Source: Escherichia phage PGN6866. Taken from it: a DNA stretch of 64,000 nt. Location: sequence record MT127620; one strand, written 5' to 3'. Positions 1 through 64,000 of this stretch are shown here, piece by piece. The number at the start of each line of letters is the position of its first letter. Position 1 is the stretch's first letter. The notes below the pieces were generated by a model. The model searched no databases. It was given only the letters and a program-made list of their open reading frames with translations, and was not told where the DNA came from. The position numbers and the translations under genes were made by a program.

Positions 1-1026
1 CAGAATGGTAAAAAACTTTCTTTTGCTAACTGGATTTCTGTTCTGTCCCCTCAGGATACCCCGTTCGTATCTATGACCGGTAAAGAGTCTATCAACCAGA
101 CTATCTTTAGCTGGCAGACCGATGCACTGGCAAGCGTTGACGGTAATAACGCACACGTCGAAGGCTCTCGTGCTGAAGACGGCGAAATGAAACCGACTGT
201 TATCAAATCTAACGTTACTCAGATTCTGCGTAAGGTTGTTCGTGTTTCTGATACTGCTAACACCACCGCTAACTACGGTCGTGGTCGTGAACTGATGTAT
301 CAGCTGGAGAAGAAAGGTAAAGAGATCAAGCGTGACCTCGAGAAAATCCTTCTGTCCGGTCAGGCTCGTACCGACGTTCTGGCTGACCAGTACCTGACTA
401 ACTCTGCAACTGATCCTGCAACTGTTGGTCTGAACGACACTCATGCAGCTCGTAAGACTGGTGCATTCCAGTTCCTGTGTGCTCACGGTGGTCTGGCTGG
501 TGGTGTTGTTGACAAGACCAAGAATGGTCCTGCTGACCCGGATACTGGTGCAGTAACTGTTAAAGTTGCACAGAATGCTTCTAACCCGACCACTAACATT
601 GGTTTCGACGAAGCTGATATCTTTGATATGACTCTGCAACTGTATACCGCTGGTTCTGAAGCAGATATCATCATGATTAACCCGGCTCATGCTAAGATCT
701 TTGCTGGTCTGCAAGAAAATACTCAGGGTTCACGTAAGCGTATCTTTGAGAACACCAAGCAGTTCATCTACGAAGTTAACAGCATCACTGACCCGCTGGG
801 CCAGAGCTACAAAATCATCGTTAACCGTTGGATGCCTACCGATGCAGTTTACTTCTTCCGTAGCGCTGACTGGACCCAGATGGTTCTGCGTGCTCCGAAA
901 CGTACTGAACTGGCGAAAGATGGTTCTTACGAGAAGTGGATGATTGAAATGGAAGTTGGTCTGCGTCACCGCAACCCGTATGCTTCCGGCGTTCTGTTCA
1001 CTGCTGCGGGAAAGGTGGCGGCGTAA
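1..1026 (+). CDS. Probable major capsid protein, 5'-truncated (frame open to window start; track ORF begins at 73)
   Basis: Frame 1 has no stop from nt 1; strongly biased high-expression codon usage (ctg/cgt/ggt/gct/aac); first gene of structural module; followed by -1 frame Ig-like ORF. Confidence 0.6.
   Translation, partial: QNGKKLSFANWISVLSPQDTPFVSMTGKESINQTIFSWQTDALASVDGNNAHVEGSRAEDGEMKPTVIKSNVTQILRKVVRVSDTANTTANYGRGRELMYQLEKKGKEIKRDLEKILLSGQARTDVLADQYLTNSATDPATVGLNDTHAARKTGAFQFLCAHGGLAGGVVDKTKNGPADPDTGAVTVKVAQNASNPTTNIGFDEADIFDMTLQLYTAGSEADIIMINPAHAKIFAGLQENTQGSRKRIFENTKQFIYEVNSITDPLGQSYKIIVNRWMPTDAVYFFRSADWTQMVLRAPKRTELAKDGSYEKWMIEMEVGLRHRNPYASGVLFTAAGKVAA
1008..1014 (+). other. Candidate programmed -1 ribosomal frameshift site, slippery heptamer G_GGA_AAG
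   Basis: X_XXY_YYZ heptamer 4 codons before capsid stop; -1 frame is open from 909 through the Big_2 ORF to 1550. Confidence 0.45.
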
Positions 1027-1037
1027 CAGTAGACAGT

Positions 1038-1550
1038 GTGACTGTTAGCCCTGCGTCTTTAGCTAGTCTAGAGACAGGGGCTACTCGGCAGTTCACTGCA
1101 AGCGCGGAGAAAAGTGATGGTTCTACCGAAACAACTGGCTTTACTTGGTCAGTGACAGGAGGTGGTTCTATCACTCAGTCGGGTTTGTATACTGCTCCGA
1201 GTGCGTCTCAATCCACTGATGTATCCATTACTGCAACTTTAGAAGGTGTTTCTGGAACAGCAACCATTTCTGAAATTGTTGCTCCTACTCCTACTATTGT
1301 AGCTAAGGGTCCAATTACGGGTAAAACTGGTGGTTCCTCCACTAATTTCACTACCATGTTTACTGTAACTAATTCTGCTGCTGCGGATTACACGTTTGTT
1401 GTAACTCCTACAGAAGCTGGTACAGTAAGCGCAGCTGGTGCGTTAACCTTAGATTCTGCTGCAAGTGGCGAAGTTACTGTTCAAGCAAGTTTGACAGCTG
1501 ATCCGTCCATCAATGCAACATGCACTTTTACTGGTGTAACACCTGCTTAA
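1038..1550 (+). CDS. Ig-like (Big_2) domain ORF, probably expressed as C-terminal frameshift extension of the capsid protein
   Basis: Translation has Big_2-like pattern (TxxFTASxxxxDGS...WSVTGG...SGLYTA); in -1 frame of capsid gene; GTG is the only start. Confidence 0.55.
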   Translation: MTVSPASLASLETGATRQFTASAEKSDGSTETTGFTWSVTGGGSITQSGLYTAPSASQSTDVSITATLEGVSGTATISEIVAPTPTIVAKGPITGKTGGSSTNFTTMFTVTNSAAADYTFVVTPTEAGTVSAAGALTLDSAASGEVTVQASLTADPSINATCTFTGVTPA

Positions 1551-1557
1551 AACTAGA

Positions 1558-1587
1558 CCCTGCCTTCGGGCGGGGTTTTTTCGTTTT
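1558..1587 (+). terminator. Rho-independent terminator (ccctgcc-ttcg-ggcgggg + T-run)
   Basis: 7-bp GC stem with UUCG tetraloop followed by tttttt. Confidence 0.6.
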
Positions 1588-1609
1588 AAGACCTATACAA
1601 GCAAGTGTG

Positions 1610-1619
1610 TAATGTATAT
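1610..1619 (+). promoter_or_regulatory. TAATGTATAT motif, candidate phage promoter element
   Basis: Same 9-10 nt motif recurs at 18537 and in the 28.4 kb intergenic region; lies between terminator and RBS of next gene. Confidence 0.35.
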
Positions 1620-1651
1620 TCTTTGTCTACATATAACAAGGAGGACAACCT

Positions 1652-2404
1652 ATGGCAATGCCAGATGTTCAATACCCCATCAATACCTATGGGTGGCTAA
1701 AGAAGGCCGTGGCCCTCTGGGCAGATAGGGACGACGATGAATTTGTTAATCAAATTCCAAACTTTATTAACTTTGCAGAGAAAGAGATTTATCGTAACTT
1801 ACGTATTCCTCCTCTGGAAAAAGAAGTATATTTAGATATTAAAGATGGAGTAGCTTACATTCCTCCTGATTACTTAGAAGCTCAATGGATGATGAGAGCC
1901 AAAGATGGCACAATCTTCCAAGTAACCTCTCCTGAAGAGATTAGCTATCGTAGACAGCATGGAACAATTAACCCATCTCACTGGAATAACCAACCTGTCA
2001 ACTTTGCTCGTTTCGGTAGTCGTTTCATTTTCTACCCTAGCATCGAAGCAGATACTCCGTACTACCCTGATGATGGAAGCCCTTTGATTCCAGCAGAAAA
2101 CTCAGTGATTCTTAGCTATTATGCAGACCCACCGGAATTCCATGAAGATACAGATACTAGTACTATTCTTACTATAGCACCAGAACTTCTTCTGTACTTC
2201 ACCCTACGTCATGCTTGTCTCTTTGTTCAAGATGATAATGGTGTTCAGAAATGGTCAGCATTAGGAAAAGCTATCCTTGATGAAATGGTAGAACAGAATA
2301 AGAAACAAGAGTACTCAGGTTCACCTATCGCAATTCCGAATAACATGACTCGACTTCAGAGCAGCCTGCCTGATATTTATGGTATTCGTACTTCTCGTGT
2401 ATAA
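1652..2404 (+). CDS. Hypothetical virion protein (250 aa)
   Basis: ORF with strong RBS aaggagg; position in structural module. Confidence 0.7.
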   Translation: MAMPDVQYPINTYGWLKKAVALWADRDDDEFVNQIPNFINFAEKEIYRNLRIPPLEKEVYLDIKDGVAYIPPDYLEAQWMMRAKDGTIFQVTSPEEISYRRQHGTINPSHWNNQPVNFARFGSRFIFYPSIEADTPYYPDDGSPLIPAENSVILSYYADPPEFHEDTDTSTILTIAPELLLYFTLRHACLFVQDDNGVQKWSALGKAILDEMVEQNKKQEYSGSPIAIPNNMTRLQSSLPDIYGIRTSRV

Positions 2405-2413
2405 GGAGACAAT

Positions 2414-5056
2414 ATGATCGTTTATAATAACCAAGCACCTGATGCAGTGAATAACGTTGGGCAGTTTGGTGCTACTGAAGGCTCTATCGGAGCTTACAAG
2501 CAAGCAGCAGAGTATGCAGCTGACTCCAAATATTGGGCACTGCTAGCGGAGTCTAAGTTTGGTACAATCGATGACTTGATCGCTGAAGTGGAACGTCTGT
2601 ATCAACAAGGTGTTCTGATGAAGCAAGATATCGAGGATCTTAAGCAGGATTTTAAAGATCAAGATGCTCGTCTAATGACGTTAATTGCTCAAACTAACGC
2701 AGCAGTCTCTGATGCAAATAACGCAGTCGCCCTGATTAACCAGAAACTCATTGAAGTCCAGAATCAGCTTGATGTTCTGTTAGGAATGTCTGTTGATGTA
2801 ACAACCCTCCCTCCGGGAACTCCGGCTACTGGTTCTTTTAATCCTAACACTGGTGTAATTTCTTTAGGTATCCCAGAAGGTGAACCCGGAAAAGATGGTT
2901 CTGTTAAAGACTTGGATACAGCACCTACAGGTGTTCCAGAGCTAGGTGACTTGGGTTTCTATGTTGACAAAGATGACAATACCGTCCATAAAACTACTCT
3001 AGAGAATATTGCTAACTTAATCCCATCTGTTCGTTCTGTTTCTGTTAATGGGGGACCAGCTCTTGATGGAGAGGTTGCTCTAACAATCAACAAAGAGACA
3101 GTAGGTTTAGGAAATGTTCTGAACGTTGCTCAATACAGTCGTCAAGAGATTAATGACAAATTTGACAAGACTACCAAGACATACCAATCAAAAGCAGAAG
3201 CTGATGCTGATGCTCAGTATCGTCAAGTAGGTGAGAAAGTTTTAGTTTGGGAAGCTACTAAGTATGAATTCTATACTGTTGCTGCTAACAAAACACTAAC
3301 TCCTGTTAAAACTGAAGGTAGGATCCTTACTGTTAACTCCCGTTCTCCAGATTCCAGTGGTAACATTGACATTACTATTCCAACAGGAAACCCTTCTCTG
3401 TATCTTGGTGAGATGGTGATGTTCCCTTATGACCCAACGAAGAATATCTCCTATCCGGGTGTTCTTCCAGCTGACGGTCGTCTAGTATCTAAAGAATCTG
3501 CTTCAGACTTAGGTCCATCTCTTGTCAGTGGACAACTTCCTGTTGTTTCTGAAACTGAATGGCAAGCAGGGGCTAAACAATATTTCTCATGGGGTAAGCT
3601 AGCAGATGGGATTACTGATGCGGATTCTACTAATTTCATCAATATTCGACTTCCTGATTGGACTGGAGGGGAGGCAATAAGAGCACCAGATTCTGATAAA
3701 GATTCTCAGTATAATGGGTCTGTACAGGCTCAGAAACCTTATGTTGTCACTGTAAATAACCAAGCTCCTGATGAGATTACTGGTAATGTGAACATCTCCA
3801 GATCTATCTTGGGAGCAGCTTCTTCTGGTGCAAACTCTGATATAACATCCCTGACAGGACTCACTACAGCTCTCTCTATCGCTCAAGGCGGTACAGGAGG
3901 GAAAACTCCATCTGAAGCTAGGGCAAACCTGAATCTTGAAAGATTTCAACAAGACAATTCGCAGACTTTGATATATTCTCCTGATTATGCCCGTCGTGTT
4001 TATGTTGACAACACTGGTGGTTCTTGGGGGTGCCAGAACGTAACAGATGGCGGTTTTATTGCTCTTGGTATTCCTCAAGGGGGTACGGGAGCTAAGGATG
4101 CTGCTGGTGCACGAAGCAATCTCGGTTTGGGTTCAGTGTCCACGCTAAACAATATACCCGTAGCTAATGGAGGTACTGGAGCAACTACTGCTGCTGGTGC
4201 TCGTTCCAACTTAGGTCTCGGGAGTGTTTCTACTCTAGATAACGTCCCTATCGCTAGCGGTGGGACAGGTGCTGGGGATGCTGCTGGTGCAAGGTTTAAC
4301 CTAGGGTTGGGGAGTTCAGCTACTCTAAACACTGGAACTACCAGCGGTAATGTTCTTAAGGTTGGTGATTTTGGAATTGGAAGACCTGACGGTGCTCTTG
4401 TTTTTGATACTACTTCACAAGACCAACTTCTTGCTGGACTTGACACTTATGGGCTGTGTGTGTTTAGGAATAACCAACAAATAGCAGCACCTTGGGATAT
4501 ATGGAATTACTCCTCAAACCTCTTCTTTAGGGCAGGAGACACATACAGTATGATAAGTATTCCGTTTGAGTCTGCCGGTAAGATAAAAGTTTTTGGTGGT
4601 GCAGCAGGCAGTGGGTGGAAAACCTCAAGGACGGTATATGATACTGTAAATACAACTGTTGACGTCAATGGCTTTATCAAAGCAGCGTCACCAATAGTTA
4701 AGGTATTCCATGACGGAAGTTTTGAAACAAATGAACAATCTGATGGAGTTAGTGTTAAGAAAATCTCCACTGGGGTTTATTTAATTTCAGGGTGTCTTGG
4801 TCTTAATTCTGATGCAGGATGGGGTGGGGTAGATGGAGGCTTTGAAATCCCAATAGACCGAAACAAACAACCTAGAGTTTGGCTTGACTATGAGGTTAAA
4901 GAGGATGGTTCTCTTTTAATTAAAACTTATCATAGAACCCATTCAACATCCCCAGCTTTTGCTAGAAACGAGTTGGAAGGTTTTTCTGACGGAGACCCTG
5001 TTGACATTCCTAAGGATGCGTTCATTTCGGTTCGTGTTGAAATGCCTTCTAAGTAA
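2414..5056 (+). CDS. Tail fibre protein with repeated GGTG-x(6-8)-AR-x-NLGLG motifs
   Basis: Four tandem copies of a GGTGA..AGAR.NLGLGS repeat typical of phage tail fibres; RBS taaggag. Confidence 0.8.
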   Translation: MIVYNNQAPDAVNNVGQFGATEGSIGAYKQAAEYAADSKYWALLAESKFGTIDDLIAEVERLYQQGVLMKQDIEDLKQDFKDQDARLMTLIAQTNAAVSDANNAVALINQKLIEVQNQLDVLLGMSVDVTTLPPGTPATGSFNPNTGVISLGIPEGEPGKDGSVKDLDTAPTGVPELGDLGFYVDKDDNTVHKTTLENIANLIPSVRSVSVNGGPALDGEVALTINKETVGLGNVLNVAQYSRQEINDKFDKTTKTYQSKAEADADAQYRQVGEKVLVWEATKYEFYTVAANKTLTPVKTEGRILTVNSRSPDSSGNIDITIPTGNPSLYLGEMVMFPYDPTKNISYPGVLPADGRLVSKESASDLGPSLVSGQLPVVSETEWQAGAKQYFSWGKLADGITDADSTNFINIRLPDWTGGEAIRAPDSDKDSQYNGSVQAQKPYVVTVNNQAPDEITGNVNISRSILGAASSGANSDITSLTGLTTALSIAQGGTGGKTPSEARANLNLERFQQDNSQTLIYSPDYARRVYVDNTGGSWGCQNVTDGGFIALGIPQGGTGAKDAAGARSNLGLGSVSTLNNIPVANGGTGATTAAGARSNLGLGSVSTLDNVPIASGGTGAGDAAGARFNLGLGSSATLNTGTTSGNVLKVGDFGIGRPDGALVFDTTSQDQLLAGLDTYGLCVFRNNQQIAAPWDIWNYSSNLFFRAGDTYSMISIPFESAGKIKVFGGAAGSGWKTSRTVYDTVNTTVDVNGFIKAASPIVKVFHDGSFETNEQSDGVSVKKISTGVYLISGCLGLNSDAGWGGVDGGFEIPIDRNKQPRVWLDYEVKEDGSLLIKTYHRTHSTSPAFARNELEGFSDGDPVDIPKDAFISVRVEMPSK

Positions 5057-5065
5057 ATTAACAAT

Positions 5066-5084
5066 GCTCCCTTCGGGGAGCTTT
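5066..5084 (+). terminator. Weak terminator/attenuator hairpin (gctccc-ttcg-gggagc, short T-run)
   Basis: 6-bp stem with UUCG loop and 3 T, immediately followed by RBS of next gene. Confidence 0.4.
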
Positions 5085-5096
5085 AAGGAGATTTAA

Positions 5097-7277
5097 ATGT
5101 CTAGAGAATTAATGCCCAAATCTGGTATAATGATGCCTCATGTGGTTGTAACCAGAGATGCGGCTGTTGTTGGTGTTTCTACCGTAGATGGACAGGCAGG
5201 GGCTATTGACCTCACTGGAAAATATCTACAGAAAACCGACGCAGCTGCTACATACCAAACTAAAACAGAAGGTGCATCTAAAGATTTTGTGCTGGATTCA
5301 ATTCAACCTATTATGTCTGGTGCTTTGTTCCGAGAAGACCCTTGGGTTGTTAACGATACCCCCTTCCGCTCTACTGGTGCTAATGGTGTAGAGTCTGTGG
5401 ATATGATGAAAGTTACTACTGATAACTCAATTAAGATTGGTAGTTATGCCTCTTCAGTTCAAGGTGTAGAGATTCATTCTGCTGGTCGTCTTCAGGTTGT
5501 TGACCAGAATGACTCTGGAGTAGAAACTAAGTATCCTGTTTATTCTAAACGTTATCGTCCTGAGGTTGAGGATTTGCCTTTTGCTGCAATTGGTTCTTAT
5601 GTTAAAGATTCCAAAGGTCGTACTGTTGGCGTAAGTCGTACTGGTATTAACTCTGATATCAAACAGCTCACACAGAAAGTTACTTTCACTCAACCAGTAA
5701 CTATTCCTGATGCAGTTGGTGATTATGATGCAGTCACTTTGAGACAACTTCGTAATAGTGGTGGCGGTTCTGGCGGTCCTACAATGAGTGGTATTTCTAA
5801 CTTTGGTATTGGTGATTTCCACTTACGTGATAGTCGAGCTTTCATTCCAGCTTTCGAAGTGGTATCTGATGGTCAACTTTTAAACCGTGCCGATTACCCA
5901 GACCTTTGGGCTTACGCACAACTGTTGTCACCTATCGAAGATTCAGAATGGGTAAGTAACATCTACCAACGTGGTAAATACTCTAAAGGTAATGGCACAA
6001 CTACTTTCCGTGTCCCTGACAGAAACGGTGTACAATCTGGTTCTATTCAAGGTCTTTTCGGGAGGGGTGATGCTGGTTCTTCTGGTAGCAATGGGGTTGT
6101 ATCAGATTCTGGTGCACCAAATATCACATACGCATCTCCTCATACAATGGTAACTCTCGCCTCTGCTCCTGGGCAAGTGGCAACTAATGGGGCAATCCAA
6201 TCTATCACTTCTACAGATGACGTTGCTCCTGTTGGCGCAGGAGGTAAATATATATCCACAAACTTTGATGCATCGCGTTCTAGCTCTATCTATGGTCGCT
6301 CTCCTTCTGAGATAGTTCCTCGTAACTTTATTGGTGTTTGGACTATCCGTGCACACGGTGGATTTACTGCTGCTAATACTTCTTGGTCTGTTATTAATAG
6401 TGACTCGACAGAACCTGCATCCGGAACGGTTGTCAGGGGTGGTAGTGTCAAATCTGAATATAAGATTGGTACAAGCCTAAGGTATCAAGCATATCTTCAG
6501 GCATATGGGAGAATTGGTGGGTTGGCGTCTGAACAAGGCGCTGTGGTATCCAATGGGGTGCAAGAATGGTCATTCAACCAAGCTGGTACTTTGTACTTCC
6601 CAAGCGCAGAGATTCAGATTGGCACACTACGGCCTGATGGCGCATTACATATTAACGCATACGTCAGACCGAATGATGTCGTTGTACAACCATTAAACTC
6701 TGTTGGGGTCGCAGCTTCAGAAAGAAACGCCATCAGGATGATAAACTACGCGAATGTGCCGGAAGGAGGTTATATAAACTCCGTTGGCGGCGACTGGTAT
6801 GACGGGAATTGGTTACTTGGCGGAGTCAGAAGTGGCACAACAGCATTAGACCGCGTGCAGATTAACGTCTCTGATGGGCTTGGTAGTGGTGCCTCATACT
6901 TATTTGGATCTGATGGTATAGCAAGATGCCAAGAATGGAGAAGTACATCTGATGAACGAGTTAAAAGCAATATTGAGCGCATCAGTGACCCACTCTCTAA
7001 GATGAAGAATATCAAGGGGGTTTCATGGGTTCTGGAAACCAATGGCTCAACAGGGTATGGATTCATCGCACAGGACGTAGAGAAGGATTTTCCTGAAGCT
7101 GTATCAGAAACAAAGGCTTCACCAGTCACTCTGCGAGATGGGTCTGTGTTGGATAACGTAAAGTCGGTTAACACCACGGGCGTTGCTGCTGCGTTGCACC
7201 ATGAAGCTATTCTTGAACTCATGAAGCAGATTGAAGAGCTTAAGAAAGAGGTGTCAGAGCTTAAGTCTAGTAAGTAA
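5097..7277 (+). CDS. Tail fibre/spike protein with C-terminal S74-type intramolecular chaperone domain
   Basis: C-terminal segment (SDERVKSNIERI...GYGFIAQDVEKDFPEAV...ELKKEV) matches autoproteolytic chaperone domains of tail fibres/endosialidases. Confidence 0.75.
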   Translation: MSRELMPKSGIMMPHVVVTRDAAVVGVSTVDGQAGAIDLTGKYLQKTDAAATYQTKTEGASKDFVLDSIQPIMSGALFREDPWVVNDTPFRSTGANGVESVDMMKVTTDNSIKIGSYASSVQGVEIHSAGRLQVVDQNDSGVETKYPVYSKRYRPEVEDLPFAAIGSYVKDSKGRTVGVSRTGINSDIKQLTQKVTFTQPVTIPDAVGDYDAVTLRQLRNSGGGSGGPTMSGISNFGIGDFHLRDSRAFIPAFEVVSDGQLLNRADYPDLWAYAQLLSPIEDSEWVSNIYQRGKYSKGNGTTTFRVPDRNGVQSGSIQGLFGRGDAGSSGSNGVVSDSGAPNITYASPHTMVTLASAPGQVATNGAIQSITSTDDVAPVGAGGKYISTNFDASRSSSIYGRSPSEIVPRNFIGVWTIRAHGGFTAANTSWSVINSDSTEPASGTVVRGGSVKSEYKIGTSLRYQAYLQAYGRIGGLASEQGAVVSNGVQEWSFNQAGTLYFPSAEIQIGTLRPDGALHINAYVRPNDVVVQPLNSVGVAASERNAIRMINYANVPEGGYINSVGGDWYDGNWLLGGVRSGTTALDRVQINVSDGLGSGASYLFGSDGIARCQEWRSTSDERVKSNIERISDPLSKMKNIKGVSWVLETNGSTGYGFIAQDVEKDFPEAVSETKASPVTLRDGSVLDNVKSVNTTGVAAALHHEAILELMKQIEELKKEVSELKSSK

Positions 7278-7283
7278 TCTAGT

Positions 7284-7301
7284 AGCCCCTTCGGGGGCTT
7301 T
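7284..7301 (+). terminator. Hairpin agcccc-ttcg-ggggct after tail fibre gene, weak T-run
   Basis: 6-bp GC stem with UUCG loop. Confidence 0.45.
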
Positions 7302-7371
7302 AGTAGTGAGTACCCTTAGTAAGTAATGAAACTAATATATCCCAAGAGGTTAATATATAGGAGACACTCAA

Positions 7372-7590
7372 ATGAAAATGATGAAACAAGCTGCATACGG
7401 TTTAATATGTTTAGGCGCAGGTGTTGTGGTGTCGACCGCAGTTCCTGTAGGCGCAGTTCATCCATTAGTAACTGTCCCTGCTCCAGTAGAGAAGCTTAGT
7501 TCTCAATGTAAGCAGAGAACAATTCAAAATAACTTAGTTGTTATTTGCCCTGATGCTGAATCTAACGCTCTGAGAAAGATACTACCTTAA
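7372..7590 (+). CDS. Small protein with N-terminal hydrophobic segment (possible holin-like or secreted protein)
   Basis: 72 aa with one hydrophobic helix; directly upstream of lysozyme gene. Confidence 0.5.
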   Translation: MKMMKQAAYGLICLGAGVVVSTAVPVGAVHPLVTVPAPVEKLSSQCKQRTIQNNLVVICPDAESNALRKILP

Positions 7591-7619
7591 TTTAAAGGGA
7601 CTACAAAAGGAGGTTAGAA

Positions 7620-8111
7620 ATGGATAACGTCGCATTGCCACCTGTACAACTAAACTTAAGCCCAGCGGGAATGGAATTCATCATGAAGCATGAGGGTATG
7701 AGAACCAAGGCTTATAAAGATTCCGCAGGTATCTGGACTATATGTGTAGGGGCTACGCGCGATATGAATGGTTATCCGGTTAGACAAGGATTAACGTATT
7801 CTATAGAGGATTGTCTAGCTCTGCTAGATAGAGACACACAAGACTCTGTTCGTGCTACTCAGAAGAACATAAAGGTTCCTTTACTAGTTCATGAGTTTGA
7901 TGCACTCACTTCTTTCAACTTCAACGTTGGCAGTGGGGCTTTGAGCACATCTAAGTTAAGGAAGGTAATCAATGGAGATGTTAAGGGGGATGTTTATTCC
8001 GAATTTCTTCGTTGGGATAAAATAACGGTCAAGGGAGAGAAGCAGAGAAGTCAGGGTCTTCATAATAGAAGAGTTGCAGAAGCTAATCTTTACACCGAAG
8101 GTAAATATTAA
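7620..8111 (+). CDS. Lysozyme, glycoside hydrolase family 24 (T4 lysozyme-like)
   Basis: Motif EG.R.KAYKD.AG.WTICVG matches the GH24 catalytic region; RBS aaaggagg. Confidence 0.85.
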   Translation: MDNVALPPVQLNLSPAGMEFIMKHEGMRTKAYKDSAGIWTICVGATRDMNGYPVRQGLTYSIEDCLALLDRDTQDSVRATQKNIKVPLLVHEFDALTSFNFNVGSGALSTSKLRKVINGDVKGDVYSEFLRWDKITVKGEKQRSQGLHNRRVAEANLYTEGKY

Positions 8112-8123
8112 TGGAGGTGCCTT

Positions 8124-8927
8124 TTGGCTATCGAAACTAATGCGGTAGTTATTACCGACTTAAACCCGCTCTATCCTAGAGACAGGGATTACATCTACGA
8201 AGGGGCGGCTCAAATCCGCCTCATTAAACAAACGTTACAGAACACGTTCCCCAATGTTACAGAGCCAGTTGATATAGATTCTGACACATTTAAGATTATG
8301 TCAGAGAAGCTCAAGTTTACTGGTGATGCAATGGATGTTGGTGGTCTAATGATTAAGAACGTTACTCCGGGAACTGGTGACAAGGATGTTGTTACTAAAG
8401 GCCAGATGGAAGCGTTCATGAAGAACTGGATGGAAAACAAGGTATTCCGTATTGGTGCTTACTACATCACTGAAGAAGATATTAATCCCGGTGATTCCAT
8501 CTCCTTAGGGTTTGGCTCTTGGGCTAAAGTGACTGGTGTCATTATGGGTACTGGTGTAGTAAACCCTGATGGAACTGTTCCTAATGCTCAGAGGGTTGAG
8601 TTCCAAGCAGGTGGTACTGGTGGTCGTGTTTTCAATACCATTCGAACAGAGAACGTACCTTTGATGACAGTTAATGGCTCCAGCTTCTCTCTATCCAGTA
8701 ACACTCACAGCCACAATATGGTATTTGGTCGTGGAGATGCTAGTGGTCATAACAGCTCACCAAACTGGTATAGCCCGGGTGGTGGTTACAGCCAGAGAAC
8801 TGATAATGACACACACACTCATACAATCTCTGGTAGTGTAAGTCTTGGTCGTGATGATATCTCTCGTCAACCTATTAACACTTTGCCACCATTCAGAGCA
8901 GCTCACATTTGGAGACGTATTAGCTAA
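8124..8927 (+). CDS. Tail fibre-like protein with His-x-His motifs (TTG start)
   Basis: NTHSHN and DTHTHT motifs resembling metal-binding receptor-binding tips of tail fibres; RBS ggagg. Confidence 0.55.
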   Translation: MAIETNAVVITDLNPLYPRDRDYIYEGAAQIRLIKQTLQNTFPNVTEPVDIDSDTFKIMSEKLKFTGDAMDVGGLMIKNVTPGTGDKDVVTKGQMEAFMKNWMENKVFRIGAYYITEEDINPGDSISLGFGSWAKVTGVIMGTGVVNPDGTVPNAQRVEFQAGGTGGRVFNTIRTENVPLMTVNGSSFSLSSNTHSHNMVFGRGDASGHNSSPNWYSPGGGYSQRTDNDTHTHTISGSVSLGRDDISRQPINTLPPFRAAHIWRRIS

Positions 8928-8936
8928 GGAGGAATT

Positions 8937-11900
8937 ATGGCGCTGTATCCAATAAAGTCACTAGGTGCTGTAGGCGTTATCGCTGACCAGGCTCCGACAG
9001 ACTTAGCTCCTAATGCTTTCACTAATGCTATAAATGCTCGATTTGTTGAGCAGAGAGTATTTAAGACGGGGGGCAATGCCCCTCTTTCTTATGTAGATGA
9101 AGATAAGGATTTAACCCCTCTGTCTTTCGTTTCTATGCCTTTCGATTATTATAGCGCAGGTAATAGCTTTCTTGTTGTAGGTACTAATAAGAAGTTATAT
9201 AAACTGACAGATGAAAGCTTGACTGATATTAGCCGTAAGGTTGCTACAGTCACTAAGAAGGCTTCTGCCTCAATTAAGATTTATCCAGTTGTTTCTCAGA
9301 TCGTTCCTAAAGAATCAACTATCTCAATGAACTTCAATCAGACCAAGAATCTAGAGGTTTCTCTTCTCCCTGCTGATGCTAACAATACTGATCTTATTTG
9401 GGAGGTTAGTAACTCATCCTATGGAAGTATTACGGTAGACCCTAGTGACTCTAAACTTGCTACTCTAACATCTTTTGAGAAAGAGGGTAATCTTGTAGTA
9501 ACTATCTCTACTGCCAATGAGTCCGTAGTGGCTCAGATTGCTGTTAATATCATCGATGGTGATTCAGGCATCTTCTTGAGTCAAGACACTGTTACAATTC
9601 GTAAAGGAGGGACTACTACCCTCACGGCTGTTACTGGCAAGACTCCTGTAACTTGGTCCAGCAATAACGCTTCTATTGTATCTGTAACCCCTAACGCCAA
9701 CTCTTTAACTGCTGTCATTACAGCGAATGGAGAAGGTAATGTAACAATCACTGCTGACAACGGAACTAAGACTGCTTCTTGTGAGATTGTTTCTATCCCT
9801 CAGATTGATAGTATCTCTTTAAGCCAGTCAGATGTTACTGTGAGTAGAGGTTCTCAGTACATCTTAACTGCTACCCTTTCTCCTGCTAACGCCCCTAATC
9901 AAAATATTACTTGGACCTCTTCTAATCCAAATATTGCAACAGTATCAGGGACTAGTACACAAGGGACGATCAACGCTCTACTTGCTGGTTTTACTGAGAT
10001 TACAGCTACCACTGAAGAAGGTAACAGAGTTGCTGTCTGTACTGTACGTGTGGATTTAGCTGGAAGGACAATGAGAACAAGTGCTATGGCATTTGCCGCT
10101 CCTGTGTCAGAGTCGGTAGAAACTCAAGAGGAAGAAGTAGTAACTCCTCCTGAAAGTGAAGAGACGGTTTATTTTGCTGAGCCTACATCCGGTATAGATA
10201 CGTCAGGGATGTATGAAGGTAACAACTTCTACGACTACTCTAACGTAAACGATATTGAAGGTTTTGCAAGAGCTTCTTTACTAGCAACTCCTTTGTCATC
10301 CGTAACTTTAGATGTTGTCAGCGCCTCTCTCGATGTTGGTGAGGAAATAGTTATCACAGCTACAGCTTCTCCAGAAGGTGATTATTCTTATCAGTGGTCT
10401 GTTGATAAGACTGGTTATGTTTCTACAACTTCAGTTACTGGTAAATCTATTAAACTGGTTGCTCTTCGTAAAGGAGAGATTAATGTAACATGTACTGTCA
10501 GCCAAATGACTCAGAAGGATTACGATGCTTTTGATGACTACCCTTGGTATCACGCTGTTATCTCTAACTGTGCAGTTGCTACAACTCACTATGAAACTCC
10601 TCAGGTAAAAGAATTCGAATCAGAATACTTTGTAGACCTTCCGGGATGGGGTGAGCAAACAGTTGTTGATAATGATGGAAACCCTTCAGTCAAGAAGTTT
10701 AACTGGAAATGTGAGAGAGTAAGATCTTTTAACAACCGTCTTTTTGCTCTGAATATGAGAGAGGCTAATGCTTCTGGTGTTACCACTAACTACCCGCTTC
10801 GTCTTCGTTGGTCTAACTTTGCCAATGAGAACAAGGCTCCTACACTGTGGGACGACTTTGCCTATGATCGAGTTGTGTCTTCGGACTTAGCTTCTAACAT
10901 CGTAGGGCAGACTCAGGCTCTAGAGAATGGATATGCTGGTTACATTGACCTAGCCGATTCTAATGGTAGCTTGATTGATATCCTACCTCTTAAAGACTAC
11001 TTGTTCGTTTATACAGAGTTTGAAACGTATATTGGTTCTCCGACTAATAACACGTACCAACCTCTAATGTTCAAGAAGCTCTTTAACGACTCTGGTATCC
11101 TTGCTCCTGAGTGTGTGGTTGAAGTAGAAGGTAGCCACTTCGTAGTTACTCAGAATGATGTAATCTTACACAACGGTGCAACCAAGAAGTCAATTGCATC
11201 TAACCGTGTCAAGAACATGCTGATTAACGAGGTGTGTCTGGTTAATCCTCTAGCAACTCGAGTACACTTGCATCAGGATAAGAAAGAAGTTTGGGTTCTG
11301 TACGTAGGTCCGGGAGAACCAAAAGAAAGCTTCGCTTGTACTAAAGCTGCTGTATGGAATTATGAGTTTGATACTTGGTCTTTCCGTACTATCCCATATG
11401 CTCAGTGTATTGGTCTGGTTGATCCTCCTGTTTTAGAAAGAGGTCCAATCTGGTCTGACTTCCAAGAAATCACTTGGGATGACCCATCTATTAAAGAACT
11501 CGTTTGGAGAAAGGATGCAACAAACTTTAGACAGAGGGTTACGATAGTAGGTTCATTCTTGAAGGGATTCTATCAAGTGGATGTAGGTGCTCTTGATTAT
11601 TTCTATGACAGGCTAAACGATGTTGTTATAGAGAAGCCTCTGGAAATGAGGTTGGAGAGGACTGGTATAGATTTTGATAATGTGACGAATGAGTGGAATC
11701 AGAAGCATATTAACAGGTTCCGACCTCAGACAACTGGCTCAGGTACTTACATATTTGAAGCTGGTGGTAGTCAATTCTCAAATGAATATGGACACCCACA
11801 CACATCTAAGACATATACGATCGGTGTTGACAGGCATGTCTCGGTGAGACTGAACCATCCATACCTTTTCTATAATGTTATAGATAATGATGTTAACAGT

Positions 11901-11954
11901 AATGCTGCTATCAATGGTTTAACGATAGAGTTTGCTGTTGGCGGGCGGAGATAA
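8937..11954 (+). CDS. Large structural protein with several Ig-like (Big_2) domains, probable tail spike/fibre
   Basis: Repeated Big_2-like segments; 1005 aa; RBS aaggagg. Confidence 0.75.
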   Translation: MALYPIKSLGAVGVIADQAPTDLAPNAFTNAINARFVEQRVFKTGGNAPLSYVDEDKDLTPLSFVSMPFDYYSAGNSFLVVGTNKKLYKLTDESLTDISRKVATVTKKASASIKIYPVVSQIVPKESTISMNFNQTKNLEVSLLPADANNTDLIWEVSNSSYGSITVDPSDSKLATLTSFEKEGNLVVTISTANESVVAQIAVNIIDGDSGIFLSQDTVTIRKGGTTTLTAVTGKTPVTWSSNNASIVSVTPNANSLTAVITANGEGNVTITADNGTKTASCEIVSIPQIDSISLSQSDVTVSRGSQYILTATLSPANAPNQNITWTSSNPNIATVSGTSTQGTINALLAGFTEITATTEEGNRVAVCTVRVDLAGRTMRTSAMAFAAPVSESVETQEEEVVTPPESEETVYFAEPTSGIDTSGMYEGNNFYDYSNVNDIEGFARASLLATPLSSVTLDVVSASLDVGEEIVITATASPEGDYSYQWSVDKTGYVSTTSVTGKSIKLVALRKGEINVTCTVSQMTQKDYDAFDDYPWYHAVISNCAVATTHYETPQVKEFESEYFVDLPGWGEQTVVDNDGNPSVKKFNWKCERVRSFNNRLFALNMREANASGVTTNYPLRLRWSNFANENKAPTLWDDFAYDRVVSSDLASNIVGQTQALENGYAGYIDLADSNGSLIDILPLKDYLFVYTEFETYIGSPTNNTYQPLMFKKLFNDSGILAPECVVEVEGSHFVVTQNDVILHNGATKKSIASNRVKNMLINEVCLVNPLATRVHLHQDKKEVWVLYVGPGEPKESFACTKAAVWNYEFDTWSFRTIPYAQCIGLVDPPVLERGPIWSDFQEITWDDPSIKELVWRKDATNFRQRVTIVGSFLKGFYQVDVGALDYFYDRLNDVVIEKPLEMRLERTGIDFDNVTNEWNQKHINRFRPQTTGSGTYIFEAGGSQFSNEYGHPHTSKTYTIGVDRHVSVRLNHPYLFYNVIDNDVNSNAAINGLTIEFAVGGRR

Positions 11955-11959
11955 CAACA

Positions 11960-11987
11960 AGGGGCTTCGTGCCCCTTTTATTGTTTT
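11960..11987 (+). terminator. Rho-independent terminator (ggggc-ttcgt-gcccc + T-run)
   Basis: GC stem, 5-nt loop, ttttattgtttt. Confidence 0.6.
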
Positions 11988-11997
11988 GGAGGAACTT

Positions 11998-12966
11998 ATG
12001 GGTGCAGGTGGTTTTCGTAAGAACACTGGTCGCAATAACACCACACTCCCGTACAACGTTGGGTTTCTCAATAATGTACAGGACACAGAAACATATAACG
12101 TAGCCGTATATGATGAGCTACAAAAAGTCAGTACAGCTACTAACCAAATGTTCCAAGCTATAGATGAAATTCACGAAGAGATTGATGTTCGTATTAAAGC
12201 TCTTAATGCAATGAATCTACAATTTGATGAGCTTGAGAATAGAATTACTACAGAGATAGAAACAGCTATTGCAGATATCCAAACCCAGATGGGGAACCTG
12301 TCCACTGAGGACATTTGGGATAATTCTGTTCAACCTCCTGTGAAGCTGGAAAGCACTGTATCTGGTTTTAAGACCAGCATCGAAGGTAACACAACTAAAA
12401 TTCAGACAGTAGAAGGTATTGTTAATGATCAAGGTCAAGAGATTGCTCTTGTTCAGACAGAACTACAAAATATCAACGGAAGCCTTTCTCAGTATATGAA
12501 ACTCTCTGAGTATGAAGCTACGTGGGGTATTAACTCTACAGTCAACGGAAGATATGCTGGGGTCAAGTTAACTAATAATGGTACAAACAGTCAATTCCAA
12601 GTAACAGCTAACAAATTTATTGTTGGTGATGGTAGCTCTGGGAATACTCCCTTCGTGTTTGAGGGTGGGCGAGCTAGGATGGAATTTGCTGATATAAAGA
12701 ATGTCAATATCACAACAGCTCAGATTGCTAACGCTAGAATCCAATGGGCACAGATCGATAACGTATCCATCTCCAATGCTCAGATTCAGAACTTGTCAGC
12801 GGATAAGATTACTGCTGGCTCTATGTGGGGTTCTAACTGGAGACTTACTGTTGGTGGGGACTTTGTTATGGGTGGCACAGGTGGGGCACAATTGTGGATG
12901 AATGGTAACAGAATAGACTTCTACGATGGAAGCGGTGCTCTGAGAATCAGGATAGGGAGTTGGTAA
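11998..12966 (+). CDS. Hypothetical virion protein (start moved to ATG after ggagg RBS; track ORF extends into terminator)
   Basis: Track ORF 11932-12966 overlaps the upstream terminator; ATG at 11998 has an RBS. Confidence 0.6.
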   Translation: MGAGGFRKNTGRNNTTLPYNVGFLNNVQDTETYNVAVYDELQKVSTATNQMFQAIDEIHEEIDVRIKALNAMNLQFDELENRITTEIETAIADIQTQMGNLSTEDIWDNSVQPPVKLESTVSGFKTSIEGNTTKIQTVEGIVNDQGQEIALVQTELQNINGSLSQYMKLSEYEATWGINSTVNGRYAGVKLTNNGTNSQFQVTANKFIVGDGSSGNTPFVFEGGRARMEFADIKNVNITTAQIANARIQWAQIDNVSISNAQIQNLSADKITAGSMWGSNWRLTVGGDFVMGGTGGAQLWMNGNRIDFYDGSGALRIRIGSW

Positions 12967-12967
12967 T

Positions 12968-13999
12968 ATGGCATACGGAATATGGACACAACCAGTAGGG
13001 CCGGGGCCAGCAACCCCCGCTCCCTTATTTATTGATAGCGGAAGCACTTTCCCTCAGTTCAAGAATAGTATAAGAGGGAGTTTTAACTTTAATGGGGCTG
13101 GGAGATCTTTCCCTATTAGTGGATGGGATGGCAGTGGTCAGATAGTTATTGTTCCTACCGGTTCTTTATGCTGGCAATGGGAAGTCCCTCCTAACCTAGT
13201 TCCTGATGTTTATTGTGTGAATAATATCTACGTAGAAAACAGTTCCTCTTTTAGAGTTACTCTGAATCAGAACCCCGGCAGTAACCCCTTGTTTGACTGT
13301 GGGTTCAACGTATATCAAATATGGCCTAGAGCGGATAGGAATTACGGAATTACCTTTTCTAATACAGCAGACTACTTCTCGATATCTGATAGTGGGGTCG
13401 TCGGTCAATGTATTTGGGCTTGGCAGGGGACCATAAACAATGCCCTTCAGATACCAAATATCGGTGGGTTCAATATGACCAATGCTGTTGTGTTTGCTAA
13501 TTGGTCTGATGGAGGGATAGGACTATCTTATACTTCTGATGACAGGGTTATTCGTGTTTATCAGAACAGACCTTACATAAACGGCAACACTAATGAGGGT
13601 GGTTCTGTGTTTGCTAGAGTTGCAGTATTCTGCAATGGAGCAGGAGTTCCGGAACATAATGGAGGTTTGAATATTTACTCTCCGGGTACCACGCAATGTG
13701 TCTTCTCTACTAACAGAACACCTTTCACTGTTGATACTTTTATAGGCTCAGGAGGTGGTAACACAGGAATGGCATACCCTATGATACCTCTTACCTCTGG
13801 AATAGGTGCGATAAAAGGCCAAGGCAGTGGATGGAGATATCAGCAAATGAGATCTCACACAATGAGTGGTTCTACGATAGGAACGGGCTATGGAAGGTAT
13901 TTATTTCAGTGGGATCAGAATTACGACCTAGGAGCTGATACTGTAGTTAATTTATCAGTTCCTGTAATAAATGCAGCTAAGGTTTTTGCTGGACTATAA
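12968..13999 (+). CDS. Hypothetical virion protein (343 aa)
   Basis: ORF translationally coupled to upstream gene. Confidence 0.6.
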   Translation: MAYGIWTQPVGPGPATPAPLFIDSGSTFPQFKNSIRGSFNFNGAGRSFPISGWDGSGQIVIVPTGSLCWQWEVPPNLVPDVYCVNNIYVENSSSFRVTLNQNPGSNPLFDCGFNVYQIWPRADRNYGITFSNTADYFSISDSGVVGQCIWAWQGTINNALQIPNIGGFNMTNAVVFANWSDGGIGLSYTSDDRVIRVYQNRPYINGNTNEGGSVFARVAVFCNGAGVPEHNGGLNIYSPGTTQCVFSTNRTPFTVDTFIGSGGGNTGMAYPMIPLTSGIGAIKGQGSGWRYQQMRSHTMSGSTIGTGYGRYLFQWDQNYDLGADTVVNLSVPVINAAKVFAGL

Positions 14000-14011
14000 C
14001 AAGGAGATATT

Positions 14012-14794
14012 ATGGCAATTAGAATGGGTATCGAAGAACTAGACCCAATGGTACAGCAAGCTTCAAAGAAGTATGGGATTCCTGCTGCTTTGATTCATGC
14101 TGTAATCCAAAGGGAGTCTAGTGGTCGTCCTACAGTGGCTTCTGGAACTGGTCCTGTAGGTTTAATGCAGATCAGTAAAGGGTTGGCTAAAGATTACGGT
14201 TACAAACTAGAAGACAGACTTGACCCAGCAAAGAATATTGATATGGGTGCTCGTTATATTAGAGATAACTTAAAAGCTTTTAATGGTGATGTTAAGAAAG
14301 CAATGGTTGGTTATTCAGAAGGTATCGGCGGAGCTAAGCAAATGTTCGCTGGTAAAAAGGGATTTACACCTCAAGCTCTTGACTCCATGAACAATAAACA
14401 CTTTCTTCCTTTCTATGGTGATGCAGCTTCTCAGATTGCTAACCCTGTTGGAGCTTTGCAAGCTGTTCAACCAGTCAATCAGTTTAGTTCTGACTTACTA
14501 GACAGAGAGAAAGCCGCACAAGCTCCAACTCAGGCAGAGATTGCTGCTTCTAAGACAGGTGCTTTAGGCGGAAATCCAGTAGAGTTTTACTCTGATGAAG
14601 TGCAGGAAGGTGAAAACCAGAAGCCTCAACAGAACTTTGGTAATGCAGTATTAGGGGTAGCTGCTATGCTTGCTGGCAAACCTCCCACCTCTCAAACAGT
14701 TCAGAGGGCAAGTGCACCACATGCAGCAGGTTCTCAGTACAGTCCACAAACACAAGCAGTGCTCAGACGTTTAGCTAGCATTGGTGTAAAGTAA
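14012..14794 (+). CDS. Virion-associated lytic transglycosylase (SLT domain)
   Basis: N-terminal motif ALIHAVIQRESSGRP...GPVGLMQI matches soluble lytic transglycosylase catalytic region. Confidence 0.8.
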   Translation: MAIRMGIEELDPMVQQASKKYGIPAALIHAVIQRESSGRPTVASGTGPVGLMQISKGLAKDYGYKLEDRLDPAKNIDMGARYIRDNLKAFNGDVKKAMVGYSEGIGGAKQMFAGKKGFTPQALDSMNNKHFLPFYGDAASQIANPVGALQAVQPVNQFSSDLLDREKAAQAPTQAEIAASKTGALGGNPVEFYSDEVQEGENQKPQQNFGNAVLGVAAMLAGKPPTSQTVQRASAPHAAGSQYSPQTQAVLRRLASIGVK

Positions 14795-14813
14795 TAATCT
14801 TTAAGGAGGACTT

Positions 14814-15866
14814 ATGTCTTTATTTGGAAAATCAGCTTCTAGCAAAACCACAGTGGCCCCTTCCTCTCAGGTTGATGCCCTGCTGAAGCAGATTGTTGCT
14901 AATGCTCAAAATATGCAGAACAACGATCCGGGATTCATCTCCCAACAGCTGGCTGGGTTTAATGGCAACCAACAAGGTGCTCTGAACAACTTAGCAGCTT
15001 CTATTACTCAGAAGAAACTAGCTGATATGTATACACCACGTACACAGCAAGGGTTGGACCAATTAAACTCTCTTGCCCAGCAGTATCAGAATATTGTTAA
15101 TGGTGGTGGAGTAACGGCTGAAGGGGTTAATAACTTTAGTAAAGGTTTGAATAACTCAGCCCTTGCACAAGCTACTAGCAAAGCAGCTTCTAATGTCTCT
15201 CTTGGCAATGGTTCTGATTCAGGTTCTCTCCGTAGAGCTGCTGCTCAAGGTGCTGCTCTGAACAGTGCTAATACAAACTTAGCTCGTACTATCAGTGGCA
15301 AGAATATGGGAATCAGCGCTCTTCAACAAGATCAAAACTTCCAGAGAGGCTTACTTGGCGCTCAGTCAGGATTGGCTGGACAGAATCTCAATCTTGGTGC
15401 TCAAGGTGTTCAGGCAACTCAACAAGCTATCCAGAATCAACTCATGGCTGGTAATCTACAACAACAACAAGCCCAAGCTCAAGCTGATATTAATTGGCAG
15501 AACGCTATTGGCTCTCAGCAGTATGGGTGGAATCAGCTTAACAACCAACTTAATGTATTAAATAGTGTAAGCCCAATGGCTGGGTATACGATTAAGAATG
15601 CCACTCCGGGCGTTAATACAGGACAGCAGATTCTCGGCGCTGGTATCACTGGATTAGGTATTGCAGGTCGTATGGGTGCTTTCTCTCCTAATCAACAGAC
15701 TCAGAATGCTTGGAGTTCCTATAACAACTCAGGTGGGCAATCTGGAATGGCTGGCCCTATGATTGGAGGTTCTAATCTTTCTCAACAGAGAGGTCAGTCT
15801 AACTGGTTATCCACAGCAGGTAGTAATATCTTAGGTGGTGTCTTAGGGGCGTTTGGAGCAAACTAA
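14814..15866 (+). CDS. Q/N/G-rich virion protein, paralog of next gene
   Basis: Shares N-terminal M.LFG...KTT and GFN.NQ..ALNNLA motifs with 15879-16847; Gly-rich hydrophobic C-terminus. Confidence 0.6.
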   Translation: MSLFGKSASSKTTVAPSSQVDALLKQIVANAQNMQNNDPGFISQQLAGFNGNQQGALNNLAASITQKKLADMYTPRTQQGLDQLNSLAQQYQNIVNGGGVTAEGVNNFSKGLNNSALAQATSKAASNVSLGNGSDSGSLRRAAAQGAALNSANTNLARTISGKNMGISALQQDQNFQRGLLGAQSGLAGQNLNLGAQGVQATQQAIQNQLMAGNLQQQQAQAQADINWQNAIGSQQYGWNQLNNQLNVLNSVSPMAGYTIKNATPGVNTGQQILGAGITGLGIAGRMGAFSPNQQTQNAWSSYNNSGGQSGMAGPMIGGSNLSQQRGQSNWLSTAGSNILGGVLGAFGAN

Positions 15867-15878
15867 AGGAGATTTGAT

Positions 15879-16847
15879 ATGGGACTTTTCGGAGGCGGGG
15901 GTAGTAAAACTACTTCCCAAATGATTCGCCCTGAATACATTCAACAGTATATTGACCAGCTTAACCAACAGATTGGTAATACTAGTTCAGGGGATTATGT
16001 TTATCACGACAATGTAGGGTTTAATAATAATCAGACAGAGGCACTTAATAACCTAGCACAATCTGGAGCTTTAGGCACTCTCTCACAGCAATACATGGAT
16101 GCAGCAGGTCAAGGGTTAGGATATCTGGATAATGCCTATAAAGGCTATCAGAGCCTCTCTGGACAAGGTGGGATTACTGGAGAACAGATTGGTGCTCTCG
16201 CTGGTCAACTGTATGATGATGACGCTGTGCAAGCAGCCATTACAGCTAATAATGAACAGGTTCAACAGAACTTGGCACGTAATGCTCTTCCTCAGTTAGC
16301 TCAACAGTTTGCTGGTCAACAAGGTTCAGGTGCTCGTATGGCTAAGTCTTTTGCCCAAGGTGATGCTCTGAATCAGATGCAAGGCCAAGCAACAGACATT
16401 ACCAATAGTGCCTATAACTCGGCTATTAGCCAAGCTGAAAGCATCCTCTCTGGTAATAGACAGAATCAGGCAGCTGCTCTCTCTGGTCTTTCTAATATTG
16501 GTTCTAACCTTTCTAATCTAGGTCAGCAGGGTGCTAATTTGTCTCAACAGCAAATAATGAATCAATGGAATGCAGGGTTGCAGCAACAACAGCAACAACA
16601 GAATGAATATGATAATGCCTACCAGAATGCTCAGAACGCAGCTAATTGGGGATGGCAAGATATCAATAACCAACTCGGTGCAGCAGGTGTACTTAACGGT
16701 GCTCTCGGACAAACCACAACTACTAAAACATCTGGTGGCAAAGGTGGTTTCCTTGGTGGAGCTATGAGTGGTGCAGCAGCTGGCTCTTCCTTTGGACCTT
16801 GGGGTGCATTAGCTGGGGGTGTAATCGGTGGGTTGGCTAGTACTTAA
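15879..16847 (+). CDS. Q/N/G-rich virion protein, paralog of previous gene
   Basis: See previous; RBS taaaggag. Confidence 0.6.
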   Translation: MGLFGGGGSKTTSQMIRPEYIQQYIDQLNQQIGNTSSGDYVYHDNVGFNNNQTEALNNLAQSGALGTLSQQYMDAAGQGLGYLDNAYKGYQSLSGQGGITGEQIGALAGQLYDDDAVQAAITANNEQVQQNLARNALPQLAQQFAGQQGSGARMAKSFAQGDALNQMQGQATDITNSAYNSAISQAESILSGNRQNQAAALSGLSNIGSNLSNLGQQGANLSQQQIMNQWNAGLQQQQQQQNEYDNAYQNAQNAANWGWQDINNQLGAAGVLNGALGQTTTTKTSGGKGGFLGGAMSGAAAGSSFGPWGALAGGVIGGLAST

Positions 16848-16860
16848 TTAGGAGATAAAT

Positions 16861-18516
16861 ATGCAACAGACAACTTACGCTCAGGTCAGAAGTCGTGACC
16901 CGAGAAATACTTTCTATGGTGTTAATCCGGGAGCGGCTTCGGCCTCTCCTTATATGGCTAGACCAACTCAGACAGCAGATATTTCTATGTATCAACGTCC
17001 TGCTGTACCTTCATCTCTTGCGGGTCTTGTCTCTCAGGCAGAAGAAGATCAGAATGCTATGGTTAATCCGGGATTCCAGCAACGTCTTATGGAACAGCAG
17101 AATCAAGGAACTCCTACCAGTCTTCAGGGTATTGATATTGGAGCACCGGCCCCTGTAGCAGCTAATCCTAACCTATCCACTGATCAGGGTTTACAGGATG
17201 CTGGGCTTATGCCTAGTGACCCTCTTCCGGTAACACCTCCTCCTAAACCACTAGAAGCTGGTCCTATAGAGTTTACTCCTTCTCAGGTGGAGCAGGCACA
17301 AGGTGTGATTAATACTCTTGCTCAAGGACAAGACGCTGGTGATGGGATGACTGCTGCTACTCGTGCTAAAGATCAAGAACGTGTTAACAATGATATCTTG
17401 CAAGTTGCGAAAGCTAAAGACCCTTCAGAAGCTTGGAACAAACTACAGAAAGAACCATTCTATCAGAACTCTAGTTTCTACACAGGGTTGATGGGTGTAG
17501 GTCTTTCCATTATGTCAGGTAAGTCTCCTATCGAAGCTTTCCAGATTGGTCAGGGAATGGCTAATCAAGATGAGACTAAGAAGCAACTGGAAGCTAACCG
17601 TGATGCTCTGATTGAACAAGGTTTCTCTCAAGACTCAATCGCAGCTGCTATTGCTAACGGAGACCCATCTCTTCTGAAGATGAAAGCTGTAGACCCTGCT
17701 CAGAAAGAAGCTCTGTATGCTGCTCGTGAAGAACGTCAGAATGCTGAATGGGACAGACGTCAACAGATTCAAGAGCAGGCTATGCGTGAACGTGCCGAGG
17801 AAACTCGTCGTGCTGCTGAAAAGAGAACTGATATGAACTTTGAACGTCAGAAAGAGTTGATTGGCTATCGTGATAAAGTTAAGGCTGAACGTGCTGAACA
17901 AGTTGCTCAAAGTTTCAACTTCCCCACGAAAGAAATTCGTAACGCTCAGAATACAGCTGAAGGTACTATCGCTAAGCAATGGGCAGAGAAAGGTGGCTTG
18001 TTTAACCAGTCTAATAAAGACTTGGATTTGGCTGATAAAGCTGTTAAGGACAAAGACTATCAGACGGCCCGTTCTGCTTACATGCAGGCTATCATGAACT
18101 CCGCAAGGGCTGAAATTGGTTCTACTCGTTCTCTCACTGAAGAAGATTTGGGACATTTTGCAGAAGACCCATCAATCTTTATCCGTGTAGGTAACAAGTT
18201 TGCTCTGAAGTCTGGATGGCGTCCTACTGATGCTGCTCTTGCTTATGCTCGTAAACAGGCTAACGTCGGTCACACCTCTGCTATGAAAGGTGTTGCTGAT
18301 GCTAAGAGAGATACCATCAACGCTTATATTGGTTCTGGTATGGATAAGAAGAGAGCTACTGCATTGGTTAACCGTGCAATTCCTTCTGGCGGTTTCTATG
18401 ACCCTCTTGGTGCTTTCTCTGAAGAAGCAGAGGAGGCAGTTGGTGGTGCAGCAACCAATCCTAAGCTTAACGGTGCTTTATCAGCTGTCGAAGACACTAG
18501 CTGGTTCACACAATAA
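16861..18516 (+). CDS. Hypothetical virion protein (551 aa), coiled-coil rich
   Basis: ORF with RBS ttaggag. Confidence 0.6.
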   Translation: MQQTTYAQVRSRDPRNTFYGVNPGAASASPYMARPTQTADISMYQRPAVPSSLAGLVSQAEEDQNAMVNPGFQQRLMEQQNQGTPTSLQGIDIGAPAPVAANPNLSTDQGLQDAGLMPSDPLPVTPPPKPLEAGPIEFTPSQVEQAQGVINTLAQGQDAGDGMTAATRAKDQERVNNDILQVAKAKDPSEAWNKLQKEPFYQNSSFYTGLMGVGLSIMSGKSPIEAFQIGQGMANQDETKKQLEANRDALIEQGFSQDSIAAAIANGDPSLLKMKAVDPAQKEALYAAREERQNAEWDRRQQIQEQAMRERAEETRRAAEKRTDMNFERQKELIGYRDKVKAERAEQVAQSFNFPTKEIRNAQNTAEGTIAKQWAEKGGLFNQSNKDLDLADKAVKDKDYQTARSAYMQAIMNSARAEIGSTRSLTEEDLGHFAEDPSIFIRVGNKFALKSGWRPTDAALAYARKQANVGHTSAMKGVADAKRDTINAYIGSGMDKKRATALVNRAIPSGGFYDPLGAFSEEAEEAVGGAATNPKLNGALSAVEDTSWFTQ

Positions 18517-18536
18517 GACCTAAGTCCTGCCTTCTA

Positions 18537-18547
18537 TAATGTATATA
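18537..18547 (+). promoter_or_regulatory. TAATGTATATA motif, candidate phage promoter element
   Basis: Recurs at 1610 and 28456; 37 nt upstream of the RBS of the large gene. Confidence 0.35.
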
Positions 18548-18583
18548 GGGGGTAGGACATTTTTATTTATAAAAGGAGACGTT

Positions 18584-21500
18584 ATGGCTAACATTAAACC
18601 GTGGGAAGAAGCTTCCAAAGCTCCTGCGTATCTGAATGCCTCTCCGGAGCAACAAGCTCAAATGAGAGAACAATATAAGGCAGCAGGTGGCTCTATTCCT
18701 GAGGAACAACCAGTAGCACAACCACAACAAGAAGAACGTGGTGCTATAGGTGAGTTTGCTCAAGGTGTGTCAAATGCTCTTCAATCTGGTGGTGCAAATA
18801 TTGCAGCTAGTGCTGCTAAAGGTATTGGTGGTTTAGTTGAGATTGGTGAGAATCTAGCTGGAGCACAGACTAGTTATGGTAAGCGTATCCAAGAGAACTC
18901 TCAGAACCTTCTGAAAGAACGTATGGATAAGATTGAGGATGGGATTGGCAAAACTGTCGGTCAGTATGCTGGCGTTGCTGGCGATATTGGTATGACTGTT
19001 GCTAACCCATTGGCTGCTGCTGCTATCATCGCAGGTCGTGAGACAGGTCGTGCATATGCAGACCAAACCCCTGAAGAGGGAGAAGATAAGTCTATTCTAG
19101 ATGCAGCCTTAGTTGGTGGTGCTAACTATGCGGCTCAGAGAATCCTTCCGGGTGCTGTTGGTACAGCTGAGTCCACACTTGGACGTATTGGTCAGAACGT
19201 TGCTAGTAACGCAGTGGCTGGTGCTAAAGGTGGTGCTCTTGTGGGTGCTGCTGAAGCTCAGAACAAGCACGGAGATGACACAACCTTTGCTAATGTATTA
19301 GAAAGTGCTATCGAAGAAGGTGCTATGGGTGCTGCATTCGGTGGTGCAGTTGGTGGGGTTCATGGTTTGATTAGCCGTCCGGATTCTGCTGTCTTCAAGA
19401 ATACTCCAGAGTATGCGAAGACTGATATTGCTGCTGATGACGAACTGATTCGTAGTGCTAAGAATATTGATGAATTGAAAGAAGCTTACTCTAAAGCTGA
19501 AACTGCTAACGCTGCTTCTGCTCTGAACCTTCTGGATGAGAATGGATTCCGTATTACAGATGCTGTTGCTGTAGATTCTCCTGCTGCTCAGCGTATTCTT
19601 AATACTGACCAAGCTCGTGCTGAGAAAGCTGCTTCCGTTCAGAAAGAACATTCCAACATTCCGGGCCTCAACCCTTTAGCTTCTCCTGCTAAGACTCGGG
19701 GTAAAGCATTCGCTGATAACGAGCACAACCAGAAGCAGGCTGTTGCTATGAAGGATGCAATGGCTGATTACACCAAAGACAACACGAAAGCCCTTACAGA
19801 TGTTCTAGATAACCTAGACCGTGAATTAACTTCTCTCCGAGCTTCTGGTGATTTTACTGGTAGTCCGATTGATATTAAGAACCGTACACAAGCCGACCGT
19901 GATTTCATTGATGCTTATAAGACTTTCTACAATGAAGCAAATCGATTCAAAGCTCGTGATGGTGAAGACTTTAATAACTTTGTAGAGAAAGCTGCTGAAC
20001 TACAGAAGATGGCTGATAATGTTTCTCCAGAGATGAAGAAAGCTATCGGTGGGTTGAAGAAACTGAAAGGTATGCCTGAAGGTTTTAATCCTATTCAAGA
20101 TGCTTACACTCTGAATAATACAGCTAAGTTTATGAGTAACCAAGATCGTGGTTGGACTTCCCTGACTGATGATGGATTCCGTGAGGCTTCTTCTCCTAGT
20201 CTGGTAATGAACACTCTCGGTGCTGCTAAATATGCTCTGAATCGCTTCTCTTCTCAGCGTGCCCGTTCTCAACGTGTTAAGCAACAAGAGTCTAACAGTG
20301 AAGCTATCCGCTCTCTGGCTCGTGGTGATTTGGAAGTTGCTCGTGCTAAATCTACTGCTGATGAAGCTCGTGCTAAAATGGAAGAAGAACCAGTTGTTGA
20401 TGACATTAAATTTAAGACGCAAAATGACGTAGAAACCGAACCGGTTCGGGAGCCTTCTTCTAGTACTGTGACGGAAGAAAATCTTCCTTCTTCTACTCCT
20501 CAAGAAACCCCTCTCACAGCTCGTGATTTAGTTGCGCAAAGACGCGCTATCCGTCAGGCTGAACAGCGTCGCGCTGAAGAAGAGGCAGCAGCAGCAGCTC
20601 AAGAAGCTCCGGTCGAACAAGCTCCACAGGCTGAACCTCTCCCTGCTCGTAACCCTCTAGAGGAGCGTCGTGCAATGGAACAGCAACGTGCTCAAGAAGA
20701 GGCCGCACAGGCTCCAGAACCAACCGTAGAGGAACCAACAGTCAAAGCTGAGCCATTACCTGCTCGTGCTCCTAAAGCTCCTAAGGAAGCTGTACAGGAC
20801 GTTAAACCGGCAAGTGGTGTAGAACGTTTAGCTGCTATGTCTAGTGCTGCTCGTCAGGCTACTAAAGATCGTGCAGAACGCTTTGCTCGTTCTCTGTACT
20901 CTAAGGCTGCTAAAGCTAAAGCTACTGCTGAAAACTTCTTGGCTTATAAAGGCGATCCTAAGGAACTGATGCGTCGTATTCGTCAGGAAGATAATGCTAT
21001 CAACACTGAACGTCATGAAGAAATGGCTCGTAACCAGCTGGCTTCTCAGCAAGGTATTGCTACTGCTAAGAACAACACTGTACGAACTAATTTTGCTGAA
21101 TGGGTTAAGGAACGTGGCCTGCCAGAAGATATTGCTACTAAGGCATTACGTGCTGAAGAGAAAGGCTTAGGTGGGAACGTAACTAACTTGGATAGTCTGA
21201 AACGTCGTGCTGAAAGGTTGTATCAGAAGCAGCGTGAGGATGAGTTTGATAGACTGTACCAACAAGCTCTAGAAGAGAACAAAGCTTTCGATAAGAAAGA
21301 TGCTCCTAAACTGGTTGATCAGAAGAAAGAGCTTCAGTCTGAGATTGATGCTTTGATTGATTCAGAACCTTTACGTCCTGCTCAGAAAGATGCTATGCGT
21401 AAGCTGATGAATGACTTTGTAGATGGGAAGTTTAAATCTTCAGAGAAGGCTGGTAGGGAAGAGGCTTTGGAAGTTGGTCAGATGAAGGATATTTGGGATG

Positions 21501-23008
21501 GGTTTATTAACACCTATAACAGAGAAGTGAATGCCTTCAACAAAGCTAACAAGAACTCTCAGTATGAAGCTGCTGCTAAGCATTTACAGGCTCGTGAAGA
21601 ACGTCTTGCTACCCTCAGGAAAAAAGCTCAGGCTCGTTCAGATGCTAAGGCTGCTGTTGAGAATGAACGTAAAACTCTAGAGGCTATTGCAGCTCAGAAG
21701 AGTGAGATTGAGAAGATGATGGAAGGTTTACCTAAACCTGTTCGTGAGGCTCAGGAATCTCGTACATTGAAACAGTTGGCTGCTCACCATGACAAGAACT
21801 CTCCAGTTCCTCCAGAGAAGTTCCGTAGTTACATTGAACGTATCCACAACGCCGAGTCAGATTACCTTGATCGTCAGCGTCGTTTAACTGATGCAGAGGA
21901 AGACGCTCGTCAGGCCAAGTGGAACAAGATGTATGAGCAAGCGGAAGAAATGAACCGTAAGTTTGATGTGGACAAGAGAGTTAAGCGCAGTGAAGAGCTT
22001 AAAGCGGCCCAAGAGCGTGAGAATGACCTTATGGCAGTACAACGTCAACGTGATGACATTCATCTCCGCCTGATGCGTACTATGGAAGATAAGGGCATAT
22101 CTAGAGAGGATGCTGAAGCATTTGCTGGTTCCTATATGGATAACCGTTATGCACTTCTTGAGAAGCCTATGACTCCCACTGAACATCAGAATGCTCGTTC
22201 TCGTATCGAAGCTGATGTTGAGAAGTTTGCTAAGAAGTACGAATCAATGACTCCTATCGAGAAAGAGATTGTTAAGGTTACTGGAGATACTGAAGGTAAG
22301 CTTGATAACTTGGATGCGGATACTAGGAAGGCTATTGAGGAGGCTCAGAAGGTTGACTCTGATATTAAGAAACTGCAAGAGGAAGAGTTGGAGATGGAGA
22401 AGATTCGTTCTGCTCTGCCTGATGATGAAAGATCTCAAGCAAATTCTGATATCTTGGAAAGCATTAAACAACAGGAAGAGGTCTTTGCTGATAAAGTAGA
22501 GAAAGCTTTCTTGAGTGGGAAGAGCTTGGATGAGTTGGCTAGTGTGGCTGAAGTTTTAGACAGGGTTCATGGTGCAGATAAGGCTGGTAACAACCGTCGC
22601 TTTGTACGTGCATTGCAGACTGCTGCTGAAAACAAGAAGAAGTATGGTGATAATCCAGTAGCTTGGTTTAGTGCTGATGATTACTCTGCCATTGCTAAAC
22701 TTGGTGCTTCTTCCGCAGGTGGTAACAAATCCAGAGCACTGGAGAAGATCTTTGGTTCTACAGCTGAACAGGCTAAGAGTAAGTTGCTTGGTAGGGATGA
22801 TGTAGCGAAGATTAGACGTGTGATTGAAGAGAACCCTGATATCAAGATTCCTTCTTACAAGACAACGAATCGTACTGAGTACTTGCAGTTCTTGGAGAAG
22901 TTTAATGACGAAGGGAAGCCGAAGATTAAACGTGGCTCATTGTCAGAGAAGCTTGAACGCAGTAAGCGTCAATCGAGACTCCGTGTAAGAGTTCGACCTA
23001 AGGAGTGA
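18584..23008 (+). CDS. Large coiled-coil-rich virion protein (~1470 aa), candidate internal/ejection protein
   Basis: Start moved to ATG with RBS aaaaggagac; long charged alpha-helical repeats; last gene of structural module. Confidence 0.7.
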   Translation: MANIKPWEEASKAPAYLNASPEQQAQMREQYKAAGGSIPEEQPVAQPQQEERGAIGEFAQGVSNALQSGGANIAASAAKGIGGLVEIGENLAGAQTSYGKRIQENSQNLLKERMDKIEDGIGKTVGQYAGVAGDIGMTVANPLAAAAIIAGRETGRAYADQTPEEGEDKSILDAALVGGANYAAQRILPGAVGTAESTLGRIGQNVASNAVAGAKGGALVGAAEAQNKHGDDTTFANVLESAIEEGAMGAAFGGAVGGVHGLISRPDSAVFKNTPEYAKTDIAADDELIRSAKNIDELKEAYSKAETANAASALNLLDENGFRITDAVAVDSPAAQRILNTDQARAEKAASVQKEHSNIPGLNPLASPAKTRGKAFADNEHNQKQAVAMKDAMADYTKDNTKALTDVLDNLDRELTSLRASGDFTGSPIDIKNRTQADRDFIDAYKTFYNEANRFKARDGEDFNNFVEKAAELQKMADNVSPEMKKAIGGLKKLKGMPEGFNPIQDAYTLNNTAKFMSNQDRGWTSLTDDGFREASSPSLVMNTLGAAKYALNRFSSQRARSQRVKQQESNSEAIRSLARGDLEVARAKSTADEARAKMEEEPVVDDIKFKTQNDVETEPVREPSSSTVTEENLPSSTPQETPLTARDLVAQRRAIRQAEQRRAEEEAAAAAQEAPVEQAPQAEPLPARNPLEERRAMEQQRAQEEAAQAPEPTVEEPTVKAEPLPARAPKAPKEAVQDVKPASGVERLAAMSSAARQATKDRAERFARSLYSKAAKAKATAENFLAYKGDPKELMRRIRQEDNAINTERHEEMARNQLASQQGIATAKNNTVRTNFAEWVKERGLPEDIATKALRAEEKGLGGNVTNLDSLKRRAERLYQKQREDEFDRLYQQALEENKAFDKKDAPKLVDQKKELQSEIDALIDSEPLRPAQKDAMRKLMNDFVDGKFKSSEKAGREEALEVGQMKDIWDGFINTYNREVNAFNKANKNSQYEAAAKHLQAREERLATLRKKAQARSDAKAAVENERKTLEAIAAQKSEIEKMMEGLPKPVREAQESRTLKQLAAHHDKNSPVPPEKFRSYIERIHNAESDYLDRQRRLTDAEEDARQAKWNKMYEQAEEMNRKFDVDKRVKRSEELKAAQERENDLMAVQRQRDDIHLRLMRTMEDKGISREDAEAFAGSYMDNRYALLEKPMTPTEHQNARSRIEADVEKFAKKYESMTPIEKEIVKVTGDTEGKLDNLDADTRKAIEEAQKVDSDIKKLQEEELEMEKIRSALPDDERSQANSDILESIKQQEEVFADKVEKAFLSGKSLDELASVAEVLDRVHGADKAGNNRRFVRALQTAAENKKKYGDNPVAWFSADDYSAIAKLGASSAGGNKSRALEKIFGSTAEQAKSKLLGRDDVAKIRRVIEENPDIKIPSYKTTNRTEYLQFLEKFNDEGKPKIKRGSLSEKLERSKRQSRLRVRVRPKE

Positions 23009-23017
23009 TAAAAGAAA

Positions 23018-23050
23018 AGCCCCCAACCGAAAGGAAGGGGGCTTTATTAT
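23018..23050. terminator. Bidirectional terminator between convergent modules
   Basis: aagccccc/gggggctt 8-bp stem flanked by A-run upstream and T-run downstream. Confidence 0.55.
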
Positions 23051-23198
23051 TTCTAAGTTTTAAAAACCATCAAATTCGTCATACATCCCAATTTTCTTCA
23101 GAGGTCTGGATGTTCATCTTCAAAGCACCCTGAGATACCACCAGTGAACCAATCTGCTTTACTACCAAGAATTACAACTTCTTCACTCATACGTCCTC

Positions 23199-23360
23199 CT
23201 ATATTGTGTTTATAAAATTAGTAAGTTTCTCTTCACTTTCATCAAAAGCTTTTCCAGCTGCTTCCATCTCCCAAGTATCGGCATTGTCAATAAAGCTCTG
23301 AGCTTCTAATAGGTCGTGGATTAAGTCGAAGAGTTTATTTTTATCTGCTTGTGTGATCAT
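23199..23360 (-). CDS. Small hypothetical protein (53 aa)
   Basis: Hand-translated ORF below track size cutoff; acidic helical protein. Confidence 0.3.
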   Translation of the reverse strand: MITQADKNKLFDLIHDLLEAQSFIDNADTWEMEAAGKAFDESEEKLTNFINTI

Positions 23361-23368
23361 GTCAGTTC

Positions 23369-23596
23369 CTAGATTAAATCGTAATACTGAATAATGTCAG
23401 AGAGTTTGAACTCTCGAATCTCATCTTTCTCTACATCTATCGCTGTCATAATCCAACAAGGTTTGCCACCGTTATGAAAACGGGAGCTAGCAACGGAGGT
23501 TCGGAGTGGAATAACGGACCGGTCAGCAACCTCGCCTCTCCAATTGCGATAGCGAAAGCGAAGCACTTGTTGCGTAGATTTTTGATCATCACTCAT
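23369..23596 (-). CDS. Hypothetical protein (start trimmed to internal Met to avoid overlap with HNH gene)
   Basis: Track ORF 23369-23737 overlaps the HNH gene by ~150 nt in another frame. Confidence 0.4.
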   Translation of the reverse strand: MSDDQKSTQQVLRFRYRNWRGEVADRSVIPLRTSVASSRFHNGGKPCWIMTAIDVEKDEIREFKLSDIIQYYDLI

Positions 23597-23990
23597 TTCC
23601 TTTTTTGAATTGTTTTCTTGCATCATTCTCTTCTTTTGTTTTAATCTTATGACAAGGGTCTTTACACAGAACCTGAAAACCTTCTTTCTCACATAGAGCA
23701 CGAGAGATGATTTCATCCCAAGTTGCTTCATGGTCAAGAGGAACTATAGGCTCTATGTGGTCAATAGCCATATCCTTTACAGGGCGGTCAGAACCACACA
23801 TGGCGCACTTAAAGTGCATTGCCAGTCTGCCTGTCTTTGGATTAATCTTTTGCTCTGTCTTGGCGTCTGCTAGTGCATCGAACATTGGCTTCCACTTTCT
23901 AGTCAGAGAACGAATCCCTGACTTGATGAAAGAGTTGTAACGAGCTTCAGTCCACATTCCAGAGCATCTAGTCTTCTCAGCTTTCGCCAT
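23589..23990 (-). CDS. HNH endonuclease
   Basis: C..C...IDHIEPI...LC..CH motif. Confidence 0.75.
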   Translation of the reverse strand: MAKAEKTRCSGMWTEARYNSFIKSGIRSLTRKWKPMFDALADAKTEQKINPKTGRLAMHFKCAMCGSDRPVKDMAIDHIEPIVPLDHEATWDEIISRALCEKEGFQVLCKDPCHKIKTKEENDARKQFKKGNE

Positions 23991-24168
23991 AACCTACACT
24001 CATATCATCTTCTTCCCATACACGTTTATCCACTCGGTGTGATACTTTTTCACGTTTTTCTTTGATATAGCGGTTGCCTAATTCGTGGCTATATTTAATA
24101 CGCTGCTCTTTACGAGATTCACGGTTGGAGGAGTTTTCATCATATGAACGATAATCAAATTTACCCAT
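23977..24168 (-). CDS. Small basic hypothetical protein
   Basis: ORF, 63 aa. Confidence 0.45.
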   Translation of the reverse strand: MGKFDYRSYDENSSNRESRKEQRIKYSHELGNRYIKEKREKVSHRVDKRVWEEDDMSVGYGES

Positions 24169-24181
24169 TATAATATCCTTA

Positions 24182-25000
24182 TTACCAAGATTTATCTAAC
24201 CATGTCCAGTCGAACAGGTCTTCCGGAGTCTGACCAACAAAGAGCAGCCGAGCATTCTCAAGCATCTTCTCTTCATCTTCAGTATCGAACTTCTTATAAT
24301 ATTCCATTCGTACTATATGATACATGGTCCACTTATCTGTAACACCAGCCAACAGATTAGCTGCTGCTTTCTTTCCAACACCTTGGCGTCGTAGCTGGAG
24401 CTTACCACCCCACATAACTTCTTTACGTTCACCGCATCCGGGGATATTATCTGTACCATCCCCAATCAACATTTGATAGAAGAAGTTTTGCCATGATACC
24501 AAATCAGATACATAATGAGGAGGTACTTCTCTTTGTTTCTCTCCACAAGCCCAGCGATAATGCCATCCGGGGGTTATTAATAAATCTTTGTCTCTAGTAC
24601 AGATGATGGTGTTCTTATCCCTACGCTGTCTCTCAGCTAGCGCATCATCAGCCTCTCTTCCAAACACATCAATGTATTCGTACTTGTCTTTGATGTAATC
24701 TCCAACATTCTGCCAATGGAATGGTCTTTCTCCAGGAGGTCTATTTGCTTTGTAACCTTGTTGCTTGGCAACATCGAAACGGAAGTTACCACCTTCGCTG
24801 AAGTAGAATACAACCTTACTACAACCCGAGCGAGCTATGATTGTATCGATCTTGTACTGAAGTCGTTCAATCATGAAATTGTAATCAACTGGAACACGTC
24901 CTGTGTCAAGAAAGGGATGCTCCTGAGTAAGAGCACCCACTTCATATCGAAGAACGTCAGCATCCACTATAGCTACCTCAGGGAGCTTAACGTCTTCCAT
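24182..25000 (-). CDS. 5'-3' exonuclease / flap endonuclease (PIN-like, T4 RNase H / T7 gp6 class)
   Basis: Acidic motifs D..VL.Y, YKANR, E.DD, TRDKD, IGD.TDNIPG typical of FEN-family nucleases. Confidence 0.8.
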   Translation of the reverse strand: MEDVKLPEVAIVDADVLRYEVGALTQEHPFLDTGRVPVDYNFMIERLQYKIDTIIARSGCSKVVFYFSEGGNFRFDVAKQQGYKANRPPGERPFHWQNVGDYIKDKYEYIDVFGREADDALAERQRRDKNTIICTRDKDLLITPGWHYRWACGEKQREVPPHYVSDLVSWQNFFYQMLIGDGTDNIPGCGERKEVMWGGKLQLRRQGVGKKAAANLLAGVTDKWTMYHIVRMEYYKKFDTEDEEKMLENARLLFVGQTPEDLFDWTWLDKSW

Positions 25001-25001
25001 A

Positions 25002-25528
25002 TTATTCTCCTAACAACTTACGGATTTCATTGCGGAAGTTATCATACTCTTCAGGGTATTCAAACCCACACTCAAGAAGGGCGTAGTGAACAACCTTCAA
25101 CAAATCCTGAACCTTATTCTTATCTTTGTGTCGATAAGCGTATTTGATCATATTGGTTTGTTGGAAGTTCAACTGAGGGTTTGCATGGTAAAACTCAACA
25201 GGCTGAATGATTTTAGATTCAGGGTTATAGTGTGCACCCCCAACCATAGTATCTAAAGCTGGATTTCTTTTGCTGGTTTGTTCAGTTGTAGGCTTAAAAC
25301 TGACTACAGGAACAGAGGAATAAATTGGATACTCTTCACCTACTGGCGGCTTTACTATCAACCTTTTCATTGCATACCGAATTTCTGTATCAGCAGAACA
25401 CGAAGAGATTTCTTCAACAGATTTACGATAGCTATCAATAACTGCACGTAACATAGAAATCGTTCTGGTCTTATCTCTTAATTTGTGACACAGATCAGCA
25501 ATCTCTTCTTCCATAAGGTTAAACTTAT

Positions 25529-25538
<10 letters not shown>
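25002..25538 (-). CDS. Hypothetical protein (178 aa)
   Basis: ORF adjacent to FEN gene. Confidence 0.55.
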
Positions 25539-27024
<1,486 letters not shown>

Positions 27025-27025
<1 letters not shown>

Positions 27026-27288
27026 TATTCTATTCCACGCTCTTTCAGAGCTTCTAACAATCCGTTGTGATTGGCAGCACATTCTGTGTACTGGTCCTGA
27101 TACCACTCCAACGTAGTGGCTAGTGCTTTTCCTTGAGCACTTTCTAAAAGAGGCAGGTCAACCCTACATTCAGCTTTTAGGTTTGTTGGTAAGGGCATTG
27201 ATTGCCTGCTGTTGTCGCTCATTGAACAAGCTGACATACTCATCACTAGCGCAGACATTATAAAAAACTGGTTTAGTTTTCTCATAAT
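27025..27288 (-). CDS. Candidate o-spanin (Rz1-like lipoprotein) overlapping the i-spanin gene in another frame
   Basis: Signal peptide with lipobox-like MSAC followed by Pro-containing region; start overlaps 27170-27520. Confidence 0.5.
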
Positions 27289-27520
27289 GCATCTCTTTAT
27301 AAACGGTTTCCGTGTTCTTCTTCCAGTTAGATAAACCGGTAAGAACCCTCTGAGCAACTTCATCAGCTGCTCTACTTCTTTCAATCTCTAACTCTTGCTG
27401 GTGCTTCTCTTTGTCCAGATTACTGCTGTCTGTTTGATATTCGTTAAACTTCATACCACCAAAGAATACAAGAGCTGAGAAAACGATAAACCCTAAGTTG
27501 TCACTTAATGTGTTTTGCAT
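27170..27520 (-). CDS. Candidate i-spanin (Rz-like: N-terminal TM helix plus coiled coil)
   Basis: LGFIVFSALVFFGG TM then charged helical region; ATG with RBS ggaga chosen over track GTG inside the terminator. Confidence 0.5.
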   Translation of the reverse strand: MQNTLSDNLGFIVFSALVFFGGMKFNEYQTDSSNLDKEKHQQELEIERSRAADEVAQRVLTGLSNWKKNTETVYKEMHYEKTKPVFYNVCASDEYVSLFNERQQQAINALTNKPKS

Positions 27521-27531
27521 GTTGTCTCCAA

Positions 27532-27556
27532 CGAAAAAAGCCACCCGGAGGTGGCT
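27532..27556 (-). terminator. Rho-independent terminator after SSB-like gene
   Basis: gccacc-uccg-ggtggc hairpin followed by U6 on the minus strand. Confidence 0.5.
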
Positions 27557-27577
27557 AAGCTATAACAAGGAGAGTTA

Positions 27578-28324
27578 TTAGAATGGGCTATCGTTGTCGT
27601 CTTCGTAAGTAGAAGCAGGCTCTTTATCAATCGTAGGGATTGAAGGGGTAGCTTCTTTCTGCTCTGTTTCAGAAGCACGAGTAATTTCACGACCAGCCAG
27701 AGGCATGTTCTTAGCGTCATTAGCTTGAGTAAGCAGGTTGCGCTGGAACGGGAACATCAGTTGATAGGATGCTACGTTCTCATCGGTTTCAGCATACGGT
27801 TCGAAGAATACCAGAGGACTACGAGCTTCACCAACTGCTGCACGATATTTGGTTGGGATTGGAGAAATAGTCTTGATGGAGTTTTTAACTTCACCAGCTT
27901 TGTTAGTGTAAGAGTTAACCAGAATGTTAACAGGCTGACCTAACAGAACATCCTTGAACCAAGACAGATCACCTTTCAGTGCTTGAATACTTGGGTCAAT
28001 CATCTTGCAAAGATCAAGAATACCAGAGTTCTTAGCTCGTGGGTTTACATCATAGCTCTTGAACTGGCAAGCCGGACGTGGTTCTAATGCCTTACCATCG
28101 GAATCTTTACCAGTAGCATCAACACCAATCAGCTCGAAAGCTAAATCCATACGGAAAGCCGGATTCTTAGGAGTCACTGCTTTGGTCTTCGGGTCAACCC
28201 AAGGGTCACGATTGTGAACACCCAAACCTACTACACGAACGATACGTGCTTCGTACTCACCATCAGGGATGATGTCGTAGTTGGATTTACGAGAAGAAGT
28301 TGCGATAGTTGGAATCATAGACAT
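27578..28324 (-). CDS. Candidate single-stranded DNA-binding protein (T7 gp2.5-like acidic C-tail ending in Phe)
   Basis: C-terminus YEDDNDSPF; position in replication module. Confidence 0.5.
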   Translation of the reverse strand: MSMIPTIATSSRKSNYDIIPDGEYEARIVRVVGLGVHNRDPWVDPKTKAVTPKNPAFRMDLAFELIGVDATGKDSDGKALEPRPACQFKSYDVNPRAKNSGILDLCKMIDPSIQALKGDLSWFKDVLLGQPVNILVNSYTNKAGEVKNSIKTISPIPTKYRAAVGEARSPLVFFEPYAETDENVASYQLMFPFQRNLLTQANDAKNMPLAGREITRASETEQKEATPSIPTIDKEPASTYEDDNDSPF

Positions 28325-28383
28325 ATTTTAATTTCCTTATTTAATTTGAAAGATTGTTGCTCTCTTTGAGCGGTTATGTATAG

Positions 28384-28392
28384 TATACATTA
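28384..28392 (-). promoter_or_regulatory. TAATGTATA motif in minus orientation, candidate promoter for leftward genes
   Basis: Reverse complement of the motif seen at 1610 and 18537; located in AT-rich intergenic region. Confidence 0.35.
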
Positions 28393-28455
28393 CGCTTATA
28401 CCGATAAGAGTACTATATAATATAAGTATCTTTGGTAGTAGATATAACACACTAG

Positions 28456-28466
28456 TAATGTATATA
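28456..28466 (+). promoter_or_regulatory. TAATGTATATA motif in plus orientation
   Basis: Third plus-strand copy; would drive transcription antisense to minus-strand genes. Confidence 0.3.
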
Positions 28467-28560
28467 TTGTATAGCTGATAAAGTTATTGCAGGCTTGTAT
28501 ATTGGGCAATTCACAGAATCCCTTGCAAGTACCGAAGGGCAGGAGCCACCTGCGAGATAA

Positions 28561-28626
28561 AAATAGAGAATTAAGGAATCCTTGATTTAGGTTGTAGGGA
28601 CTCCTAGGGACTTTGATTCTCTATTT
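28561..28626. repeat. 11-bp inverted repeat (aatagagaat / attctctatt) enclosing tandem tagggact direct repeats
   Basis: Perfect IR arms ~45 nt apart; tagggact at 28595 and 28605. Confidence 0.5.
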
Positions 28627-28740
28627 AAAAGAATATTAATTACTTATTACCTAAATAATTAACTAACTTACTTAAACCAAATTCAATAAGAATAGATAAA
28701 AAGATTATTCCTAAGAAAGCTAAAAAGTAAAGGATATAAG

Positions 28741-28917
28741 TTACCATTCAAGTAAACCTTTAAAGTTAGACTGTTCTACTATCCTCTGATAACGAAGATT
28801 AGAATCAGCTTGTTTCTTTAACATCTCATTATATTTATCTCTGATAGAGTCTTTATAAACTACAGGTTCTTTAAATAATGAGATCTTCTTTTTCTCAGAG
28901 TTAGATAGTACATCCAT
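28741..28917 (-). CDS. Small hypothetical protein
   Basis: ORF; start trimmed to internal Met. Confidence 0.35.
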   Translation of the reverse strand: MDVLSNSEKKKISLFKEPVVYKDSIRDKYNEMLKKQADSNLRYQRIVEQSNFKGLLEW

Positions 28918-29128
28918 CACAAGTAAGATCTCCGAGAAGGGACAGCGATAACAAACGAGACTGCTCATCGCTATACAGTTGATCAATCTCTTCTTTAAGT
29001 TTTGCCAACTCGATGAAATTTATAAGTTGACCATGTTCAAGACAGTCTGTTTTTAGTATAAATAAAACTTCAGCGTCTGTTGAATCTTCAGTTGAATATT
29101 TATCAATGTATTCCATTTTCACTCCCAT
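28901..29128 (-). CDS. Small acidic hypothetical protein
   Basis: ORF. Confidence 0.45.
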   Translation of the reverse strand: MGVKMEYIDKYSTEDSTDAEVLFILKTDCLEHGQLINFIELAKLKEEIDQLYSDEQSRLLSLSLLGDLTCDGCTI

Positions 29129-29131
29129 AAA

Positions 29132-29275
29132 TTATGACCAAGACTTAGCTTTTACTTCAACATATGTTTTAACTTCACCTTTCAAGACTTCCTGAGAAGC
29201 ATTTGCACTTTCCTCAGAGTGATGTACAACGGTGATCTCTTTCTTTCCAATCTTATAAGTGTGAATCCAAATCAT
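29132..29275 (-). CDS. Small hypothetical protein (47 aa)
   Basis: Hand-translated; start overlaps upstream stop (ATGA). Confidence 0.35.
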   Translation of the reverse strand: MIWIHTYKIGKKEITVVHHSEESANASQEVLKGEVKTYVEVKAKSWS

Positions 29276-29439
29276 ACTTCTTCCTTGTATTCCCAATTTC
29301 TTTCATAATACCCAGAGTTATAGTTTAGGGCGCACTTCTCGGCCTCTTCTATGTCGTCAGTGTTTAGGATATTTACCCATCCTCCAACTTCATCAAAACC
29401 TTCTTCTACTTCGTTAAACCATACACTATACTTTTTCAT
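29272..29439 (-). CDS. Small hypothetical protein
   Basis: Start trimmed to ATG overlapping stop of upstream small ORF. Confidence 0.45.
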   Translation of the reverse strand: MKKYSVWFNEVEEGFDEVGGWVNILNTDDIEEAEKCALNYNSGYYERNWEYKEEV

Positions 29440-29612
29440 CGAGAAGTTCTTCCCCAATCTTTTACATAGCATCGACCGTTAACCCACTTTGTCTCTGACT
29501 TAAATTCCTGAGACAATCTCACTTCACAGTCTTCTCTACTGGCATCTCCTCCGATATCAATCAGATACAGGAAAAGAGCTATACCTAAAGCCCAAAGAAT
29601 TATCTTTTTCAT
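29436..29612 (-). CDS. Small membrane protein (58 aa, one N-terminal TM helix)
   Basis: Hand-translated MKKIILWALGIALFLYLI...; ATGA coupling to upstream gene. Confidence 0.4.
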   Translation of the reverse strand: MKKIILWALGIALFLYLIDIGGDASREDCEVRLSQEFKSETKWVNGRCYVKDWGRTSR

Positions 29613-30019
29613 CGAATCACCAAAGGCTCTTCAGAGTACACAGGAGCGGCTATTTCTACAGGAGGTGCTGCCCTAAGGTCATTAAGTCTTACGCCCTTCA
29701 GCATACCATCTAGGTGGTCCTTTTTGGGGATTCCAACAGGGAAGTCATCAATCCAGATATCGACGAAGAAACCTAACTGTCGACACACCTCATCCTTCTG
29801 CACACCATTACAAAAGATGACAGGGATTTGCAGGGTCTCTGCATCATAGAGGATATCCACGTTATCATAACCATTAGGCTCTGAGAAACGGAAAGTAACG
29901 AATCTTACATCATGTCCATACCCTTTCATCAATCCTATCACATCTCTCCACAGTCGTCTGTCTGCTGTGTAAGTGTCATCATAATCTAAACCAATATTCA
30001 TGTCAAACCCTTTAGACAA
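29609..30019 (-). CDS. HAD-superfamily phosphatase (possible nucleotidase)
   Basis: Motif I DYDDT near N-terminus and WIDD motif. Confidence 0.5.
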   Translation of the reverse strand: MSKGFDMNIGLDYDDTYTADRRLWRDVIGLMKGYGHDVRFVTFRFSEPNGYDNVDILYDAETLQIPVIFCNGVQKDEVCRQLGFFVDIWIDDFPVGIPKKDHLDGMLKGVRLNDLRAAPPVEIAAPVYSEEPLVIR

Positions 30020-30020
30020 G

Positions 30021-30043
30021 AAAAGCCGCCCGAAGGCAGCTTC
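30021..30043 (-). terminator. Rho-independent terminator (gcugcc-uucg-ggcggc + U-run on minus strand)
   Basis: Hairpin with UUCG loop followed by uuuuc. Confidence 0.5.
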
Positions 30044-30047
30044 TTAT

Positions 30048-30224
30048 TTAACTGTTCACTTTAGCTTCAAGTGTTTCGTTTTCAATACTCAAGTCAATCA
30101 CTACACCAGTAAGCTCAACGACTGCTTGGCGAAGGGCATCTTTACCCATAGAGTGTACTTGAGATAAGAAGAAAGCTTTACCTTCTTCAGTGGATAGGGT
30201 TTCTTTTAATTCAGAAGCAGTCAT
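30048..30224 (-). CDS. Small hypothetical protein (58 aa)
   Basis: Hand-translated ORF below track cutoff. Confidence 0.4.
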   Translation of the reverse strand: MTASELKETLSTEEGKAFFLSQVHSMGKDALRQAVVELTGVVIDLSIENETLEAKVNS

Positions 30225-30233
30225 TGATATTCC

Positions 30234-30428
30234 TTATGTTATGTTATAAATTCGCATGATTGTACCACCATTGGCTTCAATAGCAGCAACCATTTGGTTT
30301 CGTTCTTCATCCGTGTAAACTAACACACTTCTAAACTCGCCTGTTGCATCAGTATAAAGGATGTTATATTTTGGAGGCGGTTTACGGTAAATACCTTCCA
30401 TCACTCTTTCTCCTCTCGTTCTTTCCAC
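30234..30428 (-). CDS. Small hypothetical protein
   Basis: ORF. Confidence 0.5.
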   Translation of the reverse strand: MERTRGERVMEGIYRKPPPKYNILYTDATGEFRSVLVYTDEERNQMVAAIEANGGTIMRIYNIT

Positions 30429-30584
30429 AGTTCGGCTAGCTCTAGATAGAACTCAGCCTCATCAGGACGACCTTGTTCATTACAGATGGCGCTCTGACGA
30501 TAACACCAATCCGATGGCATCTCTTCCACTTCAATCTCCTTGTTACGAACCAATCAATAAGAATAGTTCATTCGTCTTATTTAT

Positions 30585-30779
30585 TCACTCTACCAATGCA
30601 GGTACTTCTATCCTTTTAACTGTGAATGTCTTGTTTGGAAACTTTCGAACTAGCTCTGCTGCTTTGGTTATTGCTAAGTTCTCTGTCTCAAAGATACACA
30701 GTTGACCATTTAATGCTACGAGAGTGGAGCCACCGCTGAAGACGGCCCAAGATTCATAATAACCACGAACACTCATCAC
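30585..30779 (-). CDS. Small hypothetical protein
   Basis: ORF. Confidence 0.5.
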   Translation of the reverse strand: MMSVRGYYESWAVFSGGSTLVALNGQLCIFETENLAITKAAELVRKFPNKTFTVKRIEVPALVE

Positions 30780-31144
30780 TCAACCTCAATATTATATAGA
30801 GTTTTCAGTGTATCTTTAATCCAAGTAATTCTTTTTTGGTTCTTGTGGTGTGATCTGTTATCCCTATCTCTGAAATATTGGTCACAGCCAAAAGGGTATG
30901 TATGGTCCGAGAATTTATCTTGGTTAAACATATTCTTCATGTCATCCACGTCTAGATGTTTTGTGAAATAATAATACTTCTTATAACAGCGGAAGTTGAA
31001 GCATAGTCCGTGATCTTCGTTAAACCAAGGAGGACACTCTTCTGTTTGAGTTATATGATAATACTGGAGGAGGAAATCTTCCATCCCTCTCTCCTTGAAT
31101 AAACACCTAAGTGTTCTATAGATTATATTAGTTTCTTTCATCAC
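30776..31144 (-). CDS. Hypothetical protein (122 aa)
   Basis: ORF. Confidence 0.55.
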   Translation of the reverse strand: MMKETNIIYRTLRCLFKERGMEDFLLQYYHITQTEECPPWFNEDHGLCFNFRCYKKYYYFTKHLDVDDMKNMFNQDKFSDHTYPFGCDQYFRDRDNRSHHKNQKRITWIKDTLKTLYNIEVE

Positions 31145-31149
31145 TCACC

Positions 31150-32994
31150 TTAGTGTGTGTGCATCCAGTTAAGTCCAATCTGACAATCAGATGCCAGAGG
31201 ACATTCCATGTTCAGATACTCGCCAGCTTTCTTAACACAAAGCTCAGTGTGCTCTTTGAGTTTCTGTACATCATTACGGTTTACTGAGAATTGACCTTCA
31301 TCGTGCATATCAATTACCTTAGCACAACGAACCTTATCTTTCTCAATCCACTTGTTAAGGAACATCATAGCATATTTCATAACAACAGCACCAGCACATT
31401 GCAGGAGTGTGTTAAGGGCTTTATGAACCATAACCTTACCAGTGGCATCCCGTCTCATTGTAATCTTACGACCATCAACTCCAATCAAGTATCCTTGAGC
31501 AGCTTTCTCTGTCATACGATCAATGAGGATTGCAATACATGGGTTCTCTGCTAAGAAACGTGCTCGCATCACTGAACCTTCGTCAGCCCCACCACCTACA
31601 ATTGAACCAAGCTTAGCGTCACCAGCACCATAGTTGAATGCGTAGATAAACGTCTTAGCGTTGTCACGAGTAGGAAGACCAGCAAGTTTCTGGTTGTGGG
31701 AGTGGATATCACCTTCAAGGAGAATATCACGATACATAATAGCAGAAGCTAAACCACGTTCTGCCAGAGCTTTCTTAGCTGGGTTGTTCTCTTCGATTGC
31801 CTCAGCAAGCATATCCCTACACTCTTTAATGAGGTAGTGAGCGAGCATACGAAGTTCAAGTCCAGAACCATCATACCCTAAGAATACTTCTTTACCAGCG
31901 GGTATGTAATATTTGTAAGCACCTACAGGTTTGTCTTTCTTCCCCGGCTTACCTTTCTCGTAAATTACGTTAGTACCTTTTCGTATATAACAACCATCAG
32001 GAACAACGTTAGTAATAACGAAAGGACGAGAGTGATCACTGTCTGAGTTATAGTCAGACTCAAACAAACTGCGACACTCGTGACCAAACAAACCACGGGA
32101 GGGAATATTAACCACGATACGATGTTTGAATCGAAAAGTTGGCGTAGCGCAGCTGTTAGCTTCTGCCGAAAGTTTACCATCTTCGCGTTCCTTTGCTATA
32201 AGTCCACTGATAAGACCCAGCCTGTGAGCCGCTACAACGCGTCTCTTAAGCAAACTTCCGACACTCCCTAGCTCACCCCCTAACCCTTCTTCAAGAGTCT
32301 CCTCGAGGTTTGTAGGAGCTGTAGGCCACTTGTTTGATGTGGCTAGTGCTTTCTTAATCTCATCAAACGTTACAGGATTACGTCGATTAGGGTTTAATCC
32401 CAAACCAAATACGTAAGCCTTCATATAGTTCTTAGTTTTAAACCTAAAATGCTTTTCTAAGAACTTCTTAATATCAGCGTCAACCATCTCGGCTGTCTGT
32501 TTTTGCTTAGCATTACCTCGCATCCAAGCAGTATACCATGCTTGGTATGTTCCATACTTTCTCATATCTTTCTTAATTTCGAAAGTATTCCAAGGCTTCT
32601 TAGATACGTTAAACTCTGGAGGAAGAAAGCCCTCATCCATAAGAGCTTCTTTAACTCGTGCATCTTTCGATGGGTCAAAGTCTACGTATTCGACACAGGT
32701 GAAAGCTCCACCAATATCTTCTCTCTTCAGCCCAACCCTATCACAATAGGCTTGAGGCCACTTCTGTAAAGCTCCAGACTTCTTAAACGGCTTCATATAA
32801 GTAGAGCCATCTAATCTCATCTTAGGTAAGAGAGGAATCAGTTCTTTGTCAATATTAACAATAATCTCTTTAAGGAGGTGAACATACCACCGAGCATTTC
32901 TTCGGTTGAAACTCACTCCGTGCTTTGCTTGCTTAGAGATTATATCAGCGACAGTCATCTCTGTCAAAAATGGAAGAGCGTCCGGGTTGCTCAC
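31150..32994 (-). CDS. DNA polymerase, family A (polymerase domain only)
   Basis: Motif A DGSGLELR, motif B K..N...YG, motif C VIDMHDE; no exonuclease motifs. Confidence 0.85.
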   Translation of the reverse strand: MSNPDALPFLTEMTVADIISKQAKHGVSFNRRNARWYVHLLKEIIVNIDKELIPLLPKMRLDGSTYMKPFKKSGALQKWPQAYCDRVGLKREDIGGAFTCVEYVDFDPSKDARVKEALMDEGFLPPEFNVSKKPWNTFEIKKDMRKYGTYQAWYTAWMRGNAKQKQTAEMVDADIKKFLEKHFRFKTKNYMKAYVFGLGLNPNRRNPVTFDEIKKALATSNKWPTAPTNLEETLEEGLGGELGSVGSLLKRRVVAAHRLGLISGLIAKEREDGKLSAEANSCATPTFRFKHRIVVNIPSRGLFGHECRSLFESDYNSDSDHSRPFVITNVVPDGCYIRKGTNVIYEKGKPGKKDKPVGAYKYYIPAGKEVFLGYDGSGLELRMLAHYLIKECRDMLAEAIEENNPAKKALAERGLASAIMYRDILLEGDIHSHNQKLAGLPTRDNAKTFIYAFNYGAGDAKLGSIVGGGADEGSVMRARFLAENPCIAILIDRMTEKAAQGYLIGVDGRKITMRRDATGKVMVHKALNTLLQCAGAVVMKYAMMFLNKWIEKDKVRCAKVIDMHDEGQFSVNRNDVQKLKEHTELCVKKAGEYLNMECPLASDCQIGLNWMHTH

Positions 32995-33010
32995 TTTATA
33001 CTCCTTTAAA

Positions 33011-33433
33011 TTATTGGTAAAGTAAATCTGTAAATGCTTGGTTATCTTCTACTACATTCAGCATGGTTGCTTCATCACTATAAGCCCTAACTGTCCCGTT
33101 GACAACTGTCCAAGGAGGGGGCGGAGGTGGTGTATGTGTAGCTCTGGCTTCACGAGGTTGTTCTCGTACCAGATGAGCCACAACCCTCTGATTAGCAACT
33201 TCTTCTCTTTCTCTAATAGCTCTCTGAATGTAGGCCAGCTTCATACCCCAAGCTTCTTCAAACTCTTGAGGGTGTTTATCACTGATAACCACATACTGAC
33301 GTTCAGGAATACCAGAGCGAATCTCTGATAATAATTCATGGAACAAATCTAGTTCATGTTCAGTGAGATTCATTTCGATATCATCCCACTTTAGAACTAA
33401 GAAACGGTTTTGGTGTCTAGCTGGTAATGGCAT
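33011..33433 (-). CDS. Hypothetical protein with poly-Pro stretch
   Basis: ORF upstream of polymerase. Confidence 0.55.
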   Translation of the reverse strand: MPLPARHQNRFLVLKWDDIEMNLTEHELDLFHELLSEIRSGIPERQYVVISDKHPQEFEEAWGMKLAYIQRAIREREEVANQRVVAHLVREQPREARATHTPPPPPPWTVVNGTVRAYSDEATMLNVVEDNQAFTDLLYQ

Positions 33434-33434
33434 C

Positions 33435-33593
33435 CTACTCCACCTCTACTTCAATGTAAGTTCTCTCGCCAACGTCGTCTTTTAAGACCCATGACTTGGC
33501 ATCTTCTTCAGACTTAAAAGCTTTCACAACGCTGTATCCCCCTTCCCATTCATCACCGAACCAGCGCTGTCCTACGTAAATGTATTCTTTCAT
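33435..33593 (-). CDS. Small hypothetical protein (52 aa)
   Basis: Hand-translated ORF. Confidence 0.35.
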   Translation of the reverse strand: MKEYIYVGQRWFGDEWEGGYSVVKAFKSEEDAKSWVLKDDVGERTYIEVEVE

Positions 33594-33596
33594 TAT

Positions 33597-33881
33597 TTAA
33601 CCTTTTGGGAACGGCATTAAAAATTCCATAGCAGATTTAATTTCATTATTGATTCGTGCATCTCGATAAGAGATAAACTTACCTTTGCTATCACGTAACA
33701 TTACATGAGTTCTAGCCGTTTTATGAGGAAGTAAAGTGATACTGGTTGGGATAGTATCAATCCCCACAGAGAACGAATTAACAGTCTTACTCTTGGTTAA
33801 CAGGTAAGACCAAGTACGTGGTTTCTGCTCTGGGCGGTTAGGGTATGTGTCTCGAATCTGTACCATAGCTAACTTATTCAT
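33597..33881 (-). CDS. Small protein, tandem paralog A (C-terminus ...FLMPFPKG)
   Basis: Shares TART.V.LR...GKFISY......PFPKG pattern with next gene. Confidence 0.55.
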   Translation of the reverse strand: MNKLAMVQIRDTYPNRPEQKPRTWSYLLTKSKTVNSFSVGIDTIPTSITLLPHKTARTHVMLRDSKGKFISYRDARINNEIKSAMEFLMPFPKG

Positions 33882-33882
33882 A

Positions 33883-34137
33883 TTAAACTCCTTTGGGGAA
33901 CGGGATGAGGTTTTCTACTGCAACACGGAAAGATTTTTCTACGTTCTTATTCTTATAAGAGATAAATTTTCCATCAGCTCCTCGAAGGAGTACGTTAGTG
34001 CGAGCTGTATTTGGGTTTTGTTGAATCATAGAACGAATGATGTTCTCTGAACCTCTATGCTTATTGGTGAATTTCCAACTGATAGTTTTACCGGTACGAG
34101 TTACATCAATGATATTTACGATTTTTACAATAGACAT
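33883..34137 (-). CDS. Small protein, tandem paralog B (C-terminus ...NLIPFPKGV)
   Basis: See paralog A. Confidence 0.55.
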   Translation of the reverse strand: MSIVKIVNIIDVTRTGKTISWKFTNKHRGSENIIRSMIQQNPNTARTNVLLRGADGKFISYKNKNVEKSFRVAVENLIPFPKGV

Positions 34138-34206
34138 ATTTATTACCTAAGAAGTTTAATTTGGTTTATATAAAAGAAAAGGCCACCTGATTAGGCAGCC
34201 TTTGTT

Positions 34207-34500
34207 CTAGAGACGAAGCCAAGTTTGATAGTCAGCTTCAGTGTAATGGTTGTTTCGAGAGTTGTTTTTCATTTCCTTGAGAGTAGCTCTCAGGTCAATG
34301 TTATGCTCTCTCCTTGTTCTATTCGGGTCTGTATCTTCTAATAGATGGGAGTGATCACTACAAGAGTAGTGCTTATAGTGGTCCCTGTATCCTCTACTTG
34401 GAGAATACTTGGTCATTAAAGTTGCAACTCTTTTTACACCCTCTGCTTTACAGAATTTACAATAAGTGTGAATTGTACATCTTTTTGTTTCTGCTGACAC
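34207..34500 (-). CDS. Cys/His-rich hypothetical protein
   Basis: ORF with CxxC-like motifs. Confidence 0.5.
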   Translation of the reverse strand: MSAETKRCTIHTYCKFCKAEGVKRVATLMTKYSPSRGYRDHYKHYSCSDHSHLLEDTDPNRTRREHNIDLRATLKEMKNNSRNNHYTEADYQTWLRL

Positions 34501-34510
34501 TATAACCTCT

Positions 34511-34825
34511 TTATGAGCTTAAAGCTCCTTTGCGTGCTCCAGCTGCTTTTCCAGCTCGATCACCACTTTTGCCGCCGTTTGAACGGTTTGAGCTGACTGA
34601 TTCAACACGTAAGTTGCTTGACGCATTAGAGCCTCCAGACTTGACAGCTCGTTTGTGTCCAACGTCTTTACCTCTGACAGCAGCTTTTCCATCGCGCTTT
34701 TCAACGATGCGACGTGCACGGTGGCGCTGAGCATCTCCGCTCTTGCTCCCAATTCCCGTTTCACCGCGCTTGATCGCAGTCCTTCTTTCTTGTGCATAGT
34801 CTCTTTTTCCTACATGATCTGCCAT
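34511..34825 (-). CDS. Basic Gly/Lys-rich low-complexity protein
   Basis: RBS aggag, TAATG coupling to upstream gene; locally GC-rich. Confidence 0.45.
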   Translation of the reverse strand: MADHVGKRDYAQERRTAIKRGETGIGSKSGDAQRHRARRIVEKRDGKAAVRGKDVGHKRAVKSGGSNASSNLRVESVSSNRSNGGKSGDRAGKAAGARKGALSS

Positions 34826-35154
34826 TAGATTTCTCCTGATTCTCTTTGATTAAAGGTGTGGATGGCGTGGCAATTAGCACACAATATCCTGCACTTCCTC
34901 ATCTCTTCTTTTACTTGAGATAAAGATCTGGTGTGCCCTTTGGAGAGTTCGAATGACTTAGTTAATGGATTTAAATGATCAAACTGAAGAGCAGATGCGT
35001 GGCCCTTAAAGCCACACTCAGAGCATCCATAGAATGTTTTAACTCTACGGATAAAAGCTAGTTGCCTAACTCTTCTTTTCTCGTTATCTGCCTTTCTCTT
35101 ATCTCTATTTCCTGGGTCGGCCCATCTACACGAGTCATTGCAAAACCTCTGCAT
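34825..35154 (-). CDS. HNH endonuclease
   Basis: C.EC......FDHLNP...LC.NCH motif. Confidence 0.7.
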   Translation of the reverse strand: MQRFCNDSCRWADPGNRDKRKADNEKRRVRQLAFIRRVKTFYGCSECGFKGHASALQFDHLNPLTKSFELSKGHTRSLSQVKEEMRKCRILCANCHAIHTFNQRESGEI

Positions 35155-35242
35155 TATATACTTCGTTACAAATGGTACCTTACAGGTTTCACATTCCTTG
35201 TGGTATGTTGCTATTTGGACCCCCTTGTGTGAACTATAAGAA

Positions 35243-35692
35243 TCAACTCTCTTCTAGTATAATCCTGTACATTGCTTCCTGAGCATCTTTCATATCTACA
35301 TATGGACCAAGCACCTCACTATCTTTTCTGATGAACCAATCACCTTCTTTGAATATCAGAGATACGTGAACATCTTTATTATTTGCTTTGACTGCTCGCC
35401 CCCATGCTGGGTTATGTCGGGATAAATTATCAATATGACAATTATCAGTGCGCCCATCCAGATGGTGTAAATAAGATTGAGGCCACTGGCCTGTCTCTTT
35501 ATACCATACGGCTTTCTTCAATTCAACAATGCCACATGGTAGTCCTATGTATAGGATATTAGGCTGTAAGCTAAAATTATACCACTTAGATGTGAAAGGG
35601 ATTAGAGGTTCCCTTTTGGTGAAAAACATCGGCCCCTCTCGAATGTATTCTAGACTATCTATACACTTCAAAATCTTTTCACTATAAAGCAT
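35243..35692 (-). CDS. HNH homing endonuclease with AP2-like DNA-binding domain
   Basis: HHLDGRTDNCHIDNL (HNH_3-type) motif plus C-terminal AP2-like segment. Confidence 0.7.
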   Translation of the reverse strand: MLYSEKILKCIDSLEYIREGPMFFTKREPLIPFTSKWYNFSLQPNILYIGLPCGIVELKKAVWYKETGQWPQSYLHHLDGRTDNCHIDNLSRHNPAWGRAVKANNKDVHVSLIFKEGDWFIRKDSEVLGPYVDMKDAQEAMYRIILEES

Positions 35693-36432
35693 TAACTGTT
35701 TACCTTTTCCATAGCTTTAACAATAGCTTTACAGAAACCAGAACGAACAATGTCATCTGATTCGCCGTCTACAATCTCAGCAAACTCATACAGATCGTGT
35801 TCATCAATAAAGTTAGTAGCCCAAGTAAGACCGCTCTCACGACCACGCATATCATGCTGGTTAGTATCACCCATGCAGAACAGCTGAGAGGTTTCTCCCA
35901 ATCGAGTCATGATTGAGAAGGCTTCATCTTTAGTGGTGTTCTGGAACTCATCAACAATAACAATAGCATCATTGAAAGAACGACCACGGAGATATTCCAG
36001 AGGTACGAACTCAATGTTACTGTTACCGAGCTGGCATTCATAGAACCCCTTACCGTATCGCTGAGTAATAACATCAATGATAGGCATCAGGTACGGTTCA
36101 AACTTCTCACGCATTCCTCCCGGAAGTAACCCAAGAGAGTTGCCCATGCCGACAGAAGGGCGACTCAGAATGATCTTCTGAATCTTACCGCTCTTCAGTG
36201 CATCAATAACTGTGGAAGTGATTACAAAGGTCTTACCACAGCCCGCAGGAGCGTCTGTGAACACAACTTGTTTAGTCTTAATAGCATTGAGTAGCTCAGA
36301 CTGAAACTGGTTCTGAGGGACTACAGGCTTTGCTAAAACCACCTCTTCATACTCTCGCTTACCTTTACGAGTAACAAGTGCTTCCCGACGAAGGTCTTTC
36401 CGTGATTCTTTCCGTGATTGACGACGACTCAT
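35692..36432 (-). CDS. phoH: PhoH-like ATPase
   Basis: Walker A APAGCGKTF and overall PhoH pattern. Confidence 0.85.
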   Translation of the reverse strand: MSRRQSRKESRKDLRREALVTRKGKREYEEVVLAKPVVPQNQFQSELLNAIKTKQVVFTDAPAGCGKTFVITSTVIDALKSGKIQKIILSRPSVGMGNSLGLLPGGMREKFEPYLMPIIDVITQRYGKGFYECQLGNSNIEFVPLEYLRGRSFNDAIVIVDEFQNTTKDEAFSIMTRLGETSQLFCMGDTNQHDMRGRESGLTWATNFIDEHDLYEFAEIVDGESDDIVRSGFCKAIVKAMEKVNS

Positions 36433-36614
36433 TTACGCTCTCCAATTTCTTCGTAATGACACTCAGTAGTTAAGCAGTCTTTACAGATTGCTGTATAAAC
36501 CCTGACGTTAGTAAATCGTTTGTTCTTCCCTTTGGTTGGAGAGCCTTTGGCAAGCTCTCTGATAACCTTGTTACTTAAGTGAAGGTTTGTTCCTTCACAT
36601 TTAGAGCACTTCAT
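36429..36614 (-). CDS. Small Cys-containing hypothetical protein
   Basis: ORF. Confidence 0.5.
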   Translation of the reverse strand: MKCSKCEGTNLHLSNKVIRELAKGSPTKGKNKRFTNVRVYTAICKDCLTTECHYEEIGERK

Positions 36615-36930
36615 GGTTCATATCTTTATGAATCCTGTAAACAGCTGTCGCCATACAAGCAACAGCCTCGTTGTGTGGGAGGTGCATCCCTGTAGAACCA
36701 TCCCAATCTTTGAACTCATTGTCAAAGACTCCGGTAGGCTCTGGATATAGAGCTTGCAGCTCCACTAGATCATTAGCAACTTGTTGCCATTTATCATCAG
36801 ACCAGATAGGGTCATCCAACCAGTAATACAAATAGGAATGGATGATCAATTGCCTTCTATGCCGATTTATTACTTCAGCGGGACTTATCTCACTTCCATT
36901 TGAAGTCCTAAATGTATTACTGTCAATCAT
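36601..36930 (-). CDS. Hypothetical protein (109 aa)
   Basis: ORF. Confidence 0.5.
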   Translation of the reverse strand: MIDSNTFRTSNGSEISPAEVINRHRRQLIIHSYLYYWLDDPIWSDDKWQQVANDLVELQALYPEPTGVFDNEFKDWDGSTGMHLPHNEAVACMATAVYRIHKDMNHEVL

Positions 36931-37112
36931 TTTACAACCTTAAATTTGAATGTTGTTGGGTGGTAATAGTGCAATCTATTGATAGTGTGCTTTGTTTCAA
37001 GGTATATCCTGCAAGAGTGGCACATGACATGGGTCAGACCAGTCACAGGGTTGGGTTTGAAGTTAGCGATAGGTTTCTCTTTCTTACAGAAGCTACAGAC
37101 TTTCTTTTCCAT
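36927..37112 (-). CDS. Small Zn-ribbon-like protein
   Basis: CSFC...CHSC motif; start trimmed to internal Met. Confidence 0.45.
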   Translation of the reverse strand: MEKKVCSFCKKEKPIANFKPNPVTGLTHVMCHSCRIYLETKHTINRLHYYHPTTFKFKVVK

Positions 37113-37326
37113 CTTTTCTCCAGTGGTCAACGAATTGCTGAAACACTTTACGGTCAAATGTGAAATTACGAGCAATTCCGCATTCTCTAAAAGTGGCAGG
37201 CATATAATCTACATCACCTTCAGATGTATGACCATAGACTTGAATAAGCTTCTTAATCTTATCCTTCTCTCTTCGAGGAAGCATTCTAAATGCCTCCTGA
37301 ATATCTGTAATATGTTTGATTTTCAT
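37093..37326 (-). CDS. Small hypothetical protein
   Basis: ORF. Confidence 0.5.
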   Translation of the reverse strand: MKIKHITDIQEAFRMLPRREKDKIKKLIQVYGHTSEGDVDYMPATFRECGIARNFTFDRKVFQQFVDHWRKDGKESL

Positions 37327-37338
37327 CAGAAATTCCTG

Positions 37339-37473
37339 CTAATCCTCTGGATTATGAGAACAGCAATACTCACATACTCCACAACAAGGGCAAATTTCTA
37401 CACTTGGGTCATATGCATCATCAACTGTCATCCCACACTTGGTGCAGAACACATCGTCATCTTCTTCCAACAT
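37339..37473 (-). CDS. Small Cys-rich protein (44 aa)
   Basis: Hand-translated; TAATG coupling. Confidence 0.35.
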   Translation of the reverse strand: MLEEDDDVFCTKCGMTVDDAYDPSVEICPCCGVCEYCCSHNPED

Positions 37474-37721
37474 TAATTCTCCAAACAAGAATCATTCATC
37501 AGTAGCTCCAAACTATCAAGTGTGTAGTAATAACCAAAGAATGGGGCTGTTGACTTGGAAACCTTTTTATCAAAAAGAGATTGAGAAAGATTTATTTCTA
37601 CTCCAGCATCTTCAAGCTGTTGTTTTGTGGGGTATGTAATGAAAGAGCAAAGCACTTCTGTGTACTCCCCTCTGTCTGTCTCTTCAACACGACTCAGAAT
37701 CCAAATACTTTTACTAGCCAT
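37473..37721 (-). CDS. Small hypothetical protein
   Basis: ORF. Confidence 0.5.
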   Translation of the reverse strand: MASKSIWILSRVEETDRGEYTEVLCSFITYPTKQQLEDAGVEINLSQSLFDKKVSKSTAPFFGYYYTLDSLELLMNDSCLEN

Positions 37722-37722
37722 T

Positions 37723-38379
37723 TTAACTCTCCAAAGTTTTCTTCAGAGCTGCCCATGAGATTGGGTAGAGTTTAGCCATCTCTTCATCTAGAGATTTAGC
37801 AAACACTCGAACTTCATATTGAGCGTGAGAGGAGAGTCGCTGACGGCACAACTCAAACCAGCCATACAAAGAACCAGTCCACACCCACTCAGTGATCATC
37901 CCCTGAGGAAGAACAAATCGAGCTTGCTCTGGTGCAATAAATTCAATCAACTTGTCATATGCTGCTAGAGAAGCTTCATATGCATCGTTAATCAGCATTA
38001 ATGCTTCAGCTCGCTCTCCGTCGATGAGTTGAATCCCTGAACCTGCATGGAGGTCCGAAGGTCTCGCAAAAATCTCTTTAGGGATGAAGACTTCAACTGC
38101 TCCATCTTTATACCGCCGGGACATTTCGTTCCACGAGAATCCAACCTGATGCTTCTGTAGTTGACGAGCGATTGCAATTGGAGCCTTACAACGAAAGGAC
38201 ACTTGTGGATGACGGAACGGGGTGCAATGTTTCTCTCTAGCTAAGAAGTTAATCAGCCGAGTATCACGATCATTCAAATCACCCTCTCGAACAACACCAA
38301 AAGAAACCCTTGCAGCATTAACAACAGTTTTATCACTGCCCATAGCTTCAATCAATGTTGCTTGCAATTGTTCATTCAT
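37723..38379 (-). CDS. thyX: Flavin-dependent thymidylate synthase (ThyX)
   Basis: RHP...S.......S.NE.SRRY pattern resembling the ThyX signature. Confidence 0.8.
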   Translation of the reverse strand: MNEQLQATLIEAMGSDKTVVNAARVSFGVVREGDLNDRDTRLINFLAREKHCTPFRHPQVSFRCKAPIAIARQLQKHQVGFSWNEMSRRYKDGAVEVFIPKEIFARPSDLHAGSGIQLIDGERAEALMLINDAYEASLAAYDKLIEFIAPEQARFVLPQGMITEWVWTGSLYGWFELCRQRLSSHAQYEVRVFAKSLDEEMAKLYPISWAALKKTLES

Positions 38380-38851
38380 ACTTCAACTTCTCCTTGTTAT
38401 AAGCAATCTCTGCTTCCTCTGGAGTGTGGAAAGTTCCTAAATGCTTAGTCTTTCCATTAACTCCGATGATAGCTCTGAATTTTGTACCACTAGCCGTTTC
38501 TCTGATGTAAACACCCATTGGAAGTTTTCCAGCTTTTCCGGCTCTGTTGTATTGTTTTCTGTTATGACAGTTTGTAGATGGGTCAACATCTCTTAGATTT
38601 TTAAGAGAGTCATCCAGTTTAATCTGGTTGATATGATCAATCTCAAACTCAGGCATCTTTCCATAAGAGAAAAACCAAGCTAATCGACACGCTCTGTAAG
38701 ATTTCCCTTCATAATAAATGTACCTGTAACCGGATGTTGAGACACACCCAGCAATGCTCCCTGATACTCTCCTACCTTTAGTATTCTTCCACCTAAAGAT
38801 TCCAGTATCAGGGTCATATGCTAGGTCTTCTTTTATCTTATCAGTTAACAC
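38372..38851 (-). CDS. HNH homing endonuclease with AP2 domain
   Basis: EIDHINQIKLDDSLKNL plus AP2-like GVY....GTKFRA...NGK..HLGTFHTPEEA. Confidence 0.75.
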   Translation of the reverse strand: MLTDKIKEDLAYDPDTGIFRWKNTKGRRVSGSIAGCVSTSGYRYIYYEGKSYRACRLAWFFSYGKMPEFEIDHINQIKLDDSLKNLRDVDPSTNCHNRKQYNRAGKAGKLPMGVYIRETASGTKFRAIIGVNGKTKHLGTFHTPEEAEIAYNKEKLKYE

Positions 38852-39116
38852 CTAAAGCTGTATCCAAAAATGCTTTCAGGTTTGCTTCAGTCTGCATACC
38901 AGAGAGGCTGTAGTGTGCACCACTGTTACGGTCAGGAACAACGAAAGCAGGGATACTTCGTACACCATACTTAACAGCTTGCTCACGACCATCACCTTCA
39001 AGGATGTTAATCTCTTCCACTTCTACATCAAACTCCTTAACAACCTTCTCAAAGGTAGGAGCCATTGCTTTACATGGAGCACACTGATCACTATAAAACT
39101 TAATTACTTTAGACAT
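38841..39116 (-). CDS. Thioredoxin/glutaredoxin-like protein
   Basis: CAPC active-site motif near N-terminus; 91 aa. Confidence 0.75.
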   Translation of the reverse strand: MSKVIKFYSDQCAPCKAMAPTFEKVVKEFDVEVEEINILEGDGREQAVKYGVRSIPAFVVPDRNSGAHYSLSGMQTEANLKAFLDTALGVN

Positions 39117-39124
39117 GTAAATCC

Positions 39125-39304
39125 TTATGCAGTCAGGAGGTGAAGCAGGAATGGGATAACAACAGCTACGATAACCATGATGGTTGATGCTGTTTGAATC
39201 TCACCTTTCTTATCAGGAGTTTCTTCAATAAGCTTACCAGAAGCCCAATAAATACCACCACCAATAAAGATAGCCCAAATACCCCATACGATTGCTGATA
39301 ACAT
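39125..39304 (-). CDS. Small two-TM membrane protein (59 aa)
   Basis: Hand-translated frame has genome-typical codon usage (ggt/gct/atc/gtt) unlike overlapping track ORF 39166-39438. Confidence 0.45.
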   Translation of the reverse strand: MLSAIVWGIWAIFIGGGIYWASGKLIEETPDKKGEIQTASTIMVIVAVVIPFLLHLLTA

Positions 39305-39364
39305 ATATCTATATCCTTATAAATAAGTTCGCCCCACCTCGGGTTAGGAGACAGGGCGGAGGTT

Positions 39365-48230: not shown

Positions 48231-50261
48231 TTAACCTCTATTCAATGAACATTTAGGAGAATTACAATAAACTTGATTCATAGAACCAAGCGTACAACTT
48301 TCAGCATCGCGCCACGGAATCTGCTTAAAACACTCTGAGCAGTATCCGAGGGTTGACCACATGGCTTTGGTGAAGTCAGTGCTTCGGTTTCCGTCGAAGC
48401 TGACAACAGTTTTGCGGAGAGCTGTTCGTGATTCAGGAAACACACCTGCTTTCTCAGCAGGTTCCTCCTTTTTTGGCTTAGTTGAGATTGCAAAAATACT
48501 GTTGCTACGTTTCTCAACATAAGCATCAACAACATCCTCCAGAGTGATGCCTGTCTGTTTCGCTGAGGAAGGTAATACAGTCATACGACCAATCATATCT
48601 TCAGTTACACGTAAAGCAAATTCAGGACGACGGGCGTTTGTTGTATCTGTTGCTTTAATCCATACATAACCATCTTTGATCGTAGCATTAGACACTTTCT
48701 TCTTTACTTCTACAGCGCAGACTTTACAGATATCTTCACCACGAAGACGACTAAGTTCATCATCGAACTCATTCTCTGTTTTAACTTCACCGCAGATTTC
48801 ACAAACACCAATAGGAGTTTCCTCCTCTTCTTCCTCTTTAGGTTTAGTCAAACCTTCCAGACATTCAGGATGCCAATAGCACTGATATGCGAAGACTGCT
48901 TTAGGTGCATCCTTCCAATCAATGTGTTTGTCACAACCACCACAATCACCATGAGAGTGTGCTTCCCAGAATTTACGAGTGATAGTAACGCCATTCTTGT
49001 TGACGAAACTATCATTCATATCAAAAGGGATATCATCATCGAAGTCAGCAGTAGTTGACTCAGGCTCCTTTTTCTCCAGAGATGGGTCAACAAAACGACC
49101 TGCTGTGATCACTAAACGGACCATAGCATTGACTTCGGAGATGCAGGATACTGTCCCACGGTAAACGATCTTAGGGTCTTTCAGTGCGTCCTGATAAGCC
49201 TTAATATCTACGTTATGAACATCACCTTCGATGTACTCTTGAGACTTCTCATCGTAGATATAACCAATCATCTTACCACGAGAAGGAACAGCACCGGCAG
49301 TTGCATAAGGGACAAACTCATGCGGAGTGATTTCAACAGTCATATCACGACGGATATCAATGTTTCGATCGCTTGCGATTTTGTTTTGACTTACCACTGC
49401 GTTTCTTCGACGAACGTCTGCCGCTGTCACACCCGGCTTCGTGTCGTAAGGATTGCTTGTACTGCTTTTTGAGGAACTTTGATAGTTGCTTTGGCTGTAG
49501 TTGTTCGAGTAATAACTGCCCCAACGATTGGCTACCGTAAAAACCGGAAGCTCGTGGGCGACCTCTTCAACCAGAGTCATACTATTGTTTGACATATCAA
49601 AGATATATTCTGTACCAACTTTACATTCAAAATGCTCATCAATACGGTTCTTGTGAGATCTAGAACGCTTCAGAATCCACATCAACATATCTTCTTCAGA
49701 AGCACCAAACCAATCCCTGTTACAACGTGCGAGGTGGAATGGACGCTCTTCGTTACGGATGATATGAAGACGGTTATCAGAAGCATCATGCCAGATTAAG
49801 GTGAAAGCACCATCCAGCTTTTGAATAGTCTCTGCTGCACCAATAGTGTTAATAGAGTGGCAGATGTTCTCACTGTCTACCTCGAAGTTTTTGCTGTCAG
49901 GTAACAGATCTTGGTCCATCAAGGTTCCGTTATGAACCAGAGTGATGTTACCATGTTGGAAAGGATGGGCGTTCTTGGCGTTAACTGCACCTTTCGTTGC
50001 ATGACGACTGTGACCAACAATCCATGAAGGTGCTACAGTGTAAGCTGTTTCACCAGTGGTGTGCTTCTTGTACTCATCTTGTAGGATGAATGCGAAAGAA
50101 GGAAGAGCTTCTTTATAAGTGAAGACTTCCTTAGTGCTTTTACGCTGACCAAAGATACCGGAGGAGTGTTGTCCTCGGAATACTCCAGCATAAAAGAGTT
50201 GGTTGAATACGTCTAAATCAGTGCTTGACAGATTACCGCCAGCTAATACGATGCCACAAAT
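48231..50261 (-). CDS. Class II glutamine amidotransferase (Ntn-hydrolase) domain protein with C-terminal Zn-ribbon modules; apparent AUU start
   Basis: Frame upstream of track ORF reads (I)CGIVLAGG...RGQHSSGI...HSRHATKG...HNGTL; three CxxC...CxxC clusters C-terminally; only SD-preceded codon before the Cys is ATT at 50259-50261. Confidence 0.6.
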   Translation of the reverse strand: MCGIVLAGGNLSSTDLDVFNQLFYAGVFRGQHSSGIFGQRKSTKEVFTYKEALPSFAFILQDEYKKHTTGETAYTVAPSWIVGHSRHATKGAVNAKNAHPFQHGNITLVHNGTLMDQDLLPDSKNFEVDSENICHSINTIGAAETIQKLDGAFTLIWHDASDNRLHIIRNEERPFHLARCNRDWFGASEEDMLMWILKRSRSHKNRIDEHFECKVGTEYIFDMSNNSMTLVEEVAHELPVFTVANRWGSYYSNNYSQSNYQSSSKSSTSNPYDTKPGVTAADVRRRNAVVSQNKIASDRNIDIRRDMTVEITPHEFVPYATAGAVPSRGKMIGYIYDEKSQEYIEGDVHNVDIKAYQDALKDPKIVYRGTVSCISEVNAMVRLVITAGRFVDPSLEKKEPESTTADFDDDIPFDMNDSFVNKNGVTITRKFWEAHSHGDCGGCDKHIDWKDAPKAVFAYQCYWHPECLEGLTKPKEEEEEETPIGVCEICGEVKTENEFDDELSRLRGEDICKVCAVEVKKKVSNATIKDGYVWIKATDTTNARRPEFALRVTEDMIGRMTVLPSSAKQTGITLEDVVDAYVEKRSNSIFAISTKPKKEEPAEKAGVFPESRTALRKTVVSFDGNRSTDFTKAMWSTLGYCSECFKQIPWRDAESCTLGSMNQVYCNSPKCSLNRG

Positions 50262-50341
50262 TTTCTAATCCACCTGAAGGGTAAACCCTTTCATCTAATT
50301 AACCTTTAAATTGTGCCCCCTTTGTCAGAGGCACCCATTGA

Positions 50342-51445
50342 TTACAGCGCTTGTTCTAACTGATTTTCCAGATGGTCTGGAATGTACCCTGTGATATTGC
50401 TATCACTGTGACCTGACTCACGTAGTAAGTCAAAAATAGCACGGATACGTTGTTCTGGAGCGTGTCTTACTTGAGATAGGTCTGCTGTACGAAGCATAAC
50501 CAAAATCTCTTGATACAAGTTGTTAGCGTTCCCTCGGACATAACCAAGGAATCCATAGAAGTCTGACATAAGACGTAAGTCAACAAGAACATCTCCGTTG
50601 GAGTTGGTTCGACGTAAACGAATACGACCAGACTGTTCTACTTCATGAGAACGGCAATACAAAACATCACGGGCCATACAATATCCTGAATGCAAATCAG
50701 ATTCATCCAGATTGTAATCCAGAGGAAGGTAAGGAAGCATTGGGGCAAATCGTACAGTATTTAAGTGCTCAATAAACTGATCATTGCTCATATCTGCGTT
50801 ATCTAAAGCCAGCTTCTTCAACATCAAGAAGCGGTTAACCAGATTGAGAAGTTGACCACGTTTCCACTTAGGCTCACTGATACGGAACTCAATTGAACCG
50901 TATTGGGCAAGTGGCAGAAGGTTCAGAGATGTATATTTATCCCATGAACGAACCAGACGGTTGAAGAATTCTTCACCATCGTAGTTAAATGCGTCAGAGG
51001 CATTCATTACCTGTGCTTGTACCACTGCAAACGCAGGACAGAAATTGCTACGGTAACGATGGTAGCCTGAACACTTGAACAACATCTTTTCATAGAAGGT
51101 CCAAGCAAGGATGGTCTTCTTGAGGATATTACTATCAGCATCCCTCATATCCATATGAACGTGAGTAGAGCAACGCCAAGTCCCCTCGGCGTGCGATTCA
51201 GCTACTGCTTCACTCAGGTTGTTGATAGCGTCTAACAACTCCTGTCCGTTGTAAGGTCGTGAACATACCATTTCACAACCGTTACGCAGGGAACCATCCT
51301 CTGTGCAATCCCACATATCTGCTTCGATATGTTCAGAACCTTCGAGTTCAAGTTCAATACCGACACCGCACTGAAGTGCAATTGAACTATGCGCCTCAGT
51401 TAAACGACCTTCTCGATATCCAAAAGTTTGCGCTACAGTTGTCAT
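50342..51445 (-). CDS. GS-fold amidoligase (glutamate-cysteine-ligase-like)
   Basis: GVGIELELEG and CSTHVHMD motifs. Confidence 0.6.
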   Translation of the reverse strand: MTTVAQTFGYREGRLTEAHSSIALQCGVGIELELEGSEHIEADMWDCTEDGSLRNGCEMVCSRPYNGQELLDAINNLSEAVAESHAEGTWRCSTHVHMDMRDADSNILKKTILAWTFYEKMLFKCSGYHRYRSNFCPAFAVVQAQVMNASDAFNYDGEEFFNRLVRSWDKYTSLNLLPLAQYGSIEFRISEPKWKRGQLLNLVNRFLMLKKLALDNADMSNDQFIEHLNTVRFAPMLPYLPLDYNLDESDLHSGYCMARDVLYCRSHEVEQSGRIRLRRTNSNGDVLVDLRLMSDFYGFLGYVRGNANNLYQEILVMLRTADLSQVRHAPEQRIRAIFDLLRESGHSDSNITGYIPDHLENQLEQAL

Positions 51446-52059
51446 AACGAATCCACCAACGTAATATTATAATTGCTAAGGTTTTCAGAGATGTGATGAA
51501 AATGTTCCAGAAGTCGCATCGGTTGTTGACCGTAAGAGTCACGAGGCGCTTCCAGATCTACCTGACCTACCAGTGCACCTTTATAATGCACTTTACCATC
51601 TGTAGGATTGATGTAAATATAACGAGTAACCAATCCATCAAATTCAGGATTGAACAGACTGTAAACCATTTCACCAGAGATTGAACGACCAATCCCCGGA
51701 GCGTTTCGAATCTTGTTACCCATCAAACCCTTCGCTCTCTGACGAACAGGATTGATATGAGTCCAGCTTACAGTGTTACCGTTATGGAACAGATAACCAA
51801 CATCAGGTGATTCGAGAATCAAGGTTGGGTCGAACACTGGAATATTCATCGTAGTGTTTCGGAGATTCCCATGCTCGTTCTTGTACCACTGCTCTACAAC
51901 AAAATACAGAGCCTGTTCTGCTTCATGCGAGAAGTCATCGCTGCGGAAGTTACCGCTCTGCTCAACACCAATCACAAAACACGGAAGGTTGATATTGCCT
52001 GCTCGTTTAGCAATCCATGTACCATTATAGTAATGAGAAAAATCAGCTACTAAGCTCAC
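51442..52059 (-). CDS. Hypothetical protein in ligase cluster (205 aa)
   Basis: ORF overlapping amidoligase start by 4 nt. Confidence 0.55.
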   Translation of the reverse strand: MSLVADFSHYYNGTWIAKRAGNINLPCFVIGVEQSGNFRSDDFSHEAEQALYFVVEQWYKNEHGNLRNTTMNIPVFDPTLILESPDVGYLFHNGNTVSWTHINPVRQRAKGLMGNKIRNAPGIGRSISGEMVYSLFNPEFDGLVTRYIYINPTDGKVHYKGALVGQVDLEAPRDSYGQQPMRLLEHFHHISENLSNYNITLVDSL

Positions 52060-52068
52060 GATAACCTC

Positions 52069-52875
52069 TTATGCTACCTGAAGGAGTTTGATCTGCTGGT
52101 CAGCTTCTTTAACGTTGTTCCCGTTAATGATTTCATGAAGCTTCTCAATCGGAAGGCGAGAGTGCAATGCCATCAGAGTGGACATATCACACTGCTGAAC
52201 AACCTTGTCAACCTGATCGTAAACAAACTTACGGTTTTCACGATCACTAATCCAGAAGTTAGACAGAGAACGGTATTCAATACCATAGTCTTTATAACGG
52301 ATTGCAGATGCTTTACCGTAGAGTTCTTTACGGCGAGTATCTTTGTCCATAATTACTGCTGGGAGAGACAGGAAGTAGTCACACAGCACACCCAGCATCA
52401 TCTGAGTTTGCAGAGTGATATCCAAAGCACCAACTACGCCAAGATGTACGTGACCACCGGCAGTACGAAGTCCCTTATTCTGAGAAGTCGGGGACGGGTT
52501 TTTCTGACCAGTGAAGGCGTTGAAATCAGGAGTGCACCCGAAGATGAACGCTGATTCATTAAAGGTCTTCATCTCTTCTTCAGTGAAGATGTGAGAGCTA
52601 ACACCCGGAGCTGTTTCCATGTCCAGCTTGTTCAGGACATTATTGGTGAGATCAATACCACGTTGCATGTTATCGTTAAACGCTTCAAAACCGCTCTGTG
52701 GGTCAATATCAAACTCAGCCAGTACGTTGTCCTCTTGGAGACGAACATCCTTAGCCAGAGCGATCTTATCGTCCTTAGAGCAGCCTAATAAACCGGCTAC
52801 AGAAGTGATGATACCACTGCTAGTACGAACAAACATTTCAGGGTCAGAGCCGATAAGGAATTTGCGCTTAGTCAT
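52069..52875 (-). CDS. Hypothetical protein, possibly a second amidoligase-like enzyme
   Basis: LIGSDPEMF and TAGGHVHLGV resemble divergent E-x-E / HxH motifs; weak. Confidence 0.5.
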   Translation of the reverse strand: MTKRKFLIGSDPEMFVRTSSGIITSVAGLLGCSKDDKIALAKDVRLQEDNVLAEFDIDPQSGFEAFNDNMQRGIDLTNNVLNKLDMETAPGVSSHIFTEEEMKTFNESAFIFGCTPDFNAFTGQKNPSPTSQNKGLRTAGGHVHLGVVGALDITLQTQMMLGVLCDYFLSLPAVIMDKDTRRKELYGKASAIRYKDYGIEYRSLSNFWISDRENRKFVYDQVDKVVQQCDMSTLMALHSRLPIEKLHEIINGNNVKEADQQIKLLQVA

Positions 52876-53839
52876 TGTAATACTCCACTAGTTCAGAAAA
52901 GAGAGATGAGATTGTGTTACCAACTTCTTCAAGAGTAAGACCGGAATCTGCTCCAGTTCTTTGAATCAGTCGGGCTGTAAAGTTTTGTACTGTAATGTTT
53001 CCCAACTTGTCGTCTATTGCTTCACGTTTGTGACCATAACAGTTGGACCAGAGTCTTAACCACTCTGACATTGTTTCATACTCGTCCGGGTCTTGATCTT
53101 TAGCACGAGCAAATCTTCGTAAGGCATCTTGGTTATGGTTACGAACATAACCATTCTCGTTGTCGCCAACACCGAAGGGGTTTTGAACCCATACTTGCTT
53201 CGTGTATTCATCAGAGTCTACAACCAAAGGAAGGAATGCTGCTGCTGACATATTGTTGTTAATAACAATAGAGGTGCTCTCGCTACTACCATTGGCTCTT
53301 CCTCGTTGAGACCATCCACCGAAGAAGTCACGACCCAACCCAGCTAACACTAGAGCGATGCCGATGCGTTTACGCTTCAGCCACTCTTCCCTGTCTTCAA
53401 TTCCTTCTGCTAGGAAATCCATTCCACGATATTGCCCTTCCAGAATACTACGGAAGAGCATAAGTCCTGTGAAGATCTGATCTGCTGGATGCTCACGAAG
53501 ATTGACAGCAACACTGTTCGCTGAAGTGATAGTAAATACATCACGATAGCAAGACATAGAATTCATAATGTCTGCTGTTTCAATCAAGTTCTTTTCAATA
53601 TCAGATGGAACATGACCATGAAAAGAGTGGGTCCAGTAATTCAACATCTCCAATTGCAAGTTAATGTCACGGTTGAAGCGTTTATGGCGCCCATCTTCCA
53701 TTACACATTCGTCATTAACATCATATACGACTTGACCTTGCATGTAGTTGTGGATACCGAAGCACCCACGACCTAAGAACTTCTGTTCCCCTAAATCCTG
53801 TTGAAGATTAAGAGGTACGATCGTTGTGGAGATTGACAT
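52868..53839 (-). CDS. Hypothetical protein in ligase cluster (323 aa)
   Basis: ORF. Confidence 0.55.
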   Translation of the reverse strand: MSISTTIVPLNLQQDLGEQKFLGRGCFGIHNYMQGQVVYDVNDECVMEDGRHKRFNRDINLQLEMLNYWTHSFHGHVPSDIEKNLIETADIMNSMSCYRDVFTITSANSVAVNLREHPADQIFTGLMLFRSILEGQYRGMDFLAEGIEDREEWLKRKRIGIALVLAGLGRDFFGGWSQRGRANGSSESTSIVINNNMSAAAFLPLVVDSDEYTKQVWVQNPFGVGDNENGYVRNHNQDALRRFARAKDQDPDEYETMSEWLRLWSNCYGHKREAIDDKLGNITVQNFTARLIQRTGADSGLTLEEVGNTISSLFSELVEYYND

Positions 53840-53849
53840 AACTAACCTT

Positions 53850-55049
53850 TTATTTTCCTAAAAATAATCCGCTCATAACACCATCCCACTCAGAGGATGG
53901 AATCACTGAATACTCCGAACTTTGGTCCAGAGTTCCACTACTAAATCGCTGAATAATGTTGTAGATGTTGAACAGGTCTTTAGCCTCGGCACGAATGCCG
54001 TAGATTAACCTGTTAGCTGTTCTCTCATTTTTAGACACGCGACGGGTAAAGTTAACCAAAAGATTATCACCTTTAAGTATCTCTGACCCATCTTTTACTA
54101 GATCGGGGTGCATCACTGGCAAGAACATTGAGTTGTTAACTCGTAATTCTGCTGTTTCATCATTCTCGTAATGAATCCACTTAAAATCTTCATCACGAAA
54201 GTGACCGCATCCATCTCTGTATGACTGTTGGCGCCAAGGCACTTGAAATGCTTCAGCGTATTTATCAGCCATGCCAACCGTAAATAGTGACGCTGGGAAA
54301 ATACAAGCATCCCAATCATTACCAACCAGAGTTGCTTTCGTTTCACCCAAGAGGTTAGTGTAAGTGCTAACCATTCGTGAGTAAACGTAAGCCTGAAGAA
54401 TTGTCCAGCCTTCAACCAACCATTTGTGGAGGAAGGTTTCAACTTGACTCTCTTCATCTTCACAATAGAAGGTTCGGTCTAACATCAAATAGAACAGACA
54501 ACGATCAGCAGGGATGTTCTCAGTTGCTACCCCCATAAAACCTTTATCGTGCCAGCGTAAACAGGAGGGACGATCTTTGTCCACAAATGCTTCCATAGCT
54601 TCCAGTACAGCACGAGGTGTGGTTTGATGTTCAGGGTTTTTGTCGTTCCAACGATCAATGTTATTCTTAGGAGGTGTGTCTTCGTCTTCATACGAACACC
54701 AACTTAAAGCTTCAGCTACATGCTTTTCATCACGCCAACGTCTAAAACCTAACATCTTCATATGAGTTCCAGAGTTCCAGATATGCTTGATTTTACACAT
54801 ATCCATCTCTCGGCTTAACCGGAACTCTTCTCCATCAGCACTACGAACGTTAGCTTCTTCATGCCACACTCGAACGTGCATATTCCACCCATGAGTTGCC
54901 TCATAAGTGTTAGGTTCAAAATATTCATCATACTCTTCATCGTCTTCATCAACGCCACCATTATAGTTGCGAAGCTGAAGGAACCCATAACAAGGAGGGT
55001 TGACTGTTAAAACATTACCTTCAGTATCTTCTAATGTTACTGGAAACAT
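53850..55049 (-). CDS. Hypothetical protein in ligase cluster (399 aa)
   Basis: ORF. Confidence 0.55.
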   Translation of the reverse strand: MFPVTLEDTEGNVLTVNPPCYGFLQLRNYNGGVDEDDEEYDEYFEPNTYEATHGWNMHVRVWHEEANVRSADGEEFRLSREMDMCKIKHIWNSGTHMKMLGFRRWRDEKHVAEALSWCSYEDEDTPPKNNIDRWNDKNPEHQTTPRAVLEAMEAFVDKDRPSCLRWHDKGFMGVATENIPADRCLFYLMLDRTFYCEDEESQVETFLHKWLVEGWTILQAYVYSRMVSTYTNLLGETKATLVGNDWDACIFPASLFTVGMADKYAEAFQVPWRQQSYRDGCGHFRDEDFKWIHYENDETAELRVNNSMFLPVMHPDLVKDGSEILKGDNLLVNFTRRVSKNERTANRLIYGIRAEAKDLFNIYNIIQRFSSGTLDQSSEYSVIPSSEWDGVMSGLFLGK

Positions 55050-55060
55050 TATACCAACCT

Positions 55061-55423
55061 CTATTGGTTTTTAATCAACTCGATCGACTTACGAATATAA
55101 AGAATATCTCGGAAGTTTCGATAGTTGTTCATAAATTGGTGCTTCTGGAAAGTAGCTTCTTCCAGAGCTTTCTTTGCTTCTGCGTAGCTTTTACGGGCAA
55201 GATGTACAACCCGCTCTGGTAGCATGTTTGCACGACGGATGATATACTTGTGAGCTTTCATGTTGCTTTGCTCACGAGCAATCTTACCTTTAGCAACTTT
55301 GATACCATTTGCAATCCAAGCAAGTTCTTGCTCAAGTTCATCGTTGGACATTCCACCGAGATTTGATGCAACCTTGTTCAGAGTTTCAATATTAACGTTG
55401 CCCTTGATGGGACGTGTATTCAT
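55061..55423 (-). CDS. Hypothetical helical protein (120 aa)
   Basis: ORF. Confidence 0.5.
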   Translation of the reverse strand: MNTRPIKGNVNIETLNKVASNLGGMSNDELEQELAWIANGIKVAKGKIAREQSNMKAHKYIIRRANMLPERVVHLARKSYAEAKKALEEATFQKHQFMNNYRNFRDILYIRKSIELIKNQ

Positions 55424-55425
55424 AC

Positions 55426-55578
55426 TTACTCCTGTTGTTTACACTCGTCAATAACCCACTGATAAGTGGATTGCCCAGAAAAGAAACACTGAATAAATCC
55501 AGATGTTCTCTGCGTTACCAGTGCTAGTGCACAAATCACTACCGCTGCTGCTAGCAGTTTTAAATCTAATTTAGACAT
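55426..55578 (-). CDS. Small protein with N-terminal signal/TM segment (50 aa)
   Basis: Hand-translated; RBS gagga. Confidence 0.35.
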   Translation of the reverse strand: MSKLDLKLLAAAVVICALALVTQRTSGFIQCFFSGQSTYQWVIDECKQQE

Positions 55579-55596
55579 ATTTCCTCTCTTTGAATT

Positions 55597-55622
55597 TAAA
55601 AAAGGACTCTCCGAAAAGAGTC
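55597..55622 (-). terminator. Terminator-like hairpin (gacucu-uuucgg-agaguc + U-run on minus strand)
   Basis: 6-bp stem followed by cuuuuuu. Confidence 0.45.
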
Positions 55623-55685
55623 AAGCTTTAAATACAAAAAGATATTACCCAATATCTGTGGATAACCTGCTCTTAAAATATCTAT

Positions 55686-55799
55686 CCGACGGATGTTCGA
55701 GGAATGTTCCTCTCCCTAGCATCGGCCCCATACGGGAAATATATTAAGATTAGGTTAGTTGAGTCAGAATAACTCACATAGCCCTCCGAAGAAGGCTAT
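55686..55799 (-). repeat. Conserved composite intergenic element, copy A
   Basis: Shares GGATGTTCGAG...CTCTCCCTAGC and CTCACATAGCCCT-hairpin blocks, same spacing, with copy at 61574-61678. Confidence 0.6.
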
Positions 55800-55813
55800 A
55801 GGCGTTACTACAA

Positions 55814-56029
55814 CTAAAAATCACTTGATTTTACAAAATCATCACTAAGGATTTCGTCAATTTCTTTGTTAGTCAAGTCTTTCCTGAACCAACAACAAGG
55901 TACATCCACCCATTGACCAGAGTTGTTTTCTACAGAGCATCTATTGCCTGTCTTACTCTTGCACTTATAGGTTTTACCTTTGTCTAGACGGTAGTGTATT
56001 CTGTAAACGATCGACACAAGTGTTATCAT
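55814..56029 (-). CDS. Small Cys-containing hypothetical protein
   Basis: ORF. Confidence 0.5.
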   Translation of the reverse strand: MITLVSIVYRIHYRLDKGKTYKCKSKTGNRCSVENNSGQWVDVPCCWFRKDLTNKEIDEILSDDFVKSSDF

Positions 56030-56496
56030 TACTCTACCTTAACAGAAGGACAATACTTCTCTTTCTTGCTGCGGTACATAACAACAATCCAGTTTGAATC
56101 ACGACGCTCTTTCTTACGTCGTTTCTTTTCAGCACGAGTTTCATATGTGCTAGTTCGGTGGTCACGGTATATTCCACGAAGTTCATAAAATGCCCAACCA
56201 CCACCAAACACTACACCAGCCAAAGCAGCCAAAGATAAGGCACCAAGAGCAGGGGCAGTGAACCATGTCCACCAACTGAATGACAAAATATTTTCATGTC
56301 CGAGGAAAGTCCCGCCAATCATGGATAATGCTGCATACACGGTAAATAAAAGTACAGATAGTAAAACAAAATGCAGAACTGTTCTCCAGAAGTATTCACA
56401 AAAGTTGGTCATATTGTCCCAATGAGAGTTTGGTAAACTTGACATGGTTTTGTTGAATCTGTGCAACCAGCCGTTCTTGTTAATCTTGATCATCAT
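56029..56496 (-). CDS. Membrane protein (3-4 TM helices, basic C-terminal tail)
   Basis: Hydrophobic segments plus KKRRKKERR tail. Confidence 0.55.
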   Translation of the reverse strand: MMIKINKNGWLHRFNKTMSSLPNSHWDNMTNFCEYFWRTVLHFVLLSVLLFTVYAALSMIGGTFLGHENILSFSWWTWFTAPALGALSLAALAGVVFGGGWAFYELRGIYRDHRTSTYETRAEKKRRKKERRDSNWIVVMYRSKKEKYCPSVKVE

Positions 56497-56726
56497 TCGC
56501 CTTTCTTAGCACGATCTTTGGCAGTTTTGCCAGTGCGGATGCGATGAGAAACGTTAACCAGAGTGCCACCATCAACTACAGTAACGCTCTTATTTTTAGC
56601 CAGATCAAACACAGTCTTCTCTGTGCCGCCCAAGCGAATTTGCTTAGGTTCGCTGAAGGTTTGGGTTGATTTAGATTGGAACTGAAACGGTTGACGGATC
56701 GCATCAATTGCACTTACTTTAGACAT
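56493..56726 (-). CDS. Small hypothetical protein
   Basis: ORF; 5' UTR has gcgtag(a)ggg-aatt-ccctacgc hairpin. Confidence 0.5.
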   Translation of the reverse strand: MSKVSAIDAIRQPFQFQSKSTQTFSEPKQIRLGGTEKTVFDLAKNKSVTVVDGGTLVNVSHRIRTGKTAKDRAKKGE

Positions 56727-56957
56727 AGTGGAAATTCCTTAAAAAGTTATGGCTGCGTAGAGGGAATTCCCTACGCAAATTGGGCCGCCTAAAAAGAGGC
56801 GTCATAGTACTAAAAGGAGGAGAGAAGAGAGCCTATTTAGCTACTTTTTTCTGTCCGTTTACGAACCAGATAATTGAACCGTCAGGCTGTCGTTGACCGA
56901 AGCCTTTCTGGTTAATCATATCGTCATAAGAATATGCTTTACGTCTCATTTGTTTTC

Positions 56958-57212
56958 CTACGAAGTTAAGATGATTTCAGCCTTAATAAACTTCTCACCA
57001 ACAACCATATCACCAGAGATGACACGTAGTTCTCCAGTGCCTAGGTTAACAGCTCCAGCAGGTTGACAACCCCTGCTTTTAGCTGTCATCATATAAACCT
57101 TTTGATTTTGGCACTCTTGGAGAGTGAACACATCTGACATATTTAGATCTCTGACGCGGAGGATTTTTTCCTCTTTGTCTTTAACTTTAATGTTAATAAT
57201 GCTCATATGCAC
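56958..57212 (-). CDS. Small protein, member of 8-copy paralogous family
   Basis: Shared pattern L..L..G.VF ... VNL.TG ... V. Confidence 0.5.
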   Translation of the reverse strand: MHMSIINIKVKDKEEKILRVRDLNMSDVFTLQECQNQKVYMMTAKSRGCQPAGAVNLGTGELRVISGDMVVGEKFIKAEIILTS

Positions 57213-57457
57213 TACTCCTGAACCACTGACATACGAATCATTTCTACCTGATCATCAAGACCTTTAACAGATAACACACCTGTGGAAAGGTTTACCACAG
57301 GAACCCAACCACTGGCTATACGGATGTTACCAGAAGCATTTTCAACCCTCATGTAATACTGAGGAGAGGCACTTCCGTTCTGAACCACGAAAGGGTTTCC
57401 GGGAATGATTGTTTCCAATCGTACCGTATTATCCTTTTTCTTTGGGATGATTTTCAT
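57212..57457 (-). CDS. Small protein, paralogous family member
   Basis: Same family pattern. Confidence 0.5.
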   Translation of the reverse strand: MKIIPKKKDNTVRLETIIPGNPFVVQNGSASPQYYMRVENASGNIRIASGWVPVVNLSTGVLSVKGLDDQVEMIRMSVVQE

Positions 57458-57705
57458 TGCGTATTATCCACCAAAAGTTCTGCTGATACAGGAACAACCT
57501 GACAACGACCAAGAGGGGCTGAAACAACCCCATCACCTAGCCGGAGAGTAGGTATCCGGTTATCTGGGATTTTGATGTTAGGACTTAAGGTAACAATCCC
57601 TTTCACATAAAGATCTTCATTGTGTGGGAATTTAAACACAGAACCATTAGCTAGAGAGCTTAGCTCTACTGCTTCTACTTCCTCTTTCTTATATGTGATT
57701 TTCAT
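57454..57705 (-). CDS. Small protein, paralogous family member
   Basis: Same family pattern. Confidence 0.5.
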   Translation of the reverse strand: MKITYKKEEVEAVELSSLANGSVFKFPHNEDLYVKGIVTLSPNIKIPDNRIPTLRLGDGVVSAPLGRCQVVPVSAELLVDNTQ

Positions 57706-57713
57706 ATTGATTC

Positions 57714-58025
57714 CTATTTAAGTTTGAGGCTAATGTTAAGGTGCATACATGCCCTGTTCTGTACAGCAGCATAACTTCTACCGAGCATGTCAGCCATTCT
57801 CTGAATAGACATGAACCCAGCATTACGGATAAGGAACTGATCTTCTTCTTCAGACCACTTAACTCGGATTGAGGCTCTTGATATTCCGAATTTAGTACAA
57901 GCTGTGTTAACTGCATTCTCCGTTACATTCATAATCTGAGCAACTTCTTGAACCGAGTACTCTTTGATTAGTCTCCGAAGATTTTCAATCTGCATCGGAG
58001 TCCATATAGTTCTTCGTGCTTTCAT
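57714..58025 (-). CDS. Putative transcription regulator with two HTH-like segments
   Basis: YSVQEVAQIMNVTENAV and MSIQRMADMLGRSYAAV resemble sigma region-4 / HTH motifs. Confidence 0.5.
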   Translation of the reverse strand: MKARRTIWTPMQIENLRRLIKEYSVQEVAQIMNVTENAVNTACTKFGISRASIRVKWSEEEDQFLIRNAGFMSIQRMADMLGRSYAAVQNRACMHLNISLKLK

Positions 58026-58053
58026 ACATCCTCCAATTAGCTATTATTCAATT

Positions 58054-58199
58054 TGGTTACAGGTGTAGGATTCGAACCTACGCTCGGACTCCCTAGCCAT
58101 CACCAAAGGAATGCATCCAATGGGCATACGGTCATTCGACCACGGGCGACTGCTTTACCGTAGACTCTGCATTACTGAGTCCCATAAGCTATACCTGTA
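58054..58199 (-). ncRNA. tRNA-like element (147 nt): canonical T-arm, 7-bp acceptor-like closing stem, encoded CCA, ~70 nt extra internal sequence
   Basis: 5' tacaggt pairs with 3' acctgta; T-arm gtagg-ttcgaat-cctac; ends a-cca; no canonical D or anticodon arm found. Confidence 0.3.
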
Positions 58200-58559
58200 A
58201 TTAAAAGGTTGTTCCACATTTACCCTAAAGTTATTGGGGAGTACACTAGCTCTGGGCCACGCTGTAGATATCGGCCTACCTTCCACAGCTAATCAGCTAA
58301 TGTACTCTCCTAATAGTTTATGAATAGGGGGAGGGGACGAATCCTCCCTTATCCTATTAATTAATATTGCATGTAAGACCTAACAATCGGTTGCCTTTGT
58401 AGGAATAAGCGTTATGCTAATCCAGCACTAAACTCCCGCCCCCTTAGTGGGCTGGGTTATTAAAGGGTAACGCCCTTATGGGCTAGTTACATGAATGTTA
58501 GTTTGATAGGAGATCTGAAGTCCTATCTCAAAGGACTCTCGTAAGAATCCTTCACGATA

Positions 58560-58691
58560 TTACTTATTCATCTCTCGTCGGCTATCTCTCCAAGCCAACC
58601 AAGTGTAGGTTTTCAGTTCTTCAAAGTCTTCTGGAGAGAATAGATACTCTTTGAAGGTGTTTCCAAACCACTCTAAAAATTCTTTAGTCAT
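58560..58691 (-). CDS. Small hypothetical protein (43 aa)
   Basis: Hand-translated; TAATG coupling to upstream gene. Confidence 0.3.
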   Translation of the reverse strand: MTKEFLEWFGNTFKEYLFSPEDFEELKTYTWLAWRDSRREMNK

Positions 58692-58933
58692 TAGTCCTCA
58701 TACTTTTTGTTAGGAAGGATGAAATCCCACAGGGCAGCCCACAAGACAAGGGATATAAAAACCACAGCAACGATAGGCCATAGAAAAACTATAATTGCTA
58801 TCTTTGATAGGTTTGGTTCGTTGTTCCACCCTCTGAACTCCACACTACCTTTTACGTCAAGGAATTTTATCAGAGCTGAAACCATTACCATACCTGTCAA
58901 GTAAGTAATCAAGATACTAACAGGACTGATCAC
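58691..58933 (-). CDS. Small membrane protein (2-3 TM helices)
   Basis: Hydrophobic profile. Confidence 0.5.
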   Translation of the reverse strand: MISPVSILITYLTGMVMVSALIKFLDVKGSVEFRGWNNEPNLSKIAIIVFLWPIVAVVFISLVLWAALWDFILPNKKYED

Positions 58934-59090
58934 AAGGTTGATCTCCGCATGTTTTACAGATCACTGGTGAGTAACTACAGGCAGGGTATACTGACACCCC
59001 ATCAAATGTCTCACACCCACAGTCAGGGCATGTACCATTGGATTCCATGTCGTCGTCATCACACACTTCACCGCCACCAAAACAACTCAT
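58917..59090 (-). CDS. Small Cys-rich Zn-ribbon-like protein (57 aa)
   Basis: Hand-translated; CPDCGC...CKTCG motifs. Confidence 0.35.
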   Translation of the reverse strand: MSCFGGGEVCDDDDMESNGTCPDCGCETFDGVSVYPACSYSPVICKTCGDQPCDQSC

Positions 59091-59099
59091 ACAGACTCC

Positions 59100-59321
59100 C
59101 TAATAAACTAAACCTACAGCCTTTGCATCAGGTTGAGGGACTACCTTTGCGCTAGGGCGATAACCATCCACTGAACCGTTCCAAAGATTGACACAGGTGA
59201 TATATCCATCGTTTATGATGTCTGTTTTAATCCAGAAGTGTTTATCATGACCAAAAATACTTCCGTTTGGCAGCGTGGACAGCTCAACGGTTTTAAGGGA
59301 CTGCTTAGAGTCTAGTTTCAT
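59100..59321 (-). CDS. Small protein, paralogous family member
   Basis: VELSTLPNGSIF ... CVNLWNGSV pattern. Confidence 0.5.
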   Translation of the reverse strand: MKLDSKQSLKTVELSTLPNGSIFGHDKHFWIKTDIINDGYITCVNLWNGSVDGYRPSAKVVPQPDAKAVGLVY

Positions 59322-59328
59322 AATAACC

Positions 59329-59577
59329 TCAATTATCGTAGCATGTATTCCAATACATGTAGTTAACGTACGTTCTCGGTTTGATTCCGTACATGATGAA
59401 GTGAGTCTTCTTAATCCTTTCCTTCAGCTTGTAATAAAGGCCATCACTGAAGTTACCAATCTTTACTTGGAAGCGTAAGGAGCGAGCATCCATTCGAAGC
59501 ATAGAGATTAGCTGTACCCTACTACCTCCAGCCATCTCTTCAAGAAGCTTCTTTGTATTCCAATAATGAGCTGTCAT
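59329..59577 (-). CDS. Small hypothetical protein
   Basis: ORF. Confidence 0.5.
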   Translation of the reverse strand: MTAHYWNTKKLLEEMAGGSRVQLISMLRMDARSLRFQVKIGNFSDGLYYKLKERIKKTHFIMYGIKPRTYVNYMYWNTCYDN

Positions 59578-59578
59578 A

Positions 59579-59860
59579 TTACCACTCCTTACCGGTTGTT
59601 GTTACAGAACCACCACACCACTGCGCATCGGATAAGGTTTTAGTCTCCTCATCTACTGCTGCACCATTCAGGCATGAGATACCACTGTAACGCATATCAA
59701 TTTCACCAGAAGGAACCTTCTCGCCCTTATGCCAGCGAGAAACACAAACACCTTCCACTGCTACTGCACACCATCCATCAGGACGGCTCTGTACGCAGCC
59801 TGTAAGGGCTATGCAGACAAGGAAGATACAGATTAAGGATATTACACCACCCCAACTCAT
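59579..59860 (-). CDS. Small lipoprotein (candidate superinfection-exclusion or envelope-targeted protein)
   Basis: Signal peptide with lipobox ALTGC; RBS aggagg. Confidence 0.55.
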   Translation of the reverse strand: MSWGGVISLICIFLVCIALTGCVQSRPDGWCAVAVEGVCVSRWHKGEKVPSGEIDMRYSGISCLNGAAVDEETKTLSDAQWCGGSVTTTGKEW

Positions 59861-60000
59861 AACTACCTCCTATTTGATTTGGTGGACTATCTGGAATCGA
59901 ACCAGAAGCTCACTAAGAAAGTAATTCCCACTGTTATAAAAGCACTTGCCTCAACAGGGATACACTAACTCTGGTGCCGCACCCATACTAGCCCTAAATG

Positions 60001-60076
60001 TGGTGCGCCCTACAGGACTCGAACCTGTAACCAATAGCTTAGAAGGCTACTGCTCTATCCATTGAGCTAAGAGCGC
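60001..60076 (-). tRNA. tRNA-Arg (anticodon UCU), CCA encoded
   Basis: Manual fold: acceptor GCGCTCT/AGGGCGC, D-arm GCTC/GAGC, anticodon stem GTAGC/GCTAT with loop CTTCTAA, T-arm ACAGG-TTCGAGT-CCTGT. Confidence 0.85.
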
Positions 60077-60084
60077 AGAATTAT

Positions 60085-60249
60085 TTAGATCATATCTCGC
60101 TTGGTGATATGACCACATGTTTTACATCGAAGTATATAACGAGTACCTGTGTCTTCTATTTGACCGATCTCATTGTATATGTGTAAACGAATTTCTTTTA
60201 TTGTCTCCCAATCATGGAGATGGAAGAAACGTTTAAACCACTTGAACAT
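60085..60249 (-). CDS. Small hypothetical protein (start trimmed)
   Basis: ORF; C-terminal CKTCGH motif. Confidence 0.4.
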   Translation of the reverse strand: MFKWFKRFFHLHDWETIKEIRLHIYNEIGQIEDTGTRYILRCKTCGHITKRDMI

Positions 60250-60256
60250 ATTAACC

Positions 60257-60508
60257 TCAAGCACAAGCAGGGAGTGTGATGATCTTATACTTACCATCAA
60301 ACTCTCCAAATAAACCTAAGAATGTAGGACTGTAAGTACCAGTACAAACAAACTCATCAAACAGTGCGTTATAACTAGGCTTGATCTTCCAAGCCCATAC
60401 ATAGCCCATCTTATCGATTGCAATGTAACGAGTGTTCAGAGGAACAGTCATCATCACACTGTCAACTTCGATCACTTTAGTGATTGGTGCAGCTTGAAAG
60501 TTTTTCAT
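60257..60508 (-). CDS. Small hypothetical protein
   Basis: ORF. Confidence 0.5.
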   Translation of the reverse strand: MKNFQAAPITKVIEVDSVMMTVPLNTRYIAIDKMGYVWAWKIKPSYNALFDEFVCTGTYSPTFLGLFGEFDGKYKIITLPACA

Positions 60509-60738
60509 TATATAACCACCAATTTTAACGTTGCTTTATATTCTGTGACTGGAGCATCACCTGCAAATGAGAGCATGTGAGCGGGACAAGGTAGTCGCAC
60601 AGCTCGACCACCTGCAATCTTCATATAGAAACTCTTTTTATCATCAAGAAGATTGTCATCCAGTGTGAAGATGGACCCGACGGTCAGATCTCTGTATATC
60701 TTTTTAGTCGGTTTCGAAGAGTCTAGAATTATGTTCAT
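60508..60738 (-). CDS. Small protein, paralogous family member
   Basis: RDLTVGSIF ... pattern. Confidence 0.5.
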   Translation of the reverse strand: MNIILDSSKPTKKIYRDLTVGSIFTLDDNLLDDKKSFYMKIAGGRAVRLPCPAHMLSFAGDAPVTEYKATLKLVVI

Positions 60739-60911
60739 ACTTTACCTTTGATAAAAATGTCATTACCACAGACACAGCATGAACGAACAACAGTAGCGCC
60801 ACGCTGAACGATACGAACCTCTTCCTTAACCAGATTAACACGAGCACCACAGCAAGGAGAGTTGACATAAGAGTAACCAGCTTGCGTATGTTTGATTGTT
60901 TGCTTAGACAT
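60735..60911 (-). CDS. Small Zn-ribbon protein (58 aa)
   Basis: Hand-translated; SPCCG...CCVCG; RBS aagaggaag; ATGA coupling downstream. Confidence 0.45.
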   Translation of the reverse strand: MSKQTIKHTQAGYSYVNSPCCGARVNLVKEEVRIVQRGATVVRSCCVCGNDIFIKGKV

Positions 60912-60950
60912 TTTAGCTTCCTCTTGTTAGTTTAAGTAAGAGTTGTCCCT

Positions 60951-60985
60951 TAATTAAAACAACAAAGGCTGCCCGAAGGCAGCCT
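60951..60985 (-). terminator. Rho-independent terminator (aggcugcc-uucg-ggcagccu + U-rich tail on minus strand)
   Basis: Perfect 8-bp stem with UUCG loop. Confidence 0.6.
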
Positions 60986-60989
60986 CTCT

Positions 60990-61241
60990 TTATTGACTCA
61001 CACCACGAATCAGATGATTCTGTAGCGTCCCGTCTTCTGCATTATACAGGAATGCGAACATCAACTCCTTAGCCACATCTCTTGAGCAATTAAGACACTT
61101 GGAGATTTGCGTTAGTTGCATGTTACGTTCAGTGTGTTCCATCAAGGCAATGCGAATGATTTCTCGCATACCTATTACATGAATTGTTTTAACCGGCATA
61201 GGTCCAATTGCCTTGCTTGTTACGGATGGCTGACATTGCAT
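60990..61241 (-). CDS. Small hypothetical protein (start may be internal Met at 61199)
   Basis: ORF. Confidence 0.5.
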   Translation of the reverse strand: MQCQPSVTSKAIGPMPVKTIHVIGMREIIRIALMEHTERNMQLTQISKCLNCSRDVAKELMFAFLYNAEDGTLQNHLIRGVSQ

Positions 61242-61329
61242 GAATCCAGAAGCCTTCCAGTTTCAGAGCACCATTAGCTACTGCATCCATACGTTCAGGG
61301 CGGTTCATACGTTTGGTTGATATTTTCAT
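61189..61329 (-). CDS. Small hypothetical protein (46 aa)
   Basis: Hand-translated; weak RBS. Confidence 0.3.
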   Translation of the reverse strand: MKISTKRMNRPERMDAVANGALKLEGFWIHAMSAIRNKQGNWTYAG

Positions 61330-61573
61330 ACCTATCTCTCTTTGTTAGTGGAGGCATTATTGCCAGTTGATATAAGGGATAGCCCTAGTCAGTAGACTAA
61401 TCCTGACCGCGTACTCATTGCCGACCCTCTCTGCCTAAGAGTTCAGGTTCTAGAGCTATCTCTTATTCCAACTGGTGAAGACTCCCTACCCCTAGGAAGT
61501 CTCCTGAATCCCAAACCAATATGTACCCCTACATATCAGAAAGTCTTTCGAAAATTAACAGGTTTTAGTCTAA

Positions 61574-61678
61574 CACCGGATGTTCGAGCAAGCTCTCCCT
61601 AGCGGTGTGGCATATGCCTGAATTAATAAGTTAATGAGGAACACCCTCACATAGCCCTCTGATAAACACAAGGGCTAT
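61574..61678 (-). repeat. Conserved composite intergenic element, copy B
   Basis: See copy A at 55686-55799. Confidence 0.6.
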
Positions 61679-61687
61679 AAGTCGGTG

Positions 61688-61906
61688 TTACTTTTGAGTC
61701 AAATACAAATCAGGGCGAGGCATAACAGTGGTTGATGGATTGAAATTACCAACATAACCAGTGCTTAGATTGGCAGCCCTACGTAGTCCATTAGAGAGAT
61801 CGTCATCTAGCATCAGCCAGAATTTTTGATCATAAGAGAAAACATCTCCCCCTTTAAGGTCTTCCACATTTGCATATTTAGGAGTCTCAACTACTTTAAT
61901 TTCCAT
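61688..61906 (-). CDS. Small protein, paralogous family member
   Basis: VEDLKGGDVF ... ANLSTG pattern. Confidence 0.5.
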   Translation of the reverse strand: MEIKVVETPKYANVEDLKGGDVFSYDQKFWLMLDDDLSNGLRRAANLSTGYVGNFNPSTTVMPRPDLYLTQK

Positions 61907-62164
61907 CTACTTACCCTTGTTGGTAATAATAACATCATGAAGAAGAACAATCTTGCTTTTCGAGCTAAGCTTAAGGACTTGCTTATTTGTCAGACTAAGG
62001 ACGACACAACCACCATCAGAAGGTTTAGTCTCCTCGACCTGTGATTTGAACAACTGAACAACCATGTAGAAATCTGCCCGTGTTTCCCTGATTTGGAATA
62101 CATCTCCAATTTTGAGATCACCAACACATAGAGATGGTTCATTTACCTTCAAATCAATCTTCAT
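61907..62164 (-). CDS. Small protein, paralogous family member
   Basis: VGDLKIGDVF pattern. Confidence 0.5.
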   Translation of the reverse strand: MKIDLKVNEPSLCVGDLKIGDVFQIRETRADFYMVVQLFKSQVEETKPSDGGCVVLSLTNKQVLKLSSKSKIVLLHDVIITNKGK

Positions 62165-62414
62165 CTTTAGCCTCTATGTTGGTTATGTGGAGATCACTGC
62201 GTACTTGGCAAACTTCGTCCCGTTTAAAAGGCATGAGCTTTCCAGTTACCACATCAACACAGTTGACATAATTGTCTGCGTACAATGTGTCGGTTCTAAT
62301 GTAAAGAGAATCTTTACGCTCAAATAGAACGCCCGGCTTCATGTTATTTAAGCGAAGCATTGTACGATCGGATTTAATATTAACTTTCACTGTTAATCTC
62401 CTGCTGCTTAGCAA
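62154..62414 (-). CDS. Small protein, paralogous family member
   Basis: LRLNNMKPGVLF ... VDVVTG pattern. Confidence 0.5.
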   Translation of the reverse strand: MLSSRRLTVKVNIKSDRTMLRLNNMKPGVLFERKDSLYIRTDTLYADNYVNCVDVVTGKLMPFKRDEVCQVRSDLHITNIEAKDED

Positions 62415-62676
62415 TAGCTACTCGCAAGTCTTCATTAGCACGAGCAAGGCGCAACACTTCATGATTAAGGTTCTGAAGACGTTTGTTTCTGTCTTCAACT
62501 TGCATAATAAGATCGTTGAGTGTTACTTTAACTTTCTCATTATACATCTCATCCACTCGGACTAGTGATTTATACATTCTTTCCCAGCTTGCTGCTTTGT
62601 TTCTGAGAACAATAAATCCTATAACGCTGATAGTTAAACAGCTTACAAAAAGGAATTTATATACTTCTAAAGTCAT
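62380..62676 (-). CDS. Membrane-anchored coiled-coil protein
   Basis: N-terminal TM helix then heptad-like charged region. Confidence 0.5.
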   Translation of the reverse strand: MTLEVYKFLFVSCLTISVIGFIVLRNKAASWERMYKSLVRVDEMYNEKVKVTLNDLIMQVEDRNKRLQNLNHEVLRLARANEDLRVAIAKQQEINSES

Positions 62677-62876
62677 ATCATTTTACCCTTTATCAGAGAT
62701 TAAAAGTAATATTATTTAAGTAAGTTATATTTAGTAAACTTATTTTCTAAGAAATTTTCAAAGGGTCTATATACAGAGCATTACCCATAGTCCCAGAATA
62801 CTACCATCTTTTTCGATAAATTTACTAAGTGGTTGGTTTATAAAGGAATTTAGTTTGTCAAATCTGGCACTAGTGA

Positions 62877-63317
62877 TTATTCCCTAGAGCTATTATCGAA
62901 CACTAAATCACCACAATACATAGGATTGGCATACCATTTTGGCACCCCTTCGCTCTTACTCTGAAAGTAAGTCCCACTGTACAGAGGAACATAATTCTTC
63001 TTAAGGGCACGTTTAGCTAGCCGCTCGCTTTCTCCAATGGCTTGCTTAGTCATCGGATTTTTATCACGAATCAGCTTTACATAACGTTTATAAGGTTTCT
63101 CCTGTTTTAATAGTACCGGAATCCACTCAAACTGGTTCTTTTGTCTTATCACCTGTTCAGCGGTCAGTTTTCGTTGGGCCATTCTATTTATCACGGTATC
63201 CGCAACTAAAGCCTTACATGCGGTTGGCTGGTTCCCTGCCTCATAATAAATAGTCAATGTCAACATTAGCTGTGCCGTTGTTATCAGAACTTGATACCTC
63301 CTATTTTGTTGTTTCAA
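62877..63317 (-). CDS. Cell wall hydrolase, SleB-like (Hydrolase_2 family)
   Basis: LTIYYEAGNQ...VADTVINRMA...QKNQF pattern. Confidence 0.6.
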   Translation of the reverse strand: MKQQNRRYQVLITTAQLMLTLTIYYEAGNQPTACKALVADTVINRMAQRKLTAEQVIRQKNQFEWIPVLLKQEKPYKRYVKLIRDKNPMTKQAIGESERLAKRALKKNYVPLYSGTYFQSKSEGVPKWYANPMYCGDLVFDNSSRE

Positions 63318-63376
63318 TAAACACCCTCGAAAAGATGCTTATAGAAACACCCCTCCCTTTCGGGAGAGGCACTATC

Positions 63377-64000
63377 TTACCACTCGTAACTTACACCAGC
63401 GCCCAGAACAGCGTCACTCTCTGAAGTCATTGCCACTGATGCTTTAGTTACTACGTTTTCATTGAAACGAGCACTAACACCAACAGCAAGAGCAGATTCA
63501 CCATCGTAAGCACCTACCCCAGCACCAACAGAGAAAGCAGATCCTTGACTTACTTGCGGGATGTTAGCCATTGCAGCCACGCCAGAAATACCAGCAGAGG
63601 CATGATCACGGTTACGGTCTACTTGTTTTTGCAAAGAAGCAAAACGTTTGTTGGTGGATTGTTCCAGAGCTTTGATGGATTTGGCGTTAGCATTAACGGC
63701 AGACATATCTGCATCTTTACCATTTTTGCCATTTAATCCGTCAACGCCATTCAAGCCTGCTGCACCAGTTAGGCCAGTTTCGCCTTTCTTACCATCTGCA
63801 CCAGAATCACCTTTTTCACCTTGAGCGCCATCTTTACCATCAATGCCATCTTTACCATCAATGCCATCTTTACCATCAATGCCATCTTTACCATCAATGC
63901 CATCTTTACCATCAATGCCATCTTTACCATCAATGCCATCTTTACCATCAATGCCATCTTTACCATCAATGCCATCTTTACCATCAATGCCATCTTTACC
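63377..64000 (-). CDS. Collagen-like (Gly-X-Y) repeat protein with YadA-type C-terminal anchor domain; N-terminus beyond window
   Basis: Frame is open upstream of the track TTG start and reads continuous G-X-Y triplets; C-terminus AGISGVAAMANIPQ...SVGAGVGAY...AVGVSARFNEN...GAGVSYEW. Confidence 0.6.
   Translation of the reverse strand, partial: GKDGIDGKDGIDGKDGIDGKDGIDGKDGIDGKDGIDGKDGIDGKDGIDGKDGIDGKDGAQGEKGDSGADGKKGETGLTGAAGLNGVDGLNGKNGKDADMSAVNANAKSIKALEQSTNKRFASLQKQVDRNRDHASAGISGVAAMANIPQVSQGSAFSVGAGVGAYDGESALAVGVSARFNENVVTKASVAMTSESDAVLGAGVSYEW
63826..64000. repeat. Perfect 18-bp tandem repeat (atcaatgccatctttacc, ~10 copies, continues past window end)
   Basis: Identical units; encode (GKDGID)n on the minus strand. 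Confidence 0.9.

Follow-up and report, generated by a model that had tools for sequence, protein, structure and literature searches.

To our knowledge, few RNA signals are known to reprogramme bacterial RNA polymerase, namely nut, put, EAR and the leaders tied to rrn boxA or to LoaP, and each of these has given general lessons on elongation control. The nut and put signals come two to a genome, as nutL/nutR and putL/putR; within nut, boxA stands on the transcript just ahead of a hairpin, boxB, which joins a 5-bp GC stem to a GNRA-like pentaloop recognised by the N protein through its arginine-rich motif. The put RNA works in cis by contacting the zinc-binding domain of the RNA polymerase beta′ subunit, with no phage protein involved. 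Close in anatomy are also the early RNase III sites of phages T7 and T3, where conserved internal loops between covarying stems make up the classic architecture of the T7 sites, and where RNase III substrates typically extend over about two helical turns. The put RNA of phage HK022 is ~70 nt long and consists of two long stem-loops and a triplex (PMC9378689).

The window, meaning the whole 64,000-nt stretch of DNA that was analysed, belongs to a phiEco32-like coliphage (Kuravirus, Gordonclarkvirinae) with 92-95% identity to SU10, phiEco32 and ShigP1 by megablast, and its coordinates are approximately the phiEco32 coordinates minus 6264. phiEco32 is a well-studied model of phage takeover of host transcription via gp36 and gp79. 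Its kind encodes a primase-helicase of its own, and no phage RNA polymerase is annotated in phiEco32-like phages, neither single-subunit nor T7-type. The early cluster is transcribed by the host sigma70 RNA polymerase from four promoters at the right end (PMC8948821, PMC4281155), and the middle and late genes by way of the phage sigma factor gp36, with the promoter motif tAATGTAtA (PMC8948821, PMC4281155, PMC12276001). Early transcription yields long polycistronic transcripts, made by host RNA polymerase from promoters at the genome end (PMC8948821); in a study of phage 7-11, early transcripts span almost half of the genome, and the antitermination strategy "remains to be defined" (PMC8948821). 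A literature search found no Kuravirus transcriptome.

Two copies of an intergenic element in the early gene cluster

A preliminary description of this DNA had proposed a conserved cassette present in two intergenic copies, and the analysis confirms it: the conserved blocks occur together at both sites and follow in the same order.

55682-55808, 127 nt, minus strand: RNA element, copy A, flanked by the gp91 and gp90 homologues, 123.5 bits with covariance model R1
61569-61687, 119 nt, minus strand: RNA element, copy B, flanked by the gp113 and gp112 homologues, 124.5 bits with R1

The positions had thus been given correctly, though the limits listed here are slightly wider than those first drawn. 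The surrounding gaps measure 235 bp for copy A (55579-55813) and 358 bp for copy B (61330-61687). By exact search, the 64 kb contain just two instances of each of three blocks, the 11-mers GCTAGGGAGAG and CTCGAACATCC and a 13-mer, AGGGCTATGTGAG; these are always co-located, in the same order and on the minus strand, and only at copies A and B. A minus-strand stop codon lies 8-15 nt before the start of each copy, which bears out the earlier remark that the copies sit shortly 3′ of such a codon. The genes around both copies are all on the minus strand and make up the leftward early gene cluster, and each copy is, judging from this gene arrangement, part of the leftward early polycistronic mRNA.

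The genome-wide motif search that had been suggested as a check was run on the 64 kb and on the whole phiEco32 genome and returned two copies in each, with no more in phiEco32. Only two copies were found per Kuravirus genome by exact and mismatch motif searches and by model R1, while EcoN5 has three copies because of a gene-block duplication and 7-11 has a single copy. The flanking genes gave no sign of paralogy, with no BLASTP match between gp91 and gp113 or between gp90 and gp112. Neither gap holds a hidden ORF, every frame being interrupted by 4-10 stops. Rfam release 15 gave no match in the window at gathering thresholds, and permissive E-value scans of both gaps gave chance-level matches only; the element is undescribed and is without an Rfam family. 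The sites at 58088 and 61484, taken earlier for related TAGGGAGTC copies, are present but are not copies of the element: the 58088 site falls within a tRNA-like structure and the 61484 site within the copy-B leader hairpin, and the short TAGGGAGTC motif, with mismatches allowed, is found 13 times against 14.4 expected in shuffles, which is no excess.

Anatomy of the folded RNA

Each copy is predicted to fold into a conserved four-hairpin RNA. In the folds of both copies, read in the mRNA sense, the order is HP1, 1 nt, HP2, an A/U-rich linker, HP3 and HP4, with the following parts.

55778-55799, minus strand: copy A HP1, AUAGCCUUC-UUCG-GAGGGCUAU, 9 bp with a UUCG tetraloop, from the fold
55760-55776, minus strand: copy A HP2, UGAGU-uauucug-ACUCA, from the fold
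55737-55759, minus strand: copy A linker, A/U-rich, starting ACUAACC, single-stranded in all folds
55727-55736, minus strand: copy A HP3, mini-hairpin CCC-GUAU-GGG
55686-55725, minus strand: copy A HP4, outer stem CCGAUG/CGUCGG, 7x7 internal loop, inner hairpin GAGGA-acau-UCCUC, from the fold
55713-55719, minus strand: 5′ strand of the copy A internal loop, CUAGGGA, invariant except for the last base, A or C
55692-55698, minus strand: 3′ strand of the copy A internal loop, GAACAUC, invariant except for the first base, G or A
61651-61678, minus strand: copy B HP1, AUAGCCCU-12 nt-AGGGCUAU
61635-61649, minus strand: copy B HP2, UGAGG-guguu-CCUCA
61609-61618, minus strand: copy B HP3, GGC-AUAU-GCC
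61574-61607, minus strand: copy B HP4, outer stem CACCG/CGGUG, internal loop CUAGGGA/GAACAUC, inner hairpin GAG-cuug-CUC

HP1 reads AUAGCC...GGCUAU in both copies and has a C(UUCG)G tetraloop in copy A; UUCG and UACG tetraloops both occur. The linker consensus CAMYUAAC is kept in alignments, the linker starting as (C)AMYUAAC. Against shuffled sequences, the minus-strand folds score z = -2.3 and -3.0, and the plus-strand fold of copy A scores +0.1.

A third gap of the window, at 58290-58560, has a related plan of hairpin, hairpin, ACUAAC and mini-hairpin without the loop motif, a layout also kept in the homologue from PKM.Hi.22.6 and in others, so that the first half of the element may be generic transcript punctuation.

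Covariation and conservation across phages

By BLAST, the copy-A gap is represented in 103 phage records, among them those of Salmonella phages from another family, Grimontviridae (7-11, SE131 and pSal-SNUABM-01), in which the gap is 69-74% identical; homologues of copy B were found in Kuravirus and Suseptimavirus records. The conservation in relatives on which the cassette idea had been made to depend is therefore present, extending over these 103 records and into metagenomic lineages. Over 12 kb compared with Suseptimavirus EK010, no segment of the window is more similar than the copy-A gap (85%) and the copy-B gap (84%), and many flanking genes cannot be aligned at all. Only three segments of the window can be aligned with 7-11, copy A being one of them, and the protein of the neighbouring gene gp92 shares no more than 35-62% identity with homologues from the 7-11 group.

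The covariance model R1 spans 138 positions with 26 pairs; every copy scores 114-129 bits with it, and it also detects four diverged copies (70-89 bits) on metagenomic phage contigs chosen on other grounds. Pairing was counted in a model-guided alignment of 37 distinct sequences over 21 pairs (HP1, HP3 and both HP4 helices), HP2 being excluded because the alignment misregisters it. Standard pairs fill 99.5% of 764 cells, a share that falls to 30-44% once the 3′ partners are shifted by 1-3 columns, and both sides change in 10 of the 21 pairs. The covariation score is 0.388 as opposed to 0.139 in shuffles, none of 500 shuffles scoring as high, in an alignment that is itself fitted to R1 and whose 37 sequences stand for only about six lineages.

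All four stems covary. In the upper stem of HP1, UC/GA and ACU/AGU are seen, U.G changes to U-A or C-G, and AUAGCC/GGCUAU becomes ACAGCC/GGCUGU. HP2, inspected by eye, comes in six compensating versions (GAGU/ACUC, GAGC/GCUC, GAGG/CCUC, GAGUUA/UAACUC, GGGA/UCCC and GGGUU/AACCC). HP3 covaries as CCC/GGG, GGC/GCC and GCC/GGC around a RUAU or UAAU loop, and both the outer and the inner stem of HP4 covary, the outer stem in four versions. U.G pairs are present in HP1 in 13 sequences and in the outer stem of HP4 in 19; on the opposite strand these would be C.A mismatches, and the strand is therefore fixed. These data demonstrate RNA structure and selective constraint. The earlier view of a conserved, functional cassette that is non-coding was right, as was its emphasis on the transcribed minus strand.

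Pattern scans of IMG/VR and of metagenomes returned only kuravirus-like or 7-11-like copies and random matches in GC-rich coding sequence. R1 is negative in Crifsvirus, in Privateervirus and in PKM.Hi.22.6 (65 of 76 kb searched), and in the regions fetched the element is absent from the related phages GAP52, ECO319P1, Privateervirus and PKM.Hi.22.6.

The invariant internal loop of HP4

The 7x7 internal loop of HP4, CUAGGG[A/C] opposite [G/A]AACAUC, is shared by all 37 distinct homologues, in Kuravirus, Suseptimavirus, the Salmonella phages 7-11 and pSal-SNUABM-01, and two metagenomic lineages, and the loop stays unchanged even though the inner helix switches from GAG/CUC to GGG/CCC. Its two variable positions change in concert, face each other and adjoin the inner helix, where the facing pair is A.G, A.A or C.A, with changes in at least three independent lineages, and is never C-G. 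Substitution among A.G, A.A and C.A is what a sheared (trans Hoogsteen/sugar-edge) pair allows. The loop probably stacks as non-Watson-Crick pairs, starting with tandem sheared G.A beside the inner helix, where the neighbouring G opposite A would complete the tandem G.A motif. Tandem G.A motifs are typical sites of protein binding or tertiary contact. From its invariance among the homologues, we infer that the HP4 internal loop is the functional core of the element. Likeness to the hammerhead, the K-turn, the sarcin-ricin loop and 5S loop E was considered and provisionally rejected, key consensus positions being mismatched.

Downstream terminator-like hairpins, leader context and the gp112 family

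The surroundings of the two copies contain the following features.

55597-55622, minus strand: terminator-like hairpin GACUCUUUUCGGAGAGUC followed by U6, directly before the ribosome-binding site (RBS) of the gp90 homologue, from the terminator scan
55657-55665, minus strand: perfect DnaA box TTATCCACA, ~17 nt after copy A
60964-60987, minus strand: strong terminator-like hairpin of 10 bp with a UUCG loop, then GUUGUUUU, after the gp112 and gp111 genes
61189-61329, minus strand: gp112 homologue, basic and 46 aa long, encoded by the first gene downstream of copy B
61386-61452, minus strand: leader segment with ~80% identity to the RNA that separates nutL from the N gene (gene 24) in P22-like phages

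The terminator-like hairpin that follows copy A lies ~65 nt past it, with its hairpin part at 55605-55622, outside the coordinates first given for the cassette. Its place is conserved: the order of element, 55-70 nt, GC hairpin with a U-rich tract, and RBS recurs in five lineages (Kuravirus, Suseptimavirus, the 7-11 group including pSal-SNUABM-01, L055/56 and L057/58). The sequence of this hairpin varies by lineage, its stem covaries and the U-tract is retained, and in 7-11 it is annotated as a terminator. Since it stands directly before the RBS, the downstream genes must be expressed by read-through. Alternative pairing of the riboswitch or RAT type was ruled out on reading the sequences, the element and the downstream terminator stem sharing no conserved overlap. 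The strong terminator-like site at 60964-60987 is also present in phiEco32, which in addition has strong terminator-like sites between its early promoters and copy B. The single copy of 7-11 lies ~19 kb downstream of the early promoters of that phage. At the DnaA-box site, GGTTATCCACA is kept in 7-11, pSal-SNUABM-01 and Suseptimavirus.

The leader that follows copy B resembles that of the N gene in P22-like phages, the similarity also taking in the GGTTTGGG block. In phage L, BTP1, SE1 and others, the matching RNA sits immediately past the boxB of nutL and before gene 24 (N), so placed that copy B occupies the nutL position relative to the shared leader RNA. In the predicted fold, the P22-like N leader forms a long hairpin with imperfect pairing, of the RNase III type.

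Next comes gp112, of a family with the invariant core KRMNRPERM..NG..K, whose longer relatives have an arginine- and lysine-rich N-terminus, and it gave no match to Pfam, PDB or a functionally annotated PHROG. On a lambdoid metagenomic contig (L070), a member of this family lies between nutL, a textbook site with boxA GCTCTTTAACAA and a hairpin, and an N-like gene (PHROG 271, E = 2e-13). There the family member is a separate ORF upstream of the real N, on which ground gp112 was rejected as an N homologue; as gene order presents it, gp112 is a small protein associated with the N region and not N itself. Four metagenomic contigs with diverged gp112 genes have a diverged element 0.4-1.4 kb upstream of each, a gp112-like gene is present in every element-bearing genome checked, and in the regions fetched from Crifsvirus and Privateervirus relatives there is neither gp112 gene nor element. 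Strict co-occurrence fails in one direction, with gp112-like genes lacking the element in PKM.Hi.22.6 (65 of 76 kb searched), L068 and L070-L072, and a partnership between gp112 and the RNA is therefore only a candidate.

A putative antitermination RNA

The context of the element, that is, the order of element, terminator and RBS and the nutL position of copy B, points to transcription control. With a probability of roughly 0.35, we read the element as a new cis-acting RNA for processive antitermination, which would act in the manner of nut and put and be a member of neither group. In this mechanism, the emerging element RNA would stay bound to the elongation complex of the host RNA polymerase, either by itself, as the HK022 put RNA does, or together with a small phage or host protein, as in lambda nut. 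The bound complex would then ignore intrinsic terminators, at 60964-60987 after copy B and at 55597-55622 after copy A, and transcription from the few sigma70 promoters at the right genome end would thereby reach the downstream early and middle genes.

The resemblance to the putL and putR sites of HK022 is in the overall design. Both are structured RNAs, cis-acting in put and presumably so in the element, and each is found twice, in similar form, within early operons of a phage that depends on host RNA polymerase; both have stems with conserved internal loops or bulges and lie upstream of terminators that need read-through; and in both a dedicated N-type protein is not evident. In form they differ, the element having ~125 nt, four hairpins and a symmetric 7x7 loop, and R1 has no match at E <= 10 in the whole HK022 genome. 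The put sites are located near PL and PR, whereas the element copies are kilobases from mapped promoters.

With the nut sites of lambda and P22, the element shares the position of copy B relative to the homologue of the P22-like N leader and, as the next gene, a member of the family that on L070 is found between nutL and N. As in lambda, the element lies in an early operon upstream of terminator-like hairpins, behind the first small genes comes a strong terminator-like hairpin, as tL1 comes after N, and a second copy stands further along the operon; the number of two per genome is common to nut, put and the element. The components of a nut site were sought without success. No minus-strand match to boxA (CGCUCUUA / UGCUCUUUAACA; GCTCTTWA) occurs near either copy, the only nearby GCTCTTWA match (55669-55676) being on the antisense strand, and the same search did see true boxA in the lambdoid controls L005 and L070. 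HP3 has a 3-bp (at most 4-bp) stem and a 4-nt RUAU/UAAU loop, unlike boxB. The N proteins of BTP1 and L070 gave no tblastn match in the window or in phiEco32, and PHROG scans of 25 early ORFs found no N-like gene. In contrast to nut, the conserved determinant of the element is an internal loop.

This lack of a boxA, a boxB-type hairpin and an N or Q homologue in the window and in phiEco32 speaks against antitermination. In phiEco32, terminator-like sites lie upstream of copy B, and the element could therefore not help there. Also on this side of the balance are the missing R1 match in HK022, the single copy of 7-11, far from the early promoters of that phage, the gp112-like genes that stand without the element, the similar layout at 58290-58560, and the related GAP52, ECO319P1, Privateervirus and PKM.Hi.22.6, which are without the element. 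More tentative still, with the odds clearly against it, is the fuller proposition that the element represents a new class of antiterminator RNA in virulent podophages, with the invariant tandem-G.A loop as its determinant, maybe read together with a gp112-family protein.

Alternative explanations

An RNA processing site or small RNA, as the preliminary description had suggested among its options, is a live option. In the first form of this idea, which we consider unlikely but to be taken seriously, the element would be a punctuation cassette for mRNA processing and stability: cleavage would fall in the linker (RNase E) or in HP4 (RNase III), HP1 and HP2 would shield the 3′ end of the upstream message, HP3 and HP4 would form a protective 5′ structure on the downstream one, and the internal loop would serve as a recognition or single-cut site like the early RNase III sites of T7. 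The two stable hairpins without a U-tract right behind the stop codon fit this well, as does a linker that is unpaired and A/U-rich in all folds, and a similar layout is seen at 58290-58560 and in the PKM.Hi.22.6 homologue. Within the copy-B leader, moreover, a homologue of the P22-like N leader forms a long hairpin of RNase III type, which makes processing plausible in these gaps. The T7 and T3 early sites are likewise intergenic hairpins in long early polycistronic mRNA, with several similar copies per genome and a conserved internal-loop sequence between variable paired stems. The element departs from them in its far shorter Watson-Crick helices, its two extra upstream hairpins and its mini-hairpin. 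HP4 consists of 5-7 bp, 7 non-canonical positions and 3-5 bp, which makes ~18 stacked positions only if the loop pairs non-canonically; by themselves, its Watson-Crick helices of 5-7 bp and 3-5 bp fall well short of the ~two helical turns of an RNase III substrate. Generic end protection also leaves unexplained an invariant 14-nt loop with isosteric-type covariation across phage families, and the conserved terminator 55-70 nt downstream.

It is improbable, to a greater degree, that the element, or HP3 and HP4, is released from the operon together with the sequence up to the downstream terminator as a stable, trans-acting non-coding RNA, either a decoy titrating a host or phage RNA-binding protein through the loop or an sRNA with GGUUAUCCACA as its seed. 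From Kuravirus to 7-11, the order is that of a structured 5′ module, an unpaired conserved 11-mer, UUUAAAG, and a terminator with a U-tail. Such a layout is the usual anatomy of sRNAs of the Hfq or ProQ type, and several relatives encode proteins with a ProQ/FinO domain. Copy B, however, has no nearby terminator and a wholly different downstream sequence, no conserved promoter was found, and the GGUUAUCCACA stretch is missing from copy B and from the metagenomic lineages; a terminator facing the RBS would, in addition, starve all downstream genes unless read through.

The terminator-plus-promoter cassette of the preliminary description, with TAGGGAGA as a T7-like initiation sequence, is largely refuted, and we regard it as very improbable. 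A hairpin does stand right behind the stop codon, and copy A has weak sigma70-like hexamers, CTGACT-18-TATATT (9/12 match). HP1 is nonetheless followed by GUGAGUUAUUCU in copy A and GUGAGGGUGUUC in copy B and is not called by the terminator scan; lacking a U-tract, it does not qualify as an intrinsic terminator, and the true terminator-like hairpin is further downstream. The T7-like reading of TAGGGAGA is inapplicable, because phiEco32-like phages use host RNA polymerase, with sigma70 or gp36 (tAATGTAtA), and their known promoters are located elsewhere. With no T7-type polymerase, the promoter half of the proposal does not stand: the copy A hexamers are not kept in copy B, Suseptimavirus or 7-11, and the motif is paired into the covarying structure, GCUAGGGAGAG being a strand of the internal loop.

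Just as remote is an element acting at the DNA level, as a replication origin or single-strand initiation signal formed of ssDNA hairpins and an adjacent DnaA box, for which the perfect DnaA box ~17 nt from copy A, conserved across families, the A/T-rich linker and the strand-specific structures, also possible for ssDNA signals, could be cited, but a DnaA box is missing from copy B and from the metagenomic copies, RNA hallmarks such as UNCG tetraloops and frequent G.U pairs are present, the structured strand is always mRNA-sense, and the phages encode their own primase-helicase.

Implications for phiEco32-like and 7-11-like phages

The element is a small, precise and testable candidate for the way in which the long early operon passes its terminators, and in it the 14-nt loop offers a target for mutation and the natural compensatory variants offer controls. 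Should it turn out to be a processing site or a decoy RNA instead of an antiterminator, it would still be a new and strongly constrained motif with unusual non-Watson-Crick covariation that is not in Rfam. It is also relevant to the engineering of therapeutic kuraviruses, where intergenic regions serve as insertion sites for payloads. If the antitermination reading is true, the element would account for early transcripts that run tens of kilobases past intrinsic terminators in phiEco32-like and 7-11-like phages.

Copies of the element and their immediate surroundings

The four-hairpin element is found in the window as copy A, between the gp91 and gp90 homologues, and copy B, between the gp113 and gp112 homologues, and in phage EcoN5 it is present in three copies because a block consisting of gp91, element A, gp90 and gp89 has been duplicated in tandem (L017 7267-9755). 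In copy B (61569-61690, minus strand), the 3′ strand of the outer stem of the fourth hairpin, HP4, reads CGGUGUUA and can pair with the proximal CACCG; an identical (UAA)CACCG at the extreme 5′ end of the element provides a second partner that would close the whole 119-nt RNA. This long-range pairing is favoured in the minimum free energy folds of most B copies and may reflect a second fold of the RNA; nothing equivalent exists in copy A. In the interval that separates copy A from the terminator downstream of it lies the following sequence, conserved in the Salmonella phages 7-11 and pSal-SNUABM-01 and in Suseptimavirus, and missing at copy B and in the metagenomic lineages:

55657-55665, minus strand: perfect high-affinity DnaA-box sequence TTATCCACA, inside GGTTATCCACA

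This sequence may be a DnaA site or, alternatively, an RNA segment conserved as a single strand.

Other structured regions

Two further structures were located on the minus strand:

58290-58560, minus strand: third long structured intergenic RNA (also at L018 4195-4440 and in L015, L055 and L057)
58050-58215, minus strand: tRNA-like structure with T-arm, acceptor-like stem and A-CCA

The first comprises two hairpins, the earlier one terminator-like, together with AAACUAAC, a mini-hairpin (GCCC-AUAA-GGGC) and more stems. Suseptimavirus, the Salmonella phage PKM.Hi.22.6 and metagenomic phages keep this RNA, which is laid out like the first half of the two-copy element but has no invariant loop. 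The second, with a total length of ~150 nt, combines a perfect T-arm, GTAGGTTCGAATCCTAC, with an acceptor-like stem of 7-8 bp (TACAGGT...ACCTGTA) followed by A-CCA. ARAGORN called no tRNA here and Rfam made no call, its sole match being a partial tRNA at 14.8 bits; the phiEco32 counterpart is a gap without annotation (64741-65031). This structure could be a disrupted tRNA, an intron-bearing tRNA or a tRNA mimic.

At the right edge of the window, the BLAST match between 63786-63993 (minus strand) and the metagenomic lineage L055 forms a ladder with a step of 18 nt, which indicates an 18-nt (6-codon) tandem repeat within the ORF. Beyond the window, the phiEco32 locus (L003) contains:

L003 32786-34731 (phiEco32 72786-74731): 1.9-kb non-coding region
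L003 31864-31837, 30536-30519 and 30450-30431: terminator-like hairpins

Three sigma70 promoters close to consensus lie in the non-coding region, and several strong terminator-like hairpins follow downstream of it, ahead of copy B.

Connections to antitermination regions

Homologues of gp112, the first gene after copy B, and a neighbouring small gene were found at:

L070 6840-7548 region (metagenomic lambdoid contig), L068 7243-7422 and L071 9911-10087: small gp112-family ORFs
L053 2121-2336 (7-11 gp136): CxxC-rich 'antitermination protein Q-like' small gene (PHROG 6060, E = 3e-16)
L057 8490-8621 (one metagenomic lineage): the same CxxC-rich Q-like small gene

The three ORFs encode 58-59 aa, start with MRYI and share an arginine-rich N-terminus and an RMNRPERMD core; that of L070 is flanked by nutL and an N-like gene. 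They constitute an uncharacterised small protein family tied to N-antitermination regions. In 7-11, gp136 adjoins the gp112 homologue; neither the window nor phiEco32 has a homologue of gp136. The leader of copy B also matches that of P22-like phages:

61386-61452 and about 61500-61515, minus strand: leader segments matching L004/L005 1485-1567

Here, the leader of a virulent kuravirus shares ~80% nucleotide identity with the leader that runs from nutL to N in P22-like temperate phages (L, BTP1, SE1, ST160 and others). The P22-like leader folds as a long RNase III-type hairpin. This identity points to a regulatory RNA module that is common to both or was exchanged.

Follow-up and report, generated by a model that had tools for sequence, protein, structure and literature searches.

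The minus strand of the 64,000-nucleotide stretch of Escherichia phage PGN6866 analysed here (record MT127620; hereafter, the window) carries, between 58054 and 58199, a sequence that begins and ends like a tRNA gene. What does it encode? A first-pass annotation offered three options (an insertion-bearing tRNA gene, a mimic derived from a tRNA, or a structured RNA), and the evidence below joins the first with the second. The element is very probably a selected, tRNA-derived structured RNA gene, and it is a non-decoding RNA because it has no usable anticodon loop.

Location and architecture of the element

The window comes from a Kuravirus (phiEco32/SU10-like, Gordonclarkvirinae). The 900 bases around the element are 99.6% identical to Shigella phage ShigP1, and they show 95–99% identity to many phiEco32/SU10-like coliphages. 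On the minus strand, the element is held in a 534-nt intergenic stretch between an upstream ORF of 43 amino acids (58560–58691) and a downstream ORF for a 103-amino-acid helix-turn-helix protein (57714–58025), called a ‘D5-like transcriptional regulator’ by annotators. Its sequence is that of an HTH/sigma-region-4-like regulator, and PHROG gave only weak matches, to N-terminal segments of HNH endonucleases; no functional link between this protein and the RNA was established. The 3′ end of the element lies 28 nt upstream of the ATG of this ORF, and those 28 nt include a Shine-Dalgarno sequence, GGAGGA. No predicted terminator or sigma-70 promoter adjoins the element on its strand. The homologous genes 69–125 of phage SU10 are early genes (PMC4281155), and homology to SU10 genes 99–100 places the locus within the sigma-70-driven early block (PMC4281155). 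The distance to the tRNA-Arg gene is ~1.8 kb, as the first-pass annotation had it.

The whole gene, from U1 to the A of an encoded CCA, measures 146 nt (58054–58199, minus strand), one fewer than the 147 originally reported. Its ends are as they had been described. The acceptor stem pairs UACAGGU (58199–58193), preceded by U at nucleotide −1, with ACCUGUA (58064–58058) over 7 bp, and its pair 3-70 is C-G. The canonical T-arm, GUAGG-UUCGAAU-CCUAC, occupies 58081–58065, and the discriminator A73 with the encoded CCA (58057–58054) is followed by an AAU trailer (58051–58053). The D-arm, previously thought impossible to fold, becomes foldable once an insertion in the D-loop is recognised: after a 3-nt connector (AUA), GCUU (58186–58189) pairs with AAGC (58152–58155), and the arm had been overlooked because hairpin H1, inserted in the D-loop, splits these two strands. 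GCUU falls within TAGCTTATG, an invariant block common to the short cloverleaf relatives described below, and is followed by AUGG, which corresponds to A14...G18G19. AAGC is inside a second invariant block, GGTAAAGCAGTCGCCC, and the D-stem pairs in 11/11 sequences of the family; ARAGORN draws an identical D-arm for a Vibrio phage homologue. H1 itself (GACUC-AGUAAUGCA-GAGUC; 58163–58181, element positions 19–37) spans ~20 nt, and position 25 in its loop is hypervariable.

Below the D-arm lies a remnant of an anticodon stem. Its 5′ strand, GUCGCCC (58144–58150), is invariant in all family members, and its 3′ strand, GGGAGUC (58087–58093), overlaps the invariant block GGAGTCC. The two pair as G-C, U.U, C-G, G.A, C-G, C-G and C-G, and the mismatches are themselves conserved. 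In place of the anticodon loop, there is a second insertion of 47–50 nt (58094–58143; 47 alignment columns), a domain of two hairpins, H2 (UGGUC-GAAU-GACCG; 58129–58142) and H3 (58098–58128). The variable loop, CGAGC (58082–58086), aligns with CGUGC of the short relatives. The element thus retains the upper half and elbow of a tRNA, comprising the 7-bp acceptor stem, A73-CCA, the T-arm with its UUCGAAU loop, the D-stem and the D-loop GG. It has neither a complete cloverleaf scoring above threshold nor an anticodon arm with a 5-bp stem, a 7-nt loop, U33 and a fixed anticodon.

Standard annotation overlooks genes of this kind, and the 146-nt element is unannotated in all 12 phage records in which it occurs. 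In the window, ARAGORN at default settings and Rfam at its gathering threshold each missed the element and found only tRNA-Arg(tct) at 60001–60076 (minus strand). When Rfam was run in E-value mode (E up to 10), the T-arm alone was matched (tRNA model positions 44–63), with 14.8 bits against a threshold of 29; the tRNA model fails only because of the insertions. The minimum free energy fold closes the acceptor stem and the T-arm with unremarkable stability (z-score −1.63), and a cloverleaf-type model of the element lies 9 kcal/mol above it.

Two short motifs were counted across the window. The 11-nt T-loop motif GGTTCGAATCC has a single exact occurrence in the 64 kb and four matches with at most one mismatch, against 0.66 expected; two of the other three are at tRNA-Arg and at a second tRNA-like element (59880–59994). 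The motif CTAGGGAG, which was supposed to tie the element to intergenic cassettes, does not bear that weight: four copies are present against 1.47 expected, and 7/100 shuffles contained as many. A repeat-family search likewise returned no family involving the element or linking it to other intergenic regions. The other copies of CTAGGGAG resemble ribosome-binding sites.

Relatives, covariation and distribution

Through a partial BLAST match, a 76-nt element was traced in Vibrio phage 1.088.O; ARAGORN folds it into a cloverleaf whose anticodon stem is weak, and with Rfam it scores 26.6 bits, just below the tRNA threshold. When H1 (positions 19–37) and positions 57–106 were taken out of the window element, the remainder matched the 1.088.O element at 96.7% over 30 nt on the 5′ side and 92.3% over 26 nt on the 3′ side; with both insertions removed, identity to 76–78-nt cloverleaves of Vibrio and Pseudoalteromonas phages is ~95%. 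More homologues, of 76–78 nt, come from many Vibrio phages, from pYD6-A, VBP47 and VBP32 (marine N4-like phages) and from the large Vibrio phages K476 and D479. GenBank labels those of pYD6-A, VBP47 and VBP32 as pseudo ‘tRNA-OTHER’, and those of 1.088.O, K476 and D479 are unannotated.

The family alignment of 11 sequences contains four invariant blocks, TAGCTTATG, GGTAAAGCAGTCGCCC, GGAGTCC..GC and GGTTC.A..CC. The short forms lack the insertions as two clean gap blocks, one of 20 columns (21–40) directly after the D-loop GG (= G18G19) and one of 47 columns (57–103) at the anticodon loop, where they have a 7-nt loop, CC-YYG-UG, with neither U33 nor a constant anticodon. They share with the window element the invariant body, the 3-nt connector, the mismatched anticodon-like stem and a location at the end of a tRNA cluster. 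The window element differs in adding the ~20-nt D-loop hairpin and the 47–50-nt domain; the acceptor and T stems of the short forms are wholly different in sequence from its own, and only some of them encode CCA. On this alignment and on the model scores given next, the short relatives are true homologues of the window element.

We built a family covariance model (R1) from the 11-sequence alignment. It gives the window element 175.5 bits (E 1e-44) and the short members 58–66 bits, whereas ordinary tRNAs (the best being tRNA-Ile, tRNA-Thr and tRNA-Asn) reach no more than 33 bits. A lack of covariance-model support had been named as grounds for abandoning the element, and with 175 bits from a model specific to the family those grounds fall away. 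The invariant blocks of the window element lie between acceptor and T stems that covary. As judged from sequence, these results show that the window element is an expanded member of the phage ‘tRNA-OTHER’ cloverleaf family. No description of this family turned up in the searchable literature, and it appears to be previously undescribed; non-decoding tRNA-like stable RNAs in phage tRNA clusters (T4 rnaC and rnaD) were already known. Elements of 124 nt in Gamaleyavirus and Kaypoctavirus phages (‘type B’) were rejected as members, with 21–24 bits and so no better than ordinary tRNAs. Their UAC...GUA-A-CCA ends and T-arm resemble those of the window element, as does a hairpin insertion just behind the GG of the D-loop, and we treat them as analogous and possibly related.

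Across the family alignment, 96.8% of cells pair, compared with 34–46% when the partners are slid. Changes on both sides were found at 11 pairs, of which six are among the seven acceptor pairs, three among the five T-stem pairs, one in H1 and one in H3. The covariation score of 0.243 was reached in 0/500 shuffles (0.066 ± 0.013). Even among the 146-nt copies alone, which are 97% identical, compensatory double changes arose independently at 6/137, 20/36 and 84/90, each in a different helix: the acceptor pair G6-C67 becomes A6-U67 in the Klebsiella phage copies, A20-U36 of H1 becomes G-C in FH3, 1-6af and XT32, and A84-U90 of the second insertion becomes G-C in XT32. This set comprises 7–8 distinct sequences, and each inserted domain rests on one compensatory pair. 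A further change in the second insertion, U58.G71 to U-A, occurs in HS106. Counted by eye over the alignment of 146-nt copies and a metagenomic variant, 7/9 stem substitutions keep pairing.

Phages of four host genera (Vibrio, Pseudoalteromonas, Escherichia and Klebsiella) have one and the same D-arm, mismatched stem and variable loop, whereas their acceptor and T stems have wholly diverged in sequence and are still complementary. An invariant body combined with covarying stems is an unusual pattern and suggests a sequence-specific interaction with the tRNA body. The element is more than a chance resemblance because the same unit, with its boundaries at the tRNA-like ends, is conserved in unrelated phages and carries compensatory substitutions; the first-pass observation of a tRNA-like element here is borne out.

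Copies of the 146-nt form that are 100% identical are present in ShigP1, ev_rybdy3, ev_rybdy8 and KM01, and eight more phage records have copies at 91–96%. Among kuraviruses, the element is found in the window, ShigP1, ev_rybdy3, ev_rybdy8, KM01, FH3, 1-6af, 1-6bf and XT18/32/73, and it behaves as an indel, with SU10 and most others lacking it; 10 Kuravirus records with the element were counted among 141 phage records matching the locus. These natural variants show that the element is dispensable. Genomes of the FH3 type have an additional module of ~115 nt just upstream of the element, and the window arrangement looks like a deletion derivative of theirs.

Outside the kuraviruses, a copy 92–95% identical to the window element sits in the tRNA array of Klebsiella phages GADU21 and HS106 (N4-like, Schitoviridae, Efbeekayvirus), with tRNA-Tyr on one side and tRNA-Ser on the other. 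Similarity to these copies starts at the first acceptor base and stops at CCAAAU; in the Klebsiella phage arrays, the tRNAs on either side are followed by this punctuation too, and it recurs in the T4 tRNA cluster. When IMG/VR, JGI metagenomes and GTDB genomes were scanned for the 3′-end pattern, few extra copies came up, all of them phage-like. A host origin found no support, as blastn matched neither the element nor its 124-nt analogue in any of 5,426 complete E. coli genomes. Judged by these sequence limits, the element is a discrete unit that moves between two settings, the tRNA arrays of N4-like Klebsiella phages and, in some kuraviruses, the early region. A looser 3′-end pattern also turned up other long tRNA-like genes, of 104–126 nt, in viral contigs.

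Possible functions of the RNA

The best explanation overall, to which we give an even chance, is that the element is an accessory tRNA mimic released by tRNA-processing enzymes. We favour a mimic over a processing signal or a dead relic because the RNA cannot decode, is dispensable, and has a body and hairpins that are maintained. Host RNA polymerase would transcribe the element within a long early polycistronic operon, RNase P would release its 5′ end at the U(−1)/U1 junction, and the 3′ end would be trimmed at the AU-rich trailer. U at −1 and 3′ ACCA match the known preferences of E. coli RNase P. The product would accumulate as a stable L-shaped RNA of ~146 nt that combines the elbow and acceptor-CCA end of a tRNA with two extra domains, one standing out from the D-loop and one from the former anticodon stem. 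Were it aminoacylated, LeuRS would be the only obvious candidate enzyme, given A73 and the missing anticodon. The invariant body and add-on hairpins would then sequester a factor with affinity for the tRNA shape. The most plausible targets would be a defence or toxin enzyme of the host that acts on tRNAs, or else an enzyme that modifies or processes them, and the outcome would be an accessory advantage that depends on the host. In the 50 kb of ShigP1 annotation inspected, no gene for a tRNA-related enzyme is annotated. That the RNA may act as a decoy or sponge of this sort is put forward tentatively; the idea has its conceptual basis in phage anti-defence tRNAs.

It is unlikely, in our estimate, that the element is instead a decaying tRNA pseudogene or selfish hitchhiker. 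On that account, a former phage tRNA, probably tRNA-Ile-like, lost its anticodon arm and gained junk insertions, its RNA is inert, and it persists through recombination or through gene conversion driven by homing endonucleases in tRNA regions. The pseudo label of the short relatives in GenBank and the sporadic distribution of the element, absent from most kuraviruses, would fit, as would the HNH endonuclease gene directly downstream of the homologue in pYD6-A and VBP47. Some copies also carry changes that look like decay: in XT32, U55 of the T-loop is C and the loop-closing pair of H1 is broken, and in one copy from a metagenome H1 contains a C.A mismatch and CCA is replaced by UCA. The closest canonical tRNAs speak for such an ancestry as well. 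Phage tRNA-Ile genes have 15–24 identical nt in the D-arm and the 5′ strand of the anticodon stem, and the 15-mer GGTAAAGCAGTCGCC is common to tRNA-Ile(UAU), confirmed by ARAGORN, and tRNA-Ile(GAU), read manually. A scan of IMG/VR for GGTAAAGCAGTCGCC gave mostly chance matches in coding DNA and only two informative tRNA-Ile genes. From these identities we infer that phage tRNA-Ile genes are the likeliest ancestors. However, compensatory changes keep stems paired both in the tRNA scaffold and inside both insertions, the limits of conservation coincide exactly with the RNA ends, and an invariant body that includes two non-Watson-Crick pairs across four host genera is not expected of a neutral relic.

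Quite unlikely, too, is the possibility that the element serves as tRNA punctuation, that is, as a cis-acting RNase P/RNase E processing signal in the long early transcript, with the freed RNA as a by-product. The cut would separate the upstream small ORFs from the mRNA of the HTH regulator, giving the latter a 5′ end ~30 nt before its start codon. The polycistronic early region, with neither promoter nor terminator nearby, suits this proposal, as does the close spacing of the 3′ end, the Shine-Dalgarno sequence and the ATG; the second tRNA-like element (59880–59994) likewise stands just before an ORF (59579–59860). An acceptor/T minihelix would suffice for such a signal, however, which leaves the invariant body and the maintained insertions unexplained. 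Moreover, the Klebsiella phage copy lies between tRNA genes, where there is no mRNA to process, and the downstream gene is expressed in SU10 and other kuraviruses that lack the element.

A decoding tRNA that becomes functional after removal of one or two short intervening sequences is highly improbable. ARAGORN in intron mode, which had been proposed as a check, did return a call over exactly 58054–58199, a tRNA-Val(UAC) (anticodon tac) with a 49-nt intron at 37/38. In addition, four otherwise canonical tRNA genes of the Vibrio jumbo phage D479 carry 42–55-nt insertions in the anticodon loop, one of which has a hairpin with the same AGUAAUG loop as H1. Comparative data contradict the ARAGORN fold: its anticodon would include column 40, which is hypervariable (C, U or A), so that near-identical copies would read Val, Ile or Leu, it ignores the compensatory pair 20/36, and it replaces the conserved D-arm with one of two pairs. 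The insertion-free form is the short-family cloverleaf, whose CC-YYG-UG loop lacks U33 and a constant anticodon. We therefore rejected the tRNA-Val(tac) assignment. A group I intron has roughly 200 nt or more and a P1–P9 catalytic core; insertions of ~20 and 47–50 nt are far too short for this, no Rfam intron or ribozyme matched up to E = 10, and the element was rejected as a group I intron host. E. coli is not known to have a protein-based tRNA splicing pathway, which also counts against an intron-containing tRNA.

The idea that the element belongs, as a tRNA-like domain, to a phage RNA for ribosome rescue of the tmRNA type is effectively refuted for the window: the N4-like phages KP8 and PBM-3 do have a tag-like region (ANDDVVLMAA*) ~100 nt upstream of their analogous 124-nt tRNA-like element, in a region that scores 33 bits against Rfam tmRNA_permuted (threshold 47), is called a permuted tmRNA by ARAGORN only at a relaxed threshold and has a module in common with window positions 58236–58312, but the window itself has no tag-like reading frame near the element or elsewhere and gets no tmRNA call from Rfam or from ARAGORN (-m), even relaxed, and the element has no pseudoknots, has C3-G70 where alanylation requires G3.U70, and has no conserved tag, its sole internal ORF starting with GCA gathering non-synonymous changes between copies (manual reading of the alignment). 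An assignment to YrlA, a bacterial Y RNA, was also rejected; the termini form an acceptor stem with CCA, and no Rfam YrlA match falls at the element.

The tRNA mimic reading can be carried further in two directions. As a long shot, the tRNA scaffold could be a chassis for delivery and stability, with the two hairpin domains as aptamer-like payloads that capture one particular factor of host immunity or translation. If this were true, the present family, the 124-nt elements of Gamaleyavirus and Kaypoctavirus, the 59880–59994 element and T4 rnaC would make up one general class, that of modular ‘tRNA-chassis’ RNAs which virulent phages exchange horizontally. In a bolder variant, hinted at by the anticodon-loop insertions of D479, the insertions may be short tRNA introns that depend on protein for their removal, for which bacteria and their phages offer no known example.

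Comparison with known systems

The element has in common with canonical tRNAs (RF00005), including the phage tRNA-Ile(GAU/UAU) genes, the acceptor, D-stem, T-arm, elbow nucleotides and processing-type flanks. It departs from them in having no anticodon loop, in the two conserved mismatches of its anticodon stem and in its length of 146 nt. The tRNA-like domain of tmRNA and YrlA offer a different parallel, as non-decoding RNAs that reuse an acceptor/T-arm or an elbow fused to other domains. In contrast to the element, tmRNA requires G3.U70, a tag ORF and pseudoknots, and the termini of YrlA lie in the Ro-binding helix, whereas those of the element are its acceptor-CCA end.

Phage tRNAs that serve as anti-defence tools are accessory, tRNA-shaped RNAs whose value depends on the tRNA-targeting immunity of the host, a likeness that bears on the decoy proposal. 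The tRNA-Tyr of T5 counters retron Ec78 (bioRxiv 10.1101/2023.03.15.532788). These tRNAs are functional decoding replacements, whereas the window element cannot decode and its anti-defence role would be purely inferred.

Phage tRNA clusters were already known in the 1970s, from the species 1 RNA of T4, to encode tRNA-like RNAs that do not decode. That RNA, T4 rnaC, is stable, measures 139 nt and is encoded at the end of the tRNA cluster, and its function has gone unexplained for decades (PMC3014915, PMC9697503). Together with the species 2 RNA, rnaD, it belongs to the small stable RNAs of T4. The window element, whose RNA would likewise be stable, resembles it as a gene of ~140 nt that is found with phage tRNA genes. 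The T-loop core GGUUCGAAUCC of rnaC is identical to that of the element, a closing helix joins the 5′ and 3′ ends in both, long internal hairpins replace the normal anticodon arm, and both show CCAAAU-type spacing in the cluster. The differences are as clear: rnaC encodes no CCA, has a weaker acceptor helix and another internal architecture, and is transcribed late, whereas the window element is in the early region. In a search for homology, only the 11-nt T-loop motif GGTTCGAATCC was found in common with rnaC and rnaD. T4 rnaC is thus the closest known analogue of the element and not a demonstrable homologue.

What the present family adds to T4 rnaC is threefold: clear homologues of normal tRNA size, a conservation pattern pointing to a sequence-specific partner on the tRNA body, and natural variants with and without the element in easily grown coliphages (ShigP1, KM01 and FH3 versus SU10). 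With homologues, a conservation signature and natural variants in hand, the purpose of phage tRNA mimics becomes directly testable.

The 115-nt element next to tRNA-Arg

Beyond tRNA-Arg (60001-60076) on the minus strand lies a second long tRNA-like element of 115 nt (59880-59994), which is unannotated. It begins 6 nt downstream of tRNA-Arg and runs GGGCUAG...UCUGG-UUCGAUU-CCAGA-UAGUCC-A-CCA, after which come AAAU and the ribosome-binding site that serves the following ORF. The acceptor stem has 6 bp and carries G3.U70 together with A73; this combination is the alanine/tmRNA-type identity set. Neither ARAGORN nor Rfam called the element at 59880-59994. Of the kuravirus-like records, 29 carry it, SU10 among them, and none of the 29 annotates it.

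Modules upstream of the 146-nt element, and N4-like tRNA regions

A short way upstream of the 146-nt tRNA-like RNA gene (58054-58199, minus strand) lies a structured module of ~75 nt (58236-58312, minus strand) with a 12-bp closing stem, GAGUACAUUAGC...GCUAGUGUACUC. The module is common to the window and the tRNA region of the N4-like Klebsiella phage KP8 (locus L007, 1167-1240), where it falls within a region that ARAGORN calls a permuted tmRNA at a relaxed threshold only. The same intergenic region of the window also holds a minihelix (58324-58357, minus strand; AUAGG-AUAA-GGGAGG-AUUCGUCC-CCUCCC-CCUAU), which resembles a T-arm stacked on a short acceptor-like stem, has no CCA and is kept in SU10 and FH3. 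A further module, containing GUCCGGACGAUAUCUGAGUGACUUUAAAAACAGAUGGAGCCAGGUGGAAUCCCUGGCAA, adjoins the 146-nt element on its upstream side in the kuraviruses FH3 (locus L003, ~750-865), XT32 and 1-6af; it is also found in tRNA regions of N4-like phages, at L006 (1293-1348) and L007 (1625-1680). The GUCCGGACGAUAUCUGAGUGACUUUAAAAACAGAUGGAGCCAGGUGGAAUCCCUGGCAA module appears to have been deleted from the window.

KP8 (L007, ~1276-1329) and Gamaleyavirus PBM-3 (L132, ~999-1285) carry a segment resembling the mRNA part of tmRNA, ...CAUAAAU GCA AAC GAU GAU GUU GUU CUG AUG GCU GCU UAA, which encodes the tag ANDDVVLMAA*. It scored 33 bits (E 6e-5) against the Rfam tmRNA_permuted model, whose threshold is 47, and ARAGORN called a permuted tmRNA there at -ps90 only. 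It is possible that this segment represents an unrecognised tmRNA-like gene of N4-like phages. The ANDDVVLMAA* segment is absent from the window.

Expanded tRNA-like genes in other phages

The tRNA regions of Gamaleyavirus and Kaypoctavirus are home to a 124-nt tRNA-like element, termed type B (1421-1544 in each of L006, L007 and L132), with about 10 metagenomic variants. Type B shares the UAC...GUA-A-CCA ends of the 146-nt (type A) element of the window. Its D-stem has canonical A14/G18G19 spacing with an inserted hairpin after GG, compensatory changes occur at positions 3-6 of its acceptor stem, and it may form a pseudoknot made up of ACCGC/GCGGU together with UUGGAG/CUCCAA. The family covariance model, built from the 146-nt element and its short 76-78-nt phage cloverleaf relatives, gave type B scores that did not exceed those of ordinary tRNAs. 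Both element types, A (L210/L217) and B (L206/L211), have independent metagenomic copies in which the encoded CCA is mutated to UCA; this indicates that the genomic CCA is not strictly required, consistent with repair by the CCA-adding enzyme.

Other over-long tRNA-like genes occur in IMG/VR viral contigs, at 104 nt (L046, L054, L093 and L125), 126 nt (L065) and 90-92 nt (L023 and L044). Their acceptor, D and T arms are normal, while the anticodon or variable regions are enlarged or replaced. These examples suggest that tRNA-like genes of such expanded kinds are no rarity among phages.

In Vibrio jumbo phage D479 (L226, 177-585 and 918-1047), four tRNA genes that are canonical in other respects carry anticodon-loop insertions; in one of the four, tRNA-Ile(AAU), the insertion lies at position 37/38. 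At 42-55 nt, the insertions are too short to be group I introns. They have in common a hairpin and a (C)AGCAAYYA motif, and the hairpin loop of one, AGUAAUG, matches H1, the hairpin inserted in the D-loop of the 146-nt element (58163-58181, minus strand).

Follow-up and report, generated by a model that had tools for sequence, protein, structure and literature searches.

Conserved structured RNA modules predicted in an ORF-free gap of the early operon of a phiEco32-like coliphage

Within an ORF-free gap of a Kuravirus (phiEco32-like podophage) genome, two modules designated here A and B are very probably conserved structured RNAs of the minus strand, as judged from comparative evidence. The window analysed, by which we mean the whole stretch of DNA, is 64,000 nucleotides of Escherichia phage PGN6866 (sequence record MT127620). 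Our fuller reading, which we favour by a modest degree, is that the two modules, along with a tRNA-like module C, would be co-transcribed, excised from the transcript and stable, and would act in trans and not as a cis leader. The first-pass annotation of this DNA had proposed that positions 58200-58560 may encode a structured non-coding RNA or a processed leader. The former is supported by covariation, by strand-specific G.U pairs and by conservation across unrelated phage families. The latter is not favoured, as A stands alone in phiEco32 and phage 7-11, with no tRNA-like RNA downstream; a leader function for a tRNA-like RNA is unlikely because A directly precedes protein genes in both of these phages. 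The region had also been taken for one element, and while it is indeed structured, it divides into two modules and a spacer (Table 1).

Table 1. Features of the non-coding gap, in coordinates of the window
Feature	Position	Strand	Description
Non-coding gap	58026-58559 (535 nt)	minus-strand operon	Between the end of a 43-aa ORF and the start of a D5-like regulator
Module A	58559-58323	minus	~237-nt predicted structured RNA of undescribed family; comparative model and MFE fold
H1	58553-58530	minus	10-bp hairpin GAAGGAUUCU / AGAGUCCUUU, loop UACG (58543-58540)
H2	58527-58505	minus	7-bp hairpin GAUAGGA / UCCUAUC, conserved 9-nt loop CUUCAGAUC (58520-58512)
P3	58501-58497 with 58384-58380	minus	5-bp helix (CUAAC with GUUAG) closing V; predicted by MFE
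V	58496-58385	minus	112-nt variable domain inside P3; hairpin Va (58490-58467) and G-rich Vb loop
3' block	58384-58370	minus	Near-invariant GUUAGGUCUUACAUG
Candidate pseudoknot	58379-58376 with 58516-58513	minus	GUCU with AGAU of the H2 loop; predicted, 4 pairs
P6	58358-58323	minus	Outer stem AAUAGG/CCUAUU, internal loop AUAA, inner stem GGGAGG/CCUCCC, loop AUUCGUCC (58342-58335)
Module B	58316-58231	minus	86-nt long irregular hairpin; ~20-bp basal stem and apical hairpin
Spacer	58230-58200	minus	31 nt between B and C; no structure predicted; only in the ~10 C-bearing phages
Module C	58199-58054	minus	146-nt tRNA-like RNA; T-arm/acceptor scan, with concordant fold

The assignment to Kuravirus was made by megablast, in which 109 records matched and Shigella phage ShigP1 was the best. 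Every plausible ORF around the gap lies on the minus strand, in agreement with the earlier claim that the flanking genes are co-directional; the upstream neighbour is a 43-aa ORF (TAA at 58562-58560) and the downstream one a D5-like transcriptional regulator that starts at 58025. The gap is thus wider than the ORF-free region first claimed. Its only ORF of at least 30 aa that touches 58200-58560 is a 43-aa GTG ORF (58286-58155, minus strand) that spans B, the spacer and C; relatives do not keep it intact, and in SU10, which lacks module C, it is disrupted. In the ShigP1 and SU10 records the equivalent gap carries no annotation. The description of the region as GC-punctuated holds locally only, with GC of 0.39-0.50 in 100-nt windows against 0.35-0.45 in the flanking genes. 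Both of the GC-rich palindromes that had been quoted are present: gggggaggggacgaatcctccc, at 58327-58348, makes up the inner stem and its loop in P6, the hairpin that terminates module A, and agggtaacgccctt, at 58464-58477, overlaps hairpin Va, where its pairing is a local competitor and the MFE fold favours another pairing. Folding energy alone is moderately unusual for the entire gap (MFE z = -2.3, minus strand).

This part of the genome corresponds to a long early operon which, in SU10 and phage 7-11, is read by the host sigma70 RNA polymerase from promoters near the right genome end, and in which internal terminators have not been detected (PMC4281155, PMC8948821, PMC4331800). The minus strand of the gap contains no sigma70-like sites, its positions 58026-58559 contain no terminator-like sites, and the motif of the phage sigma factor gp36 (tAATGTAt) is absent from the transcribed strand; the sole near match to TAATGTAT lies within B on the plus strand and is no better than chance. 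An intrinsic terminator calls for a GC-rich hairpin with a U tract directly behind it; P6 is followed in the window by CCUAUUCAUAAAC.

That module A is a real structure we regard as decided by the comparative evidence, which comprises 141-159 phage records and compensatory base changes. A total of 37-38 distinct A sequences was gathered, and the pairs of H1, H2, P3, the pseudoknot and the P6 inner stem were counted after the V domain and a Gamaleyavirus-specific insertion of ~190 nt had been taken out. In a direct count over 37 distinct sequences, 33 pairs were 99.3% canonical and 11 of them showed compensatory double changes, neither value being reached in any of 1000 shuffles; in a MAFFT alignment (A1, 32 sequences) 98.0% of cells were paired, against 38-59% with the partners slid by 1-3 columns, and 7 pairs were altered on both sides, which none of 500 shuffles matched, with the proviso that such shuffle controls overstate significance, as many of the sequences are closely related. 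No variation is seen in the outer stem of P6 or in three of the four pseudoknot pairs, P3 is invariant save for one C-G to U.G change, and these parts of the model are evidence neither for nor against it. Among the helix cells of module A there are 105 G.U and 2 A.C combinations, which argues that the helices hold only in the minus-strand RNA and not in DNA or in antisense RNA. The MFE fold of A alone (z = -3.2) returns H1, H2, P3 and P6 exactly as in the comparative model.

The 5' end of module A directly follows the upstream stop codon, and its 5' flank carries a conserved, unpaired A-N-C-G-U-R. H1 is built from different pair types across lineages (A-U/G-C, G.U/A-U/G-C and U-A/U.G/C-G), and its loop may be UACG, UUCG, UCCG, UCUG, UUAG or a GUN triloop, depending on the lineage. 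Compensatory changes affect three pairs of the H2 stem, which reads GAUAAGG/CCUUAUC in Gamaleyavirus and GUUGAGG/CCUUGAC in the 7-11 group in place of the Kuravirus form. V is swapped for unrelated sequences of 64-112 nt in the Suseptimavirus, G7C, PhAPEC7, ECBP1 and 7-11 types, with its flanks kept; the 3' strand of P3, GUUAG, is then followed by the near-invariant block GUCUUACAUGCAA, and at the DNA level GTTAG[G/A]TCTTACATG is invariant in all four lineages. The pseudoknot that would join this block to the H2 loop is a weakly supported candidate: every cell pairs, with zero mismatches, and its single variable position reads U.G, U-A and, once, C-G. A fifth pair was removed, as it clashes with P3. 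The P6 inner stem has six Watson-Crick pairs in each lineage, be it GGGAGG/CCUCCC, GAGGGA/UCCCUC or AGGCGG/CCGCCU, and the loop core YUCGUCC is kept in 34 of 37 sequences; the register of P6 was set lineage by lineage, since a register with a 7-nt loop misaligns the Kuravirus-type stems. An alternative pairing between the Vb loop and P6 was rejected, not being kept in the other V-domain types.

Conservation in related phages proved strong. The gap sequence matches 141 phage records, which fall into three tiers: about 10 with A, B and C, about 20 more with A and B (SU10, ES17 and others), and a majority with A only (phiEco32 and others). A more sensitive query with A and B raised the number to 159 records and, unexpectedly, brought in Gamaleyaviruses, namely G7C, PhAPEC5/7, ECBP1, IME11, Bp4 and Klebsiella relatives. 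The Gamaleyaviruses are N4-like Schitoviridae and are unrelated to Kuravirus. A much more divergent copy of A was found in Salmonella phage 7-11 by a pattern scan of IMG/VR, and BLAST identified its relatives SE131, SeKF_80 and pSal-SNUABM-01 as further carriers. Module A thereby occurs in four lineages (Kuravirus, Suseptimavirus, the Salmonella phage 7-11 group and Gamaleyavirus); virtually every Kuravirus and Suseptimavirus record retains it, and its helices are intact in every copy, the deep 7-11 branch included. Both A and B are shared by unrelated virulent podophages of enterobacteria. Metagenome and further IMG/VR scans returned these same four phage lineages and no others, a 15-mer scan of genome contigs gave only chance matches and an unrelated Photobacterium intergenic repeat, and in E. 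coli genomes neither a chromosomal homologue nor a mimicry target was found.

The surroundings of the modules differ greatly among these phages. A query of 7.9 kb matched Gamaleyavirus records in the non-coding region only, and other phages in the tRNA-Arg only; within 4 kb on either side, the A-bearing non-coding DNA is the sole DNA that this phage and the Gamaleyaviruses have in common. Between positions 58463 and 58232 the identity to PhAPEC7 is 83.5%, in genomes that are otherwise unrelated, and such high identity between families could stem in part from recent horizontal transfer as opposed to long-term selection. Relative to ShigP1, the gap is 100% identical and the surrounding 1251 nt are 94.1% identical. 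Contig L165 has the appearance of a Gamaleyavirus/Suseptimavirus hybrid with its junction inside A. The modules are also combined in various ways, with A alone in phiEco32 and 7-11, A and B in SU10, B without A in Klebsiella phage JZBo1 and A without B in G7C, which suggests that they act as independent RNA genes or exchangeable cassettes. As B and C are absent from many Kuraviruses, these two modules are dispensable for growth.

Module B (MFE z = -4.85) was examined with RNAalifold in 10 sequences from Kuravirus, Suseptimavirus, Gamaleyavirus and Klebsiella phage JZBo1, and 10 of its 33 pairs show compensatory changes. Several mismatches and G.U pairs occur in the stem, and in the predicted fold the loop of the apical hairpin is able to pair with a downstream GGCC. 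The basal stem is conserved and the apex varies between phages; the apex type found here is itself conserved across families, with compensatory changes, and the pairing of B survives through changes that differ between Kuravirus and Suseptimavirus. Both in B and in a second Gamaleyavirus hairpin family, basal stems are kept and the apical inserts are unrelated among phages. A fixed stem with a swapped apex, as seen in B, recalls processing stalks.

The 535-nt gap also contains the tRNA-like module C, of which the 31-nt spacer is the probable 5' leader. Module C has a 7-bp acceptor stem (UACAGGU/ACCUGUA, with C3-G70 at position 3-70), a canonical T-arm (GUAGG-UUCGAAU-CCUAC), a discriminator A and an encoded CCA, and it has neither a D arm nor an anticodon arm; it is called neither by ARAGORN nor by the Rfam tRNA and tmRNA models. 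The T-arm/acceptor end has matches in Gamaleyavirus loci, and the module as such is confined to about 10 Kuravirus records. A second tRNA-like RNA of the window, at 59996-59880, has G3.U70 and lacks a tag.

In the Gamaleyaviruses A likewise lies directly after a stop codon, in this case that of an unrelated small ORF, and may reach ~430 nt. There it heads an ORF-poor cluster of 1.2-1.9 kb that ends at a rho-independent terminator and holds module B, several CCA-ending tRNA-like RNAs, true tRNAs and a tmRNA-like tag frame. Where B is present in these phages it is always followed by the tag frame, which has no start codon, and then by the CCA-ending tRNA-like RNAs; G7C has A, and has neither B nor the tag module. 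The frames read ANDDVVLMAA or ANEEAYLMVA, to be compared with ANDENYALAA of E. coli. A search of the window for a frame of this kind found none, such frames being present only in the Gamaleyavirus loci.

The Rfam scan that had been suggested as a check gave no match for A or B. At the gathering threshold, Rfam 15 (4227 covariance models) detects only tRNA-Arg in the window, nothing relevant is added on the minus strand of 57900-60200 at E<=10, and the A and B sequences of G7C, PhAPEC7, phiEco32, IME267, PKM.Hi.22.6 and pSal-SNUABM-01 have no match either. ARAGORN reports no tRNA or tmRNA in the gap and, like RF00005, calls only the tRNA-Arg; A and B lack both acceptor stem and T-arm. Literature searches returned no description of an RNA corresponding to A or B. 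Several further ideas were discarded on inspection by eye: mimicry of the 16S rRNA 5' domain, SD/anti-SD pairing in P6, CsrA GGA sites, a T-loop in P6 and an integron attC core all involved motifs that are unconserved in the 7-11 or Gamaleyavirus versions or that occur at chance level.

Given the varied combinations of the modules, the Gamaleyavirus arrays and the stalk-like form of B, it is reasonable to postulate co-transcription, excision and stable RNAs. A, B and C would be co-transcribed with the sigma70-dependent early operon, and host nucleases would excise them from the polycistronic RNA: the cut at the 5' end of C would be made by RNase P, and those at the B stalk and in the flanks by RNase III or RNase E. 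The modules would then accumulate as stable, trans-acting RNAs, and would not serve as a cis leader for a downstream gene. They may be viewed as belonging to a "small stable RNA cassette array" of phages, alongside tRNAs, tRNA-like RNAs and the tmRNA-like tag module of Gamaleyavirus, and their most likely targets would be the machinery of translation, tRNA or RNA quality control in the host, or a defence system directed at that machinery. A bolder form of this proposal, which we offer tentatively and as a conjecture, is that A, B and C are RNA-only accessory cassettes exchanged by unrelated virulent coliphages. Module A might then be the founder of a new pseudoknotted class of phage RNA that binds or mimics a host translation, tRNA or tmRNA factor, possibly as a decoy against a tRNA- or ribosome-targeting defence, and the Gamaleyavirus array might include a non-canonical, phage-encoded tag module for trans-translation.

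Five rival explanations were weighed, and they are taken here in falling rank. The foremost, which we nonetheless consider unlikely, is that the modules are cis-acting elements for processing or stability of the early mRNA, in which H1 and P6 would shield the upstream and downstream segments from exonucleases or RNase E, the B duplex would be an RNase III site, and the RNA products themselves would be without function. This would agree with the position of A, which in every lineage starts 4-10 nt past the stop codons of differing upstream ORFs, and with the location of the modules inside a long operon that has no internal promoter or terminator. The UNCG-type loops of H1 are typical of stabilising hairpins, and hairpins with such loops have been discussed for phage 7-11 (PMC8948821). 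Furthermore, the retention of basal stems with swapped apices, in B as in the second Gamaleyavirus family, is the pattern expected where only a duplex is needed. Plain hairpins, however, have no need of a near-invariant H2 loop, 3' block and P6 loop in four lineages that differ in neighbours and in RNA polymerases; in phiEco32 and 7-11 the intergenic gap exists only through A; and the conservation of the window-type B apex across families, compensatory changes included, is at odds with a duplex-only role.

It is improbable that module A senses a ligand, cleaves itself or is catalytic in some other way, with a compact, pseudoknotted core and a dispensable periphery, and that it controls or cuts the transcript. 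The candidate pseudoknot, by which a hairpin loop would dock beside a junction helix, the near-invariant unpaired nucleotides, the peripheral domain of variable size and the A-N-C-G-U-R that is conserved outside of the helices are all features that such an RNA might be expected to display. Against this, no Rfam riboswitch or ribozyme model scores even at E<=10, there is no expression platform in the form of a terminator or a sequestered ribosome-binding site, the downstream genes differ, and the pseudoknot depends upon a single variable position.

A comparably small chance may be given to the idea that A-B-C is the decaying remnant of a larger RNA cluster of Gamaleyavirus type, gained by recombination and non-functional in Kuravirus. 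The identity to PhAPEC7 across otherwise unrelated genomes would fit such an origin, as would the occurrence of B and C in mere subsets of Kuraviruses and the lack here of the tag module that always follows B in Gamaleyavirus. A remnant would not be expected, however, to be kept in essentially all Kuravirus and Suseptimavirus phages and in the divergent 7-11 group, with compensatory changes and with helices intact in every copy, nor to be better conserved than the flanking genes, nor to maintain the B pairing by different changes in Kuravirus and Suseptimavirus.

A DNA-level element, such as a hotspot for recombination or homing, an attC-like site, an origin or a binding site for proteins, is very improbable. 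Homing-type endonuclease genes are found nearby in G7C (HNH gp47.1) and in some Kuraviruses, the L165 hybrid was apparently joined inside A, and CTAAC...GTTAGGT resembles the inverse-core and core sites of integrons; yet DNA hairpins, or the opposite strand, would carry mismatches at the G.U positions counted above, no integrase or other recombinase is associated, and the orientation is always co-directional with transcription. Last, missed small proteins, to which annotations in homologous regions (the 41-aa gp54 of PhAPEC7 and several ORFs on both strands of phage nithesis) and the 43-aa GTG ORF over B and C would point, are scarcely credible, as A holds no ORF of at least 30 aa, indels among homologues are not multiples of three, V is replaced wholesale, substitutions track base-pairing and not codon position, and SU10 breaks the 43-aa ORF.

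The locus merits attention on several counts. Kuraviruses (phiEco32, SU10, ES17) and Gamaleyaviruses (G7C and relatives) serve as models and as therapy candidates, and in their annotation the locus is blank or filled with spurious small ORFs. The modules are candidates for new RNA families, and A in particular is a predicted fold of ~240 nt that shows compensatory changes in four lineages which otherwise share no DNA in the stretch compared. Such a distribution suggests that RNA-only cassettes move horizontally among unrelated lytic phages that share a host. With the tRNA-like RNAs and the tmRNA-style tag frame of Gamaleyavirus, phage RNA control over host translation and its quality control becomes a testable idea, and in phage engineering the locus offers a defined candidate for deletion or for insertion of a payload.

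Among known systems, the tRNA gene cluster of phage T4 encodes the stable RNAs "species 1 and 2" (RNA C and D), which are structured and of unknown function; the stable RNAs of T4 arise from a polycistronic precursor with tRNAs that is matured by host tRNA-processing enzymes, RNase P or RNase E releasing them from it, and some have tRNA-like 3' ends. The likeness to the present modules is that of structured phage RNAs in a tRNA-type array, with the tRNA-like 3' end shared by module C, and it is one of genomic arrangement, a relationship in sequence or structure not being known. Module A exceeds them in size (~237 nt, with up to ~430 nt in Gamaleyavirus) and lacks a tRNA-like end. ROOL and GOLLD are likewise orphan, highly structured phage RNAs that lie by tRNA genes, have no protein gene and combine a conserved core with a variable periphery, and the gap has a context of this kind (tRNA-type neighbours and no partner protein gene), which speaks to context and not to membership. 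Their covariance models, however, give no hit at either the gathering or the E-value threshold, A is smaller by a factor of two to three, its hosts belong to the Enterobacteria as opposed to Firmicutes or rumen and lake taxa, and multimeric assembly in the style of ROOL and GOLLD is not a known feature of A.

A tmRNA (SsrA), forms of which may be phage-encoded or in two pieces, combines a tRNA-like domain bearing G3.U70 with an internal tag frame that opens at a resume codon and lies between pseudoknots. A resemblance to it is offered by Gamaleyavirus, in which B, the tag frame and CCA-ending tRNA-like RNAs occur together, and by the tRNA-like RNAs of the window, one of them with G3.U70. The window has no tag frame, however, and neither A nor B matches a tmRNA model. 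The Gamaleyavirus order, with the tag 5' of a complete tRNA-like domain, fits neither the one-piece nor the known permuted forms, and the tRNA-like domain adjoining the tag lacks G3.U70. An attempt to read A as part of a tmRNA was abandoned, in that E. coli ssrA and the B-to-C stretch of PhAPEC7 share only the start of the tag and a weak PK1-like run, and an apparent match of UUGGACUAAG to ssrA was ruled out, the actual sequence being GACUGACUAAG.

RNase III hairpins are found at the intergenic sites of the T7 early transcript and in the processing stalks of rRNA. As a long irregular duplex in a polycistronic early transcript, with a fixed basal stem and an exchangeable apex, B would resemble them, its ~20 bp comparing with about two turns; in contrast, the B stem has mismatches and G.U pairs, and one apex type covaries, for which a pure processing site would have no need. 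The put RNA of phage HK022 is a cis-acting processive antiterminator of two-hairpin design, and A is akin to it in being a structured RNA located early in a long operon that is read by the host RNA polymerase. However, A lies ~12 kb into the operon and not at its start, bears no similarity to the two-hairpin design, and in Gamaleyavirus sits in a unit believed to be transcribed by the N4-type phage polymerase. For phage 7-11, an undefined need for antitermination has been noted (PMC8948821). Modules A and B, then, fit no described family; the kind of element to which they belong, that of orphan structured phage RNAs in tRNA-type arrays, is known.

The window holds a second tRNA-like RNA in addition to module C, for which neither ARAGORN nor Rfam returned a call. 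We observe in this 117-nt element an acceptor stem composed of the pairs G1-C72, G2-C71, G3.U70, C4-G69, U5-A68 and A6-U67, together with a canonical T-arm, a discriminator A73 and an encoded CCA. The G3.U70 pair is the alanine identity pair, present in tRNA-Ala and in tmRNA. Phages SU10, ShigP1 and IME267 carry the element at 98-100% identity, the last of them being ~75% identical outside it, and phiEco32 lacks it. Module C itself has a 7-bp acceptor stem, a UUCGAAU T-loop and a CCA 3' end, with the D and anticodon arms replaced by ~100 nt of additional hairpins. Only about ten Kuravirus records carry module C, and its 3' end has a match in a 124-nt tRNA-like RNA of the Gamaleyavirus clusters.

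Coordinates of the features discussed; L numbers denote compared loci and "window" the PGN6866 stretch
Feature	Location	Strand	Remark
Second tRNA-like RNA, 117 nt	window 59880-59996	minus	between tRNA-Arg (60001-60076) and a 93-aa ORF
Module C	window 58054-58199	minus	
Vb-loop/P6 alternative pairing	window 58435-58444 and 58326-58335		
Candidate paralogous ORFs	window 57212-57705, 59100-59321, 60508-60738, 61688-62164	minus	by eye
Tag-like frame	L004 (PhAPEC7) ~3063-3095; also L009, L016, L024, L031, L032, L155, L156, L157		
Module B and second hairpin family with swapped apices	L004, L016, L031, L155, L156		Gamaleyavirus clusters
Essentially ORF-free RNA-module interval	L003 (G7C) 2504-3730; equivalents in L004, L009		
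HNH/'endonuclease' genes	L003 1800-2297; ev_rybdy3/8, XT18		G7C gp47.1; Kuravirus records
Mosaic module A	L165 ~1100-1500		metagenome contig OERT01002574.1
Photobacterium repeat with 15-mer	L035, L040, L068, L087, L089, L091, L094, L103, L104, L109		Photobacterium genomes

Within module A, the G-rich Vb loop AGGGGGCGGG (minus strand) is complementary at 9 of 10 positions to the 3' strand of the terminal hairpin P6, and this alternative pairing would open P6; the other V-domain types do not conserve it. One metagenomic copy of module A is a mosaic, its 5' half being of the Gamaleyavirus type, insertion included, and its 3' half and the sequence downstream of the Suseptimavirus type, which reflects either recombination inside the module between unrelated phages or a chimeric assembly. 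The module A 15-mer TTAGGTCTTACATGC also begins, in identical form, an intergenic repeat of Photobacterium, directly after a terminator-like hairpin; beyond this 15-mer the repeat and module A have nothing in common.

On visual inspection, several early ORFs nearby (72-85 aa) resemble paralogous members of a single small-protein family, with a common N-terminal MK.., a '..L..G..F..' motif and comparable length; in Salmonella phage 7-11, the ORF that precedes module A looks similar to them.

In G7C-like phages, the 1.2-1.9 kb that separate gp47.2 from the virion RNA polymerase gene are essentially devoid of ORFs and crowded with structured RNA modules; the small ORFs annotated there on both strands in some records (nithesis; PhAPEC7 gp54) are probably spurious. 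In module B, as in a second hairpin family (AAUUCAAAGUAGCACUG ... CAGUGCUACYCUGAAUU), the basal stem is retained and the apical insert is wholly different from phage to phage; both have the appearance of processing stalks whose payloads can be exchanged. In both phage families, some members have HNH or 'endonuclease' genes annotated near the RNA cluster, an arrangement that recalls the homing endonuclease genes of the T4 tRNA region.

A frame of 10 codons without a start codon occurs immediately 3' of module B in the Gamaleyaviruses and in Klebsiella phage JZBo1, and in PhAPEC7 a UAG lies in frame 8 codons 5' of it. The final two Ala codons show synonymous differences only (GCA GCC / GCG GCG / GCT GCT). 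The frame looks like a tag module of the tmRNA type. No canonical tmRNA was detected, and the tRNA-like domain adjoining it differs from that of tmRNA in having no G3.U70. Where the E. coli tmRNA tag reads ANDENYALAA, the phage frames read ANEEAYLMVA, followed by one stop codon, and ANDDVVLMAA or ANDDVILMAA, each followed by two.

What the first reader, a model, noticed from the sequence alone, without database searches (positions are those of the whole stretch)
59579..59860. Early lipoprotein gene, candidate superinfection-exclusion factor
A 93-aa protein with a clear signal peptide and lipobox (ALTGC) sits among early genes with a strong RBS. Small phage lipoproteins that block the phage's own receptor are a known exclusion mechanism.
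Basis: inference. Interest (0 to 1): 0.35.

Follow-up and report, generated by a model that had tools for sequence, protein, structure and literature searches.

The report
Phage lipoprotein that likely masks LptD
This small early gene of a phiEco32-like coliphage encodes a lipoprotein related to Rtp45, a protein shown by structure to block the essential LptD outer-membrane channel against phage attachment, and the same genome also carries a relative of the LptD-binding tail protein, which suggests LptD is this phage group's unknown final receptor.

Summary
The ORF is real: 59579..59860 on the minus strand, 93 aa, AGGAGG five bases before the ATG, hydrophobic leader and lipobox LTG|C22. The window is a Kuravirus (phiEco32/SU10-like podophage). 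The gene is the ortholog of phiEco32 gp106, annotated 'putative phage lipoprotein', in the early leftward cluster.

It belongs to Pfam PF24052 (E=1.7e-36). It is a sequence homolog (E=8e-16) and predicted fold homolog (Foldseek TM 0.75, the only significant PDB hit) of Rtp45. Rtp45 is the superinfection-exclusion lipoprotein seen by cryo-EM on the periplasmic face of LptDE (PDB 9RPS). The lipid cysteine, the Cys30-Cys38 disulfide and the hairpin core are conserved. Kuraviruses add a variable insert bracketed by two cysteines at the predicted hairpin tip.

The same window also encodes a homolog of the LptD-binding receptor-binding protein (12968..13999; Pfam DUF6453, E=1.9e-23; Foldseek hit to 9RPT_C, E=4.6e-13). 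It lies directly after a tail-needle gene that carries the lambda-J tail-tip domain. I found no paper linking Kuraviruses to LptD.

Main caveat: SU10 gp19 was not detected in virions in two proteomic studies. Nothing here has been tested experimentally in this phage.

The parts
59579..59860 (-). CDS of the 93-aa prolipoprotein (ortholog of phiEco32 gp106 / SU10_0104); Rtp45-family (PF24052) member
59866..59871 (-). Shine-Dalgarno AGGAGG, 5 nt upstream of the ATG
   Evidence: sequence read directly
59798..59860 (-). Signal peptide, residues 1-21 (no K/R n-region, hydrophobic core, lipobox LTG); the Cys22 codon at 59795..59797 would be the lipidated N-terminus. Val at +2 (not Asp) predicts outer-membrane sorting
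   Evidence: helix 3-21 in the model. The sorting rule comes from established E. coli Lol knowledge
59735..59797 (-). Conserved core, residues 22-42 (C22, RPDGW, C31...C39). It aligns with Rtp45 Cys20 and the Cys30-Cys38 disulfide, and with the strand (Rtp45 30-35) that pairs with LptD 318-323
59615..59674 (-). Kuravirus-specific variable insert, residues 63-82, bracketed by Cys63 and Cys82. It forms the distal part of the predicted long beta-hairpin (strands 52-69 and 76-92; 63 and 82 are cross-strand partners)
   Evidence: insert identity 54%, min 11%, versus core 78% among Kuravirus variants
12968..13999 (+). 343-aa homolog of the LptD-binding RBP of small siphophages (Rtp44 / RBP-Oekolampad); equals SU10 gp19; candidate cognate RBP
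   Evidence: PF20051, 83.7 bits; 9rpt_C E=2.8e-9; Foldseek 9rpt_C E=4.6e-13, TMt 0.81; phrog_1265, same as Rtp44
11998..12966 (+). Tail needle (SU10 gp18; the mechanical ORF starts at 11932). Its C-terminal part carries the lambda-J 'Phage_Tail_Tip' domain also found at the C-terminus of the J-like proteins next to which siphophage RBPs are encoded
   Evidence: (BLASTP to Rtp43 905-1107, E=6e-6)
60004..60076 (-). tRNA-Arg(UCU) upstream of the lipoprotein gene (context)
27028..27285 (-). Separate bona fide o-spanin lipoprotein. It shows the finding is not the phage's spanin

Best explanation
The gene encodes a small outer-membrane lipoprotein of the Rtp45 family, made early in infection by a phiEco32-like podophage.

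Shown by sequence, predicted fold or published data:
- It has a lipoprotein leader, with Cys22 aligned to the lipid cysteine of Rtp45.
- It keeps the Rtp45 Cys30-Cys38 disulfide pair and the conserved hairpin residues.
- Its predicted fold matches only Rtp45 among solved structures.
- By synteny it lies in the early gene cluster.

Inferred:
- After Sec export, lipidation and Lol sorting to the inner leaflet of the outer membrane, it docks on the periplasmic face of the LptDE lipopolysaccharide translocon.
- There it pushes its long beta-hairpin up the LptD lumen and displaces extracellular loop 4. In Kuraviruses the hairpin is lengthened by a variable insert stapled by an extra disulfide.
- An LptD-binding receptor-binding protein can then no longer dock. 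This protects the infected cell, and later its debris, from LptD-dependent phages.

The same genome encodes a homolog of that RBP (gp19-like, 12968..13999) directly after a tail needle with a J-type tip domain. The most likely target of the exclusion is therefore the Kuravirus itself, with LptD as its so far unidentified terminal receptor.
For: - Family membership: PF24052 at 124.5 bits, E=1.7e-36; phrog_4281, shared with Rtp45.
- Homology to Rtp45: phmmer to PDB 9rps_D E=7.9e-16; BLASTP to Rtp45 44% identity, E=6e-20; reciprocal tblastn with Rtp45 recovers Kuraviruses.
- Conserved positions: G21, C22, G29, W30, C31, C39, G46, G52, D55, R57, G60, G84, E92 and W93 are invariant across podophage and siphophage members.
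- Fold: AF2 model pLDDT 79, whose only significant PDB match is 9rps_D (prob 1.0, TMt 0.75).
- Rtp45 mechanism: published cryo-EM (PMC12685063).
- Early class by synteny.
- RBP homolog in the window: tblastn E=2e-13 to 3e-10; PF20051 E=1.9e-23; 9rpt_C E=2.8e-9; Foldseek E=4.6e-13; phrog_1265 shared with Rtp44.
- The needle gene upstream shares PF09327 and BLASTP similarity with the C-terminus of Rtp43/J.
- Co-occurrence: lipoprotein in 96 and gp19 in 98 Gordonclarkvirinae records. The distant relative 7-11 keeps the nozzle but lacks needle, gp19 and lipoprotein together.
- The closest outside relatives of both proteins are in Klebsiella Webervirus phages.
- The secondary receptor of phiEco32-like phages is described as unknown.
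Against: - No binding or exclusion experiment exists for any Kuravirus protein.
- SU10 gp19 is listed as 'in virion: no, detected by MS: no'. It is also absent from a shotgun proteome that did detect the 3-copy needle.
- The lipoprotein gene lies 46 kb from the RBP homolog, whereas in Drexlerviridae and Dhillonvirus it lies directly upstream of the RBP gene. The two genes are also about 10 kb apart in Webervirus.
- Lipoprotein and gp19 alleles assort independently among 44 Kuraviruses (rho 0.22, p=0.14).
- The signal peptide has no basic residue.
- The authors of 9RPS report that AlphaFold predictions of Rtp45 alone and of its complex are unreliable, so the model-based hairpin geometry is tentative.
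- Published models assign Kuravirus adsorption to O-antigen and an undefined cell-surface target of the short fibres.
Confidence: 0.62

Rival explanations
1. Heterotypic exclusion only. The lipoprotein binds LptDE as Rtp45 does, but its role is to keep competing LptD-dependent siphophages (Rtp-like, Dhillonvirus, Queuovirinae) out of the infected cell. The Kuravirus itself does not use LptD, and gp19 is not a virion RBP.
For: gp19 was not detected in SU10 virions in two studies. The lipoprotein and gp19 genes are unlinked and their alleles are shuffled. LptD-dependent siphophages are common coliphages of the same habitats.
Against: gp19 is conserved in essentially every Gordonclarkvirinae genome that has the lipoprotein. 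It sits in the late structural operon, 2 nt after the needle gene, which carries a J-type tip domain. Needle, gp19 and lipoprotein are all missing together from phage 7-11.
Confidence: 0.2
2. Envelope or LPS-export modulator. By plugging LptDE the lipoprotein throttles insertion of new O-antigen-bearing LPS, or weakens the outer membrane of the infected cell. This would reduce adsorption of progeny to infected cells or debris, or aid lysis. Blocking an RBP would not be its main role.
For: Rtp45 sits in the LptD lumen between LptE and LptM. Kuraviruses depend on O-antigen for adsorption. The Kuravirus hairpin is predicted to be longer. The same early region encodes other envelope-directed proteins: a YadA-anchor protein and a cell-wall hydrolase.
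Against: No evidence that Rtp45 impairs LptDE function was found in what was read of the structure paper. Existing LPS would persist through a roughly one-hour infection cycle. This explanation does not account for the conserved RBP homolog.
Confidence: 0.08
3. An Rtp45-like scaffold retargeted to another outer-membrane protein, or to an unrelated periplasmic function. Homology to Rtp45 would then not predict LptD binding.
For: Only 44-49% identity to Rtp45-type proteins, plus a 17-35 aa insert absent from them. Phage receptor modules are often retargeted.
Against: Residues invariant across the family lie in the core and hairpin that contact LptD in 9RPS. Every siphophage context examined pairs the family with a DUF6453 RBP, a type tied experimentally to LptD. 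A DUF6453 protein is also present here.
Confidence: 0.08
4. It is the o-spanin (Rz1-type lysis lipoprotein).
For: It is a small outer-membrane lipoprotein with periplasmic cysteines.
Against: The phage has its own curated overlapped i-/o-spanin pair elsewhere (phiEco32 35272-35768). The o-spanin is present in this window at 27028..27285 (96.5% identity). The finding's neighbours are not i-spanins. It lies in the early cluster and has no spanin family hit.
Confidence: 0.01

Closest known systems
Rtp45 (phage Rtp) and the SE lipoproteins of LptD-targeting small siphophages (e.g. bas01_0029, Oekolampad bas18_0026); Pfam PF24052, PHROG 4281; structure 9RPS
   Same: Homologous over the whole mature protein. 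Shared features: lipid Cys, the RPDGWC...C disulfide motif, the hairpin residues (G46, G52, D55, R57, G60) and the C-terminal (K/R)EW. It belongs to the same Pfam and PHROG families, and the predicted fold matches 9rps_D. A DUF6453 RBP homolog is present in the same genome.
   Different: The host phage is a podophage (Kuravirus), not a siphophage. The gene lies in the early cluster, 46 kb from the RBP homolog, rather than directly upstream of it beside gene J. The protein carries a variable 17-35 aa insert closed by an extra Cys pair at the predicted hairpin tip. The leader lacks basic residues. Function is untested.
Llp of phage T5 (blocks FhuA from the periplasmic side)
   Same: The concept is the same: a small early outer-membrane lipoprotein binds the periplasmic face of the phage's receptor and makes its extracellular loops unfit for the RBP.
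   Different: No detectable sequence or fold relationship: no Llp hit in the PDB sequence search at E<=10 or in Foldseek. The receptor is a TonB-dependent transporter and the effect is allosteric. Rtp45 instead displaces a loop physically.
Cor (T1, phi80, N15, HK022), the FhuA-directed exclusion lipoprotein
   Same: A small phage lipoprotein linked to an RBP locus that blocks adsorption.
   Different: No Pfam match other than PF24052 at E<=10. The target is different (FhuA). Some database records mislabel PF24052 members as 'Cor' (H62).
Rz1-type o-spanins
   Same: Small outer-membrane lipoproteins with periplasmic cysteines.
   Different: A lysis function paired with an i-spanin. The phage has its own pair.

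Membership tests
Rtp45-type phage SE lipoprotein (Pfam PF24052 / PHROG 4281) | Significant full-length match to the family profile above the curated cut-off | tested here: met
   PF24052: 124.5 bits vs cut-off 27, E=1.7e-36, profile 1-80/80. phrog_4281 E=7.8e-36; Rtp45 hits the same two families.
Rtp45-type phage SE lipoprotein (Pfam PF24052 / PHROG 4281) | N-terminal lipoprotein signal with the lipobox Cys aligned to Rtp45 Cys20 | tested here: met
   G21 and C22 are invariant in alignments A1 and A2. The PROSITE core pattern is met, but there is no K/R in the n-region.
Rtp45-type phage SE lipoprotein (Pfam PF24052 / PHROG 4281) | Conserved disulfide pair (Rtp45 Cys30-Cys38) | tested here: met
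   C31 and C39 are invariant. The disulfide is described.
Rtp45-type phage SE lipoprotein (Pfam PF24052 / PHROG 4281) | Fold with a long beta-hairpin as in 9RPS chain D | tested here: met
   AF2 model with strands 52-69 and 76-92. Foldseek against PDB gives 9rps_D as the only hit with E<=1e-3, TMt 0.75. This is a prediction only; the 9RPS authors warn that AF models of Rtp45 are unreliable.
Rtp45-type phage SE lipoprotein (Pfam PF24052 / PHROG 4281) | Gene directly upstream of the DUF6453 RBP gene, beside the J tail-tip gene | tested here: not met
   The lipoprotein is at 59.6 kb and the RBP homolog at 13 kb on the opposite strand. The linked arrangement is seen in Rtp, Bas01 and Dhillonvirus. 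The genes are also unlinked in Webervirus. This is a contextual feature, not a molecular one.
Rtp45-type phage SE lipoprotein (Pfam PF24052 / PHROG 4281) | A DUF6453 (LptD-type) RBP encoded in the same genome | tested here: met
   Window 12968..13999: PF20051 at 83.7 bits, 9rpt_C by sequence and by fold. Found in 96 vs 98 Gordonclarkvirinae records.
Rtp45-type phage SE lipoprotein (Pfam PF24052 / PHROG 4281) | Binds the periplasmic face of LptDE and prevents RBP binding or infection | not testable with these tools
   This needs expression, adsorption and EOP assays and co-purification. It is known only for Rtp45.
T5 Llp family | Sequence or fold similarity to Llp | tested here: not met
   There is no Llp chain among PDB sequence hits at E<=10 or Foldseek hits at E<=10.
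Cor family | Match to a Cor profile | tested here: not met
   A Pfam scan at E<=10 returns only PF24052 and a spurious 0.23 hit. NCBIfam returns nothing.
o-spanin (Rz1) | Encoded with, overlapping or embedded in an i-spanin gene of the lysis system | tested here: not met
   The neighbours are small soluble early proteins. The real o-spanin is at 27028..27285.
LptD-binding RBP family (DUF6453; Rtp44 / RBP-Oekolampad), for the companion gene 12968..13999 | Profile match, fold match and presence on the virion tip | tested here: inconclusive
   The profile and fold criteria are met. Virion presence is contradicted by published SU10 proteomics and cannot be tested here.

The most novel reading that the evidence does not exclude
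Kuraviruses (phiEco32, SU10, ES17 and relatives) are LptD-dependent podophages. After O-antigen binding by the long fibres, a low-copy gp19 protein docked on the J-like tip of the tail needle binds LptDE as the terminal receptor. The early lipoprotein, with its lengthened, disulfide-stapled and hypervariable hairpin, then plugs LptD from the periplasm to exclude further infection, and possibly also curbs LPS export. This would be the first LptD-targeting module outside siphophages. It would also give a function to two conserved 'hypothetical' genes of a phage group used in therapy studies.
Probability: 0.4. Interest if true: 0.7.

Novelty: new member of a known kind. Interest (0 to 1): 0.5.

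Why it matters
LptD is essential, conserved and surface-exposed, so phages and proteins that bind it are of interest for phage steering and as templates for LptDE inhibitors.

The terminal receptor of phiEco32-like phages is still undefined. Because lptD is essential, knockout screens cannot reveal it.

The lipoprotein together with the gp19 homolog turns that open question into a few simple experiments.

The natural length and sequence variation of the hairpin insert (93, 98, 99 and 108 aa variants) is a ready-made series of LptD-lumen ligands.

If the link fails, the gene remains an ordinary family member, annotated since 2008 as a putative lipoprotein.

Tried and rejected
- Co-variation of lipoprotein and gp19 alleles across 44 Kuraviruses as a test of functional coupling gave no signal (rho 0.22, p=0.14; every lipoprotein class pairs with several gp19 classes). 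This is neutral, because an SE protein acts on the receptor and not on the RBP.
- The o-spanin reading is rejected.
- Homology to T5 Llp or Cor was not found.
- NCBIfam has no model for either protein.
- A word-based homolog search from the window protein gave only 10 close relatives. An exhaustive profile search found only 20 clusters at 50% identity in 1.84 billion proteins, so the family is small and phage-restricted.
- The primary papers on phiEco32 timing and proteome (PMC3275717, PMC2587145) and on Rtp (PMC1367250) are not held. The temporal class therefore rests on later papers that summarise them. The original genetic evidence for Rtp45 exclusion rests on the citing paper and my own recollection.
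- The table of Rtp45-LptD polar contacts is an image and could not be read, so contact-by-contact conservation was not scored.
- No strong sigma-70 promoter is predicted just upstream, and a terminator-like hairpin lies at 60964..60987. The transcript origin is unresolved.

Full report
**Observation.** The finding's coordinates hold a real gene on the minus strand.
- The ORF is 59579..59860 with an ATG start and encodes 93 aa, MSWGGVISLICIFLVCIALTGCVQSRPDGW....
- AGGAGG lies five bases before the ATG. The stop is followed after one base by the ATG of the next gene.
- The leader has a strongly hydrophobic core and the lipobox L-T-G-C22. It fits the PROSITE lipobox core pattern but has no Lys or Arg in the n-region, which is atypical and shared by all orthologs.
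- A loose six-frame lipobox scan of all 64 kb returned only this ORF and one antisense artefact. The signal is therefore not background.

**What the window is.** The region is 90-95% identical to Kuravirus podophages such as SU10, phiEco32, ES17 and Bas91.
- The gene is the ortholog of phiEco32 phi32_106 ('putative phage lipoprotein') and SU10_0104.
- It lies in the leftward right-arm cluster. That cluster is the experimentally defined early class in phiEco32 and comprises CDS 69-125 in SU10.
- A tRNA-Arg(UCU) gene sits just upstream.

**What the protein is.** It belongs to Pfam PF24052 'Phage lipoprotein family' (124.5 bits, cut-off 27) and to PHROG 4281.
- Against all PDB sequences its only real hit is 9RPS chain D (E=7.9e-16).
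- 9RPS is the cryo-EM structure of Shigella LptDE-LptM with Rtp45, the superinfection-exclusion lipoprotein of siphophage Rtp.
- In that structure Rtp45 binds the periplasmic face of LptD near strands 5-8, between LptE and LptM. It has a Cys30-Cys38 disulfide, pairs residues 30-35 with LptD 318-323, and sends a long hairpin up the lumen. The hairpin lifts extracellular loop 4 by up to 20 Å, so the RBP cannot bind.
- BLASTP between the window protein and Rtp45 gives 44% identity, E=6e-20. Rtp45 used as a query finds Kuraviruses in return.

**Anatomy.** In alignments of podophage and siphophage members the invariant positions are G21, C22, G29, W30, C31, C39, G46, G52, D55, R57, G60, G84, E92 and W93.
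- These positions cover the lipid cysteine, the disulfide and the hairpin framework.
- Kuravirus proteins differ by an insert of 17-35 residues, bracketed by an extra cysteine pair (C63, C82), at the place where Rtp45 reads GIKGSSGS.
- The insert is the most variable part among Kuravirus variants: mean identity 54% (minimum 11%) against 78% for the core. Variants of 93, 98, 99 and 108 aa exist.
- An AlphaFold2 model (pLDDT 79) predicts a leader helix (3-21), short strands at 31-35, 38-44 and 47-50, and a long hairpin at 52-69 and 76-92. In that hairpin C63 and C82 face each other.
- The model's only significant PDB match is 9rps_D (probability 1.0, TM 0.75 on the target).
- Val at +2 predicts outer-membrane sorting (established Lol rule).

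**Distribution and context of the family.** tblastn finds the lipoprotein in 384 phage records.
- About 97 are Kuravirus-type. The rest are small siphophages: Drexlerviridae including Rtp and AugustePiccard/Bas01, Webervirus, Dhillonvirus and others.
- In Rtp, Bas01 and a Dhillonvirus the gene lies directly upstream of a 311-321 aa gene beside the J tail-tip gene. That gene is the RBP locus tied to LptD by resistant lptD mutants and by the 9RPT structure.
- The family is small. An exhaustive profile search of 1.84 billion representatives found 20 clusters.

**The companion gene.** Searching the window with those RBPs gave an unexpected result.
- ORF 12968..13999 (+, 343 aa) matches Rtp44, bas01_0028 and the Dhillonvirus RBP over nearly their full length (E=3e-10 to 2e-13).
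- It scores 83.7 bits on Pfam DUF6453 (cut-off 25; Rtp44 hits the same family).
- It hits PDB 9RPT chain C, the Oekolampad RBP bound to open LptDE (E=2.8e-9).
- It shares phrog_1265 with Rtp44.
- Its AF2 model (pLDDT 85, pTM 0.86) has 9rpt_C as its only significant PDB match (E=4.6e-13, TM 0.81).
- It starts two bases after the tail-needle gene (SU10 gp18). The C-terminal part of the needle carries the lambda-J 'Phage_Tail_Tip' domain and aligns with residues 905-1107 of Rtp43/J (E=6e-6).
- So the three parts of the siphophage LptD module (J-type tip, DUF6453 RBP, PF24052 lipoprotein) are all present in this podophage.
- Among Gordonclarkvirinae the lipoprotein is in 96 records and gp19 in 98.
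- The distant relative 7-11 keeps the nozzle protein (E=2e-67) but lacks needle, gp19 and lipoprotein together.
- For both proteins the nearest relatives outside Kuravirus are in Klebsiella Webervirus phages, where the two genes are also about 10 kb apart.

**Evidence against, and limits.**
- SU10 gp19 is tabulated as not in the virion and not detected by MS. It is also absent from an earlier shotgun proteome that detected the three-copy needle. Either it is a very low-copy or easily lost tip protein, or it is not structural.
- Lipoprotein and gp19 alleles assort independently.
- Published models of Kuravirus entry invoke O-antigen and an undefined surface target. None of the papers I could search links these phages to LptD.
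- AlphaFold is reported to mispredict Rtp45, so the hairpin geometry is tentative.
- No experiment addresses this protein.

**Mechanism proposed.**
- Early expression is followed by Sec export, then Lgt/LspA/Lnt processing at Cys22.
- Lol then delivers the protein to the inner leaflet of the outer membrane.
- There it docks on LptDE, inserts its hairpin into the lumen and displaces the extracellular loops.
- LptD-binding RBPs are then blocked.
- Sequence, predicted fold and published data show the lipoprotein features, family membership, conserved structural residues and the early position (by synteny).
- Inference covers LptDE binding, the exclusion phenotype and which phages are excluded.

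**Rivals.** Four alternatives were weighed.
- Exclusion of competing LptD siphophages only.
- Modulation of LPS export or envelope.
- Retargeting of the scaffold to another protein.
- An o-spanin role. This one is refuted by the curated spanin pair and its copy at 27028..27285.

**Comparison and novelty.** The protein works like T5 Llp and Cor but is unrelated to them. It is a member of the Rtp45 family, and the one contextual criterion it fails is gene linkage to the RBP. The gene has long been annotated as a putative lipoprotein, so I rate the item as a new member of a known kind. The added value is the testable proposal that LptD is the missing terminal receptor of Kuraviruses.

Noticed in passing
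window 12968..13999 (+): A conserved 'hypothetical/membrane protein' (SU10 gp19) is a sequence and predicted-fold homolog of the LptD-binding RBP of small siphophages (DUF6453; 9RPT chain C). It lies right after the tail-needle gene. It was never detected in SU10 virions.
   Followed up: yes
window 63377..64000 (-), runs off the right end: An early-region gene encodes (GKDGID)n collagen-like repeats followed by a YadA-like outer-membrane anchor (PF03895, E=6.9e-20). It corresponds to phiEco32 phi32_119, annotated 'tail protein'. A trimeric-autotransporter-like protein made early could be a second surface-remodelling or exclusion factor.
   Followed up: partly
window 62877..63317 (-): A SleB-type cell-wall hydrolase domain (PF07486, E=2.4e-7) is encoded next to the YadA-anchor gene in the early cluster, away from the lysis cassette.
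   Followed up: no
window 59880..59994 (-): A 115-nt tRNA-like element lies between tRNA-Arg and the lipoprotein SD. It has an acceptor stem, a T-arm GGUUCGAUUCC and an encoded CCA. It is present in SU10 and absent in phiEco32. Default ARAGORN and Rfam do not call it; relaxed ARAGORN calls a 66-nt tRNA-Arg(tct) within it. Fold z-score is -1.96.
   Followed up: partly
window 57212..57457, 57454..57705, 59100..59321, 60508..60738, 61688..61906, 61907..62164, 62154..62414 (all -): At least seven paralogous early proteins of about 72-85 aa share an N-terminal 'MK..v.L..l..G.vF' motif and are scattered around the lipoprotein gene. None has a Pfam match.
   Followed up: partly
window 27028..27285 (-): An o-spanin lipoprotein (96.5% identical to the curated NJ01 o-spanin) lies in the middle-gene region, far from the holin and endolysin genes in the late operon.
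   Followed up: yes
window 60964..60987 (-): A strong terminator-like GC hairpin with a T tract lies inside the early cluster, about 1.1 kb upstream of the lipoprotein gene. No good sigma-70 promoter is predicted between it and the gene, so expression would need read-through or an unrecognised promoter.
   Followed up: no
Kuravirus genomes in the phage collection: Both the lipoprotein (three length classes) and gp19 (five identity classes, down to 45%) are strongly polymorphic. They are reassorted among otherwise similar genomes, which indicates frequent recombination at both loci.
   Followed up: yes
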